Assembly: GCA_964632315.1 (NCBI GenBank)
Contig: CAZWEM010000001.1
Span: 96,001 to 160,000, forward strand
Origin: an uncultured archaeon
GTDB lineage: Archaea > Asgardarchaeota > Lokiarchaeia > Sigyniarchaeales > SOKP01
Direction of reading: 5' to 3'
DNA: 64,000 nt
Translations under genes and position numbers: made by a program
Part shown: positions 1 through 64,000 of the stretch, piece after piece
How positions within the stretch are numbered: position 1 is the first letter of the stretch
How the letters are laid out: every line of letters begins with the position of its first letter
The notes under the pieces: model-generated
Told to the model about the DNA's origin: nothing
The model's input: the letters and a program-made list of their open reading frames with translations, nothing else
The model's database searches: none

Positions 1-1
1 G

Positions 2-703
2 TCTTTATTTTCAAGAAAAGTTAGGAATTTAAACCCGAAATGCTTAATTGTTCAAGTAATGACTGATCCATCTTGTTTAGGAATTTTAAATCCCCCAGGA
101 GCTACTGATGTAGATATTTTTGTAGCGGAAGGACAATCATTTGGGATTTCTCCTAATTTTGGAGGTCCTGGATTAGGAATCTTCACAGCAAAAGAAAAAT
201 TTTTAAGAAAAATGCCTGGACGTTTAGTAGGAAAGACAAAAGAGCTATTTGGTGAACAAGAAGGCTTTTTATTAACTCTTCAAGCAAGAGAACAACATAT
301 TAGGAGAGAAAAAGCGAGTTCTAATATATGTACAAATCAGGCATTATGTGCTTTATCTGCATTAGTCTACTTATTATCTGTTGGAAAAACGGGATTAAAG
401 GAAATTGCTACACAAAATGTCCAAAAGAGTGATTATTTAAAAAAGGCATTAGTTAAAATTAAAGGATTCAAAATTTTAAACCAAAGACCAACTTACAATG
501 AATTTATGATTGAAGTTCCAAACCTTAAGAATTTACTTATAGAATGTAAAAAAAATGATTTATTACCACCTCTTGATATATCGCATTATTTTCCTAATAT
601 GGTCAATACTGCATTAGTATGTGTTACTGAATCTAATTCAAGAGAATCACTAGAAAAATTTATAAATATAGCTAAAATTGTGAGTGAGGTAACAACGGGA
701 TGA
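2..703 (+). CDS. gcvPA: Glycine dehydrogenase (decarboxylating) subunit 1, 5'-truncated by window edge
   Basis: Frame is open from base 2; motifs GEGQ-like AEGQSFG, FGGPGLG, LQAREQHIRREKASSNICTNQAL; overlaps gcvPB by ATGA. Confidence 0.95.
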   Translation, partial: SLFSRKVRNLNPKCLIVQVMTDPSCLGILNPPGATDVDIFVAEGQSFGISPNFGGPGLGIFTAKEKFLRKMPGRLVGKTKELFGEQEGFLLTLQAREQHIRREKASSNICTNQALCALSALVYLLSVGKTGLKEIATQNVQKSDYLKKALVKIKGFKILNQRPTYNEFMIEVPNLKNLLIECKKNDLLPPLDISHYFPNMVNTALVCVTESNSRESLEKFINIAKIVSEVTTG

Positions 704-2130
704 TTCAAAATTTGATATTTACTAAGGAGGTTAATAAATCAAATACGAATTTTATTCCAAAACTGGATATCGAGAATATTGATTTAAAGGAAATTATTCC
801 CGAAAAATTATTACGGAAAGATCTAGTTATTCCAAACGTCCCTGAGGTCGAGATAGTTCGACACTTTGTTCAATTGAGTAATAATAATTATGGAGTTGAT
901 ACAGGTATGTATCCATTAGGGTCTTGTACAATGAAATACAATCCAAAAATAAATGAAGTCGTGGCCAGACTCCCTCATTTCTCGAACATTCACCCTCTAC
1001 AAGATGAGAACCAAGGAGCTCTCGAAATAATCGTAGAATTATCTACTCTTCTCTGTGAAATCACGGGAATGGATGGGTTTACATTACAACCAGCAGCAGG
1101 TGCTCATGGTGAACTAACTGGATTACTTTTAATGAAAAAGTATTTTGAAAAATATGACCCAATGAAGAATAAGATTATCATACCTGATTCTGCACATGGT
1201 ACAAATCCAGCATCGGCTAAAATGGCGGGATTTTCAATAATTGAGCTCCAATCTAATGAAAGTGGAGAAGTTCCACTTGATCAATTAGAATTTGCGATGA
1301 AACAAGGAGATGTTGCCGGTATAATGCTAACAAATCCAAATACCCTTGGTTTATTTGACAGAAATATATTAGAAATTACAAATATTATCCATACTTATGG
1401 AGGATTATGTTATTACGATGGTGCAAATCTTAATCCAATATTAGGAATTTCCCGACCAAGAGATATGGGTTTTGATATCATACATTTGAATCTTCATAAA
1501 ACATTTTCAACACCACATGGGGGAGGCGGTCCGGGATCAGGTCCAGTGGGAGTTATAGAAAAACTCATACCTTTCCTTCCAGAACCTTGTCTTTTCACAA
1601 AAAAAGAAGGAATTATATGCAAAGAGAAAAACTCAGATTCGATTGGAAGAATTAAAGCTTTTTGGGGTAATTTTGGAGTAATATTAAGGGCATATGCATA
1701 CATCCTAGCTTTGGGAGAACGAGGGTTACGAAATATTGGTAAGGTATCAGTTCTCAATGCTAATTATATGAGAATTAAACTTAGAGAGAAATATTTTCTT
1801 CCCTACGATCGAATTTGCCAGCATGAATTTGTACTTTCTGATAAAGGGATTCCTAATGGAGTTACAACTGAAGATTTAGCTAAAAGGATTCTAGATTATG
1901 GATTTTATGCACCAACTATATACTTTCCATTAATTGTAAATGGTGCGTTAATGATTGAACCAACTGAGACGGAATCAAAGTCTAATTTAGATAAATTCAT
2001 TCAGATAATGTTCAAGATCCATGATGAGGCTCAAAATTATCCCGAATTATTAAAATCTGCTCCAAAGAATACTCCAATTGGAAGATTAGATGCGGTCACA
2101 GCAGCTAGAAAGCCAATATTAAAAGAGTAA
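700..2130 (+). CDS. gcvPB: Glycine dehydrogenase subunit 2
   Basis: YPLGSCTMKYNPK, QPAAGAHGE, SAHGTNPASA, PLP-lysine motif HLNLHKTFSTPHGGGGPG. Confidence 0.96.
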   Translation: MIQNLIFTKEVNKSNTNFIPKLDIENIDLKEIIPEKLLRKDLVIPNVPEVEIVRHFVQLSNNNYGVDTGMYPLGSCTMKYNPKINEVVARLPHFSNIHPLQDENQGALEIIVELSTLLCEITGMDGFTLQPAAGAHGELTGLLLMKKYFEKYDPMKNKIIIPDSAHGTNPASAKMAGFSIIELQSNESGEVPLDQLEFAMKQGDVAGIMLTNPNTLGLFDRNILEITNIIHTYGGLCYYDGANLNPILGISRPRDMGFDIIHLNLHKTFSTPHGGGGPGSGPVGVIEKLIPFLPEPCLFTKKEGIICKEKNSDSIGRIKAFWGNFGVILRAYAYILALGERGLRNIGKVSVLNANYMRIKLREKYFLPYDRICQHEFVLSDKGIPNGVTTEDLAKRILDYGFYAPTIYFPLIVNGALMIEPTETESKSNLDKFIQIMFKIHDEAQNYPELLKSAPKNTPIGRLDAVTAARKPILKE

Positions 2131-2300
2131 GAATTAATCCTTTCCTGAATTATTGTGCACCTCTAAGATAAAGAAGGATTTATATAGCATTTAATTTGAT
2201 ACTTGGAGGTAAGAATTATATTGATTATTAATCAATAAACACCTAATTGATTTTTAATCCATGAACTATTATAATTTATAAAATTAGGATAGTGAATATT

Positions 2301-3050
2301 ATGGTTAAACTCGGAATAATAGGCGGGTCGGGATTAGATAATCCGGATCTTTTAAAAGACGCAAAAGATATCGAGGTTGATACTTCATACGGAAAACCCT
2401 CATCTCCCCTAAGATTGGGGAAAATTCATGATATTGACGTTGTCTTATTAGCTAGACATGGAAGAGAGCATACTATTCCCCCTACTCAAGTTAATAATAG
2501 AGCTAACATACAAGCTCTTAAAGATCAAGGGTGTACACATATTTTAGTCACTACTGCTTGTGGTAGTCTAAGAGAAAAAATTGAAAGAGGACATTTTGTA
2601 ATTTTAGACCAATTTATTGACTTTACTAGGTTAAGAAAAGTATCATTTTACGAAGAATTTGAACCGGGAGATATGAAGCACACTCCTATGGCTGATCCAT
2701 TTTCAGAAGAACTGAGAACTTTAGTAATTAAAGCTGCTAAAGAGTTAAATATTCCTCATCATGAAAGAGGAACAGTCGTTACTATTGAAGGACCTCGATT
2801 TTCAACTAGAGCAGAATCTCGTATGTTCAGAAGTTGGGGCGCAGATGTCATTAATATGAGTATAGCACCTGAAGCAGCATTAGCTAATGAGGCAGGATTA
2901 CCTTATGCTGCTATTGCAATGTCTACAGATTACGACTGCTGGAAAGAAGATGAAGCTCCAGTGACTTGGAAAGAAATCCTGGAAATATTTGGAAAAAATG
3001 TTGATAATGTAATAAAATTGCTAATTCGTACAATCGACAAGCTTAAGTAA
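2301..3050 (+). CDS. mtnP: S-methyl-5'-thioadenosine phosphorylase (probable ATG at 2301)
   Basis: GIIGGSG, RHGREH, EGPRFSTRAES, VINMS, TDYDCW. Confidence 0.93.
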   Translation: MVKLGIIGGSGLDNPDLLKDAKDIEVDTSYGKPSSPLRLGKIHDIDVVLLARHGREHTIPPTQVNNRANIQALKDQGCTHILVTTACGSLREKIERGHFVILDQFIDFTRLRKVSFYEEFEPGDMKHTPMADPFSEELRTLVIKAAKELNIPHHERGTVVTIEGPRFSTRAESRMFRSWGADVINMSIAPEAALANEAGLPYAAIAMSTDYDCWKEDEAPVTWKEILEIFGKNVDNVIKLLIRTIDKLK

Positions 3051-3152
3051 ATTTCCCCATATGCTTTTTCTTAATTTTTCTAAATTAATAAGATTGATAT
3101 TTTTTCATTGTTTTAACAATCTAAGAAAATTAATTATATGGAATAAAATCAA

Positions 3153-4460
3153 TTGGTAAAAATTACATTTCTTGGTGCTACAAGAGAAGTTGGGAGATCA
3201 GCAGTTTTAATTGAATCAAAATCCGATCAGAAGGTAATCTTAGATTATGGTGTAAGATTTAGTGAAGAAGATCGTCTCCCGTTAGATACTGACTTAAATA
3301 ATCTTAAAGCTTTAGCTCTTTCCCATTGCCACGTCGATCACTGTGGAGCAATGCCCTATTTATATAAAGACTTGAACATTCCCTTCTTTACAAATCCATT
3401 AACACTTAGAATTTCAGAAATACTATTAAAAGATATGATTAAAATTTCAAAGTATCCTTATCCATTTGGGCCTAAAGACTTAGATCAATGGAGACGTAAT
3501 GCCCAATTTTTGAAGGTTGGAGAGAAAATTAAAATTTCTAAGGATATATTCATAACTTTCTACGATGCTGGACATATTCCCGGCAGTGTTTCAATATTAC
3601 TTGAGGTGGATAATAAATCAATATTGTATACTGGTGATATAAATTCTCAAAAAACAAATTTAGTTTATCCAGCAAATTCCATAGATATACCAGAAATTGA
3701 TGCTTTAATCACAGAATCTACATATGCAACAAAAGAACACACCCCTAGGGAACAATTAGAAAAACAATTTATAGATAAAGTTCTTACAATAATAGAAAAT
3801 GGGGGACGAGTGCTAATTCCCGCTTTTGGAGTAGCCAGATCTCAAGAAATCCTTTTAATCCTTAATAAATACGATGTAGATATTCCAATATATATCGATG
3901 GTTTAGCAAGAAAGATTTCAAATACTTATTTAAATTTTCCGAAAGAATTTAGAAATTATAATCATCTCAAGAAATCTATTAAGAGAGTAAATTTTGTAAA
4001 AAGCAGAAATAGAAGAGCAATTATTCAAAATGCGAGGGGAATTATTATTTCACCTTCAGGTATGCTGAAAGGTGGAGCTGCTATAGATTATGTATCCTCT
4101 ATAATAAAAAATTCGAATTCTGCTATATATTTTGTTGGTTATCAAGTAGAAGGAAATCCTGGTCGAAAACTTTTAGATGAGGGAATATTCGATTATGAAG
4201 AAAAACTCTACACTAATTTTATGGATAGAGATCTAAATGATTTAAAAGCTAAATGCGATGTGGATTATTTTGATTTTTCAAGTCATTCTGATAAGACTCA
4301 TTTATATAAGTATATTGATGATATAGCTTTTTCAAATTCTTCTCGTTATGTATTTTGTGTACACGGAGAAGAAAAATCAGTGAATTCATTAGCTGGTAAT
4401 TTAAATAAAAAGGAATATAACGCTGTGGCTCCTGAAATTGGAGAATCCTACATTCTTTAA
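3153..4460 (+). CDS. Metallo-beta-lactamase/beta-CASP ribonuclease (aCPSF2-like, no KH domains)
   Basis: GATREVGRS, SHCHVDHCG, AGHIPGS, YTGD, ESTY, PAFGVARSQE, FSSHSD, VHGE. Confidence 0.9.
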   Translation: MVKITFLGATREVGRSAVLIESKSDQKVILDYGVRFSEEDRLPLDTDLNNLKALALSHCHVDHCGAMPYLYKDLNIPFFTNPLTLRISEILLKDMIKISKYPYPFGPKDLDQWRRNAQFLKVGEKIKISKDIFITFYDAGHIPGSVSILLEVDNKSILYTGDINSQKTNLVYPANSIDIPEIDALITESTYATKEHTPREQLEKQFIDKVLTIIENGGRVLIPAFGVARSQEILLILNKYDVDIPIYIDGLARKISNTYLNFPKEFRNYNHLKKSIKRVNFVKSRNRRAIIQNARGIIISPSGMLKGGAAIDYVSSIIKNSNSAIYFVGYQVEGNPGRKLLDEGIFDYEEKLYTNFMDRDLNDLKAKCDVDYFDFSSHSDKTHLYKYIDDIAFSNSSRYVFCVHGEEKSVNSLAGNLNKKEYNAVAPEIGESYIL

Positions 4461-5965
4461 ATTTTATTTTGCTTCTTAATTACCTCGTCAAAATTTTGTA
4501 GAAAAGCATCAATTTTATCTATTGGTACTTTTGTCCCCGCAGCGGGAGGATGCCCGCCGCCTAAAATATCTAAATTTGATTTTTCTAAGGCTTTTCTAAT
4601 TGCTTCGGATAAATTGACTCCTTTTTCTACAATTTTTTTATCAGCTCTAGCTGATATTTTAAATACTCCCTCCTTTTCTCTTTTAGCACATCCTAAAACA
4701 GGTTTATTTTTATTAATTATTTCCCCTTTATCAAATATTAACATAGAAGCGATTGTTCCGATCATGGTATCTGGAATTCTACCTTCTCCAAAAAAGAATT
4801 GTATGTTTTCTAACTCCTTTATTTTATCACCTTCTTGTATCCAATGCATAAAGTTCATTATTGTTTTCTTATACTCTTGCAACTGATTTTGAGCTTTTTG
4901 ATACGCTTCTTTCCTATCTCCCATTGCAATCGCGATCCCTAACGATCCATTATCGCTTCTTCCACAAGAATTTAATAAATTTGAAAATTCATGTAATTCA
5001 TGTAATTCCGATCCTGATGTCTCATTCTTCAATATATATCTTTTAATAACTAAGTTTTGGATAATCTCTTCAGGTTCAATTTGATACTTTAATGCATATT
5101 CTATAATTGCTGAGGATATCTTTCTTTTTTCATTTTTGTCTAAATCATTTAGTGTTCTTATCTCCCCATTAGACTTTTCCATTAAAATTCCAATTTTTTT
5201 TAGAAAAATCAAGCTCTTACTAGAATTTCCACTAATTCCTGGTAAATTTAACTCATTTGAATATGCAATAGCTTCATTCAAGGGTTTTATTGGAGAAAAC
5301 ATTAAATCATCAATTACCTCAACTTGATTTGTATTAATTGCATCCTCCAAAATTCGAACATTCAACCCAAAAAAGGCATGATTAGGCGCTTGGTTCTGAA
5401 TGTCCCCCATAGCGCCAACCAATGCGATGTAGGCAAGATCGATATTTTTTTGATTTAATGTTTTAGAAAATAAATAGGTTAAACCTGCGGCCGAAACTTC
5501 GTTACTCCCATTAATACCATAAAAATATGGGTTAATATGCCAAGGTTTTGAATCGTTTTTAATTTCTAAGACTTGTGAATCATCCATGTTATCCACATTT
5601 TGAGGTAGATGATGGTCAATAATTAGCAGGTTACGCATTTCTCCAATATCTTCTTTTTGATTTATTATTTCTAAATATTGACCACTTCCAAAATCAGTTA
5701 AAATTACAAAATACTCATCTGATTCAAGTTCTTGTTTAATTCTAATTATTTGCTCTTTCTCTAATTGCTTTAATATTCTGATTCGAAATGGTATTCGTTC
5801 TCTAAACAATGTTTTTCCAATGATAGCTCCTGATGACAATCCGTCTGCATCTAAATGTGTATATATATGAACCATTAAACTAGAATGGCTTATGGAATTA
5901 AGAAAGTAATCTTTTGCTTCTTTTAAAGCAATATATAGTTCTTCAGAAGTCTCTACATTACCCAT
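4457..5965 (-). CDS. DHH/DHHA1 RecJ-Cdc45 family exonuclease (GAN-like)
   Basis: HLDADG, TDFG, IDHH, GDIQ, SAR, GGGHPPAAG. Confidence 0.9.
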   Translation of the reverse strand: MGNVETSEELYIALKEAKDYFLNSISHSSLMVHIYTHLDADGLSSGAIIGKTLFRERIPFRIRILKQLEKEQIIRIKQELESDEYFVILTDFGSGQYLEIINQKEDIGEMRNLLIIDHHLPQNVDNMDDSQVLEIKNDSKPWHINPYFYGINGSNEVSAAGLTYLFSKTLNQKNIDLAYIALVGAMGDIQNQAPNHAFFGLNVRILEDAINTNQVEVIDDLMFSPIKPLNEAIAYSNELNLPGISGNSSKSLIFLKKIGILMEKSNGEIRTLNDLDKNEKRKISSAIIEYALKYQIEPEEIIQNLVIKRYILKNETSGSELHELHEFSNLLNSCGRSDNGSLGIAIAMGDRKEAYQKAQNQLQEYKKTIMNFMHWIQEGDKIKELENIQFFFGEGRIPDTMIGTIASMLIFDKGEIINKNKPVLGCAKREKEGVFKISARADKKIVEKGVNLSEAIRKALEKSNLDILGGGHPPAAGTKVPIDKIDAFLQNFDEVIKKQNKI

Positions 5966-6047
5966 AATTATTATAAAATTTTAAATTGAAAACTAAATCT
6001 AATATAATAAAATAAGAAAAAATTAATAAATACTCAATTGAAAAAAA

Positions 6048-7049
6048 GTGATTAATTTGCATCATGTAAAAATTAATGAATTAGCTTTAAAATTAGTTCA
6101 AGAAATAATTCAAAACAAAGAATTACTTAAGGCAGATGTCCATACTCTTGAAAATGGAGCACATGTAATTAATATGACAAATGCAACATGGAAAGGAGGA
6201 AAACTGGTAGGAGAAATTTGTATGGGGGGTTTAGGTACAGTTGATTTTAGTCATTATAATTTAGATGGTCATTATATTCCAAGTGTAAATGTTTATACTT
6301 CAGAACCGATTCTCTCCTGTATGGCTTCTCAATTGGCCGGTTGGAGTGTTAAACTAAAAAAAGAAGTCGAAAAGGATGGTGTAATAAAGAAAAAAGTTAT
6401 CTTTCAGTCATTAGGTTCCGGACCAGCGAGAGCTAAGGGTAAAACAGAAAAACTATTTGAGGAAATTAATTATCTTGATGATTCTGATTGTGCTGTTATA
6501 GTGTTTGAAACAGATAAGCTCCCTAATGAAGAAGTAATGGAAATAGTTTCTAATAAATGCGGAGTAAATGTAAGTAATACTTATGCTATTTATGCTCCTA
6601 CCGCTTGTTTGACTGGTTCTATTCAAGTTGCTGCAAGAATAGTAGAAACTGGAATACATAAACTTCATGAAATTCATTTCCCATTAGAAGTTTTGCGAGA
6701 TGGATTCGGTACTACAACAATTGCACCCATAGCTAAAGATGATTTAGGAGCAATGGGAAGGACTAATGATTCAATTAGTGCCGCAGGGTTAACCTATTAT
6801 ACTATCGAAGTTGAAAAAGAAAAAGAAGCAGAATTATTTGAATTATTGAAAAAGGCACCCGCTAATACGTCCTCTAGTTATGGAAAACCATTTCTTGAGA
6901 CATTTAAAGCAGCGGAATATGATTTTTACAAAATAGATCCCGGTCTATTTGCTCCTGCTAAATACACTATTAATAATATCAAAACTGGAAGGAGCATAAC
7001 AGTAGGAGAAGTAAATCACCAACTCTTAAAAGAATCCTATAAACTTTAG
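6048..7049 (+). CDS. mch: Methenyltetrahydromethanopterin cyclohydrolase
   Basis: EICMGGLG, CMASQLAGW, GSGPARA, GSIQVAARIVETGIHK, AMGRTND, FYKIDPGLFAPA. Confidence 0.95.
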   Translation: MINLHHVKINELALKLVQEIIQNKELLKADVHTLENGAHVINMTNATWKGGKLVGEICMGGLGTVDFSHYNLDGHYIPSVNVYTSEPILSCMASQLAGWSVKLKKEVEKDGVIKKKVIFQSLGSGPARAKGKTEKLFEEINYLDDSDCAVIVFETDKLPNEEVMEIVSNKCGVNVSNTYAIYAPTACLTGSIQVAARIVETGIHKLHEIHFPLEVLRDGFGTTTIAPIAKDDLGAMGRTNDSISAAGLTYYTIEVEKEKEAELFELLKKAPANTSSSYGKPFLETFKAAEYDFYKIDPGLFAPAKYTINNIKTGRSITVGEVNHQLLKESYKL

Positions 7050-7078
7050 GAAGTATAATCTCAAATTTTTTTAATTTT

Positions 7079-8272
7079 TTAGAAATTGGTTAACTCTTCT
7101 TGATATTTTAAAATATCTGTCATGGAAATATCTTTATCAAATTCAATATTTTTTTGAATTCCTAAATAAGCACATGCAATATTAGCAGCAGCAGCAATCT
7201 CTGCCTTTTTTAATGTGAGTGTATATCCATTAACCGAATTTGATTTATCTCGATAATTTGATTGAAGATTATTTTGCATTGAATCATATGTCTGGCTTTT
7301 ATCATCTAAATAATCATAATTTTTATCTTGGATTTGATAAACCCTTTCAAGTTTCATTTTATGTAAGAGAGATGCCATTTTATCAGCGACCTTGAAAGGT
7401 AATTGATTTTGAACAATTACTCTAATAATATTATTTATATCAAAAAAATTCAGTGTTTCATGTTTTGCTCGTAAATATTTTTTTAAGCTTTCAGAATCTT
7501 TTTCACACTCAATTTCTGTCCAATCATGGATTGCGAGCCTTCTTCTGAAAAAAATTAATTCCCAATCGATATCCAATTCTTTTAGAAATTCTAATAACTT
7601 ATCATCGTTGGATCTTTTCATTTCTAAGGTAATATAAAGTTGCAAACCATACCATTTATGCTCCTGTTGTAAGAAAAAACCTCTTTGTTGCATTGAAGCC
7701 AAAATTTTAATATTTAGCGAGTAAATATTGTCAGTAACATTTTTCTTACCACAGTTCAAGTAAACAATATTGCCTTCTTCACTAATATATTCACAATCCA
7801 AGAAACCAATTATGCTCTCACTGTTTTGTTCAATAAAATCACTTAAACCACTGAGGGTTGGATTGACATCGAACTTCTTAAGATCATTCTCACGAATCGT
7901 AACATAATCCGTTTGACTCCCTCCTACAGCTAGTTTAATAGTATGTAATTTTAGTTCGTCTTCTGAACCAAAAACATTTTTGAAGGCATCATTTAGTGGG
8001 AAAATCTCTTTTTCTAAAATTTTTACATCTGCTATTGAACTTTCATATGGTTCGGGTTCTTTAAGTAATTTATTTAAAATAGGTGCTTCTGAGGCATCTA
8101 CTTCTATTTCATAATCTTTTGCTAAATTTTTTTTAATAACACAGATCGATTTTTTTTTCTCATTATACATTGTAAGAGTTGTAGCATTATCAATTACTGC
8201 CCGAAAATGTTCAGTAAATCGATCATCCAAATCATCGGATTTTAGTCTTCTTTTCCTCAAAATATGCACCAA
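7079..8272 (-). CDS. Hypothetical soluble protein (397 aa)
   Basis: Long ORF in AT-rich DNA filling the gap between genes; no motif recognised. Confidence 0.75.
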   Translation of the reverse strand: MVHILRKRRLKSDDLDDRFTEHFRAVIDNATTLTMYNEKKKSICVIKKNLAKDYEIEVDASEAPILNKLLKEPEPYESSIADVKILEKEIFPLNDAFKNVFGSEDELKLHTIKLAVGGSQTDYVTIRENDLKKFDVNPTLSGLSDFIEQNSESIIGFLDCEYISEEGNIVYLNCGKKNVTDNIYSLNIKILASMQQRGFFLQQEHKWYGLQLYITLEMKRSNDDKLLEFLKELDIDWELIFFRRRLAIHDWTEIECEKDSESLKKYLRAKHETLNFFDINNIIRVIVQNQLPFKVADKMASLLHKMKLERVYQIQDKNYDYLDDKSQTYDSMQNNLQSNYRDKSNSVNGYTLTLKKAEIAAAANIACAYLGIQKNIEFDKDISMTDILKYQEELTNF

Positions 8273-8493
8273 ATCATCTTATTCTTATAAGAACCTTTAA
8301 TTTATAAAACAAATATAATCTTTTAATGTTATCTAATGATTTTCATAAAAATTTCGTGATAATTCTCTTTTTTTCATTGGCTTTTTCCGGATTTAGGTCA
8401 GATTTCTTTCTATTTAAATTTCCGCTCTAGTATAATTTTTAATATTATCGAGAAACTAGATAATTAACTTATTAACAAGGGTTAAAAGTAAAT

Positions 8494-8670
8494 TCAGGAA
8501 TCTTCTTCAAGAAAAAAGTTTTCACCCTTCTTGATATAAATTACGGTAGAACCAAAGTTATTTCTTACAGTATATTTATTGCCTTCTACTTCCAATAATT
8601 CGATTGAATAGGGTAATCTTCTGTCTTTTATAATCGATTCGATGATTTCCTTCTCTTCCTTAGGATCCAT
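8494..8670 (-). CDS. Small hypothetical protein (about 58 aa, MDPKEEKE...)
   Basis: Protein-like composition, same strand as both neighbours; ATG at 8670 preferred to TTG at 8694. Confidence 0.6.
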   Translation of the reverse strand: MDPKEEKEIIESIIKDRRLPYSIELLEVEGNKYTVRNNFGSTVIYIKKGENFFLEEDS

Positions 8671-8733
8671 GCATGAGGATAATATGGCAAACAAAAAAAG
8701 TTTTACGCATTCAAATTCAAGTTTTTATAAAAA

Positions 8734-9213
8734 TTATCCTCCTTCTTTCCCTTGAATGCTTTCGAGATCCATTCTTAAGATACTAGTTCTTTCATATTGT
8801 TCATATGTTTTAAATAACTTTTTTTTAAGATTTTCAGGATTTTCTTCTAAATGATGCAACAATACATCAAACCCATGCTCTTTTTCCGATATATCTGTGA
8901 CAATTTTCATCTTTCCTCTTAAGATAACCGAGCGATATGAATGGTTGCATTCGTTCATCTTATACCCGTTATCTTCTATAATTGTTGCACAAACTTTCGA
9001 GTTTTCTTTAATAAAATCAATTTTTAGCCCTTCATTCGCACAATGAAAGTATAAAGAGTTTTTTAACGAGTCATATCCATAACTTAGGGTGACTAAATAG
9101 GGTTCATTATCTCTACACATTGAAATGGTAGTATATTTACCACTTTTTAGAATTTTAGTTAAATTGGAGTCATTTTTTATCTCTTTTTCCTTCCTTCTCA
9201 TGTGATATGACAA
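8734..9213 (-). CDS. Pyridoxamine 5'-phosphate oxidase-like flavin-binding protein (NimA family)
   Basis: MRRKEKE, PYLVTLSYGY, LYFHCANEGLK, YRSVILRG. Confidence 0.88.
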   Translation of the reverse strand: MSYHMRRKEKEIKNDSNLTKILKSGKYTTISMCRDNEPYLVTLSYGYDSLKNSLYFHCANEGLKIDFIKENSKVCATIIEDNGYKMNECNHSYRSVILRGKMKIVTDISEKEHGFDVLLHHLEENPENLKKKLFKTYEQYERTSILRMDLESIQGKEGG

Positions 9214-9462
9214 GATTAGCTCCCAATATAAATAGAGTTATTATAATAATTCAAGTAGATCAAAATTCAAAAAGTTACCTCTCTAAATTTCATTTCAAGC
9301 TAAAACAAGCAATTACTAATCCGATTTTTATATAAAAATTTAACTGTTTCACGGTGTTATTAAAAAAACGTGTAAAATTTAATAAACGAGTTATATATTT
9401 AAATAAAAACTCATTTAATTAAAATATAAGACTAGTAATACTCTTATTTTTAGTGGATTTTT

Positions 9463-10710
9463 ATGGTTAAACAAGCACTTAATATTGGCTTTTTTTCTAG
9501 CATGTATAGCCAGACAAATGGTACCGCGCATGCAGTTAAATTCCTGGCTGAGGCAATTGCAAAATTGGGTCATGATGTGCATGTATTCGCCCCTAAAATC
9601 ACGAATGGGCATACTGTTCCAGAAACACTCCATTATCATGAACTTGGTGGGGCAGTAGTAGGAGACAATACTGGATTCGTTGTAAGCGTACCAATTCATA
9701 AAATGTTCTTTTGTCCGCACGATTATCTCGATATCGCCCATATGCACACTCATGCTACGGTTGCAACAATGGCTATTAATTGGGCTAAATATTTAGGAAT
9801 TCCAATGGTAGGTACTCACAACGCACCACTAGCATATTATACTGCCCAGAACGTCAAAATGATTGGGAACATAATGTCTAAATCTGAGTTTTTATGGAAG
9901 CTTGAAAGACATATTCTTGATAAATATGATTTTGTACATGTTCCTACTAAATCAAAGAAAGATTTATTGTTAAATTATCGGTTTAAGGAACCAATAGTAT
10001 GTTTATCTAATGGCATACATGATGCAATGTTCACTGATTTGAAAGAAAATGGAATTCGTGAAAAATATGGGATAGATGGCAAGAAAGTGTTATTGTATGC
10101 TGCACGATTATCAACAGAAAAACATCCAATAAGCGTTCTTAAGGCATTTAGGAAGATACATGAAGAAGTACCTGATGCACACTTGCTAATGGTTGGAAGC
10201 GGTGGAGCCTCAACAGAAAAGGTACAGCGGGTTCTTAAAAAGAAAGCTTATAGGGATATTGCAACATATGCTGGGCGAGTACCTTTTGTCGATTTATTAA
10301 GACTTTATAAAGCTGCAGATGTGTCTAGTTTATATTCATGGGTTGAAGCTGAAGGATTGGTATTAATTGAAGCGATGGCTCAAGGAACCCCAACTGTTGG
10401 TGCAAATGCGACTGGAATAAGCAACGTGATAAAACATGGAGAAACGGGATATCTTGTAAATAATATGGATCAATTCAAAGATGCGGTTGTAAAATTATTG
10501 AAAGATGATGATCTGAGGGAGCAATTTGGAAACAATGCTAAAAAAGAAGCTCAACAGTACCGAATAAGCAAAATTGCAGAATCTTGGATTAAGTTATACA
10601 AATTTACGATGGATGAATTATATCCATTAAGATATTATCGTAGGGAAAGAAGAGAACGAGTTGATCTGGTTAAAGGATTCGTAAAAACAATCCCTAATGT
10701 AACATGGTAA
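9463..10710 (+). CDS. Glycosyltransferase family 4
   Basis: NGTA, GHDVHVFAP, AARLSTEK, EAEGLVLIEAMAQGTP, HGETG. Confidence 0.92.
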   Translation: MVKQALNIGFFSSMYSQTNGTAHAVKFLAEAIAKLGHDVHVFAPKITNGHTVPETLHYHELGGAVVGDNTGFVVSVPIHKMFFCPHDYLDIAHMHTHATVATMAINWAKYLGIPMVGTHNAPLAYYTAQNVKMIGNIMSKSEFLWKLERHILDKYDFVHVPTKSKKDLLLNYRFKEPIVCLSNGIHDAMFTDLKENGIREKYGIDGKKVLLYAARLSTEKHPISVLKAFRKIHEEVPDAHLLMVGSGGASTEKVQRVLKKKAYRDIATYAGRVPFVDLLRLYKAADVSSLYSWVEAEGLVLIEAMAQGTPTVGANATGISNVIKHGETGYLVNNMDQFKDAVVKLLKDDDLREQFGNNAKKEAQQYRISKIAESWIKLYKFTMDELYPLRYYRRERRERVDLVKGFVKTIPNVTW

Positions 10711-10802
10711 GCTTTTTTATAATTTCTTCGATTTTTTAACAATAATAATAATTTTGGGAAAAAATTAAAACGAGAAATCAAGATAGAAATTAGTGGTTAA
10801 AA

Positions 10803-11324
10803 ATTTCTTCCTATAAGCTCAAAATCATTCTAGTTGGAATGCCTAATACCGAGAAAGATGATCTAATAAATATTATTGCTGAAAACCGCTTTGCTACAAA
10901 TTATAAGCTCACGGTTGGAGTGGAAATATTATCTAAAAATATTGAATATAAACCCGGAGAAGTAGCCACACTCTCAATTTGGGATATTGGGGGTCAACAA
11001 AGATTTGAATTTATACGTTCTACTTTTTATAAAGGCGCCACAGGAGCTTTATTAACTTTCGATTTAACAAGAGAACAAACAATTTCAGAAATTCGAAGGT
11101 GGCTACAAGAAATTTTCCAATATACTGGAAAAATCCCCTTTTTATTAATAGCAAATAAGATCCATTTAGATAAGGATTCCATAACGAATAGAGAACAAAT
11201 TTATGATTTAGTTAATTCTCAAGGAGGAATCTATATTGAATTAGACCCAGAGGATATTAAAACTATTGAGACTGGACTTCTTGAATTAATTAATCAAATT
11301 ATGCTAATGAGATCTTTGACATAG
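10803..11324 (+). CDS. Rab-like small GTPase with degenerate G1/G4/G5 (pseudo-GTPase); start uncertain
   Basis: TVGVEI, WDIGGQQRF, FYKGA; beta1 strand YKLKIILVG is encoded in frame upstream of the ATG at 10839; P-loop reads GMPNTEKD. Confidence 0.8.
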   Translation: MSSYKLKIILVGMPNTEKDDLINIIAENRFATNYKLTVGVEILSKNIEYKPGEVATLSIWDIGGQQRFEFIRSTFYKGATGALLTFDLTREQTISEIRRWLQEIFQYTGKIPFLLIANKIHLDKDSITNREQIYDLVNSQGGIYIELDPEDIKTIETGLLELINQIMLMRSLT

Positions 11325-11386
11325 AATTGACTCTTTTAATCTTATTAAGAAAAAAATTTATAGTATGAAAATTTAGTGAAATCATC

Positions 11387-12421
11387 ATGTCAATGGATGA
11401 GGGAAATAGTAATCATCGTGATAACGTAGAAAATGTGGAAAAAGAAAAAGAAATAGTTGAAAAGGACTTTGTTCCTCACTTTCTCCCCACTTACCGTATT
11501 AAGATAAACATCTTCCCTTTACCTATAATTACTGTTATAGTAATCGCTGGGATTTTGGCATATTTAACTTATTTTATAGCAGGAGTACAAATAGAAGGTG
11601 GATATTTTTCTGAAGAACAATATGGTGCTCTTGGAGGAATTTTAAACGGAATAATTTTTACTGTGCTTTCGGTAATCTCAGCCTTTATAATTGTCTTCAT
11701 AATTAGGAAAAAAGGAATCGACGTGCTGAAATATATATTTGGATTTACATTTGGATTTTTGGGATTTTTTTTAACATGGTTTTTTGTATCAATTTTAATT
11801 TATTTGATTTTCATATTGTTTCCAGAAACTGCCTTTTTGGTCAATTTGTATTATATCACTTCTAATATTATTAGTCCTATTATGGTTGGAGTGTTTACTT
11901 TTTTCCTTCTTTATAAATATTTTAAATCTAAAACAATATTTACTAAAAATGCAATAGTTCTTTACAATAGTTTGTTGATCGGTGCTTCAATGGGAATTTT
12001 CTTGCCATTGTGGACAACCATTGCAATTTTAATTGGGATATCATTTTGGGACATGTATGCTGTTTTACATAAGAGAGGCCCAATTAAAGAAATGATTGAT
12101 ATTGCTTCAAATAGTTATAACAATGATTTAGTTGATGAGAGTTTAGAAATTCGTGTAAAGAGTGGAGAAGCTATCTATGATACATCCAGAGTAGAAATTG
12201 GTATAGGAGACCTAGCGTTTTACAGCCTACTAACATCAAGTTCTTTAATTCAAACAGATAATCTTTTTGTAATGATTTTCACTTCTATTGCAATTCTAAT
12301 TGGCACGGGAATAACCTTGATGGGCCTTAAGAGAAATAAGATCTTACCTGGATTACCAATATCTATATTTCTCGGTATAGGTACGATGTTTTTGTCTTGG
12401 TATTTATTTTCAATATTATAA
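11387..12421 (+). CDS. Presenilin-family intramembrane aspartyl protease
   Basis: About 9 hydrophobic segments; WDMYAV (Asp1), GIGDLAFYS (GxGD), PGLPISI (PAL-type motif). Confidence 0.9.
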   Translation: MSMDEGNSNHRDNVENVEKEKEIVEKDFVPHFLPTYRIKINIFPLPIITVIVIAGILAYLTYFIAGVQIEGGYFSEEQYGALGGILNGIIFTVLSVISAFIIVFIIRKKGIDVLKYIFGFTFGFLGFFLTWFFVSILIYLIFILFPETAFLVNLYYITSNIISPIMVGVFTFFLLYKYFKSKTIFTKNAIVLYNSLLIGASMGIFLPLWTTIAILIGISFWDMYAVLHKRGPIKEMIDIASNSYNNDLVDESLEIRVKSGEAIYDTSRVEIGIGDLAFYSLLTSSSLIQTDNLFVMIFTSIAILIGTGITLMGLKRNKILPGLPISIFLGIGTMFLSWYLFSIL

Positions 12422-12489
12422 ATTTAAAACTTTAAAGTCTAAATCACACTTTATGTATTAAAATTAAAGAAAAGTATAACTTAAAATAG

Positions 12490-13686
12490 TTGAAAATTAT
12501 GGTAGATGTTTCCAACATAAGAAGAATTGCAGTAGTAGGTGCTGGAACTATGGGCCGTGAAATCGCTCAAGACGCCCTTATGGCAGGCTTTGAAAAGGTT
12601 TTTTTATACAGTAGGTCAATAGAGACTTTAAATAAGGCAAAACAGTTTATTGAAAGTGGATTAAAAAAATTATATTCAAAAAATAAACTTGATGAGGGAA
12701 TTTCTCCGGACTCTTTAATGAATAAGCTCATATTTTATAGAGATATTAAACAAACAGTCGAAAATGCTGATTTTGTAATCGAATCGGTACCTGAAAATAT
12801 GGATTTAAAAAAAGAAATTTTTCAAAAATTAGGAAAAGTAGCACCCGAATACGCAATTTTAGCTACAAATACATCAACGATGAGTATTACAGAGATATCA
12901 GAAGCATCAGGAAAGCCAGAAAATGTAATAGGAATGCATTTTTTTACCCCAGTTGTAGTTCTTAGATTAATTGAAGTCATAAAGGGTGCTTATACTTCCC
13001 AAGAGACCTTTGATATTGGTGTTGCAATTGGTGAGAAGTTCCCTGCATTGAAAGGTAAAAGGTACATAGCAAAAATTGAAAAAGAGAGTCCAGGATTCAT
13101 TGTAAATAGATTAACTATTGCTAGTAGTTTATATTTAAATTGGCTTGTTGATATGGCTAGGGAAAAGGGTATCCCAATAGAAACAATTGATAACGATGTA
13201 GTAGAGTATCCCGCATTAGGACCATTTGCAAAATGGGATTATTTTGGAATTGACATTGTATGTGATACTCATAATTATTTCGCAGAACATTTATCTCCTG
13301 AGTTTACTCCAGGAAGTACTCTTAAAAAGTTATTAAAAGAAGGAAATTTAGGGAAAAAAACAGGAAAAGGATTATATGAATGGGACGCCGGAAAACCACT
13401 CATTAAAAGCAAAGAAAAAGCAAATATTTTCAATATGGAATTATATTATGCCATACAGTTAAATGAAGCCTGTAAACTTTTAGATGAAGGCGTAGTAAAA
13501 GGGTATAAGGTTATAGATGATACGATGCTTGCGGGAATGGATATGCCTGGTCCCTTTAGTGTAGGAAAGCGAAAATATAAAGAATGGACGAAATTACTTG
13601 AAAATTTTTCAATAGAATCTGGACTTCAGTATATAAGACCATGTAAATTGATGTCCTCTGGAAAATTCATAAATTTGAAAAAATAA
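12490..13686 (+). CDS. 3-hydroxyacyl-CoA dehydrogenase with duplicated C-terminal domain
   Basis: GAGTMG, ESVPENMDLK, ATNTST, GMHFF, PGFIVNR, GKKTGKGLY. Confidence 0.92.
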   Translation: MKIMVDVSNIRRIAVVGAGTMGREIAQDALMAGFEKVFLYSRSIETLNKAKQFIESGLKKLYSKNKLDEGISPDSLMNKLIFYRDIKQTVENADFVIESVPENMDLKKEIFQKLGKVAPEYAILATNTSTMSITEISEASGKPENVIGMHFFTPVVVLRLIEVIKGAYTSQETFDIGVAIGEKFPALKGKRYIAKIEKESPGFIVNRLTIASSLYLNWLVDMAREKGIPIETIDNDVVEYPALGPFAKWDYFGIDIVCDTHNYFAEHLSPEFTPGSTLKKLLKEGNLGKKTGKGLYEWDAGKPLIKSKEKANIFNMELYYAIQLNEACKLLDEGVVKGYKVIDDTMLAGMDMPGPFSVGKRKYKEWTKLLENFSIESGLQYIRPCKLMSSGKFINLKK

Positions 13687-14943
13687 TTAAATCCAAATCT
13701 CAATACTACTATTTGATATTATGTTCTGAACATTTTCAATATTGTTTCCTTCTAAATCTAAGAATATGAGCTGATTCAAGCTATTAATCTCGGATGGAAT
13801 TTGACATAGCTTATTATTCATTAAATCAAGTTTCGCTAAAAATTTAAAATTGTTAATCCAACTGGGAATTATTTGTAAATTTTGGTCTCTTAACACTAAT
13901 TCCTCTAAGTCGTAAAAATTCAAAATTTGTTGAGGTATAAAGGTAATTTGAAAACTATGGTATCCATATAGAAAAATACCTGTAACTGACCCTTTTCCAT
14001 TAATTTTATAATTACATGCATAAAATCTGTTTAGATCATCATTATCCTTAACTTTTTCTAACTTTTGTCCCGTGAGGAATTCTAATAATGCAAGAGTTGA
14101 TGCTTGTTTGTAATCCACTCCTTCCTTAATATACTTATATGCGAAATTCTGTCTTGCTAAATCGAAAATAGCCTTTGATAGGTGGTTTATGTTAAAGTTA
14201 TTGGTTAAACTTAATTTTCTTAAAGAAACTAGTCTTTTCCAAGAAATGTCTGGTATTTCTGGGAACCAATTCCAATCTAAATATAACTGTTCTAAACTAA
14301 TAAGATTTTCAAAGGATTTTGGCAAATTAGTTAACTTATTATTCCATAAATTCAAATATTCTAAATTTTTAAGCATTCCAATTGAAAATGGAATCTCATT
14401 TATATCATATCCTCCCAATTGTAGGCTGACTATATGTCTTTTCTTAATATAGGGATGAAAAAATCCTATTTCATTTGACTTATCAAGCATCGCTTCGAAA
14501 TCGAGGACAAATTTAACTTCATTTATATCTAAATCGTATATTTTCGTAAGATTCTGGTAAAATTCAAGTAAAAGTCTTCTTTTTATCAAATTGTTACCAT
14601 TATTTAAACAAGCTTCTACCCCAACTAAAACGTCTATAGATTTTTCATGTTGAAAAACCCATTTTAAAACTTCTAGACCTTTGTTTAGGAAATTTTGGGT
14701 AATTACTTTTGCCGCTTTTGCTCGAATAATCGAATTATTATCAGAAGTTAAAAGATTCTCAAAAATTTTGTAAATTTTCTCTTCTCCACTATTTAATTGT
14801 TCTAATCCCTCAATCGCAGTTAAACGCTTCTTTATATTATCCACTTCATCCAGAACTGTTATAAAAAGCTCTATTACCTCATCAAGAGAGAGTTTATTAT
14901 TTTTATATAAGTTTATAATTTTGTTCAGTTCTAAATTCCCCAT
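13687..14943 (-). CDS. HEAT-repeat plus leucine-rich-repeat protein
   Basis: N-terminal HEAT-like helices (SDNNSIIRAKAA); LRRs LKNLEYLNLWNNKLTNLP, LEELVLRDQNLQIIP, LDLMNNKL, LDLEGNNI. Confidence 0.88.
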   Translation of the reverse strand: MGNLELNKIINLYKNNKLSLDEVIELFITVLDEVDNIKKRLTAIEGLEQLNSGEEKIYKIFENLLTSDNNSIIRAKAAKVITQNFLNKGLEVLKWVFQHEKSIDVLVGVEACLNNGNNLIKRRLLLEFYQNLTKIYDLDINEVKFVLDFEAMLDKSNEIGFFHPYIKKRHIVSLQLGGYDINEIPFSIGMLKNLEYLNLWNNKLTNLPKSFENLISLEQLYLDWNWFPEIPDISWKRLVSLRKLSLTNNFNINHLSKAIFDLARQNFAYKYIKEGVDYKQASTLALLEFLTGQKLEKVKDNDDLNRFYACNYKINGKGSVTGIFLYGYHSFQITFIPQQILNFYDLEELVLRDQNLQIIPSWINNFKFLAKLDLMNNKLCQIPSEINSLNQLIFLDLEGNNIENVQNIISNSSIEIWI

Positions 14944-15060
14944 ATCTCAATTAATTTAAGATATTATGGTTATTAATGGTTGATGATGATGATTATTAAG
15001 TTGTTGTTTTAAATAAAATGACTTAATTTAAATGTTATATTTTTCATTAATGGATAAAAA

Positions 15061-15354
15061 ATGACTAATGATGATACTTCCCCCAAAACTGGTATAGAGA
15101 AAATTATAGATTTCTTTAATGAAGAACTCGATATAAATCATCCAATTGCGATAGCTGAGGTAGTCGATAAAACGGGGTTTTCTTGGAGCTTCGTTAAAAA
15201 GACGTTAGTCCGAATCAAAAATGAATATGACGGTTTTCATTTTGAAAAATCAGGAAATACTTGGATTTCTTGGAAGGATAGAGAGCATATAATAAGGAAA
15301 TTAGAAGATACTTGTTCACGTTTTTTGGACGAATCCGATAGTGAATGTGAATAA
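15061..15354 (+). CDS. Small winged-helix-like DNA-binding protein
   Basis: IAEVVDKTGFSWSFVKKTL helix-turn-helix pattern followed by a beta-wing (FEKSGNTWISW). Confidence 0.6.
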   Translation: MTNDDTSPKTGIEKIIDFFNEELDINHPIAIAEVVDKTGFSWSFVKKTLVRIKNEYDGFHFEKSGNTWISWKDREHIIRKLEDTCSRFLDESDSECE

Positions 15355-15394
15355 GTTTATTTTCATTCATATACAATTTTTCGAAAATTATAAT

Positions 15395-16504
15395 TTAAAA
15401 GCTAAAATTCGAATCTCGCTCTTTCTTTTTTCTTTTCTTTCCAGATAAATACAAAATGCAACATCCGCTACATATAGGCATAAAATTACCTTGCTTCATA
15501 AAATTCCTAAACTTAATGTATTGTTTACCTTTCCAAATTTCCTTAATTGATTTCTCATGTAAATTTCCCATCACTAAATCGTAAAAAATATGACAAGGAG
15601 CAACATCTCCATTTGCGATGATATCTACCGAAACGAATGGAGAATAGCATGCTTTATACTGATCCTGCATTTTATCCCATTCAGTATTAATATAAGCACT
15701 TAAGTTTTCTGGAGAGAACGTGGGAGGTAGTAGTAAGATATTTTTATTTTTCTTAGATAAAAACTTACGCACTTCTTTAACTTGTCGTGATAATTCATTT
15801 ACATCAATATTGGAGAAATCATCTTTTGATCTGACCAAACCCTTCCAGTATAAATTACTATCTTCATCAAATTCTGATTTTAAAAAGTTCGCATAAAGTT
15901 CCCCCATTTCTTGGGTAATAAAATTCTGCATTTGAATTGTTACCCAATCAATATATTTAATGTTTAAATCTTCCAAGAAGAATTGTTCTAATTTATCAAA
16001 ATTTGAAGTTGTTATTGTATAAATAAGGCTTATACTTGGAGTTTTAGATTGATTACGTAATTTTTCTCTATAAAGGATCTCAATACCTCTCATTGCTTTC
16101 TCATAACTTCCTTTTCCCCTTTGTTTATCATTGATTTCTTTAGGACCGTCAATTGAGATCCTTACTGAATCAAATCCGCTTTCAACAAGCATCTTAGCAT
16201 TTTGAGTTATTAATGTGCCATTTGTAGGAGTATCGACATATGATCCTCCTTTTTTAATTTCCTTAATTAAATCTCCAAATTGAGGATATAATAAGGGTTC
16301 TCCGCCAAATAAACTGTAAGATGGCCTTACTTGTTCGAGATCTTTCACGAGCTTTTTAATTATATGGAAATCTAAGACCTTTGGTTGAGAAAAAGATCTA
16401 TTATTAGAGTAAGAACCGGACTCTCCCCAGAAATAACACATTTTACATCGCAAATTACAATTTTCTGTTAAATGCAGTGTAATATTTCTCGGTAATCCAT
16501 TCAT
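15395..16504 (-). CDS. Radical SAM protein with SPASM/twitch domain
   Basis: CNLRCKMC, GGEP, TNG, ISIDG; C-terminal CYSPF..GDVAPC..GN..CSGC. Confidence 0.92.
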   Translation of the reverse strand: MNGLPRNITLHLTENCNLRCKMCYFWGESGSYSNNRSFSQPKVLDFHIIKKLVKDLEQVRPSYSLFGGEPLLYPQFGDLIKEIKKGGSYVDTPTNGTLITQNAKMLVESGFDSVRISIDGPKEINDKQRGKGSYEKAMRGIEILYREKLRNQSKTPSISLIYTITTSNFDKLEQFFLEDLNIKYIDWVTIQMQNFITQEMGELYANFLKSEFDEDSNLYWKGLVRSKDDFSNIDVNELSRQVKEVRKFLSKKNKNILLLPPTFSPENLSAYINTEWDKMQDQYKACYSPFVSVDIIANGDVAPCHIFYDLVMGNLHEKSIKEIWKGKQYIKFRNFMKQGNFMPICSGCCILYLSGKKRKKKERDSNFSF

Positions 16505-16549
16505 AATGTTCCTCTAATAAAATTATTTAAATGTCTTTAACCTTTCTGC

Positions 16550-16600
16550 AAGGTGAAAATTTTAGATAGTGTGAAATTTCACACTCTAAATCTACACCTT
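16550..16600. promoter_or_regulatory. Inverted repeat with perfect 18-bp palindromic core AGTGTGAAATTTCACACT (16568-16585); candidate operator
   Basis: Perfect palindrome plus outer arms TTTAG/CTAAA and AAGGTG/CACCTT, in a divergent intergenic region. Confidence 0.6.
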
Positions 16601-16679
16601 TAAATTTTATAATAAATTTTATCAATTAGTTAAATTTAGCTTTTTAATATTACATTTTAAAAGAAAGTGAACAAATCTC

Positions 16680-17618
16680 ATGAAAGTAGAAAAATCAAGT
16701 CAAGATCTTGAAAATGAAGTAATTTATGCTGGTTTATGTATTCATTGCGGAAGTTGTAATGCATTCTGTCCCCATATGGATTTTAATAAGGAAACAGGTG
16801 AGGCTTATGTCGTAGATGAGTGCTCTGAGACAATAGGACTTTGTTATAACGCCTGTCCCAGAACATTTTTACCGGTAACAGAGATAGAGGAAAAATTATT
16901 CGGAAAATCACGAGTTGATTTAGGTTTAGGTGTATATAATGACATAGTGCAAGTTAAATCAAAAAATAAAGATGAGATTCTTTATAATTTAGTACTCTCT
17001 GCTTTTGAATCGGGAGTAGTTAAACACTTCGTGTTAAGCGAAGCAAAAAGCAAGAAACCTCCGGTAGCATTTCCGGTGGTTGTTGATGATGCCAAGAATG
17101 CTAAAAAATACATTCCTAAAAAAACAATGGATAATGCTGGACCGTTGATTACCGGAATAGGACAGGCTTATTTGGACAAAAAAAGAGATATCGGTATATT
17201 AGGAAATCCATGTCATCTTCAAGGGCTAGCAAAAATACTCACTAGTGATTTCAATACTGGAGCAGAGCGTACAACATTCAAACTTGCATTTGCTTGTTCT
17301 TCAGGTGGAATGTCTGGATGTAAATACTGTACTGATTTTTCTGGAGAATTTTCGGATATCTCTTATAGTCCTTGGGGTTCTCCAACTGATGGTGAAGCTT
17401 TTTTGATAATAAGAACCGATATTGGTCAGAAAGTGCTCGATCACGCTGTAAAAAAGAAGTACTTAGAAATAACAAACAAGGAACCCGATTTAAGTAAAAT
17501 GAAAACCTTCCTTAATAAGAAGAGAAAGAAAAATTTCTTAAATTTAATAGGAAAACAAAATATCAAAGCTAAATATTTAGAGCTTAATGTTGATGAGTTA
17601 AAGGATTTATTAAGTTAA
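16680..17618 (+). CDS. Coenzyme F420 hydrogenase/dehydrogenase beta-subunit (FrhB/FdhB) family Fe-S protein, shortened
   Basis: CIHCGSCNAFCP and CYNACPR ferredoxin motifs, GNPCH, GCKYCTDF..SDIS..WGS, IIRTDIG. Confidence 0.82.
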   Translation: MKVEKSSQDLENEVIYAGLCIHCGSCNAFCPHMDFNKETGEAYVVDECSETIGLCYNACPRTFLPVTEIEEKLFGKSRVDLGLGVYNDIVQVKSKNKDEILYNLVLSAFESGVVKHFVLSEAKSKKPPVAFPVVVDDAKNAKKYIPKKTMDNAGPLITGIGQAYLDKKRDIGILGNPCHLQGLAKILTSDFNTGAERTTFKLAFACSSGGMSGCKYCTDFSGEFSDISYSPWGSPTDGEAFLIIRTDIGQKVLDHAVKKKYLEITNKEPDLSKMKTFLNKKRKKNFLNLIGKQNIKAKYLELNVDELKDLLS

Positions 17619-17648
17619 TTCTTTTTCTTTTTTACTTTTTTTACTTTC
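17619..17648 (+). terminator. Oligo-T terminator-like tract
   Basis: Several T runs directly after the stop, between convergent genes. Confidence 0.45.
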
Positions 17649-17684
17649 ACATAAAAAACGATATTAAACAGAAAAAGCGCTAAT

Positions 17685-18221
17685 CTAAGTTAAGTTTGAA
17701 GATCTGAAAATTTCTTGAGTTAAGATTTCAAAAATTATTGAATTATTATATCCAGTTTTTGAAGATGTCTCAAAGTAATGAGGGATCTGGTATTCTTCTT
17801 GAAATTCTTGTGCAATTTCAGTAGTAACCGCTCGTTTTGAATCAGCTAAATCATGTTTTTCTCCCACAAGGGTAAAAACAGCATTTGGAGAATTCTCTTT
17901 TACGATTCCATACCATTCTTTTAAGTGCTCAAGACTAGAATATCTAGTAAGATCAAAACATAACAAGCAGCCTTTAGCTCCTCGAGAATAATTGGGTAGG
18001 AAGAATCGAAATCGTTTTTCTCCAGCAAAATCCCATATTTGAAGTTTAACGCTTTTTTCATCGACATTAACCGAATAACTAGCCAGATCTGTACCTATTG
18101 TAATCTTTTGCGCAATAAATCTCCCAGTTAGTAAACGTTGTATCATTGTGCTCTTTCCGATGCCACCATCTCCCACTACGACAACTTTGAAGATGAATCT
18201 CCGATTTTGAGTATTACTCAT
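17685..18221 (-). CDS. Rab-like small GTPase
   Basis: GDGGIGKS, TIG, WDFAGE, GEKHD, ETSSK. Confidence 0.93.
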   Translation of the reverse strand: MSNTQNRRFIFKVVVVGDGGIGKSTMIQRLLTGRFIAQKITIGTDLASYSVNVDEKSVKLQIWDFAGEKRFRFFLPNYSRGAKGCLLCFDLTRYSSLEHLKEWYGIVKENSPNAVFTLVGEKHDLADSKRAVTTEIAQEFQEEYQIPHYFETSSKTGYNNSIIFEILTQEIFRSSNLT

Positions 18222-18280
18222 TAAATTTTAACACTTAAGAATCTAATTATGAATAATATAGATTTAATTGTAATAAATTT

Positions 18281-19120
18281 TTATTCTAACTCCTCATCAA
18301 AAATGATTTTTCTTAATTTTAAATTTAGTTTTGTTTTAATTTGATCTTGAACATCTTCTGGAAATGTCTCGAATTTAGCTCTAATAACCTCTCGATCGTG
18401 ATAATGTAGATATCTATACATGATGTTTAAATTAATAATAGCCATTATTGGAGTGATGATTAAAATAATACAATATAGTCCAAACAGATAACTTAAGTTA
18501 AACCTTCCTGTATCTAATCCGGGAAAAATTGAAAGAAATTCCGAATCTAAAAATAATGTGAATAAGAGATTTAGAAAGTTGAGAACCAAAAATAACGAAA
18601 ATTCTGAAAGGATTATTCTTAAATATAAATTTTTACTAAGAGTTGAAAAAACGATTTTCTTATTTTCAAACTTAATTTTGATTCGCGCATATCTCCAGAT
18701 GTCAATGAAAATCCATAAAAAGCTGAATGTGAAGATTAATATGAATAAAATGCTAAAGGAAAGGAAAAAATTATCTATAAGCTGTGGATGCAAATAGGAT
18801 TCATAGCCCATCCAGAGCAAGATAATAGATAAGAACATAGAAGCAAAATATAATCGACTTGAATTTTTCTTTTCTGACCCTAGTGGATAATAAATTAGAT
18901 TAGATACTTGAACTAGGTGATTCCTATTAGTTGCTATAATTTTGAAGAAGATAAAGAAAATAAAATTAACAATTGGAAAAAATAATAATAAAATATTTTT
19001 CCATTCTTGACTTATGATGAACAAGAATGCACTTAGAAAAACAATTGTGTCGCGGATTAAACCCTCGCTCAAAACTTCTCTTAAAAGCAAATTTTCCTCA
19101 TTTGGATTAATTTCATTCAT
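18281..19120 (-). CDS. Hypothetical multi-pass membrane protein (about 6 TM)
   Basis: Several long hydrophobic segments. Confidence 0.75.
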   Translation of the reverse strand: MNEINPNEENLLLREVLSEGLIRDTIVFLSAFLFIISQEWKNILLLFFPIVNFIFFIFFKIIATNRNHLVQVSNLIYYPLGSEKKNSSRLYFASMFLSIILLWMGYESYLHPQLIDNFFLSFSILFILIFTFSFLWIFIDIWRYARIKIKFENKKIVFSTLSKNLYLRIILSEFSLFLVLNFLNLLFTLFLDSEFLSIFPGLDTGRFNLSYLFGLYCIILIITPIMAIINLNIMYRYLHYHDREVIRAKFETFPEDVQDQIKTKLNLKLRKIIFDEELE

Positions 19121-19186
19121 ATGTTGTTTTTAAGCTTCATTAATAATTAAATTTTAATACTCCTTTCCTTAATATAAATTACATTA

Positions 19187-21193
19187 TTGATCTTATCTAT
19201 GGTATCATTACAAGATTTTAATATGAAATATCATGAATTTTTTCCTTATGAGGATTTCCGAAATCAACAAGAAACCATAATTAGAAAAGTTGAAAGAGCA
19301 TCTAATGAAAAAAAAAATATTTTATTAGTTGCTCCCAATGGAACAGGAAAAACGATAATTGCGCTAAGTGCCCTTTTACCACTCGCTTATCAAAAAGATC
19401 TTAAAATCATTTATGTTTGTCGAACCCATGCTCAAAATACCAGAATTATCAAAGAATTAAAGCATATTTCAAAATTCATAGAAAATATTAACAAGACTCT
19501 GAGAGTGAGTGGATTATCAATTCGGGGGAGAACTGATATGTGTTTGAATGAAACATTATTAAACCTCAAGTTAGGACCAAAGGAATCAATGTCTGTATGT
19601 TTTGATTTTAGGACTAACCGAAATTGCCGATACTTTAACAAACTTACGAAAGATAAGGATCTTCTAGATAATCTTGGTAAATTAGCGCCTAATCTAATTG
19701 ATAAACCAGTTGATGCTGAAGAATTAATAGATTTTTGTAAAGAAAAAGCAATTTGTCCTTATTATCTTAGTAAGCTTTTATTGAAACATATGAAACTGGT
19801 CATTTGTAATTACCAATGGGTATTCAATCCACACATTAGGGATAATTTCCTTCAATTAATTGAAAAAGACATTGAAAATTGTATTTTGGTGATTGATGAG
19901 TGTCATAATTTAATTGACGTTGCTACTGAAATTAACTCCAAAAAACTCACGCCTTATTCAATGAGATTATGCTTAAGAGATTTAGAGATGTATCAATCCC
20001 CTCCTATGATGCAGGAATTTCTGAGTATGCTTATAAATCATTTGAATAAAAAGAAAAGTAATTTAAAGTATGGAGAACAAGCTGTAAACCCCTCTAATTT
20101 CTTGAATCAAATAAATAAACATTTAGGCTTTAAATCTCTGAGGGAATTTGAAAATTTCATCAAAGATATTCAAGATTTTGGGCTTTCGATTAAAAAAGAA
20201 AAATTTGCTAATGGGGAAGTATCTAGGGACTATATTGGCGCTTTTACAGAATTTTGGTTAAAATGGCTTATGACTTATTCAAGAAATAATTACTTTTTTT
20301 GCTATAACAGAAGAAGCGTTGGCAGCAAAATTAGTGTATCCTTGGAAATTGTCGCATTGGATCCAAGGGAAGTAGTGATTCCCATTTTAAGAGATTCATA
20401 TGCGAATTTAAATCTCTCAGGAACAGTTAATCCTTATGTATATACAAATTTAATGGGTTTAAAAAAAAGCGGGAAAGAATATGAAGAAATTAATGGAGAT
20501 TCTATATTCAAGAAAGAGAATGTTAAAGCATTGATAATTGAAGGTGTAAATACAAAAAATGTCAATAGAACATCTTCGATGTATAAAAAAATTGTTGGAA
20601 AGATTGAAGAAGTAATTTATAGTACGCCAGCAAATATTGGTATCTTTTGTGCTTCATACAAAATACTTGATGCATTGGTTTCAAATGGGATTAGAAACGT
20701 GGCAATTAAGTATAATAAAAAACTATTTATTGAAGAACCAGGACTTTCTGCGTCAGAAAACTCCTTATTGATTAATGACTTTAAATCAATGGCTAGTCAA
20801 CCTAATCAAGGAGCAATTTTGTTAGGAGTTTGTGGGGGAAGAAATTCAGAAGGAGAAGATTATCCCGGTGATTATATGAACTCTGTTGTAATTGCAGGTT
20901 TTCCTTATCATTTACCTACACCTCGAGTTGAAGCTAAAATTGCATACTATAATAAAGCTTTTAACGGAAATGGATGGAACTTAGCTTATTTATATCCAGC
21001 TATTCAAAGAGCTAATCAAGCTAGTGGAAGACCAATTAGAAAAATAACGGATAAAGGAGCACTTATTTTTATGGATTCTCGATTCAAGCAGAAGCTCAAT
21101 TGGATCTCTCCCTGGATAAGGGACCAAATTAAAATTATTCCAGATAGGAGTAACTTGATCATGGAAGAATTACACGATTTTTGGAGAACATAA
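19187..21193 (+). CDS. xpd: XPD/Rad3/DinG-family Fe-S DNA helicase
   Basis: APNGTGKT, four Fe-S cysteines (MC..VC..NC..CPYY), DECH, SGT, SEGEDY, QASGRPIR. Confidence 0.9.
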   Translation: MILSMVSLQDFNMKYHEFFPYEDFRNQQETIIRKVERASNEKKNILLVAPNGTGKTIIALSALLPLAYQKDLKIIYVCRTHAQNTRIIKELKHISKFIENINKTLRVSGLSIRGRTDMCLNETLLNLKLGPKESMSVCFDFRTNRNCRYFNKLTKDKDLLDNLGKLAPNLIDKPVDAEELIDFCKEKAICPYYLSKLLLKHMKLVICNYQWVFNPHIRDNFLQLIEKDIENCILVIDECHNLIDVATEINSKKLTPYSMRLCLRDLEMYQSPPMMQEFLSMLINHLNKKKSNLKYGEQAVNPSNFLNQINKHLGFKSLREFENFIKDIQDFGLSIKKEKFANGEVSRDYIGAFTEFWLKWLMTYSRNNYFFCYNRRSVGSKISVSLEIVALDPREVVIPILRDSYANLNLSGTVNPYVYTNLMGLKKSGKEYEEINGDSIFKKENVKALIIEGVNTKNVNRTSSMYKKIVGKIEEVIYSTPANIGIFCASYKILDALVSNGIRNVAIKYNKKLFIEEPGLSASENSLLINDFKSMASQPNQGAILLGVCGGRNSEGEDYPGDYMNSVVIAGFPYHLPTPRVEAKIAYYNKAFNGNGWNLAYLYPAIQRANQASGRPIRKITDKGALIFMDSRFKQKLNWISPWIRDQIKIIPDRSNLIMEELHDFWRT

Positions 21194-21221
21194 TATTTGT
21201 AATCAGAAATCTATTATGGCT

Positions 21222-22985
21222 TCATTCAATCAAGCTCTGATATATTGTAACTAACTTATGAGTTACTTTCTCCCAAGTAAAATTATTTTTTACCCGCTTC
21301 GAGCAATTTTCTCTCATTTTAAAATAAAACAAAGGATCATCTACCACGTAAGACTTTACATTTTCATCGGGTATTAGATTAATTAAAGTATTCAAATCAG
21401 TGGAAACTCGTTGATTTTTTGATAAATAAGCTATTTTTGCTGCAATTAGAAGTGAAATTAAGGCATCAACAAACTCTTTTCCGTTGTCCTTATTTATTAA
21501 GATTCCTGTACCATTTTTTGGATCTTCTCTAATATCTAGTATTGTTTCTTGTAATCCTCCAACTTTTGTCGCAATTACAGGGACTTTAGAAGCCATTGCT
21601 TCGAGAGCCATAATTCCAAATGGTTCCCATCTTGATAAAGCACAATACGCATCTGAAGCAATATGTGCTAAGTAAAAAATGTCAGATGCGACTCCAAAAA
21701 TAATTCGAATATTTTCTGGAAATTTCTTAACATATGCAGAATACGTTTTTATTTCTTTTAAGCTATATTCAGTCGGTAAAATTAAAAATAGAAATTTCGC
21801 ATCGGGGATGATTTTAATTACATCTTGAACCCTTTCTAATATTATCTCAAATCCTTTTTGCGGTGAAATCCTACCTGTCGTTAATATTAGTGGTCCAGAG
21901 TCTTGAAATGCCTTAATACGACCATTTCTTACAAATGGATTACCATTTGAAATTTCATTTATTTCTTTTAAAACCTTTGGAGATCTAATTAAGGGACTTT
22001 CACTAAGATTCCCAAGTTTATATTCTAAGAGGTATTTTTTCAAATTTTCTTTAGTAAGAGAAAGATCATCTTGAAGGGTCAAAAATTCACGAACTTCTAT
22101 TCCATGATTTTTAATGACATTTGAGTATAATTCATCATAATCCCAATCACATCCATCCCAAATAAAGTCTGATTTAAATCTAATTAATTCCTTTCCACAG
22201 TTAGGGATTATATCTGATAATAAGTATGATTGACTCACACTTGTTACCAAATCACATACAATGGCTCCTATTTTTTCTACAGTAGGTATTTCTTCCGTTT
22301 CTTTACTCAGTGCAAAAATCTTATCGAAGTTTAAGTATTTTATTCCGTCTTTTAATTTAATTCTTATAGCAGTATCATCAATTCCCCAAGCTTTGTAAAA
22401 TTTTTTCTCTATTCTCGGATAAGTTAATAGATGAATAGTAATAATAGATGGGATGAAAATATCATGATTTTCAATTAATTGTTTAATCGAGAGATAAGGA
22501 AATACAACGTGGTAATCGTGTAAATGAATAATATTTGGTAATAATTCCGGGTATTCATGTAGAAAATGATCCACTAAAAATTTCATCCCTAAACTAAAAA
22601 ATCCAACTTTGCCTTTTATGGTATCTGGGTTATAAACTGTAGGATCATCTAAAAACTTCCTTGTAAATGGATTATTTCCTGAAACCAGGATCACAGTCAC
22701 TTTTTGCTTCTGATACTTAAAAAAAGAAATATCAAATATTTCATTTGAGTCTTCTAAGCCAAATTTATCAGTATTTATAAGCCCTTTATAACTGATCGGA
22801 ATCTTTTCAATCTTTTCATTTTGCTTAATTTTCTCAACTTGACCATGTGCTGGCATGAATACTGTGATATCATATAAATCTGCTAAATGTTTTGCTTGGT
22901 TTGCGGGAACTTCACCTAATCCTCCAACTTTCATAACCCCAGCAAATTCAAAGGTGAAAATCCAGATTTTCTGTTTAGTTGACAT
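21222..22985 (-). CDS. glgA: Glycogen/starch synthase (GT5-like)
   Basis: KVGGLG, HLHDYH, TIH, SVSQSY, GRISPQKG, SRWEPFGIMALEAM, VGGLQETI. Confidence 0.88.
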   Translation of the reverse strand: MSTKQKIWIFTFEFAGVMKVGGLGEVPANQAKHLADLYDITVFMPAHGQVEKIKQNEKIEKIPISYKGLINTDKFGLEDSNEIFDISFFKYQKQKVTVILVSGNNPFTRKFLDDPTVYNPDTIKGKVGFFSLGMKFLVDHFLHEYPELLPNIIHLHDYHVVFPYLSIKQLIENHDIFIPSIITIHLLTYPRIEKKFYKAWGIDDTAIRIKLKDGIKYLNFDKIFALSKETEEIPTVEKIGAIVCDLVTSVSQSYLLSDIIPNCGKELIRFKSDFIWDGCDWDYDELYSNVIKNHGIEVREFLTLQDDLSLTKENLKKYLLEYKLGNLSESPLIRSPKVLKEINEISNGNPFVRNGRIKAFQDSGPLILTTGRISPQKGFEIILERVQDVIKIIPDAKFLFLILPTEYSLKEIKTYSAYVKKFPENIRIIFGVASDIFYLAHIASDAYCALSRWEPFGIMALEAMASKVPVIATKVGGLQETILDIREDPKNGTGILINKDNGKEFVDALISLLIAAKIAYLSKNQRVSTDLNTLINLIPDENVKSYVVDDPLFYFKMRENCSKRVKNNFTWEKVTHKLVTIYQSLIE

Positions 22986-23088
22986 TGCCGCTCTAAAAAT
23001 CTTAAGTCTTTATTTATTTTAGATATCTAATTATAGCTATAAATAGTTAATTAAAAATGTAATTAGTTTAAGTTATTAGTACATGCAT

Positions 23089-24726
23089 TTATGATTTATG
23101 CCTTAAAATTTGCCCCCCTAATTCACCAGAGTGCACTCCATGAGAGACAGTGATCACTCCATTAATAATGACATAATCTATTCCTTTTGGAGGGCTAGAT
23201 CCATTTTTTAAAGTTCCAGTTTCATCAATCTCTTCTAAGTCAAATATTACAATATCAGCATTAAATCCCTCTTTAATTAATCCTCTACTTGTAAGTGAGA
23301 GGATTGAGGCCGGTAATGAAGTCATTTTTCTAATCATCTCTTCTATTGAAAACAAACCTTTCTCCCTTACCCACCTAGCAATGATTCTAGGAAAAGCTCC
23401 GTAGGTACGTGGATGGTTGTTTCCTCCAACAATCAAAACAGCATCTGAACTCGGGGCTACGTATATTTGTTTAAATATAGGGATCATGCTTAATTCTTCA
23501 TCTTTTTGTTGGATCCTAATCATTATTCCTCCCTCTTCATCTACAAAATAATCTAATAAAGCATCTTCTAATTCTTTTTCGGGATAAAGAGATGTTAGAA
23601 CTTCATATAAAGTCTTTCCCTCAGCGGTGTGATTATGTAATGCATATATAATAATTACTCCCTTGCTCAAAATTGGTACTATTCTTTTTCTGAGTAGAAA
23701 CTTTGGCACTAACTTCATATAAAGGGGAGCATCTGATAAGAACATTGAATATAATTTATCAAAAATTTCACTTTTTATCAGTTTTCTTGTATTCTCATCT
23801 TTCAAATTACCCTTAAAATCATCATAAACCCATGTTGGAAGTAAAACAAAAGAGAGACTTGTAAATCCATCATCATAAACAGTCATATCCGCTGTAATAT
23901 TTAAACCCTCTTTTCTTGAATTATTTACTAATTCAATTGCTTCTTTTGTTAAATCTTCATACTTATATCGACTAATAGCGCTCCAATGTGAAATATGCGC
24001 TTGAACTTTTGCTTCTTTAGCTATTCGTAGTAGTTCATTCATTCCAATATCGATAACACCAGCACCTTCGTTTCTCATATGAGAATCATAAAAACCATTA
24101 AATTCGCTTATCACTTTTGTTATTTCAATCAATTCTTCAGTACTTGTTGAAGAGCCTGGAGGATAAACTAATCCTGTTGACAAACCAAAGGCTCCAAATT
24201 CCATGTTCTCCCGAATAAGCTGTTTCATTTGATTCAATTCATCTTGGTTTGCAGGTCTAGTTTCTGTACCCATAATATATGCTCTTACATTTCCCTGGGG
24301 GATCATTAACCCGATATTAATAGATACTCCTTTACTTTCCAAAGCTTTTGAGAATTGCTCTAGGTCTTCATAAAGACTTGGGGATGCGCAGAAAGCTTTG
24401 TTTACAAAATTATAGTAATACTTTTTAACATTGTCATTGGCGGGATATACTCCAATACCACAAACCCCCGTTAGAATCGTGGTTATGCCCTGATTTACAT
24501 ATGCCTCTGCCTTGTTTTCCTCTAAGATTGTTAAATCTGCGTGATTATGTATATCTATAAAACCAGGACTGACGTATCTCCCTCCAGCATCAATTATTTC
24601 GCTTGAGGAAGACTCAATTTCTGGAGCTATTTTTACAATCTTTCCATCCTTTATCAATATATCCAATTTTTTGGCTGGTGAGCCATTTCCATCGATAACT
24701 TTCCCATTTTTAATTAATAATTGCAT
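23089..24726 (-). CDS. N-acyl-D-amino-acid deacylase (amidohydrolase)
   Basis: PGFIDIHNHAD, QGITT, GLSTGLVYPPG, SHMRNE, HISH, HPRTYGAFPR, ADIVIFD. Confidence 0.9.
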   Translation of the reverse strand: MQLLIKNGKVIDGNGSPAKKLDILIKDGKIVKIAPEIESSSSEIIDAGGRYVSPGFIDIHNHADLTILEENKAEAYVNQGITTILTGVCGIGVYPANDNVKKYYYNFVNKAFCASPSLYEDLEQFSKALESKGVSINIGLMIPQGNVRAYIMGTETRPANQDELNQMKQLIRENMEFGAFGLSTGLVYPPGSSTSTEELIEITKVISEFNGFYDSHMRNEGAGVIDIGMNELLRIAKEAKVQAHISHWSAISRYKYEDLTKEAIELVNNSRKEGLNITADMTVYDDGFTSLSFVLLPTWVYDDFKGNLKDENTRKLIKSEIFDKLYSMFLSDAPLYMKLVPKFLLRKRIVPILSKGVIIIYALHNHTAEGKTLYEVLTSLYPEKELEDALLDYFVDEEGGIMIRIQQKDEELSMIPIFKQIYVAPSSDAVLIVGGNNHPRTYGAFPRIIARWVREKGLFSIEEMIRKMTSLPASILSLTSRGLIKEGFNADIVIFDLEEIDETGTLKNGSSPPKGIDYVIINGVITVSHGVHSGELGGQILRHKS

Positions 24727-24810
24727 AAAGCTTCAAATTCAGTTGGAGTAATTAGAATTAATAGTATTGAATAAGAAAATTCATAATGTTATTTTAATTC
24801 TTTTTCAATA

Positions 24811-25977
24811 ATGTGTGATACTCTTGTAGCTTTAGCCAATTCCACCAAAGATGGAAGTGTGATATTTGGAAAAAATAGTGATCGCCCCCGGTTAGAAGCC
24901 CAATTAATTAGCTATATTCCTCGAAAAAAATGGACTGAAAAAGAAGTGGAATGTACCTACATATCTATCCCACAAGTTAAAGAAACCGCCTCTGTAATTT
25001 TAAGTCAACCTTTCTGGATGTGGGGTGCTGAAATGGGAGCAAATGAGTATGGAGTAGTTATTGGGAACGAAGCAGTACATTCTTATGAACCAATTAGAGA
25101 TACTGGTTTATTAGGCATGGATCTATTGAGATTATCCCTCGAAAGAGGAAAAAATGCACTTGGGTCAGTTCAAATAATTACTAATTTATTGGAAGAATAC
25201 CATCAAGGAGGTGGATGTGCGTTTAATGATTCAAGTTGGAGTTATCATAATTCATTCATTGTAGCGGATTCCAAAGAAGCTTATGTTCTAGAAACTGCTG
25301 ATGATTGGTGGATAGTAGAAAAAGTTGTTAATGTCAGATCTATCTCGAATGGTCTCAGCATAAGGGGTAAAGGTGATTTTCGTCGAAAAGGTATAATACA
25401 ACATGCAATTGAAAAGGCCTATTGTAAAGATGATGATGATTTTGATTTTACCCTAACATTTTCGGGTTCAGATGGTGTAAGTCCATTTTCTCGAGGAGAA
25501 AAGTCCCAAAATTTACTATTTGAAAATGTAAATCAAATTAATCCGGAAATGATGATGGATTTCTTAAGGGAACATGAGGCAGGAATATGCATGCATGGTG
25601 GTTTTGAGTCTACTGGTTCTCAAGTTTCCCATTTAAAAGATGATGAGTGCCATATCCATTGGTTTACGGGTACTACTCTGCCGTGTCTTAGCATTTATAA
25701 ACCCTATCACTTTCCAGCTGATGAACAAGTTTTTCTATCTCCAGGACCTTATACGAAAGTGAATCAAAACTGGATTTGGGCAAAACACTCAAATTTTATA
25801 AAACATAACCTTAATACTGATTTCAAAGAAAAGTTTGGAAACCTTGAGACTAAAATTAAAAATCAAGTTAAAAACATAATCACTAAATGTTCTGCGCAAA
25901 CAAGAGACAAAGTTAATAAAGATATTACATATCTAAATCAGCAAATTTGGAAATCCATGCAAAATTTAATCAATTGA
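24811..25977 (+). CDS. Peptidase C69 / secernin-like Ntn hydrolase
   Basis: N-terminal MCDT nucleophile, FGKNSDRP, WMWGAEMGANEYGV.IGNEA, GMDLLRL.LER, ICMH. Confidence 0.92.
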   Translation: MCDTLVALANSTKDGSVIFGKNSDRPRLEAQLISYIPRKKWTEKEVECTYISIPQVKETASVILSQPFWMWGAEMGANEYGVVIGNEAVHSYEPIRDTGLLGMDLLRLSLERGKNALGSVQIITNLLEEYHQGGGCAFNDSSWSYHNSFIVADSKEAYVLETADDWWIVEKVVNVRSISNGLSIRGKGDFRRKGIIQHAIEKAYCKDDDDFDFTLTFSGSDGVSPFSRGEKSQNLLFENVNQINPEMMMDFLREHEAGICMHGGFESTGSQVSHLKDDECHIHWFTGTTLPCLSIYKPYHFPADEQVFLSPGPYTKVNQNWIWAKHSNFIKHNLNTDFKEKFGNLETKIKNQVKNIITKCSAQTRDKVNKDITYLNQQIWKSMQNLIN

Positions 25978-25984
25978 GAATAGG

Positions 25985-27403
25985 TCATTTAGTCACACTT
26001 TTTAGAAGTGTTTTTGATTGGATTTCGATAATTTGTCCACATAAAGGACTAAAACACATAAAAGGTTCATATCCTCCCTCGTCAATATATGTTTTCAAGG
26101 GGAAAAGATAACCAATCCAATCTTGGGAGTTTTGAAAAATAAAAGTATTTTTTTCAGAGGTTGGAGAAGATATTAAAATCCTTTTTCCTATCTCGTCAAA
26201 TAATTCTCCGGGTATGGTCATAATTCCAAGATTCGGTCCTGATTGAGCCTTTAATATGATGAATTGAATCACCGTTTCACAATATTTTCTTAAATTTCTA
26301 CGTATAATCTTAAAAAATGGAAAATTGACGCTATCCTGATCAAATCGTGCTATTTTGAATAGAAAATATTTTTTTATTGCCCATTTTAATGAATTTCCAA
26401 ACCACGTTTTTGAAAAGTATCTCGCATCTTTCATTGGAATAGTTAAATTCTTAGAATAATTCTTAAGCTTGAAATTTTCAATGTAGTCTTCCTCTTTTAT
26501 AGAATTCGCTAATTTAAGAGATTCTTCAGCAATTGTAAATCCTATCTTTTTTGTGTGCTCATATGTTCCTAGCTGATCATAAGTCAATTTTTTGTCTTCC
26601 TCAATTTTCTTTAAATCTGTGCCCGAAGTGGTGATTGGATTTAAGTCTCCAGATGGTCCATTAAAATATATACATTTAATAGAGTTATTAGTCAGTTCTT
26701 CAATTTTAGCGATTATCCTTCCGGGATAATCGGCAGACAATTTGTTATTTTTGAATGATAAAGATGTTGGATGGCAAGCATAGTTAATGACTAAACCAAT
26801 TATTTTTTCTTCGTTTAAACTTTTAAATGAGATTACTCCAAGGTAAGGCATTGTATTTCTTAACGGCCATCTACGATTCACGACTAAATTGGGATTAAAC
26901 TCCTCTTTTTTCCATGCCCCTTTACATGGTTGTAAATTGTTCTTTAACCTTTCAACCATTTGAGATATCCTATCAGACATCCAAATTATAAATTTGTCGT
27001 TTTTATTGTCTGCAAACATAACACCTTTAATAAATGCGAATGCTCCTCCTTGGTAATAAAACTCCCCTGTTAGGTCAAATGAGGAATGAGTATGAGTAGC
27101 ATGGATAATTATATCATCTAGATGTAAAAAATTGACCCTATCAATAATCCTTTTCTTAATATATTCTACTATGGAAAAGGGTAATTTAAGAATATCTACA
27201 GAAATTAATAATAAATGTTTTTCTTTATCCACTTCATCTTTGACCCTAAGTAAAACCCCATAGGCATAAATATTATCTAATTTTCCTAAGCAACGCTCCT
27301 TTCGATCATATCCAGCTAAGGGTTTACCATAATAATCTTTTGGTGTAATATCTATCTTGTCAAAAGCAACCTTCATTAACTGTATTAAATTAATTGATTT
27401 CAA
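25985..27403 (-). CDS. Neutral/alkaline ceramidase-like amidohydrolase
   Basis: DITP..PLAGY, ATHTHS, NRR, NYACHPT, SADYPG, GPSGDLNP, PGELF, GGYE. Confidence 0.82.
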   Translation of the reverse strand: MKSINLIQLMKVAFDKIDITPKDYYGKPLAGYDRKERCLGKLDNIYAYGVLLRVKDEVDKEKHLLLISVDILKLPFSIVEYIKKRIIDRVNFLHLDDIIIHATHTHSSFDLTGEFYYQGGAFAFIKGVMFADNKNDKFIIWMSDRISQMVERLKNNLQPCKGAWKKEEFNPNLVVNRRWPLRNTMPYLGVISFKSLNEEKIIGLVINYACHPTSLSFKNNKLSADYPGRIIAKIEELTNNSIKCIYFNGPSGDLNPITTSGTDLKKIEEDKKLTYDQLGTYEHTKKIGFTIAEESLKLANSIKEEDYIENFKLKNYSKNLTIPMKDARYFSKTWFGNSLKWAIKKYFLFKIARFDQDSVNFPFFKIIRRNLRKYCETVIQFIILKAQSGPNLGIMTIPGELFDEIGKRILISSPTSEKNTFIFQNSQDWIGYLFPLKTYIDEGGYEPFMCFSPLCGQIIEIQSKTLLKSVTK

Positions 27404-27542
27404 AAATGTTATCTTTCAAAAGAAAATAGACTCTCTGATATCTTTTAGCAAAATTTTTATTTTTTTAAATATTTGAATTATTAATTTCATTTTATTATTA
27501 AGAAGAGTCCTGTTTACGTTGAATAAATTAGAACTGTTAGGT

Positions 27543-27806
27543 ATGGAAGGAACCATTGTAAATTATAAGCGTGGACGCCACGTTATACATCCAAAACATT
27601 GTATAATTGTATTTCCAGGAATAAAAACTAGGAAAGACGCAAATAAATTTATTGGTAGAACTATTATTTGGACTAGTTCATCTGGAAAAGAATTGAAAGG
27701 AATTATTTCACGAGCCCATGGAAACAACGGCGCGATGAGGGCTCATTTTAAAGATGCAGGAGTTCCAGGACAGGCTTTAGGACAGAAAGTTAAAATTATA
27801 AAATAA
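27543..27806 (+). CDS. rpl35ae: 50S ribosomal protein L35Ae (eL33)
   Basis: GTIVNYKRG, GIISRAHGNNGAMRAHF, PGQALG; ATG at 27543. Confidence 0.93.
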   Translation: MEGTIVNYKRGRHVIHPKHCIIVFPGIKTRKDANKFIGRTIIWTSSSGKELKGIISRAHGNNGAMRAHFKDAGVPGQALGQKVKIIK

Positions 27807-28006
27807 ATACTTACTTATTTTTGAGATTTTTTTGGAATTATTAAATGATCGAGAGTAAATTCATTTCGTCTTAAAAAGGCTTTTTTAAGCTTTTAAAAGA
27901 TATTACTCAAATAACATAACTATTGAAATTTAGAAAACCCTTCTAAAATTATGAAAACTGGAACTAAATTTTCTTCTTGATAACTTAAACTGGTTCAAAT
28001 ATAAAA

Positions 28007-30052
28007 ATGTCAGAACATAACTTACAAATCTGTCGATTTTGTCAAAGAAATATACAGTTGGCATACTATTGTGAAGATTGCGGAGTTAGTTGTTGTTCTG
28101 ATTGCCTTCATGAGGAAAAAAATGAATATTTTATATGCCAAGACTGTAATTCCAAAAATATTGAGGCATCTGATTCTGGAAAGAAAAAGTATTGTAAAGA
28201 ATGTGGTAGTGAAAACTTAACTCAATCAAGCCAATTACTAAAATCGTGCCCAAAATGTCATTCCACATCAATAATAAATATATATGAGAAGAAGGAAGAA
28301 TTAGAAAAGAGTTTCTTGAACTTAATTAAAAATGTACGAAATTTTTTAACTCCTTTCAGCGAATTAGTCAACTCAATGTATCAATTAAGGCAAATGATAA
28401 AAAATGCTAGAGCTCCCCCTATAAAATGCTTTCACTTTTCCAACCTTGAACCCGATTTGTTAGCTTTATTCAAATTACTTGTTTATGCTAAGGATAACTT
28501 CCATGAAAAGATTACAATTTTGTTCAATCATCTCTCACTGAATAAAGAATACTTTTTTGATATTTATACTCAACCTAACGCCAATGTAATAATCATCGAG
28601 GGAATATTAGAGAATCTAACTATAAATTATGAATCAATTCAAGAGTATGTTTCGAATAACGTTAAAACAATCAACTCAAGTTTAGATACAATAAAGAAAA
28701 ATCTCAAGTTTATTGATAAAATAACTTATTATTTTGATACATATAAAAAGTATTTGAATTTAGCAGAAGATGAAAAACCTATATATTCAATTCACGCTAA
28801 GCTAGCCAATGGCTTAAATACACATGATAAATACAAAAAAAGTAAAGGAGTACTTTTTATTACCAACTTGGATTTATCTTTTGTACAATTTAGTGGGAGA
28901 TTTAAAAAGAAAAAACAAGCGATTTTTAAAGCACCAGTAAATGATTTGATAAAAATTAGAGTACATGGAAAGGTTTTTAAGAAACTTTATATTGAATTTC
29001 CCTACGGGAGGTATGAATTCACTCTTCCTCCCAATTCTATAAATAAAGTATTAGATTACATTGTTTTAGCTCGAAATTTCGAAGATACAATAAAATTTGA
29101 TGAAGATGCTGCACAAAAATTAGATGAAATTTATATTGATTTAAACGAAATCACAGCATTTATTGAAGAGACTATAAATTCTTTTTTCAGTTTAAAATGT
29201 CAATACAATTCTGAGCATCAAAAGAGTGAACAACAACAGACAAATCAATATTTCCCGAATTTTTCAAATCCACAAATAAGAAATAGTCCTAATCCCGCTT
29301 ATATTAATACTTTTCAAAATGATATCAATAGGAATGCTTATAATCAAGAATTACCAAGAGCTTACTCAAGAGTGTATCCTCCTAACTCCTATATTTATCA
29401 ACCTGGGATAAGAGCAGATAACTCTGATAACTATTATCAATATGGAAATAGAGAACCATTATATAATAAATATGAAAGTAGATTTATCCCACAAACAATA
29501 TTTAATCCTCAAAGAATCCAAAATTATGAATCTTTAAGGTATTCTTCACCTTATAATATGCATTATCTCGATCCTGATGATAAAAATGTCTTAATGAAAA
29601 AATTAGAACAAGCAAATAAAAAGGGGCAATATGATCCTTATATGAGAAACCCCGCCGCTTATAGTCATGAATTGGAATCAAGTAATTTCCACGATAATAA
29701 ATATTATAATGATTTCTCTAAAAATCATCTGTCTGAGTTATTTGATCATGGTGAATTCCTAAATAATCCAATTAAGATGCCTAAACGCTATTCTAAACAA
29801 GTAAGAGAAAAAAGTAAAGAGATGAGTGAATTAGAAAAGGAGAGATATGGATTAGATGAAACCTTAAAAGCATTAGACACGAAATTCGATCAAGGCGTCA
29901 TTTCAGAAGTTGATTATTTTCGAACCTTCAAGAATCTACAAAAACAAATCTATGATATTGACCAAAAAATAGAATTACTGGGACAACAAATCGAAGATAT
30001 GAACTTTAAGCCCCATTTAAAAGATATTGAAGGAAAACGTTATTTTTCTTAA
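28007..30052 (+). CDS. Multidomain protein: B-box-like Zn fingers, coiled coil, PH/GRAM-like domain, N/Y/P/Q-rich linker, C-terminal steadiness-box-like helical hairpin
   Basis: Six CxxC pairs in the first ~85 aa; GVLFITNLDLSF PH/GRAM-like strand; GLDETLKALDTKFDQGVISEVDYFRTFKNLQKQIY resembles the Vps23/TSG101 steadiness box. Confidence 0.7.
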   Translation: MSEHNLQICRFCQRNIQLAYYCEDCGVSCCSDCLHEEKNEYFICQDCNSKNIEASDSGKKKYCKECGSENLTQSSQLLKSCPKCHSTSIINIYEKKEELEKSFLNLIKNVRNFLTPFSELVNSMYQLRQMIKNARAPPIKCFHFSNLEPDLLALFKLLVYAKDNFHEKITILFNHLSLNKEYFFDIYTQPNANVIIIEGILENLTINYESIQEYVSNNVKTINSSLDTIKKNLKFIDKITYYFDTYKKYLNLAEDEKPIYSIHAKLANGLNTHDKYKKSKGVLFITNLDLSFVQFSGRFKKKKQAIFKAPVNDLIKIRVHGKVFKKLYIEFPYGRYEFTLPPNSINKVLDYIVLARNFEDTIKFDEDAAQKLDEIYIDLNEITAFIEETINSFFSLKCQYNSEHQKSEQQQTNQYFPNFSNPQIRNSPNPAYINTFQNDINRNAYNQELPRAYSRVYPPNSYIYQPGIRADNSDNYYQYGNREPLYNKYESRFIPQTIFNPQRIQNYESLRYSSPYNMHYLDPDDKNVLMKKLEQANKKGQYDPYMRNPAAYSHELESSNFHDNKYYNDFSKNHLSELFDHGEFLNNPIKMPKRYSKQVREKSKEMSELEKERYGLDETLKALDTKFDQGVISEVDYFRTFKNLQKQIYDIDQKIELLGQQIEDMNFKPHLKDIEGKRYFS

Positions 30053-30088
30053 AATAGAAGATAAATTATGAAAAGGAATTAACTATAA

Positions 30089-30739
30089 TTAAGATCCTTC
30101 TAATTCCTTCCTCAACTTTTCGATTTCATCCTCCAATTTCGCTTTTGTACGAATTTCAGGTTCTTCTTCATCATCAAATTCAGAAATGTATTGTAAATCA
30201 TCTACAGGAACATCTGGTACTTGTCCACTCTGATCTAATAGCATTTCAGTTTCAAGTTGGTTAAGTTCATCTGTCACATCAATTGCTAGGTCAATTTCAG
30301 GATCTCCTGCTAATATCTCAGCAGATTCTTCTATCTCTGAAACGTAAGCCTCAGAATCTTCTGCTATTTCTGCTATTCTAGTGGGAGCTGCCTTTGTTGC
30401 AATTGTCTCTAATTCATCCCTAATTCCTCCCATTAAATCACCAGTCATCGAAATCATTTGTCCTTCTTCAATTGCTTCTATTTGCCTTTCAATTTTTGCT
30501 CGAATATTATTCGCTCTATCAACTTTTTGTTGATATTGTTTAAATTGAATCAAATAATTTTTAGCTCTCTCCCGCTCGCCTCTTTGTAAAGCAATTTTTG
30601 CGTTCTTTCGTGAAATTTCCGCTCTTTTATTATATGTTTTATTCGCTAATGCGATCTTCCGGATATGTGATTTTGCTTTTGTCACTAATTCTTCTTTTTC
30701 TTGGTCTTTTCGAGGGAATAATTTTTTTTTAAGTCCCAG
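30089..30739 (-). CDS. ESCRT-III Snf7-family protein (Vps20/32/60-like); probable CTG start at 30739
   Basis: Basic N-half (AKIALQRGERERAKNYL), acidic C-half, DELNQLE, MIM2-like VPDVP, terminal helix EDEIEKLRKEL; frame open up to the CTG with GGAG upstream. Confidence 0.85.
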   Translation of the reverse strand: MGLKKKLFPRKDQEKEELVTKAKSHIRKIALANKTYNKRAEISRKNAKIALQRGERERAKNYLIQFKQYQQKVDRANNIRAKIERQIEAIEEGQMISMTGDLMGGIRDELETIATKAAPTRIAEIAEDSEAYVSEIEESAEILAGDPEIDLAIDVTDELNQLETEMLLDQSGQVPDVPVDDLQYISEFDDEEEPEIRTKAKLEDEIEKLRKELEGS

Positions 30740-30804
30740 CTTGCTTCAACTCCATTAGGAAGTTTATTTTAATTAATTCTCTTTATTAATTATTAAGATA
30801 ATTT

Positions 30805-30836
30805 TAACTTAAGAATTTATGTAACTTAAGAATTTA
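30805..30836. repeat. Perfect 15-bp direct repeat TAACTTAAGAATTTA x2 (17-bp period)
   Basis: Copies at 30805-30819 and 30822-30836. Confidence 0.8.
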
Positions 30837-30887
30837 ATAATTATAATGTCTTTTGTATCAAAAAATCTTTTATAGACCAATGGTTGA

Positions 30888-31991
30888 TTGTGGATGAAAA
30901 AAATAATTCTTGATTTCCAAAAAAAGCAGCAAAAGTATAAGGAATTAGTTCAAGAAGCTTTTAATAATAACTTTCTTGATTTTTTAATCTCAAAGGACAC
31001 ATTTCAAGATTTTAAAGACATTGATCGTGTAAAAATATATTCCAAAGATAAAGCTTTATCTCCCGACGTGCTAATTTGCGGTGATAATCAATCACTAAAG
31101 GAATCTATTCAATTTGATGATCAAAAGCTAGGATATTATAAAAAAATAAAGGAAAAAGAAGATGTGGATGATTTAATTTCAAAAAAAAACACTTTAGATT
31201 TTGTCTTCGTTTCAGCAGAAGACTGGAAAATCATCCCCTATGAAAATTTAATTGCTCAAATGCAGGGAAGCAAAACTAAAATTATTGCAGAAGTGAGAGA
31301 TCTTAATGAAGCAGAATTAATGTTAAACGTTTTAGAAGTTGGCGTGGATGGAATTCTTTTTTATCCAAATAGGATTAGTCAAATTTCAGAATTAAAGAGA
31401 TTTATTCAGTCTTATCATCAAATTGATATGAAAACTGCAGAGATCATAAATATCCAGCAAATTTCTGAAGGAGAGAGAGTGTGCGTTGACACAAGTTCAC
31501 TCCTACAACCAGGAGAAGGAATGTTGATTGGAAGTACTGCAAAAGGATTTGTATTGGTGCATGCTGAAGTTTTTGAAACTAAGTTCGTCTCATCGAGACC
31601 ATTTAGAGTCAATGCGGGGGATGTTTCTGCATATATATTAGTGCCTTCAGAAAATTTAGAAACTTACTCAACTAAATATTTGAGTGAATTAAAAGGGGGA
31701 GATAAAGTGTTAATCGCGAATAAAAATGGAACTTATAGAATAGTTTCTGTAGCAAGAGTTAAAATAGAAACCAGACCAATGATCCGGTTTGAATTAATTT
31801 CTACACAACAGGATACTGAATTCAATATGAGCATCATATGCCAAAATGCAGAAACAATAAGATTGATTGATAAAGAGGGTAATGCTAAATCCGTAGTTGA
31901 CATTAAAAAAGGTGATCAAGTATTGGTTCATATAGGTCCCGGAGCAACTCATTTTGGTACTGCGATTGATGAGAAAATTATTGAGAAATAA
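30888..31991 (+). CDS. aroB': 3-dehydroquinate synthase II (archaeal AroB')
   Basis: WKIIPYENLIA, LEVGVDG, GERVCVDT, GEGMLIGS, RPFRVNAG, YLSEL, KIETRP, QNAETIRL, THFG. Confidence 0.95.
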   Translation: MWMKKIILDFQKKQQKYKELVQEAFNNNFLDFLISKDTFQDFKDIDRVKIYSKDKALSPDVLICGDNQSLKESIQFDDQKLGYYKKIKEKEDVDDLISKKNTLDFVFVSAEDWKIIPYENLIAQMQGSKTKIIAEVRDLNEAELMLNVLEVGVDGILFYPNRISQISELKRFIQSYHQIDMKTAEIINIQQISEGERVCVDTSSLLQPGEGMLIGSTAKGFVLVHAEVFETKFVSSRPFRVNAGDVSAYILVPSENLETYSTKYLSELKGGDKVLIANKNGTYRIVSVARVKIETRPMIRFELISTQQDTEFNMSIICQNAETIRLIDKEGNAKSVVDIKKGDQVLVHIGPGATHFGTAIDEKIIEK

Positions 31992-31994
31992 ATT

Positions 31995-32453
31995 TTAATC
32001 CTCATATATAGCAAAAGTGCTTTTGCTCTCTTCTATTTTTACCTTAACTTGTTTGTCTTTATATTTTAGTTTTATTTGATCATGAATATATTTTGCAAGC
32101 AATTCGCTAGTTGTAGCTGATAATGGAAGAAACTTCACCTCTGCCAGGGGGAACATGTACCTCTTTCCACTTTTTGTTGAAATATTAACAATATCATCTG
32201 AAATTTGAATTTCTAAATCTGTAGATTTTTCAGGAATTAAAATGAAATGATCTAATGGTTTAACTATTGCTTTTAACTCCTTTTTCAACTCAATAAAGTC
32301 GACGACGAAAAAATTGGGATCTAATTTTGAGGATATTTCCACCGATACGTAATAGTTATGACCATGAAGCCTAGAACATTTTCGGGGTTCTTTAAGAAAA
32401 TGACAAGCACTAAACTTTATTATATTTGATTCTATCACGACTTTATGTTTCAT
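31995..32453 (-). CDS. queD: 6-carboxy-5,6,7,8-tetrahydropterin synthase
   Basis: FSACHF, CSRLHGHNY, DF..LK, LDH, TTSELLA. Confidence 0.9.
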   Translation of the reverse strand: MKHKVVIESNIIKFSACHFLKEPRKCSRLHGHNYYVSVEISSKLDPNFFVVDFIELKKELKAIVKPLDHFILIPEKSTDLEIQISDDIVNISTKSGKRYMFPLAEVKFLPLSATTSELLAKYIHDQIKLKYKDKQVKVKIEESKSTFAIYED

Positions 32454-32636
32454 GTTGCTTCATACAACAATAAGGTTTGTTATGAATTGATTTTAAAAAT
32501 TTATATATTTTGTCATTGAAATTCATAAATAGATTGAAAAAAATGAAGGTTAAGGTATTCTATATCTTATAATCATACTTTTTAAATGTCTAAGAATCAA
32601 CTTCTAAAATATAATTCACAAATTTAGGTATTCATT

Positions 32637-34217
32637 ATGAATTCGAAGAGAATTGCTGTTTTAGGCGCTAATGGATATTTAGGAATAAATCTAACAAAGA
32701 AAGCCATTTCTCAAGGTTTGGATGTCCATGCGATTGTAAGAAGGGAAGAGGTAGTAAAAGGGTTAGAATTATTAGGTGCGAATGTGAGTATTGTTAAGGG
32801 ATTTGAGATAGATTCTCTTAAAAAAATTTTTAATAATTCCGATGTTGTTTTTCACTTTGCTAATGTGGTATGTGGGACAAAAGAAATTTTTCAAAAAGTA
32901 AATGTAGAATCATTAAAGAACATTCTTGAGGCCTCAAGATTAGCTAACGTTTCAAGAATCATCTACCCATCGGGATTGGGGGTCGATAAATATAACAAAC
33001 TAGATTGGGCTAAGAACGAGTATTTTCGGACCAAATTTGAAGCAGAGAAGCTTATAAAAAATAACACGGTTCCTTATGTTATTTTCAGACCTTCTTACAT
33101 TTTGGGACCAAATGATGAATTGATACCAGAGATAATTAATCAGATCGTCGATGGAGAGGTTATTATTGCTGGAGATGGAGATGTTCCTATGAAACCCATC
33201 TATCTAGATGATGCTTTGTCTGCCTTTCTGTCAGCAGCTTTTAATGAAAATTCAAAAAATAAAAGCTATAATCTTGTTGGACCAAAAATAATAACCATGA
33301 ATAATTTAGTAGAAATGGTAATAATTAAACTAGCTGAAGTAGGATTTAATGTTCCGAGACCAAAAATTTCACATATTCCTTATGATCAAGCACCAGAAAA
33401 ACTCGATCTCTGTATTGAGATGGTTGATGTTATGCGTTGTAATTTAACTCCTGATGGAGATGAAACAGCAAAAGAATTAGGAATAAACTTGTCTCCCTTA
33501 CAAAAAGCGATCGAATCTGCAATATTAGCAGAAATTGGCACAAAATCTAATGACTATAATGATAAGAGGGCAATATTACTGCTTTCTGGGGGTATTGATT
33601 CTGCCACAAGTCTATATTGGGGAATCAAACAAGGATATGAGATTATAGCACTGTCTTTACTATATAAGTGGCGAGCAAAAAATGAAATATTAGCTGCTAG
33701 AATGCTTGCGAAAAAAACTAAGATTAAGCTAATAGAAACATCAATTACTTTCATTGAACAAGCCACTGATCTAAAAATGGAGGGCTATTCGATTCCTTCA
33801 GTGACGCAAGCTCCGCAAGGATTCATTCCTATGAAAAATTTAATATTTTATTCTTTAGCAGCTTATTTTGCGGAAGCTTATGGTTGTAAATTTATCATTG
33901 GAGGTCAGATTTCTACTGATACAAAAACTTTTCCAGATGCAACCCCTAATTTCTTTAATCTTCTCTCTAATTTGATTAATAGCTCAAAACATAATTCAGA
34001 TAAGAATAAGATAAAGATATTATTCCCCTTAATCGATTTAAATAAATCAAAAGTAGTCAAATTAGCAAAAGAAATGAAAGTACCTTTTGAGCATACTTGG
34101 AGTTGTTATGGTGATTTTACAAGACCTTGTAATAAATGCATACCTTGTATAAATAGAAAAAAAGCTTTTTTAGATAATAAATTAAAAGATCCAGACTTTA
34201 AAATAATTGAGAAATAA
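32637..34217 (+). CDS. queC: Fusion of an NAD(P)-dependent atypical SDR (NDUFA9/epimerase-like) and 7-cyano-7-deazaguanine synthase QueC
   Basis: N-half GANGYLG, YFRTK, FRPSYILGP; C-half LLSGGIDS, IPMKNLIF, FPDA, TWSCY..PCNKCIPC..R; one uninterrupted frame. Confidence 0.85.
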   Translation: MNSKRIAVLGANGYLGINLTKKAISQGLDVHAIVRREEVVKGLELLGANVSIVKGFEIDSLKKIFNNSDVVFHFANVVCGTKEIFQKVNVESLKNILEASRLANVSRIIYPSGLGVDKYNKLDWAKNEYFRTKFEAEKLIKNNTVPYVIFRPSYILGPNDELIPEIINQIVDGEVIIAGDGDVPMKPIYLDDALSAFLSAAFNENSKNKSYNLVGPKIITMNNLVEMVIIKLAEVGFNVPRPKISHIPYDQAPEKLDLCIEMVDVMRCNLTPDGDETAKELGINLSPLQKAIESAILAEIGTKSNDYNDKRAILLLSGGIDSATSLYWGIKQGYEIIALSLLYKWRAKNEILAARMLAKKTKIKLIETSITFIEQATDLKMEGYSIPSVTQAPQGFIPMKNLIFYSLAAYFAEAYGCKFIIGGQISTDTKTFPDATPNFFNLLSNLINSSKHNSDKNKIKILFPLIDLNKSKVVKLAKEMKVPFEHTWSCYGDFTRPCNKCIPCINRKKAFLDNKLKDPDFKIIEK

Positions 34218-34233
34218 TTGGTAGAATATTTTT

Positions 34234-35487
34234 ATGACAGTATATTGGGCTCCTTTGCTTCACATTTACCAACCCCCTACTCAAGATGCGAACGTACTTA
34301 AAAGTATCAATAAAGAATGCTATGAACCCTTATTCTCAATATTAAGCGATTATGATATTGCTAAGATTACATTGAACGTAAATGCAGTATTAATTGAATT
34401 ACTTATTGAAAATGACTTATTCCCAACAATAGATCTCTTGAAAGATCTTGTGGCAGAATCTAAACTAGAAATAACTGGTAATGCTAAGTATCATCCTATC
34501 CTCCCATTAATTCCTAAAAAAGAAGCTTACCATCAGATTGAAATTAATGAAGAGCTAATAAAGAGAGAATTTGGAAACTCGTGGCAAAGAAAAGGATTTT
34601 TTCCTCCAGAAATGGCGATATCCCCAAAAATAGCTAATTATATCCAAGAATTAGGATATAAATGGGTCATTCAGAGTGGTATAGCTTTTCCTGGGGAACA
34701 GTATAAAATTGACTGGCCTTTAAATCTCATCTATAATACCGAAAATGGATTACAATTATTTTTTCGAGACGACATATTGAGCAATAAAATTTCTTTTAAA
34801 AACACTACTGCTAAGGAATTTGTAAATGACATTAAGAATTTGCATAAGAATAAGCAAAAACAAGATAGTGATACTTATATAATAACAGCAATGGATGGTG
34901 AGACTTTTGGACATCATATCAAAAATTATGAAAACATTTTTTTAAAGAGGGTATTAGATATAATTTTAAGAGAGGATGACATCCAAATGTCATTCATAAG
35001 TAATTTAGATTCAAAATTTCCAATAAGCGACCAAAAAATTATTCCAAAAGAATCTAGTTGGAGCACCACTGGGCAGGATTTAGCAAATGGTATATTTTAT
35101 CCTCTCTGGAATCACCCTAATAATAAAATTCATGTGTATTACTGGAAGATGGTAAGAAGCCTTACTCAATTGATGGACTTAACAGATGGTATAGATTTCA
35201 CTGACAATTGGGAAGCTAAAAATTATCACACAACTGCTAGATGGTTTTATGATAAGAGCTTTTGTTCAGATACTACTTGGTGGGCAAATCCTCCAAATTT
35301 ATGGAGTCCTAACATGATATATAAAGGCATAATCTTATTGATAAAAGCCGCATTAAATGCTCACTTAGCATTATTAAAAGCTAATATCAGGAAGGGAGAA
35401 GGATATTTTGATGCAATATTATATTATCATGGATTAATATTAATGGAAATTGCATCCATGTCTCAATATCCTAAAAATAAACGTTAG
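34234..35487 (+). CDS. Glycoside hydrolase family 57
   Basis: HIYQP, YHPILPL, GFFPPEMA, FRD..LSNKISF, AMDGETFGHH, SSWS. Confidence 0.9.
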   Translation: MTVYWAPLLHIYQPPTQDANVLKSINKECYEPLFSILSDYDIAKITLNVNAVLIELLIENDLFPTIDLLKDLVAESKLEITGNAKYHPILPLIPKKEAYHQIEINEELIKREFGNSWQRKGFFPPEMAISPKIANYIQELGYKWVIQSGIAFPGEQYKIDWPLNLIYNTENGLQLFFRDDILSNKISFKNTTAKEFVNDIKNLHKNKQKQDSDTYIITAMDGETFGHHIKNYENIFLKRVLDIILREDDIQMSFISNLDSKFPISDQKIIPKESSWSTTGQDLANGIFYPLWNHPNNKIHVYYWKMVRSLTQLMDLTDGIDFTDNWEAKNYHTTARWFYDKSFCSDTTWWANPPNLWSPNMIYKGIILLIKAALNAHLALLKANIRKGEGYFDAILYYHGLILMEIASMSQYPKNKR

Positions 35488-35596
35488 AATATGAATTTCA
35501 TAATGAAAAACTATAAAATTTGTACCACAATATCTTACAAAATGATTTATCAGAATAATGCATTATATTTTAAATTCATAAATATTCCTAATAATT

Positions 35597-36697
35597 ATGT
35601 CCAAAGAGAACAATAGTGAAAATAAAATCAAATACTGCGTTCATTGTGGAGCGAAAGTTGGAGAAAATGAAACTTATTGCCCTAATTGTGGAAAATTAGT
35701 GGTTAAATTATCAGATGCAAAATCAGAAATTACTCCTCCTAAATTGAAGACCGCGAAAATAACTAGAACCTGTCCTGGATGTGGTTCAATAATCACTTCT
35801 CCTATCCTTGAACAATGCCCTATATGTAATACCATTTTAGAAAAAGTACCTAAGGATATGAGATCAGAACCATCTGAAACCCCTCAAAAGGGCTCTGGTG
35901 TTATCTTTTCCGATAAAAAATTAGTTCCAGAAAAAGCATTGACTCTTAAAAAAGATTCATGGAATTTAAAAGAAGGGCTGAATGTTTTTGTTAACGCTTT
36001 AGTATGGTATGTAATGATTAGATTCCTTATCATCATCTTGCTATCACTTCAGTCACAAGCAATCAATGTGGATATCACTACAATTTTATTAAGTCAAATC
36101 CCAGATCTTATTTTTGCCGTGTACCCAATATGGTACATCTATGCAAAAAAACATAAATTCTCAAAATTAGGATTTAATTTTAAGAGAAGTAAAGTAATAT
36201 ATGCATTTATTCTAGGGATTATAGGAGCTATAATTTTAGTCTTTACTGATGTCTTATCGAATTATATCATCGAATTCATGTATTCAATTGGTATTAATTT
36301 TGCTAATGTAGACACCTATATTACGCAAGAACATGCGGTTATCCAAGATGCAAATCTAACGTGGTTGATTCTCTTAATTGCCCTTCTTGTTATTGGATCA
36401 ATATCTTCAGAAATCATTTACAGAGGAGTTCTTCATAATACTTTGAGGGAATATTTTCAAAATAAAATCATAGGCAGGATTTATGTAATTTTAATAGTAG
36501 CCGTAATATATTCTGCGATTTATTTATTATTTTCTCTACCAATTGGGTTATACTTCTTTGTGACAAATTTCATAGTTTTCATTATTCTCGGTATTATTTA
36601 TGAAATTAATGGAAATATTTTGAATACTATTATTGTAAATGCGATATACAATATTACGTTGGTATTGATTATCTATTTCAACGTTTCTCTTTTTTAG
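35597..36697 (+). CDS. Double zinc-ribbon protein fused to a degenerate CPBP (Abi/CAAX protease) membrane domain
   Basis: CVHCG..CPNCG, CPGCG..CPICN; SSEIIYRG at the EExxxR position. Confidence 0.8.
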   Translation: MSKENNSENKIKYCVHCGAKVGENETYCPNCGKLVVKLSDAKSEITPPKLKTAKITRTCPGCGSIITSPILEQCPICNTILEKVPKDMRSEPSETPQKGSGVIFSDKKLVPEKALTLKKDSWNLKEGLNVFVNALVWYVMIRFLIIILLSLQSQAINVDITTILLSQIPDLIFAVYPIWYIYAKKHKFSKLGFNFKRSKVIYAFILGIIGAIILVFTDVLSNYIIEFMYSIGINFANVDTYITQEHAVIQDANLTWLILLIALLVIGSISSEIIYRGVLHNTLREYFQNKIIGRIYVILIVAVIYSAIYLLFSLPIGLYFFVTNFIVFIILGIIYEINGNILNTIIVNAIYNITLVLIIYFNVSLF

Positions 36698-36819
36698 TTA
36701 TTCTCTTTTCTCTTTAATATATAAATTTAATAATTAAAAAATCACATATCTCTAGTGGTATTATTAATAGATTCGATTGTAACCAATTGGAAAATTGTTA
36801 ATATCTGGAGTTTTCAAGA

Positions 36820-37530
36820 TTGACAAAAAGATTTTATCGCAATAAGGGAAAAAAAGAAAACATAGTCATTTCAATAGCAGGTGCTCATGGTGTTGGAAAA
36901 ACAACTCTCTTTAATTTATTAAAGAAAGAATTAAAAAATAATAACAAATTTAAATTCTATCCAGAGCGGTATGTAAAAAACCCTCCTTTTCCCTTTGGTT
37001 CGGATGATAAACAGATTGGCTTTAGAAGTGAAATACATTATCTTCAGCAATTTATACGCAGAGATCAAAGTGTTAAGAAATTCGATAGAACATATAATGG
37101 GAGAATTATAATCTTAGACAGAACGCCAATTTGTGTCTTAGTTTATTCTAAAGCTTTAAGGTTGAAGAAAAAAGATTATGATTTAATATATGATACTTAC
37201 AAATCCGTTGATTGGAGAGAAGACTATGTCATTTATCTCACTGCTGAAGCTCATACTATTATGAAAAGAATCCTCCAGAGAGGATCTTTAGATAAAGAAA
37301 GGAAAGAATGGAATGAAGATAAGCAAGATTATTTACTCTATACACGTTCTTATTATAAGAAACTATTATTACCTAATGAAAATGTCATCATACTCAATAC
37401 AGATAAACTCTCTCAAGACGAGGTATTAAAGCAAATAAAACTTATTATAACGCGTTTAACTGGATTTTCATTTAAAAAGTTAGAAAAACTCCCTCCTACT
37501 CAAAAGAGTATTCTAAATTTTTTGAATTAA
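36820..37530 (+). CDS. Deoxynucleoside/thymidylate kinase family P-loop protein
   Basis: GAHGVGKTT, PE, ILDRT, IYLTA..IMKRILQRG. Confidence 0.82.
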   Translation: MTKRFYRNKGKKENIVISIAGAHGVGKTTLFNLLKKELKNNNKFKFYPERYVKNPPFPFGSDDKQIGFRSEIHYLQQFIRRDQSVKKFDRTYNGRIIILDRTPICVLVYSKALRLKKKDYDLIYDTYKSVDWREDYVIYLTAEAHTIMKRILQRGSLDKERKEWNEDKQDYLLYTRSYYKKLLLPNENVIILNTDKLSQDEVLKQIKLIITRLTGFSFKKLEKLPPTQKSILNFLN

Positions 37531-37611
37531 AACATGAAAAAATATATTAGTATTGATTTTATGATAATTATTAAATAAGTATTTATTTACTCGATTGAGG
37601 ATTTATAATAA

Positions 37612-38583
37612 ATGTCATCTCTCCCCCAAGATATGCGTGATAAAATGATGAGCATCCTCAAGATTGAGGAGGACAAAACTGATTTGGAGAATTTAGCAGT
37701 TTTATCACGAGTAGGTATGAAAGTTGCATCTGCTACTACTTCAGAATTAGACGCTGATGCGACCTCAGCTTCAAGTACGGCTTTAATTGATTTGGGATTA
37801 AGACTGAGTGAAGCGACTGCACATGGGGCGTTAATTGAAATTATACTCCATAATTCTTTTGGCTACAGTATTTTACAAGCGATAAATGATGATTTTATTG
37901 TATTTGGGGGATTAAAGAATGTTTTTAGAATAGGATATTATTTAGGATATTTAAAAGAATTAGCTAAAAAATTAAACCGCTTAATTTCTGGCGATCAAAT
38001 CACAGAGATGACGCTCTCATTAGATGCTGCTGAAAAAGCTAAATTGGGCATCCAAGATGATTCAGAGGATATGACACCGGTTAAACCCTCCTTAGAACAA
38101 GACAAGGCTGCTCTGGATGATTTGTTAGGTTTTTTAGACGATTGGGAAAAACAAGGTACCGATGAAAAAGAACTTGAGTCAGTAGCAGATAATAATATTG
38201 TTTCAATCCCAAAATCACGTAGCATCGAACACGAAAGACAATTAATTCGCGATCAAGCTTCATCTCAAGCTGGGACAGAATCCTCAGCTATAAGCTCCCA
38301 ATTTAAAGTTTATGATGATGAGATTCCCCCCCTTCCCTTAGACGATTACACTCCTATGGAAATTGAGGAGGATGCTTCAGTTCAAGAACCAGAAATCGTA
38401 CAACAACCAGTTCCCCCTTTATCTCAAGCTGAATTACCAGCTTTAGACGAATTAACGCCTCCAGATTTTGAATCCGAAATGTTTGAATCAGCATCTGAAT
38501 ACGAAACTGAATTTGTTCTAGATAAAGAATCAGAAGCTTTTGAATCAATTCTTAAAGATCTTGGTTGGGATGAAGAAGAGTGA
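37612..38583 (+). CDS. Roadblock/LC7 (MglB-like) domain with long acidic disordered tail
   Basis: LAVLSRVGMKVAS, SASSTALIDLG.R, G.L.EIIL..G, IGYYL..LK; ~195-aa D/E/P-rich C-terminus. Confidence 0.8.
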   Translation: MSSLPQDMRDKMMSILKIEEDKTDLENLAVLSRVGMKVASATTSELDADATSASSTALIDLGLRLSEATAHGALIEIILHNSFGYSILQAINDDFIVFGGLKNVFRIGYYLGYLKELAKKLNRLISGDQITEMTLSLDAAEKAKLGIQDDSEDMTPVKPSLEQDKAALDDLLGFLDDWEKQGTDEKELESVADNNIVSIPKSRSIEHERQLIRDQASSQAGTESSAISSQFKVYDDEIPPLPLDDYTPMEIEEDASVQEPEIVQQPVPPLSQAELPALDELTPPDFESEMFESASEYETEFVLDKESEAFESILKDLGWDEEE

Positions 38584-38757
38584 TGAAGATCATTAATGGA
38601 TTCTATCTATCCTTTATTTCATCAATTTGATTTTTGAAAATTTTAATTATGGAAAATAATCCAGAAACATTAAATCTTTAAATAATGAATAGAGTTAAAT
38701 TATATTTAACCAAATTTATTTAGGAAAATTATTTTAGTAAGAAAAAAGTGCTAACTT

Positions 38758-40122
38758 ATGAATGAATCACAAGAGTTAATTCGAACTAAAAAATCTACGG
38801 GACAAAAATTATTATATGCTTCGCCAAGGCTTGGGACATCTATTGTGCTTGGGATCGAAAGTTGGGCTTTATTGACTTTATACACATCTGGGTTTGGAGT
38901 TCCTCCATTATTAGTTGGCTTTGCATTAGCTATGGGATATTTAACTATAGCGCTAGCTCAATTTTCATTTGGTTGGTTTAGTGATATGAAATATACTAAA
39001 TTAGGCAGGAGAAAACCCTATCTTCTGATTTTTGCACCACTATTAGGCATATCAATTATATTCTTACTATTACCAGACTTATTTTTACCCGACCTTAATA
39101 ATACATTCGCATTATTCATATGGTTGTTAATTTGGGATATAATCTTTAGGGCTAGTTATGCTTCTACGACACCTTACCAAGCTTGGATGGCTGAGCTATT
39201 TACAGTTGAAGAAAGACCAAAAACCTCTCAATACCAAAACACATTCAATTTCATTGGAAATGGTGTTATGGCAATATTTACGCTCTTTTCTCTCACTAGA
39301 TACATTGATTTATTGGAAGGAGCCCCTTCTAATGTCTATCCAGCAGCTCCTTTTGATTATCTCATACCTATTATTATCTTTGGAATTCTTGTATTCGCTC
39401 TATTTTATTTATTAAGCTTTTTGATGCCTACAGAGCCAAGGTATAATATAGAATCCAAACTTCTTGAGAGCCTTAGAGTTACAGTGCAAAATTCCAACTT
39501 TATGAAAGTTGTTTTAATGGTGGGAATTTCTGGTTTTGGATGGACAATGATTACCTCAGGAATGCTAAAATATGCTCAAGATGCTTTACATTTGAATACT
39601 ATGGATTATGTAATTGTCGCTGCGTCCTTACTTATTAGTATTTTCATATTTTTATATATTTGGAGAGTTTTAATTGAAAGAAGAGGAAAAAAACCAACAT
39701 TATTATATGTATTCCTATTAGGCGTCGTATTTCTCCCAATTACGCTTCTAGCCTTAATCCAAATGACCAATTTTCTAATTTTGGGGGTTATATTCATTAT
39801 AGGCATTGGAGCAATATTAGGAGGATGGTTTTTATTTCCTTATATCGTTTATGCAGATATTGCTGAAGATGATGAAAAATCAACTGGTAACCTAAAAGCT
39901 GGAACCTATGCAGGATTTCCGTCAATCATTCTTAACATTTTTCAAGCTGCAGGGGTATTTTTAAACGGTGTATTGTTTGGATTGCCTCTTATTTCCAACG
40001 GGGTAGGAGAACCCTTCACATTAGGCTTGGTATTCTTTGGACCAATTTCTTCAGTGATCTTATTAATTTCCTATTTTTACACTCGAAGATATGTAAATCT
40101 TGATTTTAAATGGGAAAAATAA
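38758..40122 (+). CDS. MFS transporter, GPH/MelB-like family
   Basis: GWFSD..TKLGRRKPY, PYQAWMAEL..ER, ADIAEDDE..G..KAG. Confidence 0.9.
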   Translation: MNESQELIRTKKSTGQKLLYASPRLGTSIVLGIESWALLTLYTSGFGVPPLLVGFALAMGYLTIALAQFSFGWFSDMKYTKLGRRKPYLLIFAPLLGISIIFLLLPDLFLPDLNNTFALFIWLLIWDIIFRASYASTTPYQAWMAELFTVEERPKTSQYQNTFNFIGNGVMAIFTLFSLTRYIDLLEGAPSNVYPAAPFDYLIPIIIFGILVFALFYLLSFLMPTEPRYNIESKLLESLRVTVQNSNFMKVVLMVGISGFGWTMITSGMLKYAQDALHLNTMDYVIVAASLLISIFIFLYIWRVLIERRGKKPTLLYVFLLGVVFLPITLLALIQMTNFLILGVIFIIGIGAILGGWFLFPYIVYADIAEDDEKSTGNLKAGTYAGFPSIILNIFQAAGVFLNGVLFGLPLISNGVGEPFTLGLVFFGPISSVILLISYFYTRRYVNLDFKWEK

Positions 40123-40192
40123 AAGTAATACATAATTTTTTCTTTTTTTATAATTTTTAGTTAAAGAAAAATATGAATGAATATTATTCATT

Positions 40193-41563
40193 TTGGATAT
40201 GAAAATAACTGATAAAGTATTAGAGATTTACAAAGATTACTCAATTTGCCCTCATTGTCTTGGAAGAATGTTTTCTCTTTTAGCAACTAACACGACTAAT
40301 ATCGAACGTGGAAATTCAATTCTCTTAACAATAACTATGCAACTTCATAAAGAATATTTATCAAAAACCGAAACTGCCCTTGATTCAGTTATAGTTAACT
40401 TAAAAAATATTGCTGAAAGAGGCAAATATTTACCAGCTCGAATGGTATTAGAAAATGAAGGTTTAGATTTTTCAACCCAATATGATGAAGACAAGTGCTA
40501 TTTATGCCAAGATATCTTTACAAATCTAAATACATTTGCTGAAAGTGCGATTAAAGAACTCGAAACTTATGAGTATGATAGTTTACTCGTGGGAACAAAT
40601 TTGAATGCAGAAATTGTAAACCGAGAAGATACGTTCAAAGCAAGGTATAAAATTTTAGAATCTGAGTCATTTAAAAGTCATTTTAACAGAGAAGTAGGCA
40701 AAATTTTAACTCAAAGGGTAAATAAACCTACAGAATTCAATAATCCGGACATTACGGTCATTTTTTCTCTAAATTATGATTCATTTACCATTGATTTATT
40801 AATAAGATCATTGTTTATCTATGGGAAATATCAAAAATTGATAAGAGGGATTCCACAGACTCATTGGGATTGCGGAATATGTCGAGGATCCGGTTGTGAA
40901 GCTTGCAATTACACAGGTAAGCAATATCCTACAAGCGTGGAAGAATTAATTAATCCAAAGTTTAAGGAAGCTTCAAAATCAAACTCTTCGAAATTTCATG
41001 GGGCGGGTAGAGAAGATATAGATGTAAGGATGTTAGGAAATGGTCGCCCTTTTATCTTAGAACTCAAAAATCCAGTGATTAGACATCTTGATTTAAAAAA
41101 GCTAAAAAAAAATGTAAATAAAAAAAATAAAAAAAGAATAAAAATTACTGATTTGAGATATAGTTCCAAAGATGAAGTCAAGCAAATCAAGTTTAAAGCG
41201 GAAAAGGTTAAAAAACAATACCTTGCATTAGTTGAAAGCCCCAATTTAAATTTTTCAAAGGACCAATTCTTATTATTTCTAAGGAAATTCGATAATCAGA
41301 TAATTGGGAAGACTATTCATCAAGAAACCCCATTAAGAGTCTCTCACCGCCGTGCTGATAAGATAAGAGAAAAAAAAATTTATAACGTAGAGGGAACATT
41401 CATAAAACCATCAATTTTTAAGTTCTTAATTGAAACCCAAGGTGGGACTTACGTAAAAGAGCTTATCAACGGGGATCAGGGAAGAACAAATCCCTCTTTT
41501 TCAAAAATCTTTGGAACTCCTCTAATTTGTAAGGAATTAGATGTAGTTCATATTGGTCAGTAA
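40193..41563 (+). CDS. pus10: tRNA pseudouridine(54/55) synthase Pus10
   Basis: CPHCLGR, FNREVGK, RGIPQTHW, HGAGREDIDVRMLG.GRPF, TPLRVSHRRA, GGTYVKELI. Confidence 0.96.
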   Translation: MDMKITDKVLEIYKDYSICPHCLGRMFSLLATNTTNIERGNSILLTITMQLHKEYLSKTETALDSVIVNLKNIAERGKYLPARMVLENEGLDFSTQYDEDKCYLCQDIFTNLNTFAESAIKELETYEYDSLLVGTNLNAEIVNREDTFKARYKILESESFKSHFNREVGKILTQRVNKPTEFNNPDITVIFSLNYDSFTIDLLIRSLFIYGKYQKLIRGIPQTHWDCGICRGSGCEACNYTGKQYPTSVEELINPKFKEASKSNSSKFHGAGREDIDVRMLGNGRPFILELKNPVIRHLDLKKLKKNVNKKNKKRIKITDLRYSSKDEVKQIKFKAEKVKKQYLALVESPNLNFSKDQFLLFLRKFDNQIIGKTIHQETPLRVSHRRADKIREKKIYNVEGTFIKPSIFKFLIETQGGTYVKELINGDQGRTNPSFSKIFGTPLICKELDVVHIGQ

Positions 41564-41712
41564 ATTGGGCCTTTTATCTAAAATGAAAAACTAAATAAAC
41601 TATCTTTCACATAATTACTAAATTATAAATTTAAAGAACTTTATTACGGAGTGCTGTATTACCGAAACTAAAGATACAATAAAAGTTCTCAGCAATTTAT
41701 TGGTGTTCGAAA

Positions 41713-42024
41713 ATGACCCTTCATAAAGGATATAGGAATAAAACACGCAAAAGACACAGAAGAAATACTAGAGACAAAGGACTTGGCTCAATAGAGAAAT
41801 ATTTAATTGATTTTGAAATAAATAATAAGGTAGATATTATAACTAATTCTTCCCAACATAAACGTGGAATGCCTCATAGAAGATATCACGGTTTAACTGG
41901 CACTATTATTGGAAAACGGGGAAGATGTTTTGAAGTTCAAGTTAAACAAGGAAATTCAACAAAAAAGTTAATAATAGGAAGAGAACATTTAAGACTGAAT
42001 TCATCATCACTTAAAGCAATATAA
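41713..42024 (+). CDS. rpl21e: 50S ribosomal protein L21e
   Basis: GYRNKTR, GMPHRRYHGLTG, EHLR; conserved position after pus10. Confidence 0.95.
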   Translation: MTLHKGYRNKTRKRHRRNTRDKGLGSIEKYLIDFEINNKVDIITNSSQHKRGMPHRRYHGLTGTIIGKRGRCFEVQVKQGNSTKKLIIGREHLRLNSSSLKAI

Positions 42025-42043
42025 ATGATCATATGAGAAAATT

Positions 42044-42409
42044 ATGTCAGGCCGAAAATTAAATGAAAGGACGGTATCTGTTCCAGAAGTTAAGAAAATA
42101 ATGGAAGATGTTAAAACAAAGATTGAAGAAATTGATATGGAAGAAGGAATATCACACTTTCAAGAGATAACATATAATTACGTAAACAAGTTTGCTAAAA
42201 TGAGTGAAATAGATGCAAAAAAAATCCAAAAATTCTTAATGGAAAAATATGAGATTGAGGAAGTTTATGCAATTAATATTGTTAATATTGATCCTCAAAC
42301 CGTCCCAGAATTACGTATGATATTAGAAAAAAGTGTCAATGGAAAAAGTTTAAACGATGATCAACTCCAAGATCTTCTATACCAAATAGACGAACTTAAA
42401 TCATCGTAA
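42044..42409 (+). CDS. rpoF: RNA polymerase subunit Rpo4 (F)
   Basis: VSVPEVK, YVNKFAK, INIVNIDP..ELR.IL; conserved synteny. Confidence 0.9.
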   Translation: MSGRKLNERTVSVPEVKKIMEDVKTKIEEIDMEEGISHFQEITYNYVNKFAKMSEIDAKKIQKFLMEKYEIEEVYAINIVNIDPQTVPELRMILEKSVNGKSLNDDQLQDLLYQIDELKSS

Positions 42410-42576
42410 AGTAATACTAATTTCTTAATTAACAAATTTGAACTTTTCATAGCGAAGAATTTAAAAAGTCTTAAATCTATAAATTTTAATGAGAAATCCT
42501 TTTTAAAAAAGGAATATTTAAAATAAAAATTGATTATGGATATCTGGAAAGTTAAACAAAATCAAAGTTGGTGTGA

Positions 42577-43227
42577 ATGGAAAGATCTCGAGATCGATAC
42601 AGACGGTCACCTCGAAGAGATAATTATAGAAGGAGAGACTCGGGGGGTAAAAAGCAATTTATTAAGAAATTTCGAGAACTTATCATACTAGATCTTCTTT
42701 TACATGGCCATCCTGAGGAAGACAAGCCAAGTTGGTCAAAAACTCCACTCGCACAAGTTATTACATTTCCAGATTTTGTACTTTATGAGGTAAAAATCAA
42801 TAGAGATTCAGATATTAAAGTGCAAGAAAAAAATACCTATGAAGCATTCCTCAAGCAAAATAAATTAAAGGACGTCCTAAAAAAAATCGATTATGATGAT
42901 CTAACTAATACTTCAAAAGCATTGATACAACCTATACTTGAACAAGAAGTAATGAATTATGAAGAGGAATTTATCAATTTCTTTAATAATTCAACAGCAA
43001 TCACCCCTCGGATGCACGCTTTAAAACTATTACCTGGTGTGGGCCAAAAGCATATGTGGGAAATTCTTGAAGCAAGAAATCGACAAAAGTTTACAACATT
43101 CCAAGATATCTCTGATAGAACCAGTATCTCTCATCCTGCGAGATTAATTGCCCAAAGAATTATTAAAGAATTGGAAAGAGAAGGAGTAAAATATTACTTA
43201 TTTTCGAAGACTCAGAAATATGAATGA
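42577..43227 (+). CDS. DUF655 putative RNA-binding protein with Arg/Ser/Asp-rich N-terminus
   Basis: LDLL.HG, P.AQ, YDDLT, FFN..ITPRMHAL.LLPGVG.K.MW, F..F.DI..R. Confidence 0.92.
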   Translation: MERSRDRYRRSPRRDNYRRRDSGGKKQFIKKFRELIILDLLLHGHPEEDKPSWSKTPLAQVITFPDFVLYEVKINRDSDIKVQEKNTYEAFLKQNKLKDVLKKIDYDDLTNTSKALIQPILEQEVMNYEEEFINFFNNSTAITPRMHALKLLPGVGQKHMWEILEARNRQKFTTFQDISDRTSISHPARLIAQRIIKELEREGVKYYLFSKTQKYE

Positions 43228-44078
43228 ATACGATGACTCTAAAAGAAACTATTTCAGTTCTTAAAAAGCTTGATATCAAACCTTCAAAAAAACTCGGACA
43301 AAACTTTTTAGTTGATAAGAATGTCTTAAAAAAAATCCTCTTAAAATCAAACCTTACTACCTTGGAGACTGTCGTTGAAGTTGGAGCAGGTTTAGGGACA
43401 TTAACAAGGGAAATATCGAAAATCGCAAAAAAAGTAATCTCATATGAAATTGATAAAAGATTATATGATTATTTGATGCTTGAATTATCTGTTTATGATA
43501 ATATTGAATTAATCAATGATGATGTATTAAAGTCAGAAATCCCTCATCATGACAAAATTATTTCAAATACACCCTATACAATAACTGGTCCCTTATTAGA
43601 AAAGTTATTTTATCATCCTAAATCTTGTCCTGGAACGTTAATCATAGAAAAATCTATTAGCACAAAATTAGAAAATTATAAAGATTACCAGAATTTTTCT
43701 CGAATAGCAATCACTTTCAATGCTTTTATGATTTGTACTGAAACTTATGATGTGTCAAGAAATAGTTTTTTTCCGCGACCAAAAATCAATTTAAGTCTAA
43801 TAAATATTGTTCCACGACCTAAAACTAAATCATTTCTCCTAGAAAGTCAAACTAGGCAATTTTTCATTAAATTCATATCTGGATTAACTCAATATAAAAA
43901 TAAAACAATCTCAAATGCAATAGATTTATTCATAAAGAACGAAACATCTCTGAATCTGTCAAAATCAGAAGTAAATCATTTAATTAATACAATGCAAATC
44001 GAAAAACAAAAGCTTTTTATGCTCGATACAGAAACCCTTATCAAAATATGTGAAAAGTTATATCAATTTATAGGTTAA
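43224..44078 (+). CDS. ksgA: 16S rRNA m6,2A dimethyltransferase KsgA/Dim1
   Basis: KKLGQNFL, EVGAGLGTLT, EID, SNTPY, FFPRPK. Confidence 0.93.
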   Translation: MNTMTLKETISVLKKLDIKPSKKLGQNFLVDKNVLKKILLKSNLTTLETVVEVGAGLGTLTREISKIAKKVISYEIDKRLYDYLMLELSVYDNIELINDDVLKSEIPHHDKIISNTPYTITGPLLEKLFYHPKSCPGTLIIEKSISTKLENYKDYQNFSRIAITFNAFMICTETYDVSRNSFFPRPKINLSLINIVPRPKTKSFLLESQTRQFFIKFISGLTQYKNKTISNAIDLFIKNETSLNLSKSEVNHLINTMQIEKQKLFMLDTETLIKICEKLYQFIG

Positions 44079-44083
44079 ATGAG

Positions 44084-44755
44084 ATGGTTAGTATGAATTT
44101 TCAAGATCCTATTATTAATAACATATTTAAAGATGTTTACTCTCCTTCTGATGATTCTTATCTGATTCTTGATTTTCTAAAAAATGTAATCACGGATTAC
44201 AAATTTGATGATCTCCCCATTCAAGAGATAAAACAAATTCTAGATATGGGTACTGGTACTGGTATAATTGCTATTTTTCTTGAAATGGTTAAATCAAGGG
44301 TTAATTCACTTCAATGTAGGATTTATGCTTCAGATATCATCCCAAATGCAATCCATAGCGCAAAGTTAAATGCAAAATTAAATAAAGTGAATAATAGAAT
44401 TACATTTATTGAATCTAACCTTTTTAAATCGTTTCCTCAAGATTTAAGTCACTCTTTCGATATTATTATTTTCAATCCCCCCTATCTACCCTCCATTGAA
44501 AATTCTGCGAAAAAATATAGAGATTACACATGGAATGGAGGAGATACTGGATTAGAAATAATACATGATTTCTTTAAACAAGTGAAAAATTTTCTTTCAA
44601 ATCGTGGTGTAATTTACTTCATTTGTTCAAGTAATTCCCTTGTTAAATCACTTGTAACTCAATTAACTTCAAATAATTTTCTTGTTGAAGAAGTAGATAA
44701 AATTCATTTTTTCTTTGAAGATATCATATTAAATAAAGCCAAAGTTAAGAATTAG
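44084..44755 (+). CDS. HemK2/N6AMT1-like release-factor glutamine methyltransferase
   Basis: VYSPSDDSYL, LDMGTGTG, FNPPYLP, WNGG..G. Confidence 0.9.
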   Translation: MVSMNFQDPIINNIFKDVYSPSDDSYLILDFLKNVITDYKFDDLPIQEIKQILDMGTGTGIIAIFLEMVKSRVNSLQCRIYASDIIPNAIHSAKLNAKLNKVNNRITFIESNLFKSFPQDLSHSFDIIIFNPPYLPSIENSAKKYRDYTWNGGDTGLEIIHDFFKQVKNFLSNRGVIYFICSSNSLVKSLVTQLTSNNFLVEEVDKIHFFFEDIILNKAKVKN

Positions 44756-46032
44756 AATGGTCTTCTAGTTCTTCTTTTTTCAATTAACTTAATACCATTC
44801 TTGGTTAAGCTCCTTTTTAGACTATTAAAAAGGATGTTTAATTCTGCGGATTTAAAGACTGCTCTTCTGTGAGCTTCAATTTGGGGGATTGGTAAACCAT
44901 AATGATTATTATAACTTGAAATAGGCAGAATTATGGAACTAATCAGGTCTGCTTTTTTTGATGCTTCATCTAATGTATCATCTTCATCCATTAAGTATTC
45001 GATTCTGCAAGGAGTATCATATTTTGCTGTTTTGAGATAAAATGCATAGAAATTATGGGGAAAATAATATGGAATTTCTCTTTTAATACTTGTCTCACGA
45101 ATTTTTTCGATATCATTTTTACAGTTAAATATGCAAGATCGTTCAGATTTACGTAAAAACCGGTTATAAAAATCCATATCTGAGAAATAATCTATAACTT
45201 GACGGTAATTTACTTTAATAAAATCAGTTAAGTGATGCATATTTGGTTTTAATAATTGTATTCCACTTCTTAATGAATGAATGAGTGCTGAAGTTCTCGT
45301 ATCTTTAATTGAACCAATAAGAATGACACCTTTTTCATGACAATTAGAATACAGTTTTCGATACTCTCTCAGAAGCATGTCATATTTCTGGGAAATTTCA
45401 AGATCTTTTCCAAAAATTAGATTTATTGGCATTAGAACTATAGAACCATCTATGATAATAAGATCAATATTATCTGCTTTTTCAATTAATTCGTTTAATA
45501 GACTAATTTCCATGAATTTCATATCAATTGAGGTGTATGCTTCAACAGTAGACTCATCTCTATTAAGATAGTTTCCTTGTACCCTGTAATTATTAAATCC
45601 ACTTAAATCAGGATAGTATTCTATTTTTGAAGAATGATTTTCATAAAAATAATACCTCACACAAATTGCCTTTAGGAACGAAAAATCAACATTCATGAAT
45701 TTTTTGACAACAGAACTTCCATCAACGCTTACTACATTTAATCCACTAATATTTGCAGGTTTTATAACCTTATTTAGAATGTTTTCCTTGATGAGAAATC
45801 CTTCATCTCCATAGAATTCAGAAAAATCTAGTTCTTTTAAGTTCTTTCTAATAATCTCTATAAAATTTTTCTTAAATTTTTCAATCTCTATGTATTCTTG
45901 CGCCAAATCCTTTAGATCTCGCAGAAGTAGTTGTTCTTTAGTTAATCCTAACATCTCACTATCATATTTTTTATTAAAATCCCCTTCTGGATCTCGATCT
46001 TCGAAAAACGTAAACGTGTTCTTAATTGTCAT
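44752..46032 (-). CDS. nurA: NurA-family nuclease
   Basis: SVDGS, IIIDGS, GSIK, R.E, YGLP..Q.EAH..A. Confidence 0.82.
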   Translation of the reverse strand: MTIKNTFTFFEDRDPEGDFNKKYDSEMLGLTKEQLLLRDLKDLAQEYIEIEKFKKNFIEIIRKNLKELDFSEFYGDEGFLIKENILNKVIKPANISGLNVVSVDGSSVVKKFMNVDFSFLKAICVRYYFYENHSSKIEYYPDLSGFNNYRVQGNYLNRDESTVEAYTSIDMKFMEISLLNELIEKADNIDLIIIDGSIVLMPINLIFGKDLEISQKYDMLLREYRKLYSNCHEKGVILIGSIKDTRTSALIHSLRSGIQLLKPNMHHLTDFIKVNYRQVIDYFSDMDFYNRFLRKSERSCIFNCKNDIEKIRETSIKREIPYYFPHNFYAFYLKTAKYDTPCRIEYLMDEDDTLDEASKKADLISSIILPISSYNNHYGLPIPQIEAHRRAVFKSAELNILFNSLKRSLTKNGIKLIEKRRTRRPF

Positions 46033-46121
46033 TATTGTTCAATATAAAGGAGATAATAATAATAATGATGAGAGATTTAGTTTAATAATTTTCAGAGTAA
46101 ATATAAGCTCTCTTAATAACA

Positions 46122-46772
46122 ATGTTAAGTCAAACTGGAAGTAATAATCTTTTATTAATTCTTATTACGTTTCTAGAGTTACTTTTATTAGCAATTCCAA
46201 TCACTTTCATCTATTTTCTCAAAAAAGAACCCCTCTCATATCAACTAAAAATTATGGGGTTTGACTATTCACAATATAACCTTAAAAGGGTCCTAATTTG
46301 CATATTTGAAGGCATTTTGATCGGTAGCTTATTTTTATTAATCGCAAATTGGTTAATTTATAGCTCTGAAATAATTGTTTCATATGTATTTGGAGATGCT
46401 TTTATTCAAGATGCAATAAACAATGCCATCAATGTAGAACCAACGAGACCAAATCCCTTGGAACTTACCATAATTGTTATATTACAGTTTCTAATTGTGG
46501 GTCCATGTGAAGAGGGTTTTTTTCGAGGATTCTTATTTAAAAAACTTCGAACAAAATTAAATTTTATCTTGAGCTTGTTGCTCTCTTCAGCAACTTTCGC
46601 ATTTTATCACGTTCCACCTTTCATAGTTCCTTTTTCTACTATTATCTTCTATTTTGGGTACTTCTTTGCTCTTGGTATACTGCTTACGCTCTTATACTCA
46701 CTTAATAGAGGGTTGTTATTACCATGCATCATCACGCACTCGATCTTTAATATGATCGTGTTAATCACGTGA
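46122..46772 (+). CDS. CPBP-family (Abi/Rce1-like) intramembrane glutamic protease
   Basis: Intact EEGFFRG, FAFYH and HSIFN motifs. Confidence 0.92.
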   Translation: MLSQTGSNNLLLILITFLELLLLAIPITFIYFLKKEPLSYQLKIMGFDYSQYNLKRVLICIFEGILIGSLFLLIANWLIYSSEIIVSYVFGDAFIQDAINNAINVEPTRPNPLELTIIVILQFLIVGPCEEGFFRGFLFKKLRTKLNFILSLLLSSATFAFYHVPPFIVPFSTIIFYFGYFFALGILLTLLYSLNRGLLLPCIITHSIFNMIVLIT

Positions 46773-46946
46773 ATCAAGCTTTCAAAAAAGTAACTTTTTA
46801 AGAAGAAAGATTAAATAATACTAGAGATAATGTTTATTAAACGAAATTGAAGTAACAACTGAATTTAAAACAAACTATCGAGATTCTTTTTTATTAGAAT
46901 TTTTATTTAAAAATGCTCAAGAAATTATAGATTTGGATAAATTAAT

Positions 46947-47474
46947 TTGACCGATTTTGATTATACCTTCAAGGTAATGATGTTGGGGGATGCATCTGTA
47001 GGGAAAACATCACTCACAATAAGATATATTTCTGGATTCTTCCTTGAAGATCTTAAATTAACGATCGGGGTAGATTTTTATTCTAAAAACATACTATTTC
47101 GTGATAATAGAGTAAAATTACAAATCTGGGATTTTGGAGGAGAAGAAAGGTTCCGCTTTTTGCTTTCTCAATATTGTAAAGGGGCTAATGCCGCATTTTT
47201 TTTGTATGATATCACAAATGCAAGAACATTAGAACATTTATCTGCTTGGACAGATCTTATCCGTAAACATGCTGGGCAAATTCCAATCATGTTGATCGGT
47301 TCAAAATTGGATTTGGCGGAGTTTCGAGCCGTTGAGAGAGAAGAAGGAATAAACGCAGCTAAAAATCATAACATTTCTGCTTTCATCGAATTATCCTCGA
47401 AAACAGGACAAAACGTTGAAGAAGCCTTTAAAACGATGGCAGAAATTCTTTTTGAAACGTATGGGGAAGATTAA
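46947..47474 (+). CDS. Rab-like small GTPase
   Basis: GDASVGKT, TIGVDF, LQIWDFGGEERF, GSKLD, LSSK.G.NV. Confidence 0.94.
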   Translation: MTDFDYTFKVMMLGDASVGKTSLTIRYISGFFLEDLKLTIGVDFYSKNILFRDNRVKLQIWDFGGEERFRFLLSQYCKGANAAFFLYDITNARTLEHLSAWTDLIRKHAGQIPIMLIGSKLDLAEFRAVEREEGINAAKNHNISAFIELSSKTGQNVEEAFKTMAEILFETYGED

Positions 47475-47552
47475 AATTTAACTTGGTTGAATAATAATTT
47501 TATTTGAATTATATTTTAAATATAACACTTGAAATTTTAGTAAATCGTATCT

Positions 47553-48560
47553 ATGTCAAATAAATACTCAATATACTCAACTGGAGATACTAAAGAAATT
47601 ATTACTTATTTACAATTAGGCACAAAAATTCCTAATCTTTACGATTTTTATGACACTATTTACCATGATTTAGAATATTTTAGTACTCAAGCCTGGATTG
47701 TGAAAGATGAAGGAAATCCAATTGGATTTTGCCTAATTTTTTATCATAATAGTGAAGAATTATATTTTGGATTTTTTAACATTCTTGATCACAATGAATT
47801 TTGTATTGAATTTTTAATACAAGAATTAAAAAAATATGCTGAAAAAAATGGATTTCAAAGAATTAGAGGTCCTATTAACATTCCAACCATAATTTTTGGT
47901 TGGGGTTTTATGGAAGCAGGTAGTAGAGGAGATTTATTTATTGGCAAACCCTTAAATCCTCCTATTTATCAAAAACTTTTTCTCAAACAAGGATTTTTAA
48001 TACGAACAAGACAAAATACTTGGGAAGGCAAAATCCCTAATTTGAAGCCCTTTCTCACAATTTATGACCTTTCTAAATATGAATTTTTCAATTTTCAGAG
48101 TTGGGAAAAATTTGACTCTTTTATTGACCAATTTTTCCTTTTATCAGCAAAGAATTTAGATCCCGAATCTGTTTTAACTCCTTGTATTGATAAATTATTT
48201 CCGAATTATATTAATTTCACAAAAATGTATGGCAAAGAATTTTTTTTTTCCTTTGCAAGAGTTAAAAAAACAAAAGAAATGGTTGGAACGATTGCTTGTT
48301 TACCTAATCCATTCAGAAAGAATTTTTTAGGAAAATTGGATTCATTTGTAATATTTTCAATAGCTGTAAATAAAATTCACCGAAAAAACGGTATAGGATG
48401 GGGATTATTGGATTATGTTTTTACCAAAGCTTATAGACAAGGAATAAATTTTATGTCTGCTCCAATTGAGAGTACTCAAGATGCAACTAAATATATGTCA
48501 CACAAAGGAGAACTTCAAAAATCTCGTTCTCATATTATATTAGAATACAAAGTAGAATAA
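47553..48560 (+). CDS. Tandem-GNAT acyltransferase, YghO-like
   Basis: YFGFF, IRGPIN, G...G, P.NPPIY..L...GF; C-terminal acyl-CoA motif AV...HRKNGIG. Confidence 0.75.
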   Translation: MSNKYSIYSTGDTKEIITYLQLGTKIPNLYDFYDTIYHDLEYFSTQAWIVKDEGNPIGFCLIFYHNSEELYFGFFNILDHNEFCIEFLIQELKKYAEKNGFQRIRGPINIPTIIFGWGFMEAGSRGDLFIGKPLNPPIYQKLFLKQGFLIRTRQNTWEGKIPNLKPFLTIYDLSKYEFFNFQSWEKFDSFIDQFFLLSAKNLDPESVLTPCIDKLFPNYINFTKMYGKEFFFSFARVKKTKEMVGTIACLPNPFRKNFLGKLDSFVIFSIAVNKIHRKNGIGWGLLDYVFTKAYRQGINFMSAPIESTQDATKYMSHKGELQKSRSHIILEYKVE

Positions 48561-48670
48561 ATTTAAAAATCAAATCTAAAATTTTAACCATTGTTTAAGT
48601 ATTGAAAATGAACTTTAAATATTCTCCAAATAATTAAATATTAAAGTAAATCTACTTTCTTTATATTTTA

Positions 48671-49387
48671 ATGCTATTTCAAGAGATTGTTGGCTTAGTA
48701 AGAGTTATCCTAATTTTAATTCCACAACCAATATTGGGAATTATATTTCTCTTTTTGGCTTTTAAAATTCTAAAAAGAAGGTCAACTCGAATCTCCATAA
48801 CTCTTAGTGGCTTCTACATTTTAATAGGTGTTGCAATGTTCTTAAACGTAGTATTTCTCCTTCTTTCTTCAACTCTAAACGCAATATTATTGCTAGGAAT
48901 TTACTTCTTTATTCTTTATTTTATTCTTACCTCATTTATTTTTGTAAGCTTATTTATAATTCAAATGAATAGAGCTCAAGATTTTACTTTAAAAACTCAG
49001 ATATTAATTATTTTGATTTATGCTATTTTGTCATTTTTACTATTAATGTATCCAAAAGGAATCAAATTAAGCAGTGAAACGAATTGGTTACCAATCTTCA
49101 GTTGGGAATTTTTGGTAGTTTTTTATGTTTATTTTACTGCGATTATTGTAATTCCTACAATATACTTTTCCACTAAGCTTTATCATAAATTTAAAGATCC
49201 AAATCTTAAAAAGAGATTGCGTTTTTTAATTTCAGGTACTTTTGAAGGATTTATTGTTATTTACGGGACAGCTTTATTTAATACCTGGCAAGAACCACTA
49301 TTTAAATTTGCTTGGAGTTTGATTACTGTAGTATTATTGTTCTCATTAAGTATCTTTATCTATTATGGTATTGGATCCAATCTTTGA
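48671..49387 (+). CDS. Stand-alone seven-TM membrane protein (HisKA_7TM-like sensor domain)
   Basis: About seven hydrophobic helices, short loops, basic loop KDPNLKKRLR before TM6; no cytoplasmic output domain. Confidence 0.65.
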   Translation: MLFQEIVGLVRVILILIPQPILGIIFLFLAFKILKRRSTRISITLSGFYILIGVAMFLNVVFLLLSSTLNAILLLGIYFFILYFILTSFIFVSLFIIQMNRAQDFTLKTQILIILIYAILSFLLLMYPKGIKLSSETNWLPIFSWEFLVVFYVYFTAIIVIPTIYFSTKLYHKFKDPNLKKRLRFLISGTFEGFIVIYGTALFNTWQEPLFKFAWSLITVVLLFSLSIFIYYGIGSNL

Positions 49388-49391
49388 ATAT

Positions 49392-50237
49392 TTAAATTTT
49401 GAAATTAATCGATTTCATACGAAAATAATCATATCCTACAATTTTCGGTGCTAATATCTTTTCTTTGATCCCTAATATACCAGAATATATAATTTCAAAA
49501 GTGATGTAAGATGCAGAAATCCTTACAATCGGGGCTAAAGAAACTAATGGTCTTTTTCCTTCTAACATCTCTCTAAACACTCCTTTTTGACGATTGTAAA
49601 TGGATCGAATCTCGGGAAACTTTAAAAGTATCGATAATAATGATTGATAAAAATTCTTCCTAAAATTGGGATTCTTTTCTAATTCTTCTATTGAAATCTC
49701 GTTTGTATTAAGTTTGTAGCACGTTTCATAATCAATATTCTTATTAGTAAACCACCAAACCCATAAATATGGAATCCCATATGATTCAATAACATCAATT
49801 TTATTTTGCTTACAAAATCGGGTCACCTTAATGCAAGCATAAGGATCGTCAAGAGTTAATGCCACCACACTTACATTTTTTAACTTATCATTTATATTTA
49901 TTTGAGAAACATCTTTAAAAGAAATTAGGTTAATATTTGGATTAATTCCTAAAATTAATTTTTCAATGACTTTAACTTTATATTTTCCTATATCTGAAAC
50001 AGAGCAAAGTTGTCTATTTAAATTAGATCGATCGAATTTATCATTATCACAAATTACAATATTTTCACAACCCGCTCTAACAAGCTGTTCAACAACACTT
50101 CCTCCTAAACCTCCTAGCCCTAAAACAGCTATGGGTGTACTTTTTAACTTTTTCTGTTCTTTATGTGAGATTAATCCAATATTTCGAGAGATTTGTTCAT
50201 TATATAAAATCTGTTTCTCATTATACATTTCTGACAT
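49392..50237 (-). CDS. ThiF/E1-like adenylyltransferase lacking Zn CxxC motifs
   Basis: SRNIG, GLGGLGG, DNDKFDRSNLNRQ, G.YK, LDD. Confidence 0.88.
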   Translation of the reverse strand: MSEMYNEKQILYNEQISRNIGLISHKEQKKLKSTPIAVLGLGGLGGSVVEQLVRAGCENIVICDNDKFDRSNLNRQLCSVSDIGKYKVKVIEKLILGINPNINLISFKDVSQININDKLKNVSVVALTLDDPYACIKVTRFCKQNKIDVIESYGIPYLWVWWFTNKNIDYETCYKLNTNEISIEELEKNPNFRKNFYQSLLSILLKFPEIRSIYNRQKGVFREMLEGKRPLVSLAPIVRISASYITFEIIYSGILGIKEKILAPKIVGYDYFRMKSINFKI

Positions 50238-50282
50238 GATCTAAATACCATTTTTTATTGAATATAAGAAAGACCACTTATT

Positions 50283-51533
50283 TTAAAAAAAAATTTCTTT
50301 CATACTTTCTTCTTCAAAAAATCCAAGCATTTCTAACAGTTCTTGAGACTCTGGAATCAATTGAAGATTATCACTTAATTTTCCAGAATAATAATTGAAT
50401 AAAACACTATCCTCAAAAACTTTCTTTTTGGGGTTATATTGCCAGCAAGGGACATAACCCCTAGGTTTGAATCCCATATTATAGAAAAGTTGTTGTTCTT
50501 CTGGACGATAGCCTGAAACAAAACATTGAAAATAATTAATATTCTGTGTTATAATAAATTCTTTAATTTTTAAAAGGAAAGCTTTCAATTCTTCGAGAGA
50601 TTTAACCTTGTAATAAGTCTTTTCAATTAAATTACTATATGGATTGTATTCAAATCTGAAAAAAGAATTTGCAAGATTTAATTTAATATTTAAAATATCA
50701 TATTTATCTCTGCAAATTTCTTTTTCTATTTTTGCTTTGAATTCTATTACTTTACCCTTATCAACATCTATTTTAGGATTAATTACATTGGGATATCCCA
50801 GTTTATACTTTTTAGTAGTAAATGCATATGCTTTAGTAACACTTAATATTATTTTTGGGGTTTCACGAGAACGCAGACTTCTAATTATTTCTTTATCATA
50901 AGCAGCATGTAAAAATTCTGATTCAATTTTCTCAAAAAAAACATCCTTATTTGGTAAAAATGCTATAGGTCTTAAACCATACATAGCAGTCCCCCATTGA
51001 GGGACACTACTATAGGTTCTTACTTCACCAAACCATGAATGTTTTTGCTTCCTATAAGAATACCAAAAATAGAGAAATGAAACTACACTAGCTTTTAAAA
51101 CATCAATAATATGATGGTAATCACTTCTAATTACAAAACCATGTAAGAGAGCTTTTTTCAATCCAAAATCTAGATCTCCTCCAAAGCACCCCACAATTTT
51201 CCCTTTATCAGTTTTATAAACAGTCCATTCAGTTTTTGATTCTTCAATTCTTTTTTGAATTTCTATAGCATCTTCCATCCTTTTATAAGGATAAGTATTA
51301 CAATATAATTCTTTAAAAATTGAAGCAATTTCTTTTGATTCGTTAGGTTTAGCAATCTGAATGGTAGTTTGAATTTTTTCCTTTGTTCTCTCCTTATTTA
51401 AATTAATCTTTGCATCTAGTATTGATTTTGGGCCATACTTAATGAGATCTCTTTTTAGATCTAAAAACTCATCGATGAATGTAATTGGTTTTTTGGAAAC
51501 AGACCACTGTTCTAATTGCAATTTATCCTTCAA
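50283..51533 (-). CDS. Tandem GNAT-fold protein
   Basis: AKP.E..EIA..F..Y..TYPY, G.IVG, GFVIRSDY, G..P.AFLP, second repeat Q.LF..MGF.PRGYVP. Confidence 0.7.
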   Translation of the reverse strand: MKDKLQLEQWSVSKKPITFIDEFLDLKRDLIKYGPKSILDAKINLNKERTKEKIQTTIQIAKPNESKEIASIFKELYCNTYPYKRMEDAIEIQKRIEESKTEWTVYKTDKGKIVGCFGGDLDFGLKKALLHGFVIRSDYHHIIDVLKASVVSFLYFWYSYRKQKHSWFGEVRTYSSVPQWGTAMYGLRPIAFLPNKDVFFEKIESEFLHAAYDKEIIRSLRSRETPKIILSVTKAYAFTTKKYKLGYPNVINPKIDVDKGKVIEFKAKIEKEICRDKYDILNIKLNLANSFFRFEYNPYSNLIEKTYYKVKSLEELKAFLLKIKEFIITQNINYFQCFVSGYRPEEQQLFYNMGFKPRGYVPCWQYNPKKKVFEDSVLFNYYSGKLSDNLQLIPESQELLEMLGFFEEESMKEIFF

Positions 51534-51748
51534 AATTCCTTTCTGGTTTATTAATAGAAATTAGTACATTGATGTTATATATAAGTAACTAATTTGTGTA
51601 CAAAATGCTATAATAAAAAAATTATGAATGTAAGGTATCTACTTTTTTCATTTTCCATAATAAAAATGAAGAATAGTATTAAATCATCAATATTATCCTT
51701 CTAAAGGCTTTCCACAAATTTAATATCAACAGAAAATCTTGAAATTAT

Positions 51749-52060
51749 ATGACATCTGACAAGAAATATTTTTTTGCTATAATCAAACCATATCGCAAAG
51801 ATTTTTTATTAAATCCTATGGATAATGAAAATGATATTATGGAAGAGCATTTCTCATACCTAAAAAATCTCCTAGAAAATCATAAGTTATATCTTGCTGG
51901 ACCGACTTTAGTTGAAAATGACCCATATGGTGTTATTATATTCGAAACCCAAACTGAAGAGGAGGCAAGAGAATTACTAATGCAAGATCCTTCCATTAAA
52001 TCAGGAATTCAAAAAGTTACTGATTTCAGACCAATTCGGCTTTCTCTGACAAAAAAATAA
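51749..52060 (+). CDS. YciI/YCII-related dimeric alpha-beta barrel protein
   Basis: EHFSYL, LAGPT, GVIIFE, A..L...DP. Confidence 0.88.
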   Translation: MTSDKKYFFAIIKPYRKDFLLNPMDNENDIMEEHFSYLKNLLENHKLYLAGPTLVENDPYGVIIFETQTEEEARELLMQDPSIKSGIQKVTDFRPIRLSLTKK

Positions 52061-52067
52061 AAAAAAG
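52052..52067 (-). terminator. Oligo-T terminator-like tract downstream of the histone gene
   Basis: A-rich run on + (T runs on -) about 35 nt after the histone stop. Confidence 0.4.
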
Positions 52068-52101
52068 TTTTGATAAGGTAAATATAGCGATTGAAAATTG
52101 C

Positions 52102-52308
52102 TTATACTAATCCAATAGCAATTTTCATATCAGCTTGTGTTACTTTCTTTCGACCAGAGTGCTTTGCAATGTCAAGAGCGCAACCAGTTAATTCTTTAGC
52201 ATATTCTTCTAAATAGTCCATTAACTTGTCTACTGCTGCTCTGCTGACAATTTCAGCACCGGCCTTTTTCATTAGAGCACGTAATGGGCTCCATGCAAAA
52301 GCTGCCAT
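52102..52308 (-). CDS. Archaeal histone (HMf-type, 68 aa, no tail)
   Basis: SPLRALMKKAGAEIVS..A..LE..A..AKHSGRKKV...D; GGAGG Shine-Dalgarno upstream of the ATG at 52308. Confidence 0.95.
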   Translation of the reverse strand: MAAFAWSPLRALMKKAGAEIVSRAAVDKLMDYLEEYAKELTGCALDIAKHSGRKKVTQADMKIAIGLV

Positions 52309-52827
52309 TTTTTTATTCCTCCACAGTTGTTTTAAAATTATTATTAAATTGGTGGTAATCATAATTAAATTGGTATTACTCATATTTAAATGTGTTGGTA
52401 GATAGGAAGAATCGGATGGATCAGATTGACGAATTTTGGTCGACAAAAAAAATCACATGAACGTTATCATAATTTTTTTAGTAGTAAATTCGGATCACCA
52501 AAAAGGATCAAAAATTGGTTTCGAATGAGCATGTTGATCTGATCAAAGTATTGACTATAAAACCTTTCAATCATCAATTGAAATCAATTTCATTTTTTCC
52601 GCTGCATAAGTAAAAGATATTTATGATTGAAGATAAATAGCTTGATTAAAAACCTGATACCATCCCTATTGGAAATAAATCGTACTAAAAAGAAATGTCA
52701 AGCTAAAAAGATATTTTATGACCGTTTAAAACCCATTAAATTGTTTTGATGCTTGGATCTAAAAATTTAAAATTAAAGATTTAAATTACTCTTACATAAC
52801 ATAAAATGATACTAAAGTGCAGATACC

Positions 52828-53406
52828 ATGATCTTTGAACAAGAAGAACATCCAACTTATATCTTTAAGTTATGCCTTATTGGGAATGGGGGCGTAGGGA
52901 AAACCTGCATTGCTCGACGTTTATGTTTCGATACGTTTGATGCGAATACTAAGTTAACAATTGGAATTGATTTCTATACTTATGATTTACCAATATTGAT
53001 AGAGGGAGAAGAAGGATTTGTTAGATTGAGTTTATGGGATTTTGGAGGACAAGAGCAGTTTAAGAAAATGTTCAGTTATTATATTCACGGTGCAAATGGA
53101 ATTTTCCTTGTTTTTAGCTTATTTAACCTGAACAATTCCCTTTTAGGATTAAATTGGTGGAATGACCACTTGTTTAAATTAAACCATAAAAAAACCCCTA
53201 AAATGCTTGTTGGCTGCAAAAGCGATTTAATCAAAGATCCAGAAAGAGTTAATGATTTGGTTATCGAGAATTTCAGGAACAAGCACAGTAATATACCATA
53301 CTTTAAAACCTCATCGAAAGAAGGGATTAATATTCGAAATATTTTTGTAGAGATGGTAAGAACCATTCTTGATGAACATGGTTTTGAATATGATAAGATT
53401 CTTTAA
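52828..53406 (+). CDS. Rab-like small GTPase
   Basis: GNGGVGKT, TIGIDF, WDFGGQEQF, GCKSD, TSSK. Confidence 0.94.
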   Translation: MIFEQEEHPTYIFKLCLIGNGGVGKTCIARRLCFDTFDANTKLTIGIDFYTYDLPILIEGEEGFVRLSLWDFGGQEQFKKMFSYYIHGANGIFLVFSLFNLNNSLLGLNWWNDHLFKLNHKKTPKMLVGCKSDLIKDPERVNDLVIENFRNKHSNIPYFKTSSKEGINIRNIFVEMVRTILDEHGFEYDKIL

Positions 53407-53498
53407 AAACGGACTCTTGATGCATAAATTTTTTATTCATTTTAATATAAATTCAACTATATTAATCAAAGTACTAAATTTAGATAAGGGTTATAAAT

Positions 53499-54578
53499 GT
53501 GGTACGAGTATTTCATGAAACAGATTCTAAATTAGGCATTTTAAAAGATAAGACCATTGCAGTTATTGGTTATGGCAATCAAGGGCGAGCACAAGCTTTA
53601 AACCTCAGAGATTCAGATTTAAGGGTCATAATAGGTAATCAAGATGATAAGTATTTAGAGATCGCTAAAAAGGATGGCTTTTATACTCACACGATTGAAG
53701 ACGCAATTATTTTAGCAGATGTAATCTTTTTTCTCATCCCTGATGAAATAATGAAAAATCTATACGATACTAAAATTAAACAACTCATTAAACCTACAAC
53801 TGCTTTAGTATTTGCTTCGGGATATAATATCGGATTTAATTTAATTACTCCGCCAGCAGATACAGATGTTCTTTTATTAGCTCCAAGAATGATTGGAGTT
53901 GGAGTTAGAGAAAACTATTTAAACAAGCAAGGGTTTTTCAGCTTCATTGGAGTTGAACAAGATTTTACTGGAAATGCCTTAGATATTCTTTTAGCGTTAG
54001 CTAATGGTATAGGTACTTTAAAAAAAGGAGCAATTGAAGTTACTTTTCGACAAGAAGCGGAATTGGATCTATTTAATGAACAAGGTTTTGGCCCTGCTTT
54101 TGGTCGGGTTTTACTTTCAGCAATTTACACCTTAATCGAAGCTGGTTATCCACCAGAAGCGGTACTTGTAGAATTATACATGAGTAATGAAATGTCTTAT
54201 ACTTATAAGAAAATGGCTGAAGTGGGTCTAATCAGACAAGTAGATTTTCATTCTCAAACTAGCCAATATGGAGCAATGAGTAGAGGGATTAAATATCGTA
54301 AGATTCCCCTCAAATCTATAATGCAAGAAATCCTTAAAAATATTCAAGATGGTTCTTTTACTGAAGAATGGGAGAAAAAGTTAACCAAATTGAAATTTAA
54401 AGTAATAAAATTTTTTGCTACCAAGCAGAGAATAAATAAATTAGAACATGAAGTTAGGAAAAATTTAGGATTAAAAATATTTAATATTTATGATGAGGAA
54501 CCTCCGACTGAAGAAGAAATGAAGAAATTAAAGAACGTTTCAGAAGAATTGGAACAATTTAAAAAATTTTATGAATAA
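53499..54578 (+). CDS. ilvC: Ketol-acid reductoisomerase
   Basis: GYGNQGRAQALNLRDS, PDE, APRMIG, TFRQEAELDLFNEQ, S.TSQYG. Confidence 0.93.
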   Translation: MVRVFHETDSKLGILKDKTIAVIGYGNQGRAQALNLRDSDLRVIIGNQDDKYLEIAKKDGFYTHTIEDAIILADVIFFLIPDEIMKNLYDTKIKQLIKPTTALVFASGYNIGFNLITPPADTDVLLLAPRMIGVGVRENYLNKQGFFSFIGVEQDFTGNALDILLALANGIGTLKKGAIEVTFRQEAELDLFNEQGFGPAFGRVLLSAIYTLIEAGYPPEAVLVELYMSNEMSYTYKKMAEVGLIRQVDFHSQTSQYGAMSRGIKYRKIPLKSIMQEILKNIQDGSFTEEWEKKLTKLKFKVIKFFATKQRINKLEHEVRKNLGLKIFNIYDEEPPTEEEMKKLKNVSEELEQFKKFYE

Positions 54579-54609
54579 ATCGCTTTGGTAACTTACATTT
54601 TTATTTTAA

Positions 54610-55542
54610 TTAGAATATAATAATTAATACGCCTAATATAGTCAATATTACTCCTATAAACCCAAACCTCGTTATTCCTTCCCCATTTATAAAATATGTA
54701 AATGGAAGTGAAAATAAGGGACTCGCGCTTGCTACTAAGGCCATAATGGTGGCGCCTGCTACACGAGCAGCTTCAGTATATAAATAAGCTCCTAAAGATG
54801 TGCCAATTATTGCTCCTATAATTAATATCATCCAAGTTTTCCTCGTTCTGTTTATTACGTTTGAACTTCTCTTTTTATATTTTTCATAGGACACCATTGA
54901 TAGTAATATTAGTAAAGCAAAGGGAAATCTAATGACGTTCCCAATTACGGAACTTAAGCCCTCAGTAAATAATATATTATTAATTTCATTCGTAGCAAAA
55001 TCAATGATGATCAAACCTATCGCCCATCCAAATGCAGCCACGACTGCATACATTATTGCTTTCAATCTTAAATTAGTTCTTAAGTCTTTTTGAGGAACTA
55101 TGCTACTTTTATCATTATTCTTACTTTTTCCAATAATGTAAATACCCATACTTACAAAAAAAATAGATATAATAACACGGATATCAAAAGGGTCATTTAA
55201 GAAAAATATTGATAGAATATAGGTAATGACGGGGAAGACCATTGAAACTGCTAAAGCATTAGTTGTTCCTAAGTCTTTTTGTGCTTGAAAGTAGGCCGTA
55301 TCCCCTATTACTTGTCCAAAGACGAAACTGATAAATAAGATTATCCACAACGTAATTGGAAGTAGAAAAATTTGCGAAAAAACATTAAAACTAAACGCTA
55401 AAATAAAAAAAGTTATTGTTCCAATTAAGGTTCGTATAAAATTAATGAAAGTAGGACTTGCTTCTTTTTCAGTTCTTCTGAATAGGACATTAGAAATGAC
55501 AAAAGTTAACACTGCAAGTATAGCTATCCATTCTCCACTCAT
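54610..55542 (-). CDS. DMT/EamA-family transporter
   Basis: Ten TM segments in two repeats; GDTAYF.A..LG, SPLFS..F..GE. Confidence 0.9.
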   Translation of the reverse strand: MSGEWIAILAVLTFVISNVLFRRTEKEASPTFINFIRTLIGTITFFILAFSFNVFSQIFLLPITLWIILFISFVFGQVIGDTAYFQAQKDLGTTNALAVSMVFPVITYILSIFFLNDPFDIRVIISIFFVSMGIYIIGKSKNNDKSSIVPQKDLRTNLRLKAIMYAVVAAFGWAIGLIIIDFATNEINNILFTEGLSSVIGNVIRFPFALLILLSMVSYEKYKKRSSNVINRTRKTWMILIIGAIIGTSLGAYLYTEAARVAGATIMALVASASPLFSLPFTYFINGEGITRFGFIGVILTILGVLIIIF

Positions 55543-55550
55543 GATAAAAT

Positions 55551-57023
55551 CTATTTTTCTAGAATATTTCTAAGTTTCTGTCCATAATTACATAATTTGA
55601 GAAATGATTTGGCAGCAGCTTGAATAGTAGGGTAAACTAAAAAGTCATCAGCAATCAACTTTTCATAAAATAATTTCCGGGATTCACTTGGATATTCATG
55701 CAAAATAATGACAAAAATTTTTCCTAAATCTTCAGTGTGTTTTTTTATTTGAGTTAAATTATAATAATAATTCTTGAATCTTTTGCTATCTTGATCTCTC
55801 CAAGCATCAGTTTCTACGAGGACTAAATCGATGTTTTCATCGATTGCTACTGTGCATACGTCTAAAAATTCTTTTTTTGAATTTATCCATGGTAGATCGA
55901 AAGGATTTTCCAAGCTTCCAATAATTGCCGGATAAATTTCTTTCAATTTCCTTAATTTATCTCCAGTGAAATGGGGTAATTCAATGCCAAATTCAGTTAA
56001 CAAATCAGTGGCTAAAATTCCAAAGCCTCCTGACCATAAAATTACTAAAGCGCGCTTCTGCGTTGGAAATAACGGGGTCTTATCAAGTTTTTTACATTGT
56101 ACGATATAGTGGCAAAACATATACGCATGCTCTATAATATCATCTAAAGATGAAGATATCTCAGTTACTATTGTTTGTTTGAATAAAGCTTTCCATACCT
56201 CTCGATCAGATACAAGAGATCCAGTATGAGTCAAAACTGCCATTTGTCCCCTAGCAGTCTTACCTCCACGCATGAACAATACAGGTTTTTTAATTTTTTT
56301 AAGGATATTGAATAATCTACGCCCTTCATTAGGATAAAAAGGTGAAAAACCTTCTTGATACACGCAAATTATTTCAGTTTCCTCATCGTTATCGAAGAAT
56401 TCAATCATTTCAGAAATTTGGATATCTACACAATTTCCGATGCTTACCCCTTTTGAGATGCGTAAGTTATATTTCTTGGAACCAAATTTAATAAATCTTG
56501 AATGTAAATCTCCAGATTGAAATATTAATCCGATATTTCCTAATTCTGTTGGAAAGGACCCATAATACGCTATTTTCCCGCGAGGACAGTATACTCCCAT
56601 GCAATTCGGTCCAATTGCTCTGGTTTCTTTATACTGACTTAGGAGCTCTTTTAATTGTTTTTCGATTTCGACCCCGATCTCATCAGCTTCTCCCGTGCCT
56701 GCAGTAAAAATATGGAAGAATTTGACATTTTTTAAATTTAAGATTTCTTTTATTTTCTCTAAAAGAAATTCTCTTCTTATAGAAAGAATAACTAAATCAA
56801 TGGAATCTGAAGGAATATCATTTATTGCTTTATAACACTTTATATCATTAATAATATCCAGCTTGGATGAAACTAAATATAAATTCGTAATATCGAAACC
56901 TTGTCGGATTAATCCATCAATAAAAAACGAACTTTTGGCAGAAATTTCATATATCATAATATTTTTTGGTTGAAATAATCTCTCAAAAGGATGCTTTACA
57001 TTATTCAATTCTATCAATCTCAT
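55551..57023 (-). CDS. NDP-forming acyl-CoA synthetase alpha-subunit-like protein
   Basis: GPNCMG, QSG, SIGN, GGKT..G, phospho-His motif THTGSL, SGGFG, NPFDL. Confidence 0.85.
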   Translation of the reverse strand: MRLIELNNVKHPFERLFQPKNIMIYEISAKSSFFIDGLIRQGFDITNLYLVSSKLDIINDIKCYKAINDIPSDSIDLVILSIRREFLLEKIKEILNLKNVKFFHIFTAGTGEADEIGVEIEKQLKELLSQYKETRAIGPNCMGVYCPRGKIAYYGSFPTELGNIGLIFQSGDLHSRFIKFGSKKYNLRISKGVSIGNCVDIQISEMIEFFDNDEETEIICVYQEGFSPFYPNEGRRLFNILKKIKKPVLFMRGGKTARGQMAVLTHTGSLVSDREVWKALFKQTIVTEISSSLDDIIEHAYMFCHYIVQCKKLDKTPLFPTQKRALVILWSGGFGILATDLLTEFGIELPHFTGDKLRKLKEIYPAIIGSLENPFDLPWINSKKEFLDVCTVAIDENIDLVLVETDAWRDQDSKRFKNYYYNLTQIKKHTEDLGKIFVIILHEYPSESRKLFYEKLIADDFLVYPTIQAAAKSFLKLCNYGQKLRNILEK

Positions 57024-57621
57024 CTGAAGTCAATTTAAAATTGCAATTATAGCAATAAAGAGGAATTGAGTCATACTCAGTACCACATTTAGGACAAATG
57101 ATTAAAGGCTTATCATTTAACTTTTCATCCACAATCTTTTTTCCAAATTGAGTGGATTTTATTCTTTGAAGTAAAAGAGAGAGAAAAATGCTAAATGTAA
57201 AAATCACTAACCCCAAAATTATGGTGTTCCATATTAAGGGCATAAAATTCGAGTTAAAATATCCCTTCGTCACTTTCATAACTTGATTTTGTCTTGGGAC
57301 AAAAATAAAAACATATACGAAAAAGTTCAAAACAAAAAAAGTTAATAAATTAGAAGAATAAGCTTTTTTATAATTCAAGTTAGTTAAAATTGGTATAAGC
57401 GATACTAATAACCAAGATAAATACATGAATAAAGTGCCGTTAACACCTAGAAATAACACATATTTTGCCAAAAATTCAATGATAACTCTCTGTTCAATTT
57501 CGGTGTTAGGATCAAACTCTATTTGGAATGAATAACTAAAAATGTAAATAATGATTGTTAATAAAATGAACTGTAAGATGAAAGATATAGTCTTTTTCTT
57601 GAAAAAACTTCTTATCTTCAT
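57001..57621 (-). CDS. Four-TM membrane protein with C-terminal zinc ribbon
   Basis: Hydrophobic segments; CPKCG...YCYNCN. Confidence 0.8.
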   Translation of the reverse strand: MKIRSFFKKKTISFILQFILLTIIIYIFSYSFQIEFDPNTEIEQRVIIEFLAKYVLFLGVNGTLFMYLSWLLVSLIPILTNLNYKKAYSSNLLTFFVLNFFVYVFIFVPRQNQVMKVTKGYFNSNFMPLIWNTIILGLVIFTFSIFLSLLLQRIKSTQFGKKIVDEKLNDKPLIICPKCGTEYDSIPLYCYNCNFKLTSDEIDRIE

Positions 57622-57813
57622 TATTAGATAATTTAAATTTATTAAATTAAATTAACTTTTTTTAAAAAAATTTTAAGAAAAGATATATAGATGGTGCTTA
57701 AATAGTAAAATTTTTAATATTTGCTTGCTTTTTGTACTTACAGTGCTGTGTGATTTTACTATTTCTATAAGAATTATTCATTTTAATTTACAAACAGAGG
57801 ATGTTATGGATTT

Positions 57814-60714
57814 ATGAGCTATACTTATAGCCGTACTAAAATGATCGAAAAGATCAAATTTGGATTGTTAAGTCCAGATGAAATTCGCAAGATGAGTGCT
57901 GCTCGTATCATTACTGCGGATACTTATGATGAAGATGGACTTCCAATTCCAAGTGGTCTCATGGATCAAAGATTAGGGACAATTGAACCCGGTCAGAGAT
58001 GTCAGACTTGTGGAAATCTGGTAAGTAATTGTATGGGGCATTTCGGACATATTGAGTTAGCTAGACCAGTAATCCACGTTGGATATGCAAAGAAAGTATT
58101 AAAAGTCTTAAGATCAATTTGTCCTGAATGCTCTCGATTAATGTTAACTGAAGATGAAAAAGAAAGGTTCAGAAAAGAGCAACAGATGCACAGGAGAATC
58201 TTTTTCGAAGGAGATGAAGATTCAACAAAATTGGTATTTAAAAAAGCAAGAAAGAGCAAGTTATGCCCCTATTGCGGTGCAAAAAAGAAGAAAATTATTA
58301 TTGAAAAACCCACCACATTTTATGAAGAAGAAGAAAATAAAGGTTCAAGACGTCTTACTCCGATCGAGATTTTAGAGCGCCTTAAGAAAATGACTGATAA
58401 CGATCTAAGAATTTTGGGAATTTCACCTGAAAATGCTCGCTTAGAATGGGTTATATTTACTGTCTTGCCAATACCACCTGTATGTGCAAGGCCCTCTATT
58501 ACCTTGGATAGTGGTATAAGGTCAGAAGACGATCTAACCCATAAACTCGTTGATGTCATAAGAATTAACCAGCGTTTAAGAGAGAATATTGATGCGGGTG
58601 CTCCTCATCTTATCGTTGAAGATTTATGGGAGTTATTACAATATCATATTACTACTTATTTTGATAATCAAGTATCTGGAATCCCTCCAGCAAGACATAG
58701 ATCTGGGAGGGCTTTAAGAACTCTAACTCAAAGATTAAAAGGTAAGGAAGGACGATTTAGAAGCAATTTGAGTGGAAAACGAGTCGATTTTTCTGCGAGA
58801 AGCGTTATCTCTCCTAATCCTTATATTAGCATAAACGAAGTGGGTGTTCCAATTGAAATTGCTAAAATCCTTACTATACCCACGAATGTAAATGATTGGA
58901 ATATAGAAGAGATGAAGCAAATGGTACTTAATGGACCTTTCAATCATCCTGGAGCGAATTATATTATTAGGAATGATCGGAGAAGAATCGACCTTCGATA
59001 TGTTAAAAATAGAAAAATAATTGCAGATATGCTCGCACCGGGTTTTACTGTGGAACGTCATCTGAATGAGGGAGATCTAGTATTGTTTAATCGACAACCC
59101 TCACTTCATAGAATGTCGATTATGGCCCATGAAGTTAGAATTATGAAAGGAAGAACTTTCCGATTAAATTTAACAGTCTGCCCACCTTATAACGCTGATT
59201 TCGATGGGGATGAAATGAACCTCCATGTTCCACAAAGTGAAGAAGCAAGGACAGAAGCAGAATTATTATTGAAGGTGCAAGAACATATCTTATCACCCAG
59301 ATTTGGAGGCCCTATTTTAGGGGGAATTCAAGACTTTATTTCTTCAGTATTTCAATTTACTAGTAAAGATTCGCTTTATAATAAAAAGGATGCTCTTAAT
59401 TTGCTTTATATGGGGGGAGTTTTTGATTTGAACTCCGATTTTAAGATTGAGCACATGAAACCAGTTAAAACCGATCCCGAATCTCTCTACTCGGGTAAAC
59501 AAATTTTTAGCACTCTTTTTCCGGATGATTTAAACATAAAGGTAAAATCGAAATTTTGTAAAAACTGTGATGTCTGCGAGGAAGAGGATTGTCCTTATGA
59601 TGCTTATGTCATAATAAAGAATGGAGAACTCATAACAGGTACGATTGATGAGAATTCCTTTGGTGCGATGCAATCAAATAGTATATTACAAAGAATTATT
59701 AAAGATCATGGAAACGCAAGAGGAAGGCAATTTTTAGATAATGCAACAAAGATGTTACTGTATGTTATACGTCAAAATGGGATGACGATAGGTTTGGATG
59801 AAGTATATGTCCATGGACATGCTTACGAAGAAATTCGTAATATTTTAAAAAATGCAGATGAAGAAGCAGACAGGTTAATCAAAGCATTTTATGAAGACGA
59901 TACAAGTATATTAAAGCGCGCTCCAGGAAGATCTATGAGGGAAACTTTGGAATTAAGGATACGTCAAGTACTTGCTGAAGCCCGTAAGCAAGCTGAAGAG
60001 ACCGCAGCAGACTTTATTGGTGATGAGGCTCATTCGGTAATAATGACTAAATCGGGTGCGCGAGGAAATATTTTAAATTTAGGTCAAATGTCTGCTGTAG
60101 TTGGCCAACAAGCCATTAGAGGAGAAAGAATCAATAGAGGATATAGTTCAAGAACCCTGCCTCATTTCAAGATCAATGATCTCACCCCAAAATCTCGTGG
60201 ATTTGTAGAATCTTCATACAGAGAGGGGTTAAATCCCGAAGAATTTTTCTTCCATGCAATGGGAGGAAGAGAGGGATTGGTAGATACTGCTGTAAGAACC
60301 AGTACTTCAGGATATATGCAAAGAAGATTGGTGAATGCATTACAAGACATGGTGGTTGAGAATGATGGAACTGTCCGAAACTCAGATAAAAACGTAATAC
60401 AATTTAGTTATGGTGATGATGGAATAGATCCCATGCATACAGATCATAGTGATGCAGTAAATCTTGACGTTCTACTGCTTAAAGCAAAGGCTTTAGATAT
60501 AAGTCACATAAAGGATGAATTAGAAGCAACACCGGAAGAGAAAGAGGAACCTCCTAAAAAAGAAAAAAAGAAAGCGGTTAAAAAAGAAACCTCTGAACCA
60601 CCAGATGAAGAAAAAATGATAAAGACGTTTGAAGAGGAAACTGGTAAGAATGCAATTTGGAGAGGAAAAGTCACGAAAGGATATTTGGAATGGAAAGAGG
60701 AGAAATTCAAATAA
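57814..60714 (+). CDS. rpoA1: RNA polymerase subunit Rpo1N (A') with C-terminal extension
   Basis: CQTCG..C.GHFGHIELA, KGKEGRFR.NLSGKRVDFSAR, NRQPSLH, catalytic NADFDGD, GGREGLVDTAVRT. Confidence 0.98.
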   Translation: MSYTYSRTKMIEKIKFGLLSPDEIRKMSAARIITADTYDEDGLPIPSGLMDQRLGTIEPGQRCQTCGNLVSNCMGHFGHIELARPVIHVGYAKKVLKVLRSICPECSRLMLTEDEKERFRKEQQMHRRIFFEGDEDSTKLVFKKARKSKLCPYCGAKKKKIIIEKPTTFYEEEENKGSRRLTPIEILERLKKMTDNDLRILGISPENARLEWVIFTVLPIPPVCARPSITLDSGIRSEDDLTHKLVDVIRINQRLRENIDAGAPHLIVEDLWELLQYHITTYFDNQVSGIPPARHRSGRALRTLTQRLKGKEGRFRSNLSGKRVDFSARSVISPNPYISINEVGVPIEIAKILTIPTNVNDWNIEEMKQMVLNGPFNHPGANYIIRNDRRRIDLRYVKNRKIIADMLAPGFTVERHLNEGDLVLFNRQPSLHRMSIMAHEVRIMKGRTFRLNLTVCPPYNADFDGDEMNLHVPQSEEARTEAELLLKVQEHILSPRFGGPILGGIQDFISSVFQFTSKDSLYNKKDALNLLYMGGVFDLNSDFKIEHMKPVKTDPESLYSGKQIFSTLFPDDLNIKVKSKFCKNCDVCEEEDCPYDAYVIIKNGELITGTIDENSFGAMQSNSILQRIIKDHGNARGRQFLDNATKMLLYVIRQNGMTIGLDEVYVHGHAYEEIRNILKNADEEADRLIKAFYEDDTSILKRAPGRSMRETLELRIRQVLAEARKQAEETAADFIGDEAHSVIMTKSGARGNILNLGQMSAVVGQQAIRGERINRGYSSRTLPHFKINDLTPKSRGFVESSYREGLNPEEFFFHAMGGREGLVDTAVRTSTSGYMQRRLVNALQDMVVENDGTVRNSDKNVIQFSYGDDGIDPMHTDHSDAVNLDVLLLKAKALDISHIKDELEATPEEKEEPPKKEKKKAVKKETSEPPDEEKMIKTFEEETGKNAIWRGKVTKGYLEWKEEKFK

Positions 60715-60732
60715 AATTGAGGTAGATTATTT

Positions 60733-61926
60733 ATGAGTAAAATAACATCAAAATATTTAGATAAGAAATTGGAAGAATTAAAGGAGGATGGAATTCCGAA
60801 GGATTTAATTGGGAAGATCCAAAATAAACTAAAAAATGAAGATTTAGATGAGATCCAACTCGAATATCTACTAAATAAAATTTATATCAACTTTAATAAC
60901 GCTAGGGTTGAAACTTCTGAACCAGTTGGCACCGTTGCTGCTCAATCCATTGGAGAACCAGGAACTCAAATGACTCTCCGAACTTTTCATTATGCGGGAG
61001 TGGAAGAATTTTCAGTAACTCAAGGGTTACCTCGTCTTATTGAAATCGTCGATGCTCGAAGATTCCCCTCAACTCCAATGATGGAAATTTATTTAGAAAA
61101 ACCATTTAATTCTTCTGAAGATAAAGCTATTCAGGTTCATAATCGAATTGAGCAGATTAGAATTGAACAAATAGCGTCTGACGTAGATCTTGATTTTATT
61201 GATTGGAAGATTATAATTCACTTAATTCCTGATATATGCGAAAAGAAAGGAATTGAAATTGAGAGAATTCCCGAAGTATTAAAGCGTTATAAGAAGAAAG
61301 GTTCAATTGTCAGAGAAGGAAACTCAATCATCATAGATCCTGGAATCGAAGATCTTCAAAGCCTCCAAAAGCTTAGAGAAAAGATCTTAAAAAAAGTTGT
61401 TAAGGGAATAAGAGGTGTGAAAAGAGGTCTATTGACTCCAGCTGAGGATAACAAAGAATGGTTAATTAAAACTGAAGGAACAAATTTACCCTCAGTAGTT
61501 CAGATTGAAGGAGTTGATCCAACAAGGACAGTTTCAAATCATATCCACGAAATTGAAAAATTATATGGAATTGAAGCTGCTCGAAATATGATTATTAAAG
61601 AATCTCGAAAAGTCTTAGAACAGCAAGGATTAGATGTTGATCTTCGGCATTTACTCATTCTTTCAGATCTAATGTGTGTTGATGGATCAATTCAATCCAT
61701 AGGAAGACATGGTATTTCTGGTTCGAAATCTAGTGTATTTGCGAGAGCTGCTTTTGAAGTGACTGTAAATCAATTGCTTGATGCTGGATTATATGGTGAA
61801 GAAGAACGCCTTTTAGGAATACCAGAAAACGTGATAGTGGGTCAGGTTTGCCCAATAGGGAGTGGCAGAGTTAGTGTTATGTTCGATTTAGATCAGAATT
61901 TGAAAATACTAAGCAAAAAACAATAA
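60733..61926 (+). CDS. rpoA2: RNA polymerase subunit Rpo1C (A'')
   Basis: [48 protein letters not shown]. Confidence 0.98.
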
Positions 61927-62040
61927 AACACAAAATTTTTAAAAGGAAGAAAATCCAACTAGCGTTAGAAATTTAAATCATCACGTATTTTTTTATTTAC
62001 TCTATTATAGTATAACAATTTTAAAATAGTTCTTAGGACG

Positions 62041-62409
62041 ATGGCAAAGAAAAGCAAGAAAGTCGGCGATTCAATCGACCTCTCACGCAAGAAGAAAAAG
62101 GAATTTGATGTTGAAACGAATATCAAAGTTGCCTATAAAACTGGTAAGATGATTTATGGAAAAAGTCAGGTGTTACGCCAATTAAGACAAAAACCATTTA
62201 AAATGCTCATTATGGCTAATAATTGCCCTAAAGAATTACAAAATCAATTAAATCATATCAACAGTTTAACCGAAAAAAATAGCTATATCTACCAATACAA
62301 AGGATCCTCATGGGATCTTGGTCTCGCCGTAGGAAAGCCATATATGATTTCTGTTATTGGAATTGATGATTTTGGAGATTCTGACTTGTTATCTTTAATT
62401 AGTAAGTAA
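62041..62409 (+). CDS. rpl30e: 50S ribosomal protein L30e
   Basis: KTGK..YG, ANNCP, G.S.DLG.A.GKPY, GDSDL; operon position. Confidence 0.93.
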   Translation: MAKKSKKVGDSIDLSRKKKKEFDVETNIKVAYKTGKMIYGKSQVLRQLRQKPFKMLIMANNCPKELQNQLNHINSLTEKNSYIYQYKGSSWDLGLAVGKPYMISVIGIDDFGDSDLLSLISK

Positions 62410-62440
62410 GTTTAATTAATTCCTAAGAGATTATTCAAAA

Positions 62441-62914
62441 ATGTTAAGAAAAAATATCAAAATCGATCGAAATTCGATGGAGCTCATCTCTTTATTTAAC
62501 AATATTTCAGGAGCAATCATCAAAGATTGTATAATATATGAATCTCCAGAAAATCATTCCGAAATCATTATATTTTTGGTTAAAAAAGAGGATGTTGGAA
62601 AAGCAATTGGAAGAGCTGGAGAGCACGTAAAGGACTTGATGTCAAAACTCCAAAAAAAAATTGATGTGATCCCCTACTCCGAGAAAATTGATCAGTTCAT
62701 TCAATACATTCTAAATACCTCCAAGAATTCAATTGAAGTCCAAAGTATTGAAATTAAAGAAAATAAAAACGAAAAAAAGACAGTTATTATCTCCGTGCGT
62801 CCGCAAGATCGTGGAAAAGCTATAGGGAAGGAAGGTTCAATGATTCGAAAGATAAAAATGCTAGTCATAAGGCATTTTGAAGTGGATAACGTCATTATAA
62901 ACACTAAAAATTAA
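62441..62914 (+). CDS. nusA: Archaeal NusA (two KH domains)
   Basis: DCI, GKAIGRAG, GKAIGKEG; operon position. Confidence 0.93.
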   Translation: MLRKNIKIDRNSMELISLFNNISGAIIKDCIIYESPENHSEIIIFLVKKEDVGKAIGRAGEHVKDLMSKLQKKIDVIPYSEKIDQFIQYILNTSKNSIEVQSIEIKENKNEKKTVIISVRPQDRGKAIGKEGSMIRKIKMLVIRHFEVDNVIINTKN

Positions 62915-62995
62915 TTAAGCTTTCCTCCCATTTCATAAATTTTAAGTTTAAAGAAGTATTTCTTCATCTATTAAATTAATTTAGCAAAGATAATC

Positions 62996-63430
62996 ATGTC
63001 AAAACCAAAAGGTCTCTATGCTGCGCGTCAGCTGCGTACAATTAGAAAAAAATATCGCTGGTCAAAAACAAAATACAAAAGAAAGAAACTTAAATTAAAA
63101 AAGAAAGTTGACCCACTCGAAGGTGCTCCACAAGCAGTTGGGATTGTCCTCCAAAAAGTAGGACGAGAAAGTAAACAACCCAACTCAGCAATTAGAAAGT
63201 GCGTTCGTGTTCAATTAAAAAAAAATGGAAAAGGAGTTACTGCATTTTTACCTGGAGATGGCGCGCTTAATTTCATAGAAGAGCACGACCGAGTTATCGT
63301 TGAAGGTATTGGCGGAGCAAAAGGAAGGGCTATTGGAGATCTCCCAGGTGTGAGATGGAAAGTTGTAAAAGTTAATGGAGTATCCTTAGAAGCATTAATA
63401 GCTGGAAAGAAAGAAAAACCATTGCGATAG
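62996..63430 (+). CDS. rps12: 30S ribosomal protein S12 (uS12)
   Basis: [29 protein letters not shown]. Confidence 0.97.
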
Positions 63431-63441
63431 AGGAAAAAATT

Positions 63442-64000
63442 ATGAGCAAAGCCCAAGAGAATGTTAAACTATTCGATAAATGGTCCTTTGAAGATATTGA
63501 AATAAGTGATTGGACTTTAGAAAAATACATTAATTTAAAACCTATCATCATTCCACAGAGTTGTGGGAGGCACGAGCATAGAAGATTTTGGAAAACTTCA
63601 AGAGTTTCAATAATAGAAAGGTTTGTAAATCGTTTATTATCACCTGGTTACATAAGTTCTAAAATAAAAGGTCATAAAAGTTCATACAATTCAGGAAAAA
63701 AGAATAAATTAATCAAGAGCTTATTAAATGCATTTACATTGATTGAATTAAACACTGAAGAAAATCCAATACAAGTTCTCATTGATGCAATTTGTAATTC
63801 TGCTCCGAGAGAGGAAACTACAAAAATTGCTATGGGTGGGATAAGTTATGCATCAGCAGTAGATATCGCACCCCAAAGACGAGTAGATTTAGCAATTAAA
63901 TACCTAGTACAAGCAATAGGTGGAAGATCTCATTCAAGTGAAAGAATGTTTGAAGCAAATATTGCTCAAGAATTAATATTAGCATCTAAAAACAGTCAAG
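63442..64000 (+). CDS. rps7: 30S ribosomal protein S7 (uS7), 3'-truncated by window edge; absent from the ORF track
   Basis: Manual translation: MSKAQENVKLFDKW..GRHEHRRF..IIERFVNRL..NPIQVL..APREE..VDIAPQRRVDLA. Confidence 0.95.
   Translation, partial: MSKAQENVKLFDKWSFEDIEISDWTLEKYINLKPIIIPQSCGRHEHRRFWKTSRVSIIERFVNRLLSPGYISSKIKGHKSSYNSGKKNKLIKSLLNAFTLIELNTEENPIQVLIDAICNSAPREETTKIAMGGISYASAVDIAPQRRVDLAIKYLVQAIGGRSHSSERMFEANIAQELILASKNSQ

Follow-up and report, generated by a model that had tools for sequence, protein, structure and literature searches.

The ESCRT proteins of Asgard archaea are the nearest prokaryotic model for the origin of eukaryotic membrane trafficking. One of their families, Znr_CC_PH_SB (also Znr_PH_CC_SB; asCOG cog.011556), has been described as a 'likely ESCRT-I component' (Makarova et al., 2024, mBio 15:e00335-24, PMC10936438), and Table S2 of that study gives the gene order around its member in Lokiarchaeum GC14_75 as PepD, L35Ae, Znr_CC_PH_SB, MetE, Vps20(-), DHQS ... 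GH57. In the literature that we searched, there was no bench test or interaction test of the family. On the ESCRT-III side, the closest described proteins are CHMP4-7 of GC14_75 (KKK44605.1), which has a filament structure (PDB 9FN1; Melnikov et al., 2025, EMBO J, PMC11791191), and the Asgard ESCRT-IIIB proteins (Souza et al., 2025, PMC11804906).

Here we analysed a stretch of 64,000 nucleotides (the window) from the genome of an uncultured Lokiarchaeial archaeon, in which a 681-aa ORF lies tail-to-tail with an ESCRT-III gene. The features of the gene pair are as follows.

28007..30052, + strand: Znr_CC_PH_SB gene, 681 aa; single copy in the genome
28022..28279, + strand: Zn-binding module, residues 6-91 (12 invariant Cys; profile matches; AF2)
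28280..28756, + strand: helical region (the 'CC' of the family name), residues 92-250 (AF2, three long helices)
28772..29089, + strand: basic PH domain of the GRAM/GLUE/bPH kind, residues 256-361 (AF2; fold and Pfam matches)
29102..29248, + strand: post-PH helices, residues 366-414 (AF2 helices 366-374 and 380-414; pLDDT 89-98)
29249..29791, + strand: disordered N/Y/P/Q-rich linker, residues 415-595 (AF2, composition, conservation)
29795..30028, + strand: steadiness-box helical hairpin, residues 597-674 (profile matches; AF2)
30053..30088, no strand: AT-rich spacer of 36 bp, stop codon to stop codon, between the Znr_CC_PH_SB and ESCRT-III genes
30089..30739, - strand: ESCRT-IIIB (Vps20/32/60, 'CHMP4-7') gene (called ORF from GTG 30685; conserved N-terminus needs CTG 30739)

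On sequence evidence, we assign the 681-aa ORF to the Asgard-specific Znr_CC_PH_SB family (cog.011556) as its orthologue in Lokiarchaeia. All traits of the family are present, namely three Zn sites, a helical region followed by a PH domain, a C-terminal steadiness box and occurrence in several Asgard lineages; the domain order is the published one, and nothing of substance differs. Orthology with As_004-p_01543 of GC14_75 rests on synteny rather than on direct alignment, that is, on the gene order PepD, L35Ae, X, (MetE), Vps20, DHQS, GH57 and on the orthologous neighbour. GC14_75 has MetE between the two ESCRT genes, whereas MetE is missing from the otherwise identical order in the window, so that the ESCRT genes are directly tail-to-tail; relatives with a 1.1-kb insert between the pair carry a Meth_synt_2 gene there. 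An earlier, sequence-only reading of the locus had seen six CxxC pairs, a helical block, a basic beta block, a linker and a terminal hairpin in the ORF, all of which we confirm. The domains that it read from them were likewise borne out: a Zn module, a helical region, a PH fold of the GRAM/GLUE/bPH type, a disordered linker and a Vps23-type steadiness box. It also placed the novelty of the locus in this architecture and in the pairing with ESCRT-III, but both are already in Makarova et al. (2024; text, Fig. 3C legend, Table S2; PMC10936438). Since family and neighbourhood were published in 2024, the window confirms known work, to which we add one more well-conserved member, a quantification of how well the pairing is conserved, and a model of how an ancestral cluster was split. 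Contigs from an RNA library match the ORF exactly over two stretches (28304-28555 and 29116-29298), a weak hint of transcription; the mapped runs were assembled contigs in all four cases and are uninformative on expression levels, transcript ends or absence of expression.

The CxxC pairs begin at residues 9, 22, 30, 44, 63 and 81 and make up three Zn-binding sites, with 12 of 12 cysteines invariant across 31 orthologues from 12 GTDB families. The eight cysteines of C9-C47 have a B-box/RING/FYVE-like spacing, and the four of C63-C84 that of a Zn ribbon. While the published description is of three Zn ribbons (Makarova et al., 2024; PMC10936438), the first eight cysteines look, by sequence, cross-braced in a B-box-like manner rather than like two plain ribbons. 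Pfam families matched by the module among the 31 orthologues were zf-B_box (30/31), DZR (28/31), ANCHR-like_BBOX (17/31) and FYVE (16/31), none of which reached its curated cut-off. A cross-braced domain could make the protein a RING/B-box-type E3 or a ubiquitin receptor, and so a ubiquitin-handling entry point to the ESCRT system, which would be compatible with a role as adaptor. The near-universal zf-B_box match would fit such a function, as would the profile of residues 1-98, which matched RING/B-box domains of E3 ligases (RNF4 RING, 4e-6; TRIM2, 1e-4; TRIM21, 9e-4), and a weak VIA list in which RING, B-box and ZZ domains predominate. We nevertheless consider it very improbable, because these matches are driven by Cys spacing, Foldseek found no fold match at E<=0.001 (best E>=0.33, to Zn-ribbon-like hairpins), the VIA-wide search stayed at Z<=4.3, and three ribbons are what has been published. 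The AF2 pLDDT of the module is 87, and its fold may be that of a B-box, a RING, a FYVE domain or three plain ribbons, among which these searches did not discriminate.

That the basic block adopts a PH fold had been proposed from its sequence and is backed by a confident AF2 model, with pLDDT >90 across the helical region and the PH domain. Three helices (residues 92-135, 147-184 and 191-250; pLDDT 95-98) lead into the domain, whose fold matches the PH-like domain of Lam6 (Z 13.4, rmsd 2.5, 109 aligned), the PH-GRAM domain of MTMR2 (Z 13.1), the bacterial PH domain 3hsa (Z 11.8) and the GLUE domain of EAP45 (2hth_B, Z 11.3). The domain has a conserved motif, G-x-L-[FLY]-[ILV]-T-N-x-R-L-x-F. The sequence KGVLFITN begins at residue 280, within the block 28754-29101. 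The segment is basic, with 18 K+R against 6 D+E in residues 256-340. Top Foldseek matches (E 1e-6) were to DH-PH RhoGEFs, a reading that we rejected: the PH part alone superposes well on Dbl-family RhoGEFs (rmsd 2.5-3.5 Å), but the helical part aligns only at rmsd 8-18 Å (8.6-17.7 Å for the alignments that take it in). Among the PH domains of 33 orthologues, bPH_3 was the Pfam family matched by most (22/33), followed by Vps36_ESCRT-II (16/33) and GRAM (14/33). The prevalence of bPH_3 is one of the points in favour of a function outside the ESCRT system, namely that of a generic Zn-ribbon/bacterial-PH protein at the membrane that oligomerises through a SHOCT-like hairpin and would owe its place beside an ESCRT-III gene only to inherited gene order.

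Between the post-PH helices and the hairpin, N, Y, P and Q make up 41% of the linker (residues 415-595), compared with 21% of the remaining protein. AF2 pLDDT falls below 50 at residues 423-521 and 539-592, and conservation is poor outside a short NHLSxxF island (residues 573-579). The linker includes YPPNSY at residue 457, which we considered and rejected as a PPxY-like late-domain motif; it is unconserved even among 15 close homologues of the same family and is therefore not to be read as a motif.

The terminal hairpin (GLDETLKALD..., from residue 615) is modelled by AF2 as two helices, 597-628 and 634-674, with a pLDDT of about 96. Its likeness to the C-terminus of Vps23 had been suggested before. 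Indeed, a profile of 36 orthologous hairpins matches the yeast Vps23 core (2f66_A, E 2.1e-6; 2p22_A, E 2.9e-6) and TSG101 (6vme_B, E 6.7e-4) over both helices, with Vps37B following at 0.15. In a Pfam search, 25 of the 36 hairpins matched Vps23_core (best 1e-6), three matched SHOCT (best E 0.025) and two CdvA. The window's own hairpin scores 16.6-20.7 bits on Vps23_core, below the cut-off of 26.8, and a single-sequence phmmer search of the PDB with the whole 681-aa protein returned nothing below E 0.4. Together, the family-wide profile matches show the hairpin to be homologous to the Vps23 steadiness box. A non-ESCRT function would draw on the hairpin pattern G-x-I-S-x-x-D/E-Y-F, which is SHOCT-like, and on the three weak SHOCT matches; the lead of Vps23_core over SHOCT (PF09851, a very short model) argues against it, and the C-terminus is not one that matches SHOCT or coiled-coil profiles only.

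Within the genome, the 681-aa ORF is the only real Vps23_core-like match. A second one (contig 16) was spurious and belongs to an ArsA/Get3-type ATPase, and the hairpin has a single weak paralogous match, to the gene for Vps28 (196 aa; contig 60). As the sole carrier of a Vps23-type steadiness box found in this genome, the protein is a sensible bench target. No UEV or E2 domain was matched within the 681-aa protein, whose N-terminus is the Zn module. Nor did we find a UEV-stalk-steadiness box fusion in the genome, but the absence of a UEV from the genome carries little weight because the control of the PF05743 search, itself without a match, matched nowhere either. A UQ_con search of the genome gave short E2-like frames only (<=195 aa).

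The stop codon of the 681-aa ORF lies 36 bp from that of a Snf7-family gene, as noted in the sequence-only reading. The neighbour (30089..30685, - strand) matches Pfam Snf7 with 38 bits, above the cut-off of 27.3, and matches 9fn1_U, the 'Vps20/32/60-like protein' of Lokiarchaeum GC14_75 (KKK44605.1), at E 3e-83. In a phylogeny it was placed in clade B with support of 100/100, separately from the paralogue that is linked to Vps4 (contig 21). With the clade and the syntenic position both shared, we identify the neighbour from its sequence as the orthologue of GC14_75 CHMP4-7; it is of the same class as the ESCRT-IIIB proteins of Souza et al. (2025). ESCRT-IIIB of relatives starts at the ATG of MGLKKKLFPRK, whereas the window copy has a CTG at that position, a further observation added here; this codon, at 30739, is where the sequence-only reading had placed the end of the locus. 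This basic-hydrophobic N-terminus is encoded in frame behind the CTG, and the first in-frame ATG/GTG/TTG is the GTG at 30685. The CTG is present in one DNA run, possibly of the source sample, and a second DNA run ends short of 30739. No RNA-library contig fell on the Snf7 gene, which, these being contigs, allows no inference on its expression.

Homologues of Znr_CC_PH_SB number more than 260; the source names among the listed matches are all Asgard labels, often with the description 'B-box zinc finger protein'. About 100 clusters (50% identity) matched at E<=1e-10. A single-protein query confined to the phylum found a homologue in 208 of 301 genomes and 20 of 30 families, and little or none in eight families that do bear ESCRT-III (f5, f7, f15, f16, f22, f24, f27 and f30; the f numbers are our working labels for Asgard families). 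Synteny was taken from a protein search of the genomes and the regions around the matches. The proposed linkage to ESCRT-III holds in relatives, with tail-to-tail pairing in 10 of the 13 Asgard families sampled. In the window's own family, 39 of 42 genomes have an ESCRT-III gene convergent with the homologue at a distance of 0-3.5 kb; here the whole block is syntenic, with PepD, L35Ae and DHQS as housekeeping genes in it, so that these loci are not independent evidence. Elsewhere, the distance to such a convergent gene is about 0-640 bp, as seen in f2, f9 (8/8), f10, f14, f17, f18, f21, f23 and f28. The pair is absent from one complete f2 genome, where the convergent neighbour is a gene for a Gtr1/RagA-like GTPase, and also in f3 and f29. 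This deep conservation of the tail-to-tail link also bears on a function outside the ESCRT system. Convergent genes and a syntenic block shared with housekeeping genes would suit mere inheritance of gene order, but the adjacency is kept in at least ten families whose flanking genes are otherwise all different, and f9, f17 and f11 have it within a Vps4/Vps25/Vps22 cluster. We therefore give a non-ESCRT function only a slim chance.

In f9 and f17, the string of Znr_CC_PH_SB (ZNR) and ESCRT-III runs on into Vps4, Vps25 and Vps22. The window's genome carries these last three genes on contig 21, together with ESCRT-IIIA. Most likely, the pair is what is left of a cluster ancestral to the Asgard archaea, Vps22 / Vps25-Vps4 <> IIIA-IIIB > < ZNR, which in Lokiarchaeia is best read as having been split between IIIA and IIIB. 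In f9, a large family, the ESCRT-III gene beside ZNR is of the A type and not the B type, which suggests that what ZNR pairs with is the ESCRT-III string of the ancestral cluster and no single subunit of it. Being convergent, the two genes are not co-transcribed. The sequence-only reading had raised the possibility that the protein nucleates the adjacent ESCRT-III. The tail-to-tail link, which at least 10 families retain and which has survived the break-up of the cluster in Lokiarchaeia, would be explained if the protein were a membrane-bound platform in the manner of CdvA or Bro1/ALIX that itself recruits or nucleates ESCRT-III, bypassing ESCRT-II, with a steadiness box that self-oligomerises. 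Adjacency has indeed outlasted the cluster, both in Lokiarchaeia, where ZNR stays with IIIB and the remaining genes are on another contig, and in f9, where it stays beside IIIA. The two CdvA matches among the 36 hairpins point the same way, as does the published relation between steadiness-box and CdvA hairpins; Asgard ESCRT-IIIB, moreover, faces a nucleation barrier in vitro, which its authors expect other ESCRT components to lift in cells. However, CdvA binds CdvB through a winged-helix tail that is absent from Asgard ESCRT-III, and the adjacent paralogue varies (B mostly, A in f9), a better fit to cluster inheritance than to a specific partner. Direct nucleation thus appears unlikely to us.

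The domain matches, the linkage to ESCRT-III and the absence of a UEV from the protein support the earlier proposal of an ESCRT-I-like adaptor without UEV. We put the probability at about 75% that the 681-aa protein is an upstream adaptor of this kind, acting as follows. Its basic GRAM/GLUE-type PH domain would hold it at the anionic cytoplasmic face of the membrane, and the three-zinc module, much as the Zn fingers do in yeast Vps36, may read a signal from cargo or a partner, possibly a ubiquitin-like protein or the C-terminal domain of Vps28. The disordered linker would tether the steadiness-box hairpin, which may pack against those of Vps28 (contig 60) and perhaps of the SB-bearing Vps22 to form an ESCRT-I-like headpiece. 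From the headpiece, the path would lead via Vps22/Vps25 to ESCRT-IIIB, the product of the neighbouring gene, and then to ESCRT-IIIA and Vps4.

Compared with Vps23/TSG101 (Vps23_core PF09454; PDB 2F66, 2P22, 6VME), the 681-aa protein shares the C-terminal two-helix hairpin, alignable over both helices, and a Pro/Tyr-rich low-complexity region before it, but lacks the UEV and the coiled-coil stalk helix directly before the hairpin, and its Zn fingers and PH domain are in no eukaryotic Vps23. With Vps36/EAP45 (GLUE, PF11605; PDB 2CAY, 2HTH) it shares the kind of PH fold and the presence of Zn fingers in the same chain. The GLUE domain of Vps36 is, however, split by a Zn-finger insert and followed by two winged-helix domains, whereas here the PH domain is unsplit, the Zn module is N-terminal and the model has no winged helix; GRAM and bacterial PH domains fit the PH domain at least as well as GLUE does. 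Crenarchaeal CdvA is likewise a membrane-binding adaptor with a helical hairpin, encoded beside ESCRT-III and Vps4, but has a PRC barrel in place of the Zn and PH domains. The family unites in one protein features that are split over three eukaryotic complexes: the Zn fingers of ESCRT-0, the steadiness box of ESCRT-I and the GLUE-like PH domain of ESCRT-II.

The 681-residue ORF at 28007..30052 (+), called ZNR here together with its orthologues, lies in an AT-rich window (G+C ~30%) on contig 1 of a 4.45-Mb Asgard genome of 119 contigs, where it is single-copy. A sequence-only reading had described this ORF and its neighbour, and the observation is confirmed. Indeed, we located six CxxC pairs (residues 9, 22, 30, 44, 63 and 81), a basic block (KGVLFITN..., from residue 280, in a stretch with K+R 18 vs D+E 6), an N/Y/P/Q-rich linker (181 residues, N+Y+P+Q 41% vs 21% in the remainder) and the terminal hairpin GLDETLKALD..., and the ZNR stop is 36 bp from that of a convergent gene, which is a Snf7 gene as claimed (Pfam Snf7, 38 bits, cut-off 27.3). 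Modelled with AlphaFold2 from 61 homologues (mean pLDDT 80, all folded parts >90), the protein divides as follows:

Residues 6-91: Cys-rich part, beta-hairpins
Residues 92-250: helical region, three long helices
Residues 258-356: PH sandwich, seven strands and a capping helix
Residues 366-414: post-PH helices, two helices
Residues 423-592: linker, disorder
Residues 597-674: terminal hairpin, two helices

As modelled, the sandwich is a PH fold, in line with the earlier proposal. VIA-align superposed it on the PH-like domain of Lam6 (Z 13.4, rmsd 2.5 Å, 109 residues), the MTMR2 PH-GRAM domain (Z 13.1), a bacterial PH domain (Z 11.8) and the EAP45 GLUE domain (Z 11.3), and among 33 orthologues Pfam matches were to bPH_3 (22), Vps36_ESCRT-II (16) and GRAM (14). 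DH-PH RhoGEFs were the top Foldseek matches, but over the helices the superposition is no better than 8–18 Å, so that the likeness amounts to a PH domain placed after long helices. For the terminal hairpin, a profile built from the C-terminal 110 residues of 36 orthologues matched the solved yeast Vps23 steadiness-box core over both helices (2F66, E 2.1e-6; also 2P22 and 2CAZ), as well as TSG101 (6VME_B, E 6.7e-4) and, weakly, Vps37B. SHOCT is not the best match of the hairpin: Pfam Vps23_core was found in 25 of the 36 orthologues, SHOCT in three and CdvA in two. The window sequence alone scores 16.6–20.7 bits against Vps23_core, under the cut-off of 26.8, so the steadiness-box call depends on the family profile and not on the single sequence. 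Outside the folded domains, alignment A2 of the orthologues shows an NHLSxxF motif in the linker (residues 573-579, window 29723-29743), with H, L and F at least 90% conserved in the window genome's own GTDB family only, and a basic-aromatic extreme C-terminus (window 30035-30049), which reads KRY[FY][ST] in that family; a terminal W ends 7/8 members in family f9. Both may be docking motifs.

All 12 Cys of the Zn module are invariant. For the first eight, the sequence suggests a cross-braced domain of the B-box/RING/FYVE type (zf-B_box in 30/31 orthologues; profile against the RNF4 RING, E 4e-6), and the last four form a Zn ribbon. Fold searches with a separate model of the module (pLDDT 87) gave matches too weak to assign a fold. 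Alignment A4 (residues 1-98) also matched ANCHR-like_BBOX in 17/31 orthologues (best 3.1e-5) and FYVE in 16/31, which may reflect mere Cys spacing. ANCHR/ZFYVE19 is a Vps4-binding abscission checkpoint protein.

The convergent gene is one of two ESCRT-III paralogues of the genome, here IIIA and IIIB:

30089..30685 (-): ESCRT-IIIB gene, called from GTG; Pfam Snf7

Its product matched PDB 9FN1 chain U (E 3e-83), titled "Vps20/32/60-like protein (ESCRT-III)", which is CHMP4-7 of Loki GC14_75; Melnikov et al. 2025 (PMC11791191) solved the helical filament of this protein. In the window, CTG at 30739 replaces the ATG of the N-terminus MGLKKKLFPRK conserved in relatives (30686-30760, -), with an in-frame TGA (30748-30746) three codons upstream, and the first ATG/GTG/TTG of the frame is the GTG at 30685. 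Of two DNA runs compared, the one that reaches this site, possibly from the source sample, has the same letters. The substitution would mean that translation starts at CTG, that the protein is 18 residues shorter at its N-terminus, or that the strain or the assembly is variant here.

ZNR homologues were found in 208/301 sampled genomes of the phylum and 20/30 GTDB families, and ESCRT-III in 286/301. With a single-protein query, few or no ZNR matches were obtained in eight ESCRT-III-bearing families (f5, f7, f15, f16, f22, f24, f27 and f30), which may be loss or divergence. We searched ORFs in flanks of at most 8 kb around ZNR in 65 genomes with iterated HMMs, and the ZNR and ESCRT-III genes proved to be linked in relatives. 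Within the own family, ZNR has a convergent ESCRT-III gene nearby in 39/42 genomes (of the other three, two are cut off by the contig end), at 14–100 bp in the own genus and some others or at 1.1–3.5 kb. The tail-to-tail pair recurs in f2 (2/3 informative loci), f9 (8/8, gap 1–164 bp), f10, f14, f17, f18, f21, f23 and f28, and the remaining flanking genes all differ outside the own family. It is missing from a complete f2 genome (locus L061), f3 (L065) and f29 (L082). In the L061 genome (G213; 6098-9791), ZNR converges instead, across 19 bp, with the gene of a small GTPase (469 aa) that resembles Gtr1/RagA (Pfam Gtr1_RagA, 2.7e-15). In f11 (L081), ZNR is separated by Vps25 and Vps4 from the two ESCRT-III genes, which run in its direction. 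One f10 locus (L076 9575-10443, G006) has the adjacent ESCRT-III split into two ORFs, of 117 and 171 aa, that abut; a frameshift, an error in the sequencing or breakage of the gene might explain this. An f23 locus (L083 7992-9797, G053) encodes a 601-aa relative with Zn module and PH domain whose last 110 residues do not align to the steadiness box, 636 bp from a convergent ESCRT-III gene; Makarova et al. (PMC10936438) mention another Asgard architecture, with Zn ribbons and winged helices, to which this relative may belong.

An ML tree divides ESCRT-III into two clades (100/100 support), with one of the genome's paralogues in each. The ESCRT-III next to ZNR is of B type in most families; f9 instead has the A type there, followed in the string by Vps4, Vps25 and Vps22. 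The order in f17 is Vps25-Vps4 <> IIIA-IIIB > < ZNR. These orders are most simply explained by an ancestral cluster Vps22 / Vps25-Vps4 <> IIIA-IIIB > < ZNR that broke between IIIA and IIIB in Lokiarchaeia and in f9 no longer includes IIIB. The grouping of Vps4, IIIA, Vps25 and Vps22 on contig 21 of the own genome agrees with that break. If ZNR nucleated ESCRT-III directly, in the manner of CdvA, this would account for an adjacency that persists where the cluster has otherwise come apart. The A/B switch in f9, however, points to an inherited position rather than a specific ESCRT-III partner, and we keep direct nucleation as an alternative, though an unlikely one.

ZNR is the sole credible Vps23_core-like sequence in its genome, which fits the earlier idea of a Vps23-slot protein without a UEV. 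A second Vps23_core match is an ArsA-type ATPase. No UEV-stalk-steadiness box fusion was found in the own genome in a weak search, whose UEV control query matched nowhere. Vps28 is encoded elsewhere:

Contig 60:13962-14549 (-) of the own genome (G000; L010 1360-1947): Vps28, beside L34e

The gene after it encodes a Zn-ribbon protein whose match to Yip1 is weak and below threshold (E 0.053). Both ESCRT-I-like genes adjoin a ribosomal protein gene (Vps28-L34e and ZNR-L35Ae, the latter at window 27519-27806). What the analysis shows for ZNR is its folds, a hairpin of the Vps23 type and a lasting genomic association with the ESCRT core. We propose that the basic PH domain would anchor it on the membrane while the Zn module would read cargo or a partner, and that the flexible linker would present the steadiness box to Vps28 and perhaps also to the steadiness-box-bearing Vps22 described by Makarova et al. 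(PMC10936438). ZNR with Vps28, and perhaps Vps22, would then form an ESCRT-I-like headpiece leading to ESCRT-II and ESCRT-IIIB. Two stretches of the ORF are matched exactly by contigs of an RNA library from marine sediment, which hints weakly at transcription.

The sequence-only interpretation is correct in substance, yet already known. The ORF is a member of the published family Znr_CC_PH_SB (cog.011556), and the novelty suggested for its architecture and pairing does not hold, since both family and gene order are in Makarova et al. (PMC10936438). These authors considered the family to be lacking in eukaryotes and likely ancestral in Asgardarchaeota, graded it "a likely ESCRT-I component" and expected its PH domain to be membrane-associated. 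Their Table S2 gives for Lokiarchaeum GC14_75 the order PepD, L35Ae, Znr_CC_PH_SB, MetE, Vps20(-), 3-dehydroquinate synthase, ..., GH57. Between PepD and L35Ae the window has a 472-aa ORF (25985-27403, -) with a weak match to the neutral/alkaline ceramidase N-terminal domain (E 1.6e-6, 27.5 bits, under the cut-off of 32.1), which is not present in the GC14_75 neighbourhood as published. The window gene order is otherwise the same except that MetE is missing; where relatives have 1.1 kb inserted between the ESCRT pair, the insert carries a Meth_synt_2 gene.

Follow-up and report, generated by a model that had tools for sequence, protein, structure and literature searches.

Analysis of the genome of an uncultured lokiarchaeon revealed a conserved module, consisting of a short-chain dehydrogenase/reductase (SDR) fused to a domain of the QueC family that belongs to a separate clade (QueC*), together with a functional-looking QueD and the archaeosine machinery, while QueE is absent. 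The fusion, found in the gap left by QueE, may represent a second route, so far undescribed, by which the 7-deazaguanine ring is made or recycled. For the construction of this ring, the basis of queuosine, archaeosine, DNA modifications in phages and antibiotics of the toyocamycin type, no enzyme other than QueE has been described (PMC5699537). If an ordinary oxidoreductase has indeed taken the place of QueE, its chemistry would be new to enzymology and would need no iron-sulfur cluster. No description of the SDR-QueC* module was found in a literature search that took in a minority of subscription journals, and a 2026 survey of the QueC family mentions neither the QueC* clade nor the SDR fusion (PMC13329287). 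An earlier note on this DNA is borne out insofar as the fusion is real and conserved, belongs with 7-deazaguanine or pterin metabolism and seems to be undescribed.

The window, i.e., the whole analysed stretch of 64,000 nucleotides, is located on contig C1 of a 4.45 Mb genome, 99.5% complete and 8.6% contaminated. The features of the module are listed in Table 1.

Table 1. Features of the SDR-QueC* module and the adjoining queD (positions in the window)
Feature	Position	Strand	Characteristics
SDR-QueC fusion ORF	32637-34217	+	526 aa, single frame, zero internal stops
SDR domain, aa 1-298	32637..33530	+	NDUFA9-like atypical/extended fold, presumably NADP(H)-type
Variable in-frame linker, aa 299-309	33531..33563	+	Where the separate genes of some relatives overlap or abut
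QueC-family domain of distinct clade (QueC*)	33564..34217	+	Sole QueC of the genome
queD (PTPS-I type, CxxxHGH)	31995-32453	-	Sole PTPS of the genome
Divergent intergenic region, 183 bp	32454..32636		Between head-to-head queD and fusion

The single SDR-QueC frame reported earlier is confirmed by the ORF itself, by the Pfam domains Epimerase/NAD_binding_10 (aa 6-213) and QueC (aa 311-513, E 9.5e-50) and by homologs. All motifs quoted for it were found in the sequence, and the head-to-head position of queD and the absence of queE, queF, tgt and arcS from the window were verified. Homologs of the fusion form 188 clusters, the best 120 of which are full-length fusions, 49-85% identical to the query and aligned over 93-100% of its length. 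Their taxon labels are mostly Promethearchaeota or Lokiarchaeota; the NCBI label Hodarchaeota on some fusions appears to come from the submitters. In some relatives, SDR and queC are two adjoining genes, which overlap or abut at the position matching the linker. Since at least 120 relatives are fused over the full length and others keep the two genes adjacent, an assembly artefact or chance joining is ruled out, and the fusion is not confined to one assembly with unlinked genes in relatives. The AlphaFold model contains two well-folded domains joined by a low-confidence linker (aa 301-310), and dN/dS is near 0.2 in both domains.

In the intergenic region, a TATA-like A/T element (~32498-32533) is conserved across an alignment of 10 loci from two genera and is probably the promoter of queD; a sigma-70 promoter scan was uninformative, the host being an archaeon. 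The neighbours of the fusion in the window are genes of DHQ synthase II, GH57 and Snf7; in genus g2, the neighbours are other housekeeping genes. A 681-aa zinc-finger-rich protein without a Pfam match (28007-30685) faces an Snf7/ESCRT-III gene, and the product of 37612-38583 is roadblock-like and ends in an acidic tail; these neighbours are of Asgard type and syntenic across genus g1. Searches detected no plasmid match and no viral ortholog of the SDR (best viral match 25-28% identity); viral matches to QueC reach only 29-38% identity.

Archaeosine synthesis is represented in the genome by MptA, QueD, aTGT, ArcS and RaSEA. MptA (245.6 against a cut-off of 220), TgtA (431.9 against 350) and RaSEA (339.3 against 212) pass the NCBIfam thresholds; ArcS scores 330 against 440, yet contains the signature motif and is encoded directly beside RaSEA. 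The genes tgt and arcS are located on contigs C20 and C16, respectively, and a gene of the QueT importer is also present. The fusion, as the sole QueC, adjoins the sole QueD, which scores 70.8, below the TIGR03367 cut-off of 89.25, and gives a close alignment to the QueDs encoded in complete operons of Loki genomes. In fusion-linked queD, the CxxxHGH motif, the zinc-binding His and the catalytic Glu are invariant in 49 of 49 copies, and the median dN/dS of 0.14 indicates purifying selection.

QueE is absent from the whole genome. The standard model of the B. subtilis type misses the Loki-type QueE, and a specific model was therefore built from Asgard loci, with which true QueEs score 91-285 bits in leave-one-out trials; the best match in the source genome, at 57.5 bits, is an NrdG2 activase. 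That QueE was merely overlooked is rejected, the Asgard model recovering it in sister genera and not in the source genome. In Asgard QueE (L056:7822-8682, L057, L058, L064 and L068), a spacer of 11-13 residues separates the first two radical-SAM cysteines; because of this long spacer and scores far below the NCBIfam cut-offs, standard annotation misses these proteins. In the Asgard families f9 and f20, several short hairpin-forming inserts with stops or frameshifts break up queE in its 5' part (L308:6376-7235, L309:6090-6985, L310:6135-6985); the insert positions are conserved, the remainder of the gene is intact and adjoins queD, and the inserts look like small archaeal mRNA introns. Databases label the fusion proteins plainly as QueC, which hides the pathway gap.

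Genes for QueF and for a preQ1-using TGT are likewise absent from the whole genome, where the only TGT-family matches are aTGT and ArcS. Archaea do not need QueF. The earlier note had seen in the SDR joined to QueC a possible reductase of preQ0 or a related intermediate. An SDR that acts downstream of QueC on preQ0 or ADG, giving preQ1 or a new deazapurine, would fit the NADP(H)-type domain and the absence of QueF. Such a substitute for QueF is highly improbable: aTGT, ArcS and RaSEA use preQ0, QueC would be left without a source of CDG, the gap lies upstream of QueC, and related SDRs adjoin queD in Acidobacteria. ArcS and RaSEA are described as acting on preQ0 in tRNA (PMC11298593).

The SDR domain has the features of the superfamily, namely, the GxxGxxG motif (GANGYLG, 10-16, with G10, G13 and G16), the N-S-Y-K tetrad and a Rossmann fold with a C-terminal lobe. 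YFRTK (129-133) and RPS (151-153) were also found, and strand 2 is followed by R35-R36, which suggests a preference for NADP(H). The catalytic tetrad N89-S112-Y129-K133 is intact and retained in 120 of 120 close homologs; in a separate count, N89, S112 and K133 are invariant and Y129 is present in at least 90%. The subfamily is marked by the motifs SGLGV, NxYFxSK, FRPSYILG, DEL and ExxDVMxC and occurs in Asgard archaea, Bathyarchaeia, Nitrososphaerota, Marsarchaeota and Acidobacteria. The radical-SAM three-Cys motif and the fold of QueE were not found in the fusion, the fold being that of an SDR; this lowers the likelihood that the protein is a QueE, and does not lower the likelihood that it fills the step of QueE.

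PDB and fold searches with the fusion returned only generic SDRs, QueC and Cap9; the solved structures nearest to the SDR are atypical SDRs of the NDUFA9 type (TM about 0.83, ~20% identity). NDUFA9-type proteins are generally regarded as non-catalytic. Together with members of the wider SDR subfamily that are encoded far from que genes, this is consistent with incidental or supportive coupling, in which the SDR would be a pterin redox housekeeper or structural partner and an unrecognised enzyme, e.g., one of the 44 radical-SAM proteins of the genome, would perform the QueE step. Such coupling is quite improbable given the nearly invariant tetrad and the pairing of SDR with queC*, which persists across Asgard and Bathyarchaeia and includes at least two fusion events, a second, distant lineage having fused SDR and QueC* separately. 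Two Nitrososphaerota homologs of the SDR (L163, L169) are located between a cobalamin cluster and metK.

Among 251 Asgard genomes surveyed, 31 contain an ortholog of the SDR; it is part of a fusion in 29 of them, from two genera, and a gene of its own in the other two. QueE is present in one of the 31, as compared with 62 of 68 genomes with other QueCs, and in this single genome it is located on a mobile cassette with ParB, ligase and bacterial-type FolE. A Loki queD-queE-folE-queC cluster with ParB and DNA ligase (L063, G104:C7) is probably a provirus or a mobile DNA-modification cassette. Because the genomes are kin (a two-genus clade and genus g10), the mutual exclusion of SDR and QueE amounts to about two events, not 31; Bathyarchaeia add nothing to it, since QueE is rare there anyway (3 of 121 genomes, against QueC in 38 and QueD in 11). 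The sister genera of the same family contain ordinary queC, queD and queE, and their queD is orthologous to the fusion-linked gene. Of the 29 fusion genomes, 28 have QueD, and none of the 11 genus-mates without the fusion does. In two of these genus-mates, of genus g2 (L305, L306), only the C-terminal half of QueC* is left at the locus and queD and SDR are deleted; both genomes have QueT.

In 28 of the 30 rows of the tree, the SDR clade is a neighbour of queC or fused to it, and the unfused orthologs are located directly upstream of queC*, often overlapping it. In Acidobacteria, the sister SDR clade belongs to amidohydrolase-SDR-queD operons, represented by the Vicinamibacteria loci L147, L148, L151, L222, L230 and L237, with a gene of a DAO-family FAD oxidoreductase in between in L222. 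The SDR is thus tied to both enzymes flanking the missing step, since SDRs adjoin queC* (after it) and, in Acidobacteria, queD (before it); such linkage is the usual mark of non-orthologous displacement.

Gene content and linkage suggest, at slightly less than even confidence, that the SDR supplies the substrate of QueC in the stead of QueE. SDR and QueC* would together be an alternative source of preQ0, a module that took over from the ancestral queE and queC in two genera of Lokiarchaeia. MptA would produce dihydroneopterin triphosphate, and QueD would presumably convert it to CPH4; the SDR, acting through its Ser-Tyr-Lys site with NADP(H) as cofactor and either by itself or with a helper, would convert CPH4, or its oxidised form 6-carboxy-dihydropterin, to CDG with loss of ammonia. 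QueC* would then form ADG and preQ0 at the expense of ATP, and aTGT, ArcS and RaSEA would complete archaeosine in tRNA; lineages with the module and without QueD would be fed by imported carboxypterin.

The weakest step of this proposal is the ring contraction. A polar route via dihydropterin, in which the ring nitrogen is lost in an NADPH-dependent step, can be balanced on paper and is speculative. The conversion of CPH4 to CDG is redox-neutral, whereas the SDR resembles an NADPH reductase, which counts against the proposal, and we know of no precedent for a radical-free contraction of a pterin to 7-deazaguanine. That an NADP(H)-dependent SDR performs this contraction without radical-SAM chemistry, giving Asgard archaea a second de novo route to preQ0, is somewhat unlikely. 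The only enzyme for which the conversion of CPH4 to CDG has been described is QueE, a radical-SAM enzyme (PMC5699537). Further points against the SDR in the place of QueE are the small number of events (about two), SDR genomes without QueD, retained importers, canonical QueC coexisting with the module (G283, L180), the presence of a related SDR, QueC* and QueE together in G286, and the lysine K400 of the QueC* domain.

Six genomes, four of Bathyarchaeia and two of g10 Loki, contain the SDR without QueD or QueE, five of them with QueC*. In these five (four Bathyarchaeia and one Loki), aTGT is also present; the second g10 genome, 76% complete, contains the SDR only. Genes of the importers QueT or YhhQ were found in 23 of 29 fusion genomes, in 16 of 19 genomes without QueC and in one of seven canonical relatives in the family. 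Both the five genomes and the importers, including YhhQ in G165, fit salvage, in which an imported 7-deazaguanine leftover (preQ1, 7-formyl or 7-hydroxymethyl base) would be oxidised by the SDR towards CDG and converted by QueC* to preQ0 for archaeosine, QueD being kept for other reasons. In the same direction point the SDR-queC* pair of L180, located one gene away from a queT-queC pair, and the operons of queT and queC, common in Bathyarchaeia, that occur where QueD and QueE are lacking. Salvage is nevertheless rather unlikely, as it leaves unexplained the queD gene, which is head-to-head with the fusion, lost together with it and under purifying selection, and the SDR-queD operons of Acidobacteria; moreover, importer genes almost never adjoin the module, and the NADP(H) signature would favour reduction. 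Prototrophic E. coli also keeps the YhhQ importer (PMC5372724).

In Bathyarchaeia (L260-L274 and L180), queT precedes a canonical-looking queC in 14 of the loci analysed, from genomes in which neither QueD nor QueE was detected. On gene order, this layout implies that CDG or ADG is taken up and then finished by QueC, a form of salvage of which no description was found.

The QueC* domain contains SGGIDS (317-322), PMKN (398-401), FPDA (432-435) and four zinc-site cysteines (490, 498, 501 and 504), as well as Y343xxRxxxE350, IPxK400N, D428, F432-P-D434, K470 and C490-Y491. The zinc site, C490-x7-C498-x2-C501-x2-C504, is invariant in 120 of 120 relatives, and its first spacer, x7, is one residue below the published x8. 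Equivalents of Tyr35, Tyr189 and Lys165 of canonical QueC are present as Y343 (120/120), Y491 (115/120) and K470 (120/120). The canonical YxQxHxxE motif is replaced in the clade by YxxRPxxE. At the arginine position of VPxRN, K400 was found here and R in 101 of 120 relatives; at the YPDC position, F432 is present in 118 of 120, D434 is invariant and the cysteine is lost, giving FPD(A/T/S). In E. coli QueC, the substitution Y131F, equivalent to F432, keeps partial activity, and replacement of R99, the position of the lysine, by Ala is inactivating (PMC13329287).

QueC* forms its own clade (support 100/97) with the signatures YxxRPxxE, IPxRN and GGHxxxDxxxFPD, and the fusion scores 140.8, just under the TIGR00364 cut-off of 150.3. 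The sister clade, weakly supported (82/83), shares FPD and has also lost QxH, and its members are located in complete queE-mptA-queD-queC clusters of Asgard archaea; because of this, the motif changes alone are no proof of a new function. Of the earlier claim of altered QueC motifs, the changes themselves stand, and they are less special than suggested: K400 is a minority state, F432 is the family norm, and FPD and the loss of QxH occur in QueCs of complete operons. A large group of GGH-type QueC proteins (P0341-P0392) includes some labelled Nitrososphaerales or Nitrosocaldus.

The base-reading residues of Cap9 (Y115, D117) and of B. subtilis QueC (Y129, D131) map to F432 and D434, and reading of a guanine face by this pair would fit CDG and, equally, a 6-carboxypterin. 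The latter belongs to the fallback of the earlier note, a new pterin: QueC* would adenylate the 6-carboxyl of CPH4 or 6-carboxypterin to give an amide, nitrile or conjugate, the SDR would set the redox state of the pterin or reduce the acyl-adenylate, and archaeosine would be made from imported preQ0. Besides the guanine-like face of pterins, this is favoured by the coexistence of canonical QueC, the retained importers, the loss of QxH and of the YPDC cysteine, and QueC*-type genes adjoining queD without queE elsewhere. The latter include a queC*-queD pair in one bacterium and the basal QueC* of Bathyarchaeia in a queD-folE-queC* operon, G380 having no QueE. The new pterin is unlikely, given that 79 of 91 genomes of the order, the source genome among them, have MptD, through which 6-hydroxymethylpterin is normally made, and that QueCs encoded in complete preQ0 operons show these motif changes too. 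To our knowledge, no cyano-, amido- or conjugate pterin of this kind is known. A bypass of FolB/MptD to hydroxymethylpterin was also considered and is weakened by the near-universal MptD, which makes a FolB bypass unneeded. Both salvage and the new pterin, like the displacement of QueE, predict something undescribed, the former a step that feeds salvaged material into preQ0, the latter the pterin itself. Among the loci L270:5609-7967, L298:7079-9422 and L299, a classical SDR (adh_short) converges on the queD-folE-queC* operon of basal QueC*, and another QueC* has a classical SDR head-to-head.

Among known systems, the fusion shares with the canonical FolE/MptA-QueD-QueE-QueC pathway (B. subtilis QueC, PDB 3BL5; cluster 1 of PMC13329287) the PP-loop SGGxDS, the zinc site, the equivalents of Y35, Y189 and K165, the base-reading Asp, the linked queD and the archaeosine enzymes in the genome. 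It differs in its N-terminal SDR, in YxxRPxxE and FPD(A/T/S), in forming its own clade and in the genomic context, where QueD is present and QueE is not. As in GAT-QueC of the archaeal and phage archaeosine route (PMC5699537), QueC of an archaeon carries an N-terminal catalytic domain; here, however, the partner is an SDR instead of a class II glutamine amidotransferase, and because ArcS and RaSEA are present, the fusion is not the amidine-forming step. The nitrile reductase QueF is likewise an NADPH-type redox enzyme associated with que genes, but the SDR is of the Rossmann type and not a T-fold, no TGT of the genome uses preQ1, and the gap lies upstream.

NDUFA9-like SDRs, the family of the 39-kDa subunit of complex I, are closest in both sequence and fold and share the basic residue of NADP(H) type; unlike them, the fusion SDR keeps the full N-S-Y-K tetrad and belongs to its own subfamily tied to queC and queD. 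Cap9 and QatC, the QueC-family protein ligases of phage defence, also combine a QueC fold with a dedicated partner, and QueC* shares with Cap9 a His before the (Y/F)xD motif. In contrast to these ligases, the fusion has a housekeeping neighbourhood without CD-NTase, Cap10 or qat genes, and a variable SDR N-terminus without a conserved Gly; QatC has Thr in place of Y/D. Rather than being filed as canonical QueC, QueE, QueF, GAT-QueC or Cap9/QatC, the module would work like a branch of preQ0 supply.
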